The notes beneath the pieces were generated by a model that ran no database searches, was not told the DNA's origin, and saw nothing but the letters and a program-made list of their open reading frames with translations. Positions 1-15,314 of a stretch of 15,314 nt of DNA are shown here, one piece after another. Within the stretch, counting starts at the first letter, position 1; each line of letters opens with the position of its first letter. Source of the stretch: Nitrospirota bacterium (GTDB lineage Bacteria > Nitrospirota > Thermodesulfovibrionia > Thermodesulfovibrionales > Dissulfurispiraceae); assembly GCA_040758355.1 (NCBI GenBank), contig JBFLWF010000044.1:1-15314 (forward strand), read 5' to 3'. Both the position numbers and the translations under genes were made by a program.

Positions 1-48
1 CTCAAATCTCATCTTCCGTACCTCCTGTAGTAGTTCTGTCTTTTTCAT
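1..48 (-). CDS. Transposase N-terminus (ISNCY/IS1202-like), partial
   Basis: ATG at 48-46 gives MKKTELLQEVRKMRFE, which resembles the N-terminus I recall for ISNCY transposases. SD AAGGAGG lies on the minus strand at 63-57. Only 16 codons are visible. Confidence 0.7.
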   Translation of the reverse strand, partial: MKKTELLQEVRKMRFE

Positions 49-127
49 GGATAGCGCCTCCTTGCTATCCAATTTTAACCGGACAGTTTATGTGCTACAG
101 ATACGGACAGTTTATCTGTTCTCTACA
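1..127 (-). mobile_element. Left end of an ISNCY/IS1202-like insertion sequence (partial, runs off the window)
   Basis: On the minus strand the element starts TGTAGAGAACAGATAAACTGTCCG (TGT terminus at 127). It carries a 12-bp direct repeat CGGACAGTTTAT at 80-91 and 104-115 (putative transposase-binding sites), followed by an SD and a transposase-like start. Confidence 0.75.
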
Positions 128-314
128 GAATTTGCAGAAAAGACTTGACAGTGCCCCGTGGAAAATAGTTTAACATAAGGCCGTTAAAGCCGAAAAAAAC
201 TTTACAGCCTATTAGTTTGAAAATTATTTGACAGCAGGCATATTTTCTTGTAAATTTCTATCAAAAGGTTTTCTGCTAATTATAAACATCAAATCTGTCA
301 ATGAGGAGGGGGCT

Positions 315-1262
315 ATGAACAGAAAGGGCATTATCGGTGTATTTTTAGTTTTATCGATGTTGATGGTGCCGTGTAATTTGCTTGCAGGAGATGTAATGAC
401 AAAGGATTCAACTGAGAAGGATTCAGCCAGCGGCACAAGAGATAAGCCTTCAGGTAGTATAGCGAAAGGCGTAAATGCAATTATTAATGGCCTTAAAAAA
501 CCTGATGACGCACCTGATTGGTTGAAGAGGATAAACCTTAAGTTTGAGATTCAGGATGACTACAAGCCCACATATGAATTGGAGACAGTACAACCCATAT
601 TCCAGACCAACGATAACGACATGTTTTTTACACAGTTAAATGCGAGGTCGAGGAGTCATGACCAGACATACAATATGGGTCTTGGTTACAGAAATATCGT
701 TACCAATTGGCTGATGCTGGGTGTTAACGCCTTTTATGACTATACGACATATCATGACCATCAGAGATACGGCTTTGGTTTTGAAGCATTAGGGAAAAAA
801 TACGAAGCAAGGGCAAATACATATTTCAGCGCCTCTAATGCAAAGGAAATTCAGACAGGAATTTTCCAGAGGGTAATGAACGGATATGATGTAGAAGTGG
901 GTGGCTCTGTGATACCTGTAAAGGCGCTTGAGGACTTAAAGATATTTTTAGGCTATCAGAATTTCAATGCAAAATATACGGATGATTTAAAGACCTTTCA
1001 GTTAAGGATGACATATCCCATAACTCAATACACAGGAATAGAATTGAAGGCAATGAAGGACGAGAATAAGACAGAGAGATATTATGCCCAGCTTACCGTC
1101 GGACTTGATGTTCCGCAAAGGGTTAAGAGGACGAAGGACGGCAAGGATATAGACTTAAAAAAGAAACTCTTGCAGCCTGTGGAGAGGGTAAAGGATATAG
1201 TCGTTGAACAATACGCTAAGGCAGCAGGCGGATTTACAGTAAGGATAAAGAGGGGGAACTAA
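315..1262 (+). CDS. Inverse autotransporter (intimin/invasin-type) beta-barrel protein with no passenger domain
   Basis: Start placed at ATG 315 after SD GAGGAGG (303-309), with signal peptide MNRKGIIGVFLVLSMLMVPCNLLA. Invasin-beta motifs: NMGLGYR, MLGVNAFYDY, HQRYGFGFE, EARANTYF, NGYDVEVG, and linker motif LLQPVERVKDIVVEQY. The protein ends about 15 aa after the linker. Confidence 0.8.
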   Translation: MNRKGIIGVFLVLSMLMVPCNLLAGDVMTKDSTEKDSASGTRDKPSGSIAKGVNAIINGLKKPDDAPDWLKRINLKFEIQDDYKPTYELETVQPIFQTNDNDMFFTQLNARSRSHDQTYNMGLGYRNIVTNWLMLGVNAFYDYTTYHDHQRYGFGFEALGKKYEARANTYFSASNAKEIQTGIFQRVMNGYDVEVGGSVIPVKALEDLKIFLGYQNFNAKYTDDLKTFQLRMTYPITQYTGIELKAMKDENKTERYYAQLTVGLDVPQRVKRTKDGKDIDLKKKLLQPVERVKDIVVEQYAKAAGGFTVRIKRGN

Positions 1263-1264
1263 CT

Positions 1265-1939
1265 ATGAAAAAGATTATTTTGGTAATATCAGCGATTTTA
1301 CTTCTTAGCAGCATATCAGAAGTGTTGGCGGTTGAGACTTCTCTTCCTTATAATGCCAGTATGGTATACAATGTGACAGTTAACAAGTTTGAGGTATATA
1401 ACAGCACAACAGGGCTGTGGGTAACTGTAACCGCCACACCAACAACATTTAATATCGCGTCTGCAACTGCTGCTAATACGGCTGTAGGGGATATGATTTC
1501 AGGTGTAGTTCTGCCGAATGGAACATATACAAGGTTGAAATGGGAGGTAAACAGTACATTTGGAATTAAGGCATGTGAAACAGGCTCAGGAGTTTGTACA
1601 AATGGCGTACAGCAGGCTCTCAATTCTCATACCTTTTCAGCTGTTGCTGCAGGGACATACGCTACCGCTACCACAACTACTAATGTTATCGACTTCACAG
1701 CTGTTGGAGCCTGCCCTGCAAACACTGCTACAGTGACTTACACCTGCACAGCAGCCAGTTTGTCTGGCGATACAGATATAGTTGATTTTGTTATAAGCGC
1801 AGGCAGTTCAGCTAAGACAGTGAGTATCAGCTTTGACCTTAATAATGTATTTAAACATTATAGTGCAAATCATTTTGGTCCTGGTTCTCCGGAAATAATA
1901 ACACCTGGCAACCCAAGCGTAAGTGTATCATTTGAATAA
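1265..1939 (+). CDS. Secreted Thr/Ala/Ser/Val-rich beta-sandwich-like protein (DUF4382-like motif), partner of the upstream barrel
   Basis: Signal peptide MKKIILVISAILLLSSISEVLA. Alternating beta-strand patterns, an LPNGTYTRLKW motif and 4 Cys. It starts 2 nt after the barrel stop, with the SD inside the barrel 3' end. Confidence 0.7.
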   Translation: MKKIILVISAILLLSSISEVLAVETSLPYNASMVYNVTVNKFEVYNSTTGLWVTVTATPTTFNIASATAANTAVGDMISGVVLPNGTYTRLKWEVNSTFGIKACETGSGVCTNGVQQALNSHTFSAVAAGTYATATTTTNVIDFTAVGACPANTATVTYTCTAASLSGDTDIVDFVISAGSSAKTVSISFDLNNVFKHYSANHFGPGSPEIITPGNPSVSVSFE

Positions 1940-1960
1940 TTAGTATACTGTAAATCATTC

Positions 1961-1994
1961 TAAGGGCATGCAATAGCATGCCCTTATTTTGTTT
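1961..1994 (+). terminator. Rho-independent terminator
   Basis: Perfect 11-bp stem TAAGGGCATGC-AATA-GCATGCCCTTA followed by TTTTGTTT, 21 nt after the stop at 1939. Confidence 0.85.
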
Positions 1995-2047
1995 CAATTC
2001 ACATGTTCTGTGATTTCCTATTAGTATCTTCAATGCGTTATTGTATG

Positions 2048-2076
2048 TTGTAGCGATTATTGATAAAGGTTATAAT
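2048..2076 (+). promoter_or_regulatory. Sigma70-type promoter for the RNase H-like/xerD unit
   Basis: TTGTAG (2048-2053), 17-nt spacer, TATAAT (2071-2076). SD GGAGAGGAG precedes the GTG at 2110. Confidence 0.65.
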
Positions 2077-2109
2077 AAAACAAAATAAAAGACCGGGAGA
2101 GGAGATTTT

Positions 2110-2907
2110 GTGATACGGCATACATTTTCATTGCTTAACGGCATAGGCGAAAAGCTCGAAAGGCATATCTGGAGAAAGGGCATTCTGGCATGGGACGACT
2201 TCTGCAATTGCAGGGAAATAGACGGGATAAGCCCTGAGAGGAAGAGTATTTATGATAACCAGTTGATGCAGTCTTCCATGGAGCTTGGAATCGGCAATGC
2301 CGAGTACTTTGCGAGGATAATGAAGAGGAGGGAGCACTGGAGGCTGTTTGATGTGTTTAAAGACGGCGCTGTCTGCCTCGATATCGAAACCAACGGTTTT
2401 CAGCCTGGTCAGGGAGGATATGTTACGGTTGTAGGTCTTTACGACGGACATGACTGGAGATGCCTTGTCAGGGGAGAGAATCTCACAACAGAGAACCTCA
2501 ACCGGGCACTGTCAGGATACAAATGCCTTATAACATTCTACGGTGCGGTGTTTGACATACCGTTTCTTTTGAGGTCTTTCCCCGGCGTCAGATTCGATAT
2601 CCCGCACTTTGACCTCTGTTTTGCAGCACGGAGGCTTGAGATTAACGGCGGTTTGAAGAAACTGGAAACGATCTTCGGTATAGAAAGGGACGATTCTGTT
2701 AAGGGAATGGACGGCTATGCTGCTGTAAAGCTCTGGGAGCAGGCAAAGAGAGGTAGTTCGGAGGCAAGGGAATTGCTGTTGATGTACAACAGGGAAGATA
2801 CTATGAATTTATTGGAGCTTGCTGACATCCTGTATCAGAAATTGAAGATCTCTACAGGGATTGAGGAGTATATAAGTAAAGAGTTATCGGTAACGAGTAA
2901 AAGATAA
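2110..2907 (+). CDS. Ribonuclease H-like domain protein (YprB/RNase_H_2-type 3'-5' exonuclease)
   Basis: Motifs CLDIETNG, ITFYGAVFDIPFL, HFDL, GGLKKLE and YNREDT, plus an N-terminal HhH-like GIGEKLE. GTG start with a good SD. Confidence 0.85.
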   Translation: MIRHTFSLLNGIGEKLERHIWRKGILAWDDFCNCREIDGISPERKSIYDNQLMQSSMELGIGNAEYFARIMKRREHWRLFDVFKDGAVCLDIETNGFQPGQGGYVTVVGLYDGHDWRCLVRGENLTTENLNRALSGYKCLITFYGAVFDIPFLLRSFPGVRFDIPHFDLCFAARRLEINGGLKKLETIFGIERDDSVKGMDGYAAVKLWEQAKRGSSEARELLLMYNREDTMNLLELADILYQKLKISTGIEEYISKELSVTSKR

Positions 2908-2908
2908 A
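2874..2908 (+). repeat. Degenerate 7-bp tandem repeat (GAGTAAn-like) at the gene end
   Basis: AAGTAAA GAGTTAT CGGTAAC GAGTAAA AGATAAA, encoding the tail SKELSVTSKR-stop. Confidence 0.4.
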
Positions 2909-2909
2909 A

Positions 2910-3821
2910 ATGAGCATGAACAAAATAGACCCATTACTGAAAAATTTTGCCTCGTACCTTTCTGTAGAAAGGGGACTTTCTAAAAATACCGTAGATTCAT
3001 ATTGCATGGATTTAAAGGGCTTTTCGGCATTCCTTTCGGATAAAGGCAATAACATAAAGTCTTTTACACGGGAAGATATTGTGAACTATATGGGCAAGCT
3101 TAAGGATGACAGGCGATCCACTGCAAGCATATGCAGGTTCATATCTTCGATAAAGAGTTTCTCTAAATTCCTGATAATAGAAAAGATTATCTCGGAAGAC
3201 CCGACAGAAACCCTTAGATTGCCCATGCAATGGGAAAGACTTCCAAAGGCCCTCGGCATGGATGACATTAAAAAATTACTGAATTTAGACCACGAGCCTT
3301 CAGCCTTCAGTCTCCAGCCTTTATTTATCAGAGACTCTGCAATGCTTGAGTTGTTGTATTCATCAGGATTGAGGGTAAGCGAAATAATATCGATCAAGGT
3401 TAATGATCTGAATTTTGAGGGTGGATTTCTGAGGGTTATGGGCAAGGGATCAAAGGAAAGGGTTGTCCCGATGAATCATCGAGCCATGGAAAAAATAAAG
3501 AAATACACGCAGGAATTAAGACCGGATTTGCTTAAAAACAGGCAGTCGCCTTATCTTTTTTTAACGAACAGGGGAATGCCCATGACAAGGCAAAGGTTCT
3601 GGCAGGCGCTGAAGAAATTCGGCGATATGGTCGGACTGAAACTTACGCCTCATACCATAAGGCATTCATTTGCAACCCATCTCTTGGAGGGAGGAGCGGA
3701 CCTGAGGTCTGTACAGAAGATGCTGGGGCATGCCGACATATCTACCACGCAGATTTATACAAAGGTGACCGGCGACAGGATAAAGAAGGTTTATCTCGAA
3801 CACCATCCGAGAGCAAAGTGA
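2910..3821 (+). CDS. xerD: Site-specific tyrosine recombinase XerD
   Basis: Catalytic set SGLRVSE, GKGSKER, HTIRHSFATH, LGH and TTQIY. XerD-type TRQRFWQ and C-terminal HHPRA. An alternative start at ATG 2916 is possible. Confidence 0.9.
   Translation: MSMNKIDPLLKNFASYLSVERGLSKNTVDSYCMDLKGFSAFLSDKGNNIKSFTREDIVNYMGKLKDDRRSTASICRFISSIKSFSKFLIIEKIISEDPTETLRLPMQWERLPKALGMDDIKKLLNLDHEPSAFSLQPLFIRDSAMLELLYSSGLRVSEIISIKVNDLNFEGGFLRVMGKGSKERVVPMNHRAMEKIKKYTQELRPDLLKNRQSPYLFLTNRGMPMTRQRFWQALKKFGDMVGLKLTPHTIRHSFATHLLEGGADLRSVQKMLGHADISTTQIYTKVTGDRIKKVYLEHHPRAK
3294..3321 (+). repeat. 7-bp tandem repeat inside xerD
   Basis: GAGCCTT CAGCCTT CAGTCTC CAGCCTT (4 units), encoding EPSAFSLQP. Confidence 0.8.
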
Positions 3822-3832
3822 TGCACAAAGTT

Positions 3833-3993
3833 AATATATGTCAGGCACTGCTCAAAGACTTTAAAAAGTGTTTGTTCATGTGTATATGAGAGATAATAAA
3901 TACCAAGTATCCAATGTAGTAGATGACGGGTATAAGATAAAAGTTTTTACAAGTGCGTGGTTTAAAGTCTTTTTGCAGCACCTGACATATATT
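3833..3993. mobile_element. MITE-like element with long terminal inverted repeats
   Basis: AATATATGTCAGGCACTGCTCAAAGACTTTAAA (3833-3865) matches the reverse complement of 3961-3993 at 29/33 positions. It can be read as TGT...ACA (3839-3987) flanked by TATA on both sides. No ORF inside. Confidence 0.65.
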
Positions 3994-4035
3994 TTAGATT
4001 AGAATTGTTTAACTTAGCTATACAGGAGGTAAGAC

Positions 4036-6477
4036 ATGGCAGTGAAACTAAAACCCGAAGATCTTTATAAGTGCTGTGATCTGGATACTTTTCGGTTTAA
4101 TACAACAGACGACATTGGCAAATTCGAAGGGACCATAGGACAGGAAAGGGCATTGAGGTCACTTGATTTCGGTCTCGGCCTTATAAGCAAGGGGTTTAAC
4201 ATATATGTGCTTGGAGAAAGCGGCACAGGCAAGATGAGGACAATCAGGACATTGTTAAATGAGAGGGCATCAAAGGAAAAGATCCCCAATGACTGGTGCT
4301 ATGTTTATAACTTCAAAGACCCCGATAATCCGATGTCCATATCCCTCGAACCCGGCAAGGGAGTTGTTTTCCAGAAGGACATGGATGCCCTTATCAAGGC
4401 ATTGAGGGTTGAGATACCAAAGGCATTCGAATCAAAGGAGTACGAAAAACAGAGGAGCAAGATAGTCGATGAGTTCCAGCAAAAGCAGAAGACCCTTTTT
4501 ACCAGCCTTGAGGAAGATGCTATGGCTAAAGGCTTTGCCATAAGAAAGGCTGTAACAGGGCTTCTCATCGTCCCCATAAAGAAGAGCGGAGAGCCACTCA
4601 CAGAAGAAGAATTTGCTGCCCTCGATGAAAAGACGAGGAAAAAGGTCGAAGAGATGGGCAGGATGCTTCAGGAAAAACTGGACGACGTGGTGAGGGCAGT
4701 ACGGGAGGCGGAGAAACTCGTAAAGGAGATGCTCGCACGGCTCGAAAGGGAGATCGCCCTCGCCGCTGTAGGCCATTTCATAGAAGAATTGAAGGAGAAA
4801 TATAAAGAATACGAAAAGTTAGTCGCATATCTCGAGGCGGTAAAGGAAGATATCCTTTCCCATTTAGAGGATTTTAAGACCGTTGAAGAACAGGCTCCTC
4901 CGTTGCCTTTTATGAGGATGCCCAAGCCCGAGACATCATTTGTAAGATATACCGTCAATGTCATTGTCAATAATGCCGAGTGCAAGGGAGCACCTGTTGT
5001 ATTTGAGAGCAATCCCACATACCTCAATCTCTTTGGTCGGATAGAATACAAAGTCCAGTATGGAATGGCATTGACAGACTTTTCCATGATCAAGGCAGGC
5101 TCCCTCCACAGGGCAAATGGCGGCTATATAGTGATAAATGCCCTGGACCTTCTGAGGAATATATTTTCTTACGATGCATTGAAAAGGTCGATAAAAAATA
5201 AAGAGATAAAAATAGAGGATGTATGGGAACAATACAGGCTTATGAGCACCACAGCACTAAAGCCCCAGCCAGTCCCTCTTGATGTAAAGGTCATTCTTGT
5301 CGGCAACCCGTATATCTATTATCTCCTCTATAATCTCGACGAAGAATATAAAGAGTTGTTCAAGGTCAAGGCCGATTTTGACAGCAGAATGTCCAGGACA
5401 CCCGAGACCATAGAGAAATACGCATTCTTTGTTGCGAGCTGCCAGAAGGAGGAAAACCTTCTCCCCTTTGACAGGGGCGGCGTTGCAAAGATCGTGGAGT
5501 ATGGATCAAGACTCGCAGAACACCAGGATAAGCTTTCTACAAAATTCAGCTACATAGCGGACCTCATCAGGGAGGCCCACTACTGGGCAAAAAATGCAGG
5601 AAGCGATCTCGTGAAGTCAGAGCATGTGACAAAGGCCATTGACGAAAAGATTTTCAGGGTAAACAGGATCGAAGAACGCATCAGGGAAATGATACTGGAA
5701 GATACGCTTATAGTGGAGACAGCCGGTGAAAAGGCTGGTCAGGTTAATGGTCTTGCCGTGCTTGATCTTGGCGATTACAGCTTTGGAAAGCCTTCGAGGA
5801 TAACCGCAAGGACATATACTGGAAAGGCAGGAGTTGTAAATATAGAGCGCGAGACAAAGATGAGCGGCAAGATTCACGAAAAAGCGATTATGATCATATC
5901 CAGCTATCTCGGCAGCAAATACGCAACAAAGAAGCCCATAAGCCTTTCTGCATTCATAACCTTCGAACAGCTTTACGAGATGGTGGAAGGTGACAGCGCC
6001 ACCTGCGCCGAACTCTATGCACTGCTGAGCAGTATTTCCGGAGTGCCTTTGAAGCAGAATATTGCTATCACAGGCTCGATGGATCAGAACGGGGATGTCC
6101 AGCCCATAGGCGGCGTAAATGAGAAGATAGAGGGATTCTTCGATCTGTGCAGGATTAGAGGGCTTGACGGACACGGCGTGATAATCCCGAAGAGGAATTT
6201 AAAAAACCTCATGCTGAGGCAGGAAGTTGTAGATGCGGTAAAGGAAGGCAAATTTTTCATATATCCCATCGAGAAAATGGAGGAGGGGCTTGAGATACTC
6301 ACCGGCATGCCCGCGGGAGAACTGATGGAGGACGGCACATATCCGGAGGGCACAGTGAACTATCTTGTAATGAAGAGGCTTGAAGAAATATCAGAAGCCC
6401 TGGAGAAGAAGAAGGAAAAGGAAGAAGAAAAGGAAGAGAAGAAAAAGGAGAAGGAGAATAGCTCAAATAATAAATGA
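4036..6477 (+). CDS. Lon-like protease, LonC/AAA_32 type (peptidase S16)
   Basis: SD CAGGAGG. Motifs IGQERA, GESGTGK, DWCYVYNF, coiled-coil insert, GSLHRANGGY, GQVNGL, catalytic Ser in EGDSA and Lys in IGGVNEKIEGF. K/E-rich tail. Confidence 0.9.
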   Translation: MAVKLKPEDLYKCCDLDTFRFNTTDDIGKFEGTIGQERALRSLDFGLGLISKGFNIYVLGESGTGKMRTIRTLLNERASKEKIPNDWCYVYNFKDPDNPMSISLEPGKGVVFQKDMDALIKALRVEIPKAFESKEYEKQRSKIVDEFQQKQKTLFTSLEEDAMAKGFAIRKAVTGLLIVPIKKSGEPLTEEEFAALDEKTRKKVEEMGRMLQEKLDDVVRAVREAEKLVKEMLARLEREIALAAVGHFIEELKEKYKEYEKLVAYLEAVKEDILSHLEDFKTVEEQAPPLPFMRMPKPETSFVRYTVNVIVNNAECKGAPVVFESNPTYLNLFGRIEYKVQYGMALTDFSMIKAGSLHRANGGYIVINALDLLRNIFSYDALKRSIKNKEIKIEDVWEQYRLMSTTALKPQPVPLDVKVILVGNPYIYYLLYNLDEEYKELFKVKADFDSRMSRTPETIEKYAFFVASCQKEENLLPFDRGGVAKIVEYGSRLAEHQDKLSTKFSYIADLIREAHYWAKNAGSDLVKSEHVTKAIDEKIFRVNRIEERIREMILEDTLIVETAGEKAGQVNGLAVLDLGDYSFGKPSRITARTYTGKAGVVNIERETKMSGKIHEKAIMIISSYLGSKYATKKPISLSAFITFEQLYEMVEGDSATCAELYALLSSISGVPLKQNIAITGSMDQNGDVQPIGGVNEKIEGFFDLCRIRGLDGHGVIIPKRNLKNLMLRQEVVDAVKEGKFFIYPIEKMEEGLEILTGMPAGELMEDGTYPEGTVNYLVMKRLEEISEALEKKKEKEEEKEEKKKEKENSSNNK

Positions 6478-7424
6478 AGATTAGGTGGCTGCTTGAGACT
6501 GCTCTCATTATCATGTTCTCTTTTCCTGTCGCTGTGCTTCCGCATAAGATCGCATTAAAGGTCGGGGAGATCCTCGGCCTTTCGGTTTTTTATATATGGG
6601 GAAGCAGGAGGAGGATTGCAGTCGAGAACATAGAAAAGGCAATGGGCAATAGCCTTCAGCCTTTAGCCATCAGCAATCAGCCATTGGCAGTCAGTATTGC
6701 ACGTGAGACATTCAAGAATCTCGGCAGGTCTTTTGCGGAGATTATCAAGATTTATTGCGGATTGGGTAAAAGCATTATTGATAATGTTGAAGTGAGAGGA
6801 GTTGCCCACTACATGAAAGCAAAATCAAAAGATAAAGGCGTGATATTCATAACAGGCCACTGCGGAAACTGGGAATTAATGGCATTGGCATTTGGCGTTA
6901 AGGTGGACAATGTCTCTGTTGTGGCACGGACGCAGAATAATCCATATCTCAATAGACTCGTTGAGAATATAAGGGCTAAGTATGGAAACAATGTGATCTA
7001 TAAGAAAGGCGCATTGAAAGGCATACTTTCCGAATTAAAGAAAAACAGGGGTATCGGGATATTAATGGATCAGGCTGTTTTAAAGGATGAAGGTTATGTA
7101 ATAGACTTCCTCGGAAGGCCTGCGTGGACAACAAAGGTGCCTGCATTGATGGCGAGGAAGACCGATGCAGCAGTGATTCCCATATTCATTAATCGTGTCA
7201 GTGAATCTGCTAACCATAAGCATATTATTAATATTTATCCTGAAGTGAATTTATCAATCGATGAAGATGCAGAAACGGGGTCCCCAAAAAGTCGCAAGAC
7301 TTTTTGGGGTGGAGAAAAGGCTATAATTGAAGATACAAGGAGATTTTCGGGATTTATCGAAGATTACATAAAAGAACATCCGACAGAGTGGCTGTGGATA
7401 CATAAGAGATGGAAGAGGGCATGA
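6474..7424 (+). CDS. lpxL: Lipid A biosynthesis late acyltransferase (LpxL/HtrB family)
   Basis: Catalytic motif GHCGNWE, ILMDQ, FLGRPA, C-terminal PTEWLWIHKRWK and an N-terminal membrane anchor. ATGA overlap with the Lon-like gene. Acyl specificity cannot be determined. Confidence 0.85.
   Translation: MKIRWLLETALIIMFSFPVAVLPHKIALKVGEILGLSVFYIWGSRRRIAVENIEKAMGNSLQPLAISNQPLAVSIARETFKNLGRSFAEIIKIYCGLGKSIIDNVEVRGVAHYMKAKSKDKGVIFITGHCGNWELMALAFGVKVDNVSVVARTQNNPYLNRLVENIRAKYGNNVIYKKGALKGILSELKKNRGIGILMDQAVLKDEGYVIDFLGRPAWTTKVPALMARKTDAAVIPIFINRVSESANHKHIINIYPEVNLSIDEDAETGSPKSRKTFWGGEKAIIEDTRRFSGFIEDYIKEHPTEWLWIHKRWKRA
6651..6692 (+). repeat. 7-bp tandem repeat inside lpxL
   Basis: AGCCTTC AGCCTTT AGCCATC AGCAATC AGCCATT GGCAGTC (6 units, 42 nt), encoding SLQPLAISNQPLAV. 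Confidence 0.85.
7271..7317. repeat. 37-bp palindromic element with 5-bp target-site duplication, in frame inside lpxL
   Basis: AGAAA-[CGGGGTCCCCAAAAAGTCGCAAGACTTTTTGGGGTGG]-AGAAA. Perfect 12-bp stem 7282-7293/7298-7309 with a GCAA loop. The direct repeats are 42 nt apart. Confidence 0.8.
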
Positions 7425-7428
7425 AGAA

Positions 7429-8220
7429 ATGAGGCAGTGGAGTGATAGAACAATGAATAGACTGAAAGAATTGATAAGCGACCTTCAGGATTTCTACATG
7501 CTTTCCTTTCGGGGGGTTCTGAATATCTTTAAAAGACCATTTTATCTGAAAGATACAATAGAGCAGATGGACTATGCCGGGGCAGGCTCGTTTTTCATTA
7601 TCTTCATAGTCTCCCTCTTCGTGGGCATGGCCCTTTCCCTCCAGTTGTCTGCAGAGCTCTCAAGGCTCGGAATGAAGGTATATACAGGAAAGGTCGTAGG
7701 CATATCGGTGATCAGGGAATTGGGGCCTGTGGTGGCTGCCCTCGTTTTTACCGGAAGGGTTGGCGCAGGAATGGCTTCAGAATTAGGATTGATGGTGCTG
7801 GGACACCAGGTGGACACATTCAGGGTATTCGGTGTCGACCCAATAAAAAAGCTTGTTACACCGAGGATAGTGAGTTCCATAATAATGCTTCCTGCCCTGA
7901 CAATCATAGGAGACGCCGTCTCCCTTTTCGGCGGGTATTATATAGCAGTGTTTGTAAGCAATCAGAGCGGTACAGTATACTGGAGTTCGATACGGGAGGA
8001 ATTGATCTTCGAGAATGTCTTCTCCGGCGCTATTAAACCCTTTGTCTTCGGGTATCTCATAGCCTGCATATGCTGCTACATGGGGCTTTCCACAAAAGGC
8101 GGAGCAACCGGTCTCAGGCAGTCCACCACAAAGGCTGTTGTAACGTCAATCATAATGATTATAGTCTCCGATTTTATACTCACAAGGATACTGCTTTATG
8201 TGCTGGGGTTTTCAGTATGA
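7429..8220 (+). CDS. mlaE: MlaE family ABC transporter permease (MCE system)
   Basis: Motifs IRELGPV, GRVGAGMASELG, GVDPIKKLVTPR and GGATGLRQSTTKAVV. The true start may be ATG 7453, which has GGAG at 7439-7442. Confidence 0.9.
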   Translation: MRQWSDRTMNRLKELISDLQDFYMLSFRGVLNIFKRPFYLKDTIEQMDYAGAGSFFIIFIVSLFVGMALSLQLSAELSRLGMKVYTGKVVGISVIRELGPVVAALVFTGRVGAGMASELGLMVLGHQVDTFRVFGVDPIKKLVTPRIVSSIIMLPALTIIGDAVSLFGGYYIAVFVSNQSGTVYWSSIREELIFENVFSGAIKPFVFGYLIACICCYMGLSTKGGATGLRQSTTKAVVTSIIMIIVSDFILTRILLYVLGFSV

Positions 8221-8963
8221 TTGTATTCGATAAGGTATGTTTTTCATACGGCTCAAGGCAGATTATTAAAGACCTGAGTTTTTCCATAAACTCTGACGAA
8301 AGGGTTGCAGTCCTCGGAGGAAGCGGGGAAGGAAAGACAACGATCCTCAAGCTGATAATGGGCCTCATAAAACCCGATTCAGGGAAGATATTTATTGATG
8401 GCGATGATATAACAGGGAAGACAGAAGACGAACTCAGGGAAGTGCGGATGAAGTTCAGTCTTGTATTTCAGGAAGGGGCGCTCTTTGATTCTTTAAATGT
8501 AAAGGAAAACGTGGCATTCTGCCTGAGGGAATATACCAAGATGTCAGAAGAAGAGATAGATAGAAGGTCGAGAGAATTACTAAGGGTTGTTGGCGTGGAG
8601 CATGCAATGGAGTTTATGCCCGAAGAACTGAGCGGAGGAATGCACAGAAGGGTTTCCATAGCAAGGTCATTGGCTGCATGCGATCCAAAAATGTTTCTTT
8701 ACGATGAGCCTACATCAGGCCTTGACCCTGTAAATGCAGAAAATATCTGCAAACTGATTCTTGAGTTGTCGAAAGACGGAAAAGGTTTTATCATCGTCAC
8801 GCACAAGGTTGTGGATGCACTAAGGGTTGCAAGCAGGTTTATGTTTTTAAAGGATGGAGAACTGGTATTTGACGGGGACAGTGAAAAACTATTACATTCA
8901 GATATTCCTGATATCCAGGTATTTATCAGCGAATTAAGTTATGCAGGGGTAAAAAATGTTTGA
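8217..8963 (+). CDS. mlaF: MlaF family ABC transporter ATP-binding protein
   Basis: Start re-assigned to ATG 8217 (ATGA overlap with the mlaE stop, in frame with the 8070 ORF). Walker A GGSGEGKT, Q-loop FQEGALFDS, signature LSGGM, Walker B LYDEPTSGLDP, H-loop VTH. Confidence 0.9.
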   Translation: MIVFDKVCFSYGSRQIIKDLSFSINSDERVAVLGGSGEGKTTILKLIMGLIKPDSGKIFIDGDDITGKTEDELREVRMKFSLVFQEGALFDSLNVKENVAFCLREYTKMSEEEIDRRSRELLRVVGVEHAMEFMPEELSGGMHRRVSIARSLAACDPKMFLYDEPTSGLDPVNAENICKLILELSKDGKGFIIVTHKVVDALRVASRFMFLKDGELVFDGDSEKLLHSDIPDIQVFISELSYAGVKNV

Positions 8964-9942
8964 TATGAAAAGACAGCTTATGTGGTCGAAGCTCAAGGTA
9001 GGCATTGTTGTAACCATTGCCTTCGCGCTCCTGATATTTACGGTCTTTTTTGCGGGAGGCATAGAAAGCATACTTTCGCCAAAGATTGATATTAAGGCTC
9101 AGATTAAGGATGTGAGGGGATTGAGAAAGGGATCGCCTGTGTGGATATCCGGCATAGAGATAGGCTCTGTTAAGAGTATAGACCTCCATGCAGAATACGG
9201 CACCATGGTCACCATGTCTATAGCTAAGAAATCCGCAAAGTATATACGAAAAGATTCCACTGTTACTGTCCAGACCATCGGGCTTCTTGGAGACAAATAC
9301 ATCGAAATCAGCCTGGGATCTCCTGATGCAGCACCTATATCCCATGGAGATACCATAAAAGGGGTTGAGCAGATAGAGATTAAGGATATTATCAAAGCAG
9401 GCTCCACCACCCTTGTGAAGATTACGGAGTTTATAGGAGAACTCGAAGGCTTTCTTAAAAAGATAGAGAAAAGCGCCACAGGAATTGCCAATTCAAAGTT
9501 CCTTACAGACCCTCAACTCTATAATAATCTTCAGGATGCTTCAAAGTCTTTGTCAGGAATCCTGAAGGATTTTAAAGAGTCGGAAGGGACGGTTAAGAAA
9601 CTCATAGAAGACCCTTCCCTCTACAATAAAATGCTCTCGGCTACATCCTCTGTGGAAGAATTCGGCAGGAAGGTGACAGAGGGTGAGGGCTCATTGAAGA
9701 AACTCGCAGAAGACCCTGCATTATACGAAAACCTCAGTAAGGCATCGAAACAGCTTGCTGCTGTTCTGGATAAAATTGAGGCAGGAGAAGGTGTAGCGGG
9801 AAGCCTGGTCAAGGATAAGAAGCTCGAGAGCGAATTCAAAGAGAGTGTATCGGAGCTTAAGGCATTGACCAAGGATTTAAGCGAGCTGGCAAAGGATATC
9901 AAGGCAAATCCAAAGAAATATTTTAAATTCAGCATTTTCTAA
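8956..9942 (+). CDS. mlaD: MlaD/MCE family protein with long helical C-terminal region
   Basis: N-terminal TM after KLKVG. MCE motifs GLRKGSPVWISGIEIGSV and GLLGDKYIEI. Repeated G-T/S-V/L-KKL..DP.LY helices and C-terminal DIKANPKKY. Confidence 0.88.
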   Translation: MFDMKRQLMWSKLKVGIVVTIAFALLIFTVFFAGGIESILSPKIDIKAQIKDVRGLRKGSPVWISGIEIGSVKSIDLHAEYGTMVTMSIAKKSAKYIRKDSTVTVQTIGLLGDKYIEISLGSPDAAPISHGDTIKGVEQIEIKDIIKAGSTTLVKITEFIGELEGFLKKIEKSATGIANSKFLTDPQLYNNLQDASKSLSGILKDFKESEGTVKKLIEDPSLYNKMLSATSSVEEFGRKVTEGEGSLKKLAEDPALYENLSKASKQLAAVLDKIEAGEGVAGSLVKDKKLESEFKESVSELKALTKDLSELAKDIKANPKKYFKFSIF

Positions 9943-9959
9943 ATGGGGGATAAAAGAAT

Positions 9960-10298
9960 ATGAGAAGCTTTATTTTGGCTGCATTTGTATTATGTTTATT
10001 TTCTCATTTTGCAGATGCCAGGGAGTCATGCGTTACAGAAAAGTGTCACTCCAATATGGGCAAGGAAAAGTATGTGCACGGCCCTGTGGCAGTTGGTGAC
10101 TGCCTGATGTGCCACTCTAAAACAGGACAGCATAAATTTGCACCAATAAAGGGTGATGAAAAGCTCTGTTATAAATGCCATCCTGACAGGATGGATTTAA
10201 CAAAAGAGGCTCATAAACAGGTCAAGGGCAATTGTACCAATTGCCACAATCCCCATCAGTCTTCTTACAAATATCAGTTGAAAAAAGAAAAGATGTGA
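9960..10298 (+). CDS. Small periplasmic tetraheme cytochrome c (doubled-CXXCH/cytochrome c3-like)
   Basis: Signal peptide ending FADA. Heme motifs CVTEKCH (CX4CH), CLMCH, CYKCH and CTNCH, with HGPV and CHNPH motifs. Confidence 0.85.
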   Translation: MRSFILAAFVLCLFSHFADARESCVTEKCHSNMGKEKYVHGPVAVGDCLMCHSKTGQHKFAPIKGDEKLCYKCHPDRMDLTKEAHKQVKGNCTNCHNPHQSSYKYQLKKEKM

Positions 10299-10326
10299 TC
10301 ACTGTCGTCCAAAATAATTCTTTATT

Positions 10327-10493
10327 AAGACATAAGGCTCGATTTATTTGCAAAATAAACTACCTTATTGCAAGTGTATATCGCTTAATTGACCATAAGC
10401 CTACAGTTAAGTTGTTTCGCCCAGCTTCCGCTTCGACTTTCGCTGGGTCGAGGCAAACCGTGATTTTGCTTCATAAATCGAGCCTTATGTCTT
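10327..10493. mobile_element. MITE-like element with perfect 21-bp terminal inverted repeats
   Basis: AAGACATAAGGCTCGATTTAT (10327-10347) and ATAAATCGAGCCTTATGTCTT (10473-10493). Pairing continues inward through GCAAAAT/ATTTTGC. It is intergenic. Confidence 0.7.
10414..10458. repeat. GC-rich imperfect hairpin nested in the MITE-like element
   Basis: GTTTCGCCCAGC...GCTGGGTCGAGGCAAAC. The CCCAGC/GCTGGG core stem forms a GC-rich island in AT-rich DNA. Confidence 0.5.
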
Positions 10494-10536
10494 TTTTATG
10501 CTATATCAAAAATTTATTTTGGACAAATGTGAGATA

Positions 10537-10545
10537 TGATAAACT
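10537..10545 (+). promoter_or_regulatory. Extended -10 promoter directly upstream of the mat start (leaderless candidate)
   Basis: TG-A-TAAACT ends 6 nt before ATG 10552. No SD in between. Confidence 0.5.
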
Positions 10546-10551
10546 TTAATT

Positions 10552-11754
10552 ATGATAGTCATTGAGACATTTAAGGGCAAATCCATTATAGAGCATCGTG
10601 TGGAGATCGTGGAGCGTAAAGGCACGGGGCATCCTGATTACATGTGCGATTCAATGATGGATGCCATTTCTGTGGCATTGTCGAAGGAGTACATCAAGGA
10701 ATTCGGCACCGTCCTCCACCACAACATAGACAAGGGTCTTCTTGCAGCAGGAAGGACCGACAAAAGGTTCGGCGGAGGCAGGGTTCTAAAACCAATGGAA
10801 CTTATCATAGGGGACAGGGCAACATTCAGGGCTGCAGGGAAAAAGATACCGGTTGCCGAGATCGCCATAGATGCTTCAAAAAAATGGATTAAGGAAAATC
10901 TCAGGTTTGTTGACCCTGAAAGGCATTTAAAGTATCGTGTCGTCCTTGCCCCTGGATCAGAAGAGTTGACCGATATTTTTTTGAGGCCCGGCAAAGTCAG
11001 GCCTGCCAATGACACTTCTGCTGCTGTGGGATATTATCCTTTGAGTCCTGCGGAGAAGATTGTCCTCGAACTGGAGAGATACCTGAACTCGAAAAAGTTT
11101 AAAGATAAATATCCCGAGACAGGCGAAGACATAAAGGTTATGGGATTGAGGAGAGGGAATATTCTGGATTTGACAGTAGCCATGCCTTTCATTGCCAATT
11201 ACATAAGATCCGAAAAAAATTATTTTGAAAGAAAATCTGTAGTGCAGAAAGATATGATGAGGTTTGTTAATGGATTCAAAGGATTTAAAGGTATAGAAGT
11301 TCATTTTAATACCCTTGATGAGGAAGGAAGGGGGCTCGGCGGGATTTATCTGAGCCTTCTTGGCACATCGGCAGAGGATGCCGACTCAGGCCAGGTTGGC
11401 CGTGGCAATAGAGTTAACGGACTTATATCCATGAACAGGCCGCTGGGAACAGAGGCAGCAGCAGGAAAGAATCCTGTGAGCCATGTGGGGAAGATATACA
11501 ATGTATTTGCACACAAGATAGCAAAGGAGATTTACGAAAAGATAGAAGGAATAAAAGAGGTTTACGTCCTCCTTTTAAGCAGGATAGGCACACCCATTGA
11601 CCAGCCCCAGATGGCAACTGCCCAGGTCTTGCTTGAGAGAGGAAGGAAGATTAATGAGATAGCAAAGATGGCAGAGGAGATATTCGAGCAGGAGTTTTCG
11701 AAGATAAATAAGTTCTGCATGGAATTGAGCAAGGGCAAATATCCTATTTGCTGA
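10552..11754 (+). CDS. mat: Methionine adenosyltransferase (SAM synthetase), archaeal type
   Basis: Motifs EIVERKGTGHPDYMCD, HHNIDK, ANDTS, GEDIKVMG, DSGQVGRGNRVNGLI and EAAAGKNPVSHVGKIYN are those of the archaeal-type family, not canonical MetK (SESVTEGHPDK, GAGDQG). Confidence 0.92.
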   Translation: MIVIETFKGKSIIEHRVEIVERKGTGHPDYMCDSMMDAISVALSKEYIKEFGTVLHHNIDKGLLAAGRTDKRFGGGRVLKPMELIIGDRATFRAAGKKIPVAEIAIDASKKWIKENLRFVDPERHLKYRVVLAPGSEELTDIFLRPGKVRPANDTSAAVGYYPLSPAEKIVLELERYLNSKKFKDKYPETGEDIKVMGLRRGNILDLTVAMPFIANYIRSEKNYFERKSVVQKDMMRFVNGFKGFKGIEVHFNTLDEEGRGLGGIYLSLLGTSAEDADSGQVGRGNRVNGLISMNRPLGTEAAAGKNPVSHVGKIYNVFAHKIAKEIYEKIEGIKEVYVLLLSRIGTPIDQPQMATAQVLLERGRKINEIAKMAEEIFEQEFSKINKFCMELSKGKYPIC

Positions 11755-11805
11755 ATATATCGATTCGTTCAAGCCAGTCATGCTTATCGCTTGGTTTCTT
11801 GATTA

Positions 11806-11814
11806 TGTTATAAT
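11806..11814 (+). promoter_or_regulatory. Extended -10 promoter directly upstream of the def start (leaderless candidate)
   Basis: Perfect TG-T-TATAAT ends 5 nt before ATG 11820. No SD. Confidence 0.65.
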
Positions 11815-11819
11815 TTCCT

Positions 11820-12353
11820 ATGGCTGTTTTGGAGATTAGAAAGTATCCGGATGAAGTCCTGAAGAAAAAAGCCCTGCTTGTTGAGAATATCGATAAGGAT
11901 TTGCAGCGCCTTATCGACAACATGATAGAGACCATGTATGCCGCTCCGGGCATCGGACTTGCTGCACCTCAGGTCGGTGTCTCAAAAAGGCTTATAGTCA
12001 TTGATGTGAGCACAAAGGATGAAAGACATCCCCTTATTGTCCTGATTAATCCCGAAATAACAGAAGCGGATAGTTTTATCGATTCCGAAGAAGGATGCCT
12101 GAGCGTACCCGGCTATACTTCGACTATAAAAAGGGCAGGAAGGGTCGTTGTAAAAGGGCTTGACAGGAATGGCAAGCCTGTTCAGATTGAAGGCACAGGT
12201 CTTTTTGCAAGGGCGCTTCAGCATGAGATAGACCATCTCGATGGTGTTTTGTTTGTTGACAGAATGAGTTCGATAAAGCGGGAATTCTTTAAAAAGAGAT
12301 ACCTTAAAAAGACAGTAGTCAGTAGCCAGCAGTCAGCAGTCAGGAGCCAGTAG
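11820..12353 (+). CDS. def: Peptide deformylase
   Basis: Motifs GIGLAAPQVG, EGCLS and HEIDH. The C-terminal VVSSQQSAVRSQ is repeat-derived. Confidence 0.97.
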   Translation: MAVLEIRKYPDEVLKKKALLVENIDKDLQRLIDNMIETMYAAPGIGLAAPQVGVSKRLIVIDVSTKDERHPLIVLINPEITEADSFIDSEEGCLSVPGYTSTIKRAGRVVVKGLDRNGKPVQIEGTGLFARALQHEIDHLDGVLFVDRMSSIKREFFKKRYLKKTVVSSQQSAVRSQ

Positions 12354-12361
12354 TCAGGAGA
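12313..12361 (+). repeat. 7-bp tandem repeat spanning the def stop codon and the fmt RBS
   Basis: CAGTAGT CAGTAGC CAGCAGT CAGCAGT CAGGAGC CAGTAGT CAGGAGA (7 units). Confidence 0.92.
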
Positions 12362-12365
12362 TAAC

Positions 12366-13301
12366 GTGGCATTAATCTTTTTCGGCACACCCCAATTCGC
12401 TGTCCCTTCATTAAAGGCGCTCATCGATGAAAAGGAAGATATTGCACTTGTTGTCACACAGCCTGACAAAGTGAAAGGAAGAGGACACATGCTTTCATCC
12501 CCACCTGTTAAAGAGCTGGCACTGTCCTATGGATTAAAGGTTTTACAGCCAAATAAAATCAGGAATGAAGATTTTTATAATGAATTAAGGTCCATAGCTC
12601 CGGAATTTATTATCGTGGTCGCTTATGGAAAGATACTCCCGGAGGAAATACTTAATATGCCAAAATTCGGATGCATAAATGTACATGCATCCCTTTTGCC
12701 CAAATACCGGGGAGCAGCGCCAATCCAGTGGGCTTTGATAAATGGCGAAAAGGTGACGGGCATAACAACAATGCTCATGGATAAAGGCCTTGACACAGGA
12801 GATGTGCTCTTGAGGTCGGAACTGGAAATCAAGGCTGATGACAATTCAGAAACGCTTTTTAAAAAACTATCCGAACTCGGTGCTAAGACATTGATTGACA
12901 CCATAAAGGGTATGAGGGAAGGAAAGATAAAACCTGTTCCGCAAACAGGAGAAGCAAGTTACGCACCGCCGCTTAAAAAAGAGGACGGGAAAATAGACTG
13001 GAACAGGACTTCAGATGAGTTGTTTAATTTTGTGAGGGGCATGTATCCGTGGCCGTCAGCCTTTTGTTATTTCAATGATGAGAGGATAAAGATTGTCAGA
13101 AGTCATAAATCAGAGGTCGGAATTCAGAAAGAAGCAGTTCCGGGGAGGATTGTAAAAGCATCTGATGGAGAAATGATTGTTGAAACAGGAAAAGGTTTTT
13201 TATCGATAGAGGAGCTTCAGCCCGAAGGGAAAAAAGTTATGTCTGCAAAGGCATTTTTGGCAGGCAGAAAGTTGAAGGAAGGTTATGACAGGTTTGCTTA
13301 G
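12366..13301 (+). CDS. fmt: Methionyl-tRNA formyltransferase
   Basis: Motifs FFGTPQFA, VVTQPD, VVAYG, INVHASLLPKYRGAAPI and GLDTGD. GTG start with SD AGGAG, directly after def. Confidence 0.97.
   Translation: MALIFFGTPQFAVPSLKALIDEKEDIALVVTQPDKVKGRGHMLSSPPVKELALSYGLKVLQPNKIRNEDFYNELRSIAPEFIIVVAYGKILPEEILNMPKFGCINVHASLLPKYRGAAPIQWALINGEKVTGITTMLMDKGLDTGDVLLRSELEIKADDNSETLFKKLSELGAKTLIDTIKGMREGKIKPVPQTGEASYAPPLKKEDGKIDWNRTSDELFNFVRGMYPWPSAFCYFNDERIKIVRSHKSEVGIQKEAVPGRIVKASDGEMIVETGKGFLSIEELQPEGKKVMSAKAFLAGRKLKEGYDRFA
13096..13130 (+). repeat. Degenerate 7-bp tandem repeat inside the fmt C-terminal domain
   Basis: TCAGAAG TCATAAA TCAGAGG TCGGAAT TCAGAAA (5 units), encoding VRSHKSEVGIQK. Confidence 0.7.
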
Positions 13302-13803
13302 GGCAATGGTCTTAAAGGTGCTTTATCCCATGCTCATGCTTGTGGGTGCATTTTTTAAGGACAAAAAGGAAAAACTGCAACTATTCATTATTGACCTCAA
13401 TAATAGGCTTGTGAGGGTTCAGGGCTTTAAGACAAAGAGGATACTGCTGCTTCTGCCGCACTGCCTGCAAATAAACGATTGCGATGTGAGAATTACAAAT
13501 GACATTTACAACTGCAAGAGATGCGGCAGGTGCAATATAAAGGACTTGATTCAGGTCGCTGATGACAACAAGCTCAAATTATTTGTCGCCACCGGCGGAA
13601 ATCTTGCGAGGCGCATTGTAAGCGATGTAAAGCCTGAAGCTGTAGTTGCAGTGGCTTGTGAAAGGGACTTGAGCAGCGGCATAGCGGACGCCTATCCCCT
13701 TCCCGTTCTGGGCATTCCAAACGAAAGGCCGTTCGGCCCATGCTTTAACACCCGCGTTGATTTAACAAAGGTCAAAGAGGCAATAGAATTCTTCGGGAAA
13801 TAA
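13285..13803 (+). CDS. DUF116 family Cys-rich protein
   Basis: Motifs LLLPHCLQ, CKRCGRC, VATGG, AVACERDL and GPCFNT. Overlaps the fmt end by 17 nt. Confidence 0.85.
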   Translation: MTGLLRAMVLKVLYPMLMLVGAFFKDKKEKLQLFIIDLNNRLVRVQGFKTKRILLLLPHCLQINDCDVRITNDIYNCKRCGRCNIKDLIQVADDNKLKLFVATGGNLARRIVSDVKPEAVVAVACERDLSSGIADAYPLPVLGIPNERPFGPCFNTRVDLTKVKEAIEFFGK

Positions 13804-13839
13804 CAGGGGTAATTTTCACATCCATTTTCTTTTGCGAAA

Positions 13840-13848
13840 TGATATAAT
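13840..13848 (+). promoter_or_regulatory. Extended -10 promoter of the toxin-antitoxin pair
   Basis: TG-A-TATAAT, overlapping palindrome ATTGCAAT (13847-13854). SD GGGAGGT precedes ATG 13882. Confidence 0.55.
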
Positions 13849-13881
13849 TGCAATATGACTGACTATGGGAGGTGGATATAA

Positions 13882-14196
13882 ATGGCATCGGTTGACACCC
13901 AATACGAACATGTAAGCATAGACGAGCATGGAGTGCCGTTCATCTCAGGCACTACCATGAAGGTTGTCGAGCTTATAGTCGAAAAGATGGCATACGGCTG
14001 GAGTCCCGAGGAGATTCATTTCCAGCACCCGTATCTTACATTGGGACAGATTTATTCCGCGCTGGCATATTACAGCGACCACGCAGAAGAGCTTGACGCC
14101 GATATTGAAAGAAGGTTGAAATCCGTCGAAGCCGCTAAATATTCGTCCGAAGCTTCATCCCTTGCAGCACGGCTGAAATCAAAAGGGCTGCTGTAA
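13882..14196 (+). CDS. DUF433 domain protein (putative antitoxin)
   Basis: Pattern GVPFISGTTMKVVELI...GWSPEEIHFQHPYLTLGQIYSALAYY. Confidence 0.85.
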   Translation: MASVDTQYEHVSIDEHGVPFISGTTMKVVELIVEKMAYGWSPEEIHFQHPYLTLGQIYSALAYYSDHAEELDADIERRLKSVEAAKYSSEASSLAARLKSKGLL

Positions 14197-14544
14197 ATGG
14201 CGGTCGGCCTTTACATGGATGTTCATATTCCAAGAGCAATTACCCTCGGTCTCCGCATTAAGAAAGTCGATGTTCTTACAGCGCAGGAAGATAACTCTAC
14301 AGATCTGTCGGATGCTTTATTGCTGGATCGCGCTACCGCTTTGAAGCGTTGCCTGTTTACTTTTGACGATGACTTGCTTGCCGAGGCCAAAAAGAGACAG
14401 GCAACAGGAGCGCACTTTTCAGGAGTAATATATGCCCATCCATTGAAAATTTCTATTGGCCGCTGTGTTCATGATTTGGAAATCATTTGCAGGGCAGGGG
14501 ATATAGAGGATTTAGCTGACAGAGTAGAATTTTTACCGCTTTGA
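14197..14544 (+). CDS. DUF5615 family PIN-like protein (putative toxin)
   Basis: Acidic PIN-like motifs LYMDVHIP, DVLTAQED, SDALLL, LFTFDDD and HFSGVIY. Coupled to the DUF433 gene by TAAATG. Confidence 0.82.
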   Translation: MAVGLYMDVHIPRAITLGLRIKKVDVLTAQEDNSTDLSDALLLDRATALKRCLFTFDDDLLAEAKKRQATGAHFSGVIYAHPLKISIGRCVHDLEIICRAGDIEDLADRVEFLPL

Positions 14545-14561
14545 GAGCAGGGGGAAGTTAT

Positions 14562-14675
14562 ATGCGATATTTTGTGAAGGTTTTTATTTTTGCCGTCCTT
14601 AATATATTCCTGTTTGCCGGATTATCCCACGCTGAAAAAGTTACCTTGAAGAATGCTCTAATGTTGGAGCGCTAA
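14562..14675 (+). pseudogene. 37-aa remnant of a secreted protein (signal peptide plus a few residues)
   Basis: MRYFVKVFIFAVLNIFLFAGLSHA-EKVTLKNALMLER-stop, preceded by SD-like AGGGGGA. Not in the supplied ORF track because of its size. Confidence 0.5.
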
Positions 14676-14676
14676 A

Positions 14677-15198
14677 ATGAAAACAAGAAAAATAATAGCA
14701 TTTATATTTTTATGCCTCTTTTTGACCTCTGGATGTGCCATGATCGAAAGCATAAAATCTGACAATATTCAGAAGGAGATTATTGAGGGGAATCCGCAAG
14801 CTTTTGTGAAAATACCCATTTGGGGAGTTTATGTAATTGAGAATGATGATAAAGAGATTGAGATATATAAAGTAGTTAAAGGGTCTCCTGCTAATAACGC
14901 AGATGTTAGATATGGGGATATTATCGTTAGCGTAGACGGTCTGCCGGTTAAAGAACGTTATGCTTTATTTAAGCTTGTATATGAGCGGAAAGCACCCGAT
15001 GAGGCTATAGAGGTAGTATTAAAAAGGAAAGACGTTAGATTTAGAAAAAGCATTACACCAAACTCCGGCTATATGATGAAAGACGCTTATGTATTCATGC
15101 GTGAAATTGTAAGGACGAAAGAGCCTTTATATTTGGCAATCGTAGTAGGATCTTTAAATAACATTTATTTGCAAGGCGAGGCATTAGCAGGGTGCTGA
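14677..15198 (+). pseudogene. PDZ-domain lipoprotein, probably truncated by an IS at 15188
   Basis: Lipobox LTSGC and PDZ motif VVKGSPANNADVRYGDIIVSVDG. The stop TGA lies inside the IS-like end CAGGGTGCTGAAAAA. Confidence 0.65.
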
Positions 15199-15314
15199 AA
15201 AATTCATAAAAATAATGAAACATGATCCATTAATGCAAAATTTCCATGATATCGAGAGCGGTAAGTTCTCTTCTGAGGGTTCTTATTCGCCTTCTGAGGT
15301 GCCATCGACATGCT
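15188..15314. mobile_element. Terminal part of an insertion sequence (IS5/IS1182-like end, family unresolved)
   Basis: Begins CAGGGTGCTGAAAAATTC after TTAG and resembles CAGG(C/G)TG(C/T)TGAAAAA IS ends. Its length equals that of the left IS end (127 bp). A minus-strand frame ending at 15230 (...WHLRRRIRTLRRELTALDIMEILH-stop) may be a transposase C-terminus. Confidence 0.55.

Follow-up and report, generated by a model that had tools for sequence, protein, structure and literature searches.

A conserved gene pair of a passenger-less inverse autotransporter barrel and a DUF4382-related secreted protein, a probable two-piece surface display unit

Two adjacent genes of a Nitrospirota bacterium, one encoding an inverse autotransporter barrel without a passenger and the other a separately secreted beta-sandwich protein, form a real, conserved and functional-looking unit. 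We identified them near the 5' end of the window, that is the whole stretch of 15,314 nucleotides analysed here (assembly GCA_040758355.1, contig JBFLWF010000044.1). We consider it probable (about 0.62) that the two proteins together make a two-piece inverse autotransporter, in which a surface-displayed passenger is split after strand A and rejoined to its barrel by donor-strand complementation in a 1:1 non-covalent complex. The first-pass annotation of this DNA had proposed a barrel whose passenger is supplied in trans. This stood in part: the two-gene unit is conserved, the barrel carries no passenger and the partner is predicted to bind the barrel.

The features of the locus are presented in Table 1. 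As had been claimed, a 224-aa protein with a signal peptide of its own begins 2 nt after the barrel gene (ORF2 at 1265); its N-terminus is hydrophobic and the signal peptide was judged by eye. The overlap between the partner's Shine-Dalgarno-like sequence and the last barrel codons predicts translational coupling of the two genes. The terminator expected at the end of the unit was found as a hairpin of 11 pairs with a T run at 1961-1986, 22 nt past the partner stop. It had the longest stem of a scan that is weak alone (5 terminator-like sites in 1-3500, 2.4 +/- 1.6 in shuffled sequence). We found 13 promoter-like sites where 9.6 +/- 3.2 were expected, and the candidate at 228..256 is not significant on its own. 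Identical copies of 125-127 nt of the insertion-sequence end were present on contigs C86, C8 and C23; its minus-strand translation starts MKKTELLQEVRKMRFE and belongs to an ORF which we take to be transposase-like. The G+C content of the operon (0.41-0.42, genome 0.436) gave no strong compositional signal. Each gene occurs in one copy in the source genome, which is 99% complete.

Table 1. Features of the barrel-partner locus (positions in the window)
Feature	Position	Strand	Remarks
Insertion-sequence end and start of a presumed transposase-like ORF	1..127	-	Outside the system; 5' of the promoter region
Sigma-70-like promoter candidate	228..256	+	TTGACA-17-TAAATT, 10/12 match
Barrel gene (ORF1)	315-1262	+	315 aa; Shine-Dalgarno-like stretch at 303-312 (+), from sequence
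Lumen linker and exit strand (putative)	1176..1214	+	Barrel residues 288-300
Predicted donor strand, look-alike of strand A of DUF4382 proteins	1227..1259	+	Barrel residues 305-315
Shine-Dalgarno-like GAGGGGG of the partner	1250-1256	+	Within the last codons of the barrel gene
Partner gene (ORF2)	1265-1939	+	224 aa; start 2 nt past the ORF1 stop
Intrinsic-terminator-like hairpin and T tail, end of the unit	1961-1986	+	11 pairs, G+C-rich

The barrel protein consists of a signal peptide (residues ~1-25, by eye), a short periplasmic part, a 12-stranded barrel, a periplasmic helix, a luminal linker and one extra strand. It matched the PF11924 IAT_beta profile over residues 60-290 (E 4.2e-32, 112 bits, cut-off 22.3), in agreement with its first assignment to this family. 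Its sequence also matched the barrels of invasin (4E1T) and intimin (4E1S), and its protein-atlas clusters were IAT_beta clusters; in NCBIfam it scored far under the cut-off of every named invasin family. The predicted structure of residues 44-315 (pLDDT 87.7) comprised 12 barrel strands and a short helix, then the linker and an exit strand, and lastly a further C-terminal strand, which was of low confidence when the barrel was modelled alone (pLDDT 54-73). It superimposed on residues 208 to 449 of intimin 4E1S (Z 24.8, rmsd 2.3, 219 residues aligned).

The linker residue R291, equivalent to intimin R434 (a residue treated in the accessible text of PMC13078405), was invariant in 100 of 100 alignment rows. 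Y300 is the last residue of the linker motif, with exactly 15 more residues to the chain end, as the claim of a stop about 15 aa past the motif had it. The distance from R291 to the chain end is 24 residues; the corresponding distance was 16-26 residues in 96 of the 100 rows and 16-36 in all of them. Neither the Pfam search nor the barrel model revealed a domain after the barrel, and the Pfam search gave no POTRA match in the protein. According to the accessible part of PMC13078405, the intimin strand up to residue 449 lies at the extracellular opening and is required for stability. Since the model follows intimin through this extracellular exit strand, we take the extra strand to be extracellular as well; by homology, one strand past the linker would thus be displayed outside the cell.

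The partner protein comprises a signal peptide (residues 1-22, by eye), a DUF4382-related beta-sandwich without strand A, a variable insert (residues ~106-177) and four Cys. Judged by profile comparison, it is a relative of DUF4382 (PF14321; the family is named in the accessible text of PMC8241124) that lacks the family's first strand. The DUF4382 search proposed in the first-pass annotation had a divided outcome: the window's own partner matched no Pfam family above cut-off, whereas 92 of the 150 members of its alignment matched DUF4382 (E<=0.01), and close homologs scored 25-35 bits with the cut-off at 25. When the partner profile was compared with canonical DUF4382 lipoproteins (HHalign, P 96%, E 3.9e-9), the alignment began just past strand A. 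Likewise, every one of the 18 DUF4382 matches among 64 locus partners began at model position 12 or later. Canonical DUF4382 proteins of the same phylum carry an N-terminal strand G-x-h-x-h-x-h followed by TDxP at model positions 1-11; matches resembling this segment were present in 8 of 150 partner rows, and by eye they were located in a later strand. A lipobox was detected in none of 93 partners and in 24 of 28 canonical DUF4382 proteins. The partner as a lipoprotein was ruled out, with LPAM_1 under cut-off and no lipobox Cys.

An NCBIfam search of the partner gave no real match; of its protein-atlas clusters one was DUF4382 (31% of members) and the others had no name. Short (~190-235 aa) and long Cys-rich (~280-370 aa) partners belong to one family (HHalign 99.4%), which forms 336 clusters at 50% identity in the sequence library. 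Modelled alone, the partner was all-beta with a pLDDT of 96.1, and it may therefore be stable without a donor strand. Foldseek found no match of this model in the PDB at E<=0.001. In the VIA comparison only weak likeness was seen, to Bacteroides pilin-like proteins, transthyretin and MbnP (Z 4.2-4.9); the best value was for 4H40 (Z 4.9), with transthyretin and MbnP 7L6G at Z 4.2, all under the usual noise level, and the structure searches assigned no fold. Absence of strand A needs no barrel, since distant strand-A-less DUF4382 relatives (L151, L155) occur in genomes without a barrel (G217, G205); these barrel-free relatives adjoin cytochrome c assembly genes. The sandwich core of the partner was better conserved than the insert (2.0 bits vs 0.9 bits; insert as mature residues 84-155), and partners diverged faster than barrels in every identity bin (e.g. 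0.61 vs 0.87 identity).

The first-pass annotation proposed to look for a conserved downstream homolog beside short barrels. Species-representative genomes were scanned and yielded 166 barrel relatives, of which we used the 80 most like the query; the counts therefore apply to the subfamily near the query rather than to all short barrels. Among these best 80 of 166 loci, 72 barrels were short and 3'-complete (258-397 aa, counted from the earliest possible start codon), 7 were long and 1 was cut. The partner lay directly downstream of 67 of the 72 short barrels and directly upstream of 2; 1 had none and 2 had no room. Thus 69 of the 70 short barrels with flanking room in the best 80 of 166 loci adjoin a homologous partner, the exception being L029. 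None of the 7 long-passenger barrels of the same set, 4 of them with room, had a partner beside it. The close homologs of the barrel, which had been named as a place where long passengers might appear, were all short. Neither of these two conditions, lack of co-location or long passengers in close barrels, thus refuted the first-pass proposal.

An iterated, position-blind partner profile was run over 2175 ORFs of 101 loci and matched 95 of them, a number in which the window is counted twice and two broken partners appear in pieces. Ninety of the matches adjoin a barrel and 5 lie within 321 nt of a contig start. Viewed from the partner side in metagenome loci, a barrel was present upstream in 14 of 19, and the remaining 5 have at most 320 nt upstream. 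Among proteins of 441-2000 aa, the partner alignment revealed no barrel-partner fusion, which is a weak test. The three long-passenger barrels scanned had no DUF4382 domain; they carried Big_12/FecR, prealbumin-like/carboxypeptidase-regulatory and FGE-sulfatase domains. As no fused barrel-DUF4382 protein was found, the presumed ancestor before a split is not observed.

The closest homologs of both proteins were labelled Thermodesulfovibrionales or Nitrospirota. The loci come from records named as Thermodesulfovibrionales, Arcobacter, Sulfuricurvum, Thioglobus, Piscirickettsiaceae and Planctomycetes, and also in Omnitrophota, Negativicutes, Pelagibacterales, Methylophilaceae and Porticoccus. 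The distribution is patchy: within the phylum PF11924 was detected in 9 of 301 genomes and this pair in 3 of the 9, and within the genus PF11924 was detected in 1 of 4 other genomes. Five single-cell-sized marine genomes had 2-5 barrels each, and all 15 of their partner-profile matches adjoin a barrel; in the marine genome without a partner-profile match, a more divergent partner lies beside one of two barrels. Most loci are strict pairs (G314 has 5 barrels and 5 partners). Partners outnumber barrels 3:2 in G311 and G313 and 4:1 in the complete Porticoccus record G302, where 3 of the 4 partners are far from the barrel.

We compared the end of the barrel with the strand that the partner lacks. 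The tail was the best match of the barrel to DUF4382 strand A in 36 of 100 rows (random stretches: mean 2.2, max 8) and was among the top three matches in 56 of 100 (random stretches: mean 8.4, max 19), counts to be read with the rows being related to each other and G-x-h-x-h-x-h being a fairly generic strand pattern. Shine-Dalgarno-like ends were present in 50 of 70 tails (41 of the 46 with a close ATG) and in 139 of 630 control windows. The terminal RG/GG of the tail overlaps the partner's Shine-Dalgarno sequence, so its conservation was discarded as protein evidence and only the strand before it was counted.

The modelling of the complex, which the first-pass annotation had also suggested, favoured the same strand. 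Co-folding of barrel and partner with alignments gave a score of 0.86, while the best of three controls gave 0.00. Of the solved complexes, 116 of 157 reach the mark for this score, as do 2 of 215 mismatched pairs; with our own alignments used, these counts hold roughly. The score covers geometry rather than affinity or membrane side, and the two parts of a divided fold often succeed in such predictions through resemblance to known folds. Contact agreement between runs was at least 81% and the partner pLDDT at least 89. Residues 305-315 were the only part of the barrel in confident contact with the partner. In the model they fill the place of strand A, pairing in parallel with partner residues 185-190 and in antiparallel fashion with residues 75-78; segment 75-78 is a helix in the model of the partner alone. 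Conservation was higher in the columns of the predicted interface (1.55 bits) than in the remaining columns (1.21 bits, p 0.001). The strand-A sequence argument preceded the complex model; the two agree, and both rest on the same alignments. Barrel and partner distances were correlated (Mantel rho 0.60, null max 0.10). This speaks for joint inheritance only, not binding, and it was left out of the interface evidence. On these models, the partner is predicted to be held by strand complementation with the barrel tail.

The export route that we propose has four steps. Judging from the sequence, barrel and partner would be made together 1:1, which fits translational coupling, and would cross the inner membrane via Sec. 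BAM would then insert the 12-stranded barrel (the fold being modelled and the topology taken from intimin), and the linker would pass through the lumen, as in intimin, bringing the final 15 residues to the outer side of the membrane. In the model, the last 11 residues of the barrel would serve as strand A of the partner's DUF4382/transthyretin-like sandwich, by which the partner would be non-covalently held as a passenger. In the least certain step, a single partner would cross the outer membrane during the time that the barrel is open on BamA; completion of the partner's fold with the donor strand would pull or trap it. Once complete, the barrel would be plugged and act as an anchor, not as a reusable pore. 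We infer that the partner is at the cell surface. Its variable insert would be the likely binding or shielding surface, either in adhesion or as a changeable coat that protects from phage or predators, and partners could be swapped without change to the barrel.

Passage of a Cys-containing, possibly folded 200-aa partner through a plugged 12-stranded barrel needs the hybrid with BamA as an explanation. Because a linker-plugged barrel is not a reusable pore (PMC4943183), the simplest route would be one partner per barrel, taken before the barrel parts from BamA. For intimin, hairpin passage while the barrel is joined to BamA is thought probable in the accessible text of PMC13078405. No secretin match was found in 3 of 5 genomes tested, including two complete pair-bearing records (G302, G303), while the source genome has two secretins and G301 one. 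A GspK match was absent in 8 of 10 genomes, again including G302 and G303, and a GspK-like match was present in G304 and G309. PF03934 is a loose marker, with matches in 10 of 14 control genomes, and the argument therefore rests on the secretin search. These absences argue against a general need for type II secretion and favour export by barrel and BAM.

The same donor-strand complex could instead form on the periplasmic side, where the partner would fold, catch the tail before it is threaded and sit as a cap, gate or scaffold under the barrel. Such an arrangement is near the topology with periplasmic C-terminal domains that Heinz 2016 proposed for ZirT, and that paper also argued that a linker-plugged barrel cannot pass substrates (PMC4943183). 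The Sec-type signal peptide and four Cys of the partner, and the barrel-free relatives beside cytochrome c assembly genes, would suit it too, and the complex score is blind to membrane side. It is set against the modelled linker, which overlays that of intimin through residue 449 of the extracellular exit strand needed for intimin stability (accessible text of PMC13078405), and against the spacing, with only 0-10 residues between exit strand and donor strand; rapid divergence of the partner insert fits exposure. We regard this periplasmic complex as unlikely. Another reading takes the tail as a transient chaperone strand, with the barrel exporting several partners into the medium. ZirS does reach the medium in a ZirT-dependent way (PMC2270342, accessible text), and partners outnumber barrels in three genomes (G302, 4:1; G311 and G313, 3:2). 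Still, the modelled donor strand is buried between two partner strands and donor-strand complexes are reported as highly stable in the accessible text of PMC13721041, while tight translational coupling fits 1:1 and most loci, such as the five-by-five genome G314, are strict pairs. Such release seems to us quite unlikely.

The plugged-pore problem is sidestepped if the barrel is an anchor only, and the partner leaves by type II secretion or a similar machine and is caught outside by the displayed strand. The two secretins of the source genome, the one of G301 and the GspK-like matches in G304 and G309 are in line with this, yet 3 of the 5 genomes tested (two of them complete) had no secretin match and 8 of 10 no GspK match; we think an anchor-only role quite unlikely too. 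A broken or frameshifted invasin, or a chance neighbourhood, was suggested by the insertion-sequence end just upstream and by the patchy presence (1 of 4 other genomes of the genus). However, many phyla have the stop at the same place, the same spacing, a second signal peptide and the terminal strand, and the invariant barrel residues are retained. This explanation is refuted by conservation and is given practically no weight; the earlier statement that the unit is not a frameshifted invasin was right, since dozens of genomes share the stop, the spacing and the second signal peptide.

The two-piece inverse autotransporter with a surface-held partner thus remains our preferred reading. Slightly short of even odds, in our judgement, is the wider proposal of a widespread minimal display system with BAM-coupled, one-step export of a separate donor-strand-held protein, interchangeable partners and, in some genomes, several partners per barrel. 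Judging from the genes found, its range may extend from Nitrospirota and Omnitrophota to SAR11, OM43, Arcobacter and Negativicutes. Barrel-only inverse autotransporters reach up to five copies in streamlined SAR11 genomes, so they are likely to be common surface features of very abundant bacteria.

Export of a separate protein by a linker-plugged 12-stranded barrel has been called a Gordian knot (Heinz 2016, PMC4943183). A barrel, an 11-residue strand and one partner would be the smallest possible test case of this puzzle, and the predicted interface is precise enough to be tested by a single truncation. If the wider proposal is true, a type V passenger needs no covalent tie to its barrel and a mechanism is on offer for the ZirT puzzle. 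On the preferred reading, a surface protein that is usually one piece would exist as two swappable pieces in many unrelated bacteria. This would also be a first concrete role for a DUF4382-type protein and for barrel-only inverse autotransporters. The pair of barrel tail and partner suggests a natural tag-and-catcher display module.

The statement that the arrangement matches no named system did not hold. Two-partner inverse autotransporters are a named subfamily, whose tested case is ZirT/ZirS/ZirU and whose barrels all carry Ig-like domains at their C-terminal side (Heinz 2016, PMC4943183; ZirT/ZirS, PMC2270342). The accessible parts of the literature also place SinH/SinI, Yfr4 and IatB in this group (Gal-Mor 2008, PMC2270342; Heinz 2016, PMC4943183; Goh 2019, PMC6714894). 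They give ZirT as 660 aa and ZirS as released (PMC2270342, PMC6714894). Heinz 2016 mentions "invasin_beta-only" groups in passing; operons of Pelagibacter HTCC7211 and of a marine clone stand in its Tables S5/S6, and neither is in the passenger predictions of Table S7, as far as the accessible text and tables go (PMC4943183). These operons may belong to the present pair family. A zero-passenger form is not described in the accessible parts of the reviews PMC6555100 (2019) and PMC13721041 (2026), and our literature search, mostly outside subscription papers, found no passenger-less barrel with a donor strand or DUF4382 partner. Two-partner inverse autotransporters were known already; the putative zero-passenger donor-strand form was not found in the literature searched.

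In both the ZirT type and the present unit, an IAT_beta barrel gene is followed closely by a gene for a Sec-exported protein without a barrel, proposed or shown to be barrel-dependent. The two differ in what follows the barrel: ZirT has Ig-like domains and substrates resembling them, whereas the present barrel has one strand only and a DUF4382-related partner. ZirS is released, while the present partner is predicted to be completed and held by the strand, and the range is environmental and multi-phylum instead of enterobacterial. With intimin and invasin (4E1S, 4E1T) the unit shares, according to the model, a 12-stranded barrel, a periplasmic helix, a luminal linker with an invariant Arg and an extracellular exit strand; unlike them, it has neither a covalent Ig-like or lectin passenger nor a LysM domain. 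The beta-sandwich core of the partner is homologous to that of DUF4382 proteins, which are mostly lipoproteins; canonical members have their own strand A and usually a lipobox, and the barrel partners have neither.

The type V pili of Bacteroidia are assembled by donor-strand exchange. The likeness of the partner to type V pilin and transthyretin domains is weak and within noise (Z 4.2-4.9). As in chaperone-usher pili (PMC13721041, accessible text), an incomplete beta-sandwich would be completed in trans by the terminal strand of another chain. Unlike in pili, the donor would be an outer-membrane barrel, neither pilin nor chaperone. Because the partner shows no obvious donor strand of its own, polymer formation is not predicted, and the unit contains no usher, chaperone or protease gene. 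Finally, type Vb systems (TpsA/TpsB) combine a 16-stranded Omp85 barrel with POTRA domains and a beta-helical TPS substrate, whereas the present unit combines a predicted 12-stranded IAT barrel with a sandwich partner.

Three barrel-partner pairs were detected inside 8 kb of one Pelagibacter-type genome (L142, G314:C6:95000-111000). The tails and the partner types differ among these pairs, and two secreted proteins of approximately 380 aa, paralogous to each other, are encoded between them. The complete Porticoccus record (G302) carries three orphan partner genes (L163-L165) distant from its sole barrel, one of them adjoining a gene labelled by eye as resolvase-like.

Features identified in the window and at related loci
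Feature	Location	Strand	Remark
Insertion-sequence end	window 1-127	-	contains start of an ORF, presumably transposase-like
663-698-aa proteins	L152:85-2076, L153:52-2148	-	partner-like domain at start
DUF4382-like protein, ~202 aa	L151:1504-2112
DUF4382-like protein, ~202 aa	L154:1486-2094
DUF4382-like protein, ~202 aa	L155:1447-2052

We observed that the long proteins of L152 and L153, for which Pfam gave no match, end in a short strand-like C-terminus. It is possible that they are self-complementing or polymer-forming relatives. P0092 (435 aa) has a lipoprotein-like leader followed by two tandem partner-type domains. P0191 contains three DUF4382 domains, all of them complete and provided with a separate strand A (the first beta-strand of canonical DUF4382 proteins). 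Like the barrel's partner, the ~202-aa proteins lack this strand; they have a hydrophobic anchor at the N-terminus, and their genes have a radical SAM gene on one side and a gene for cytochrome c assembly on the other. We did not find any barrel in two genomes encoding such proteins (G217, G205).

Upstream of the operon, the insertion-sequence end shares 125-127 identical nt with the termini of contigs C86, C8 and C23, and the promoter candidate lies approximately 100 nt downstream of it. In G090, of the same genus, this position is occupied by a divergent gene that we take to be truA-like. Elsewhere in the window, a 104-aa and a 115-aa ORF, both small and coupled to each other (13882-14544, +), presumably resemble a DUF433/DUF5615-type toxin-antitoxin pair.

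Barrel relatives at L078:4533-6518, L046 and L063 are fused to unusual passengers: an FGE-sulfatase domain, FecR with Big_12, and prealbumin-like repeats. In G299 and G287 (L137, L138, L140, L141), divergent IAT barrels of 460-490 aa with a short extension are closely followed by genes of lipoproteins with CARDB domains. These pairs are possibly another two-gene variant of type Ve.
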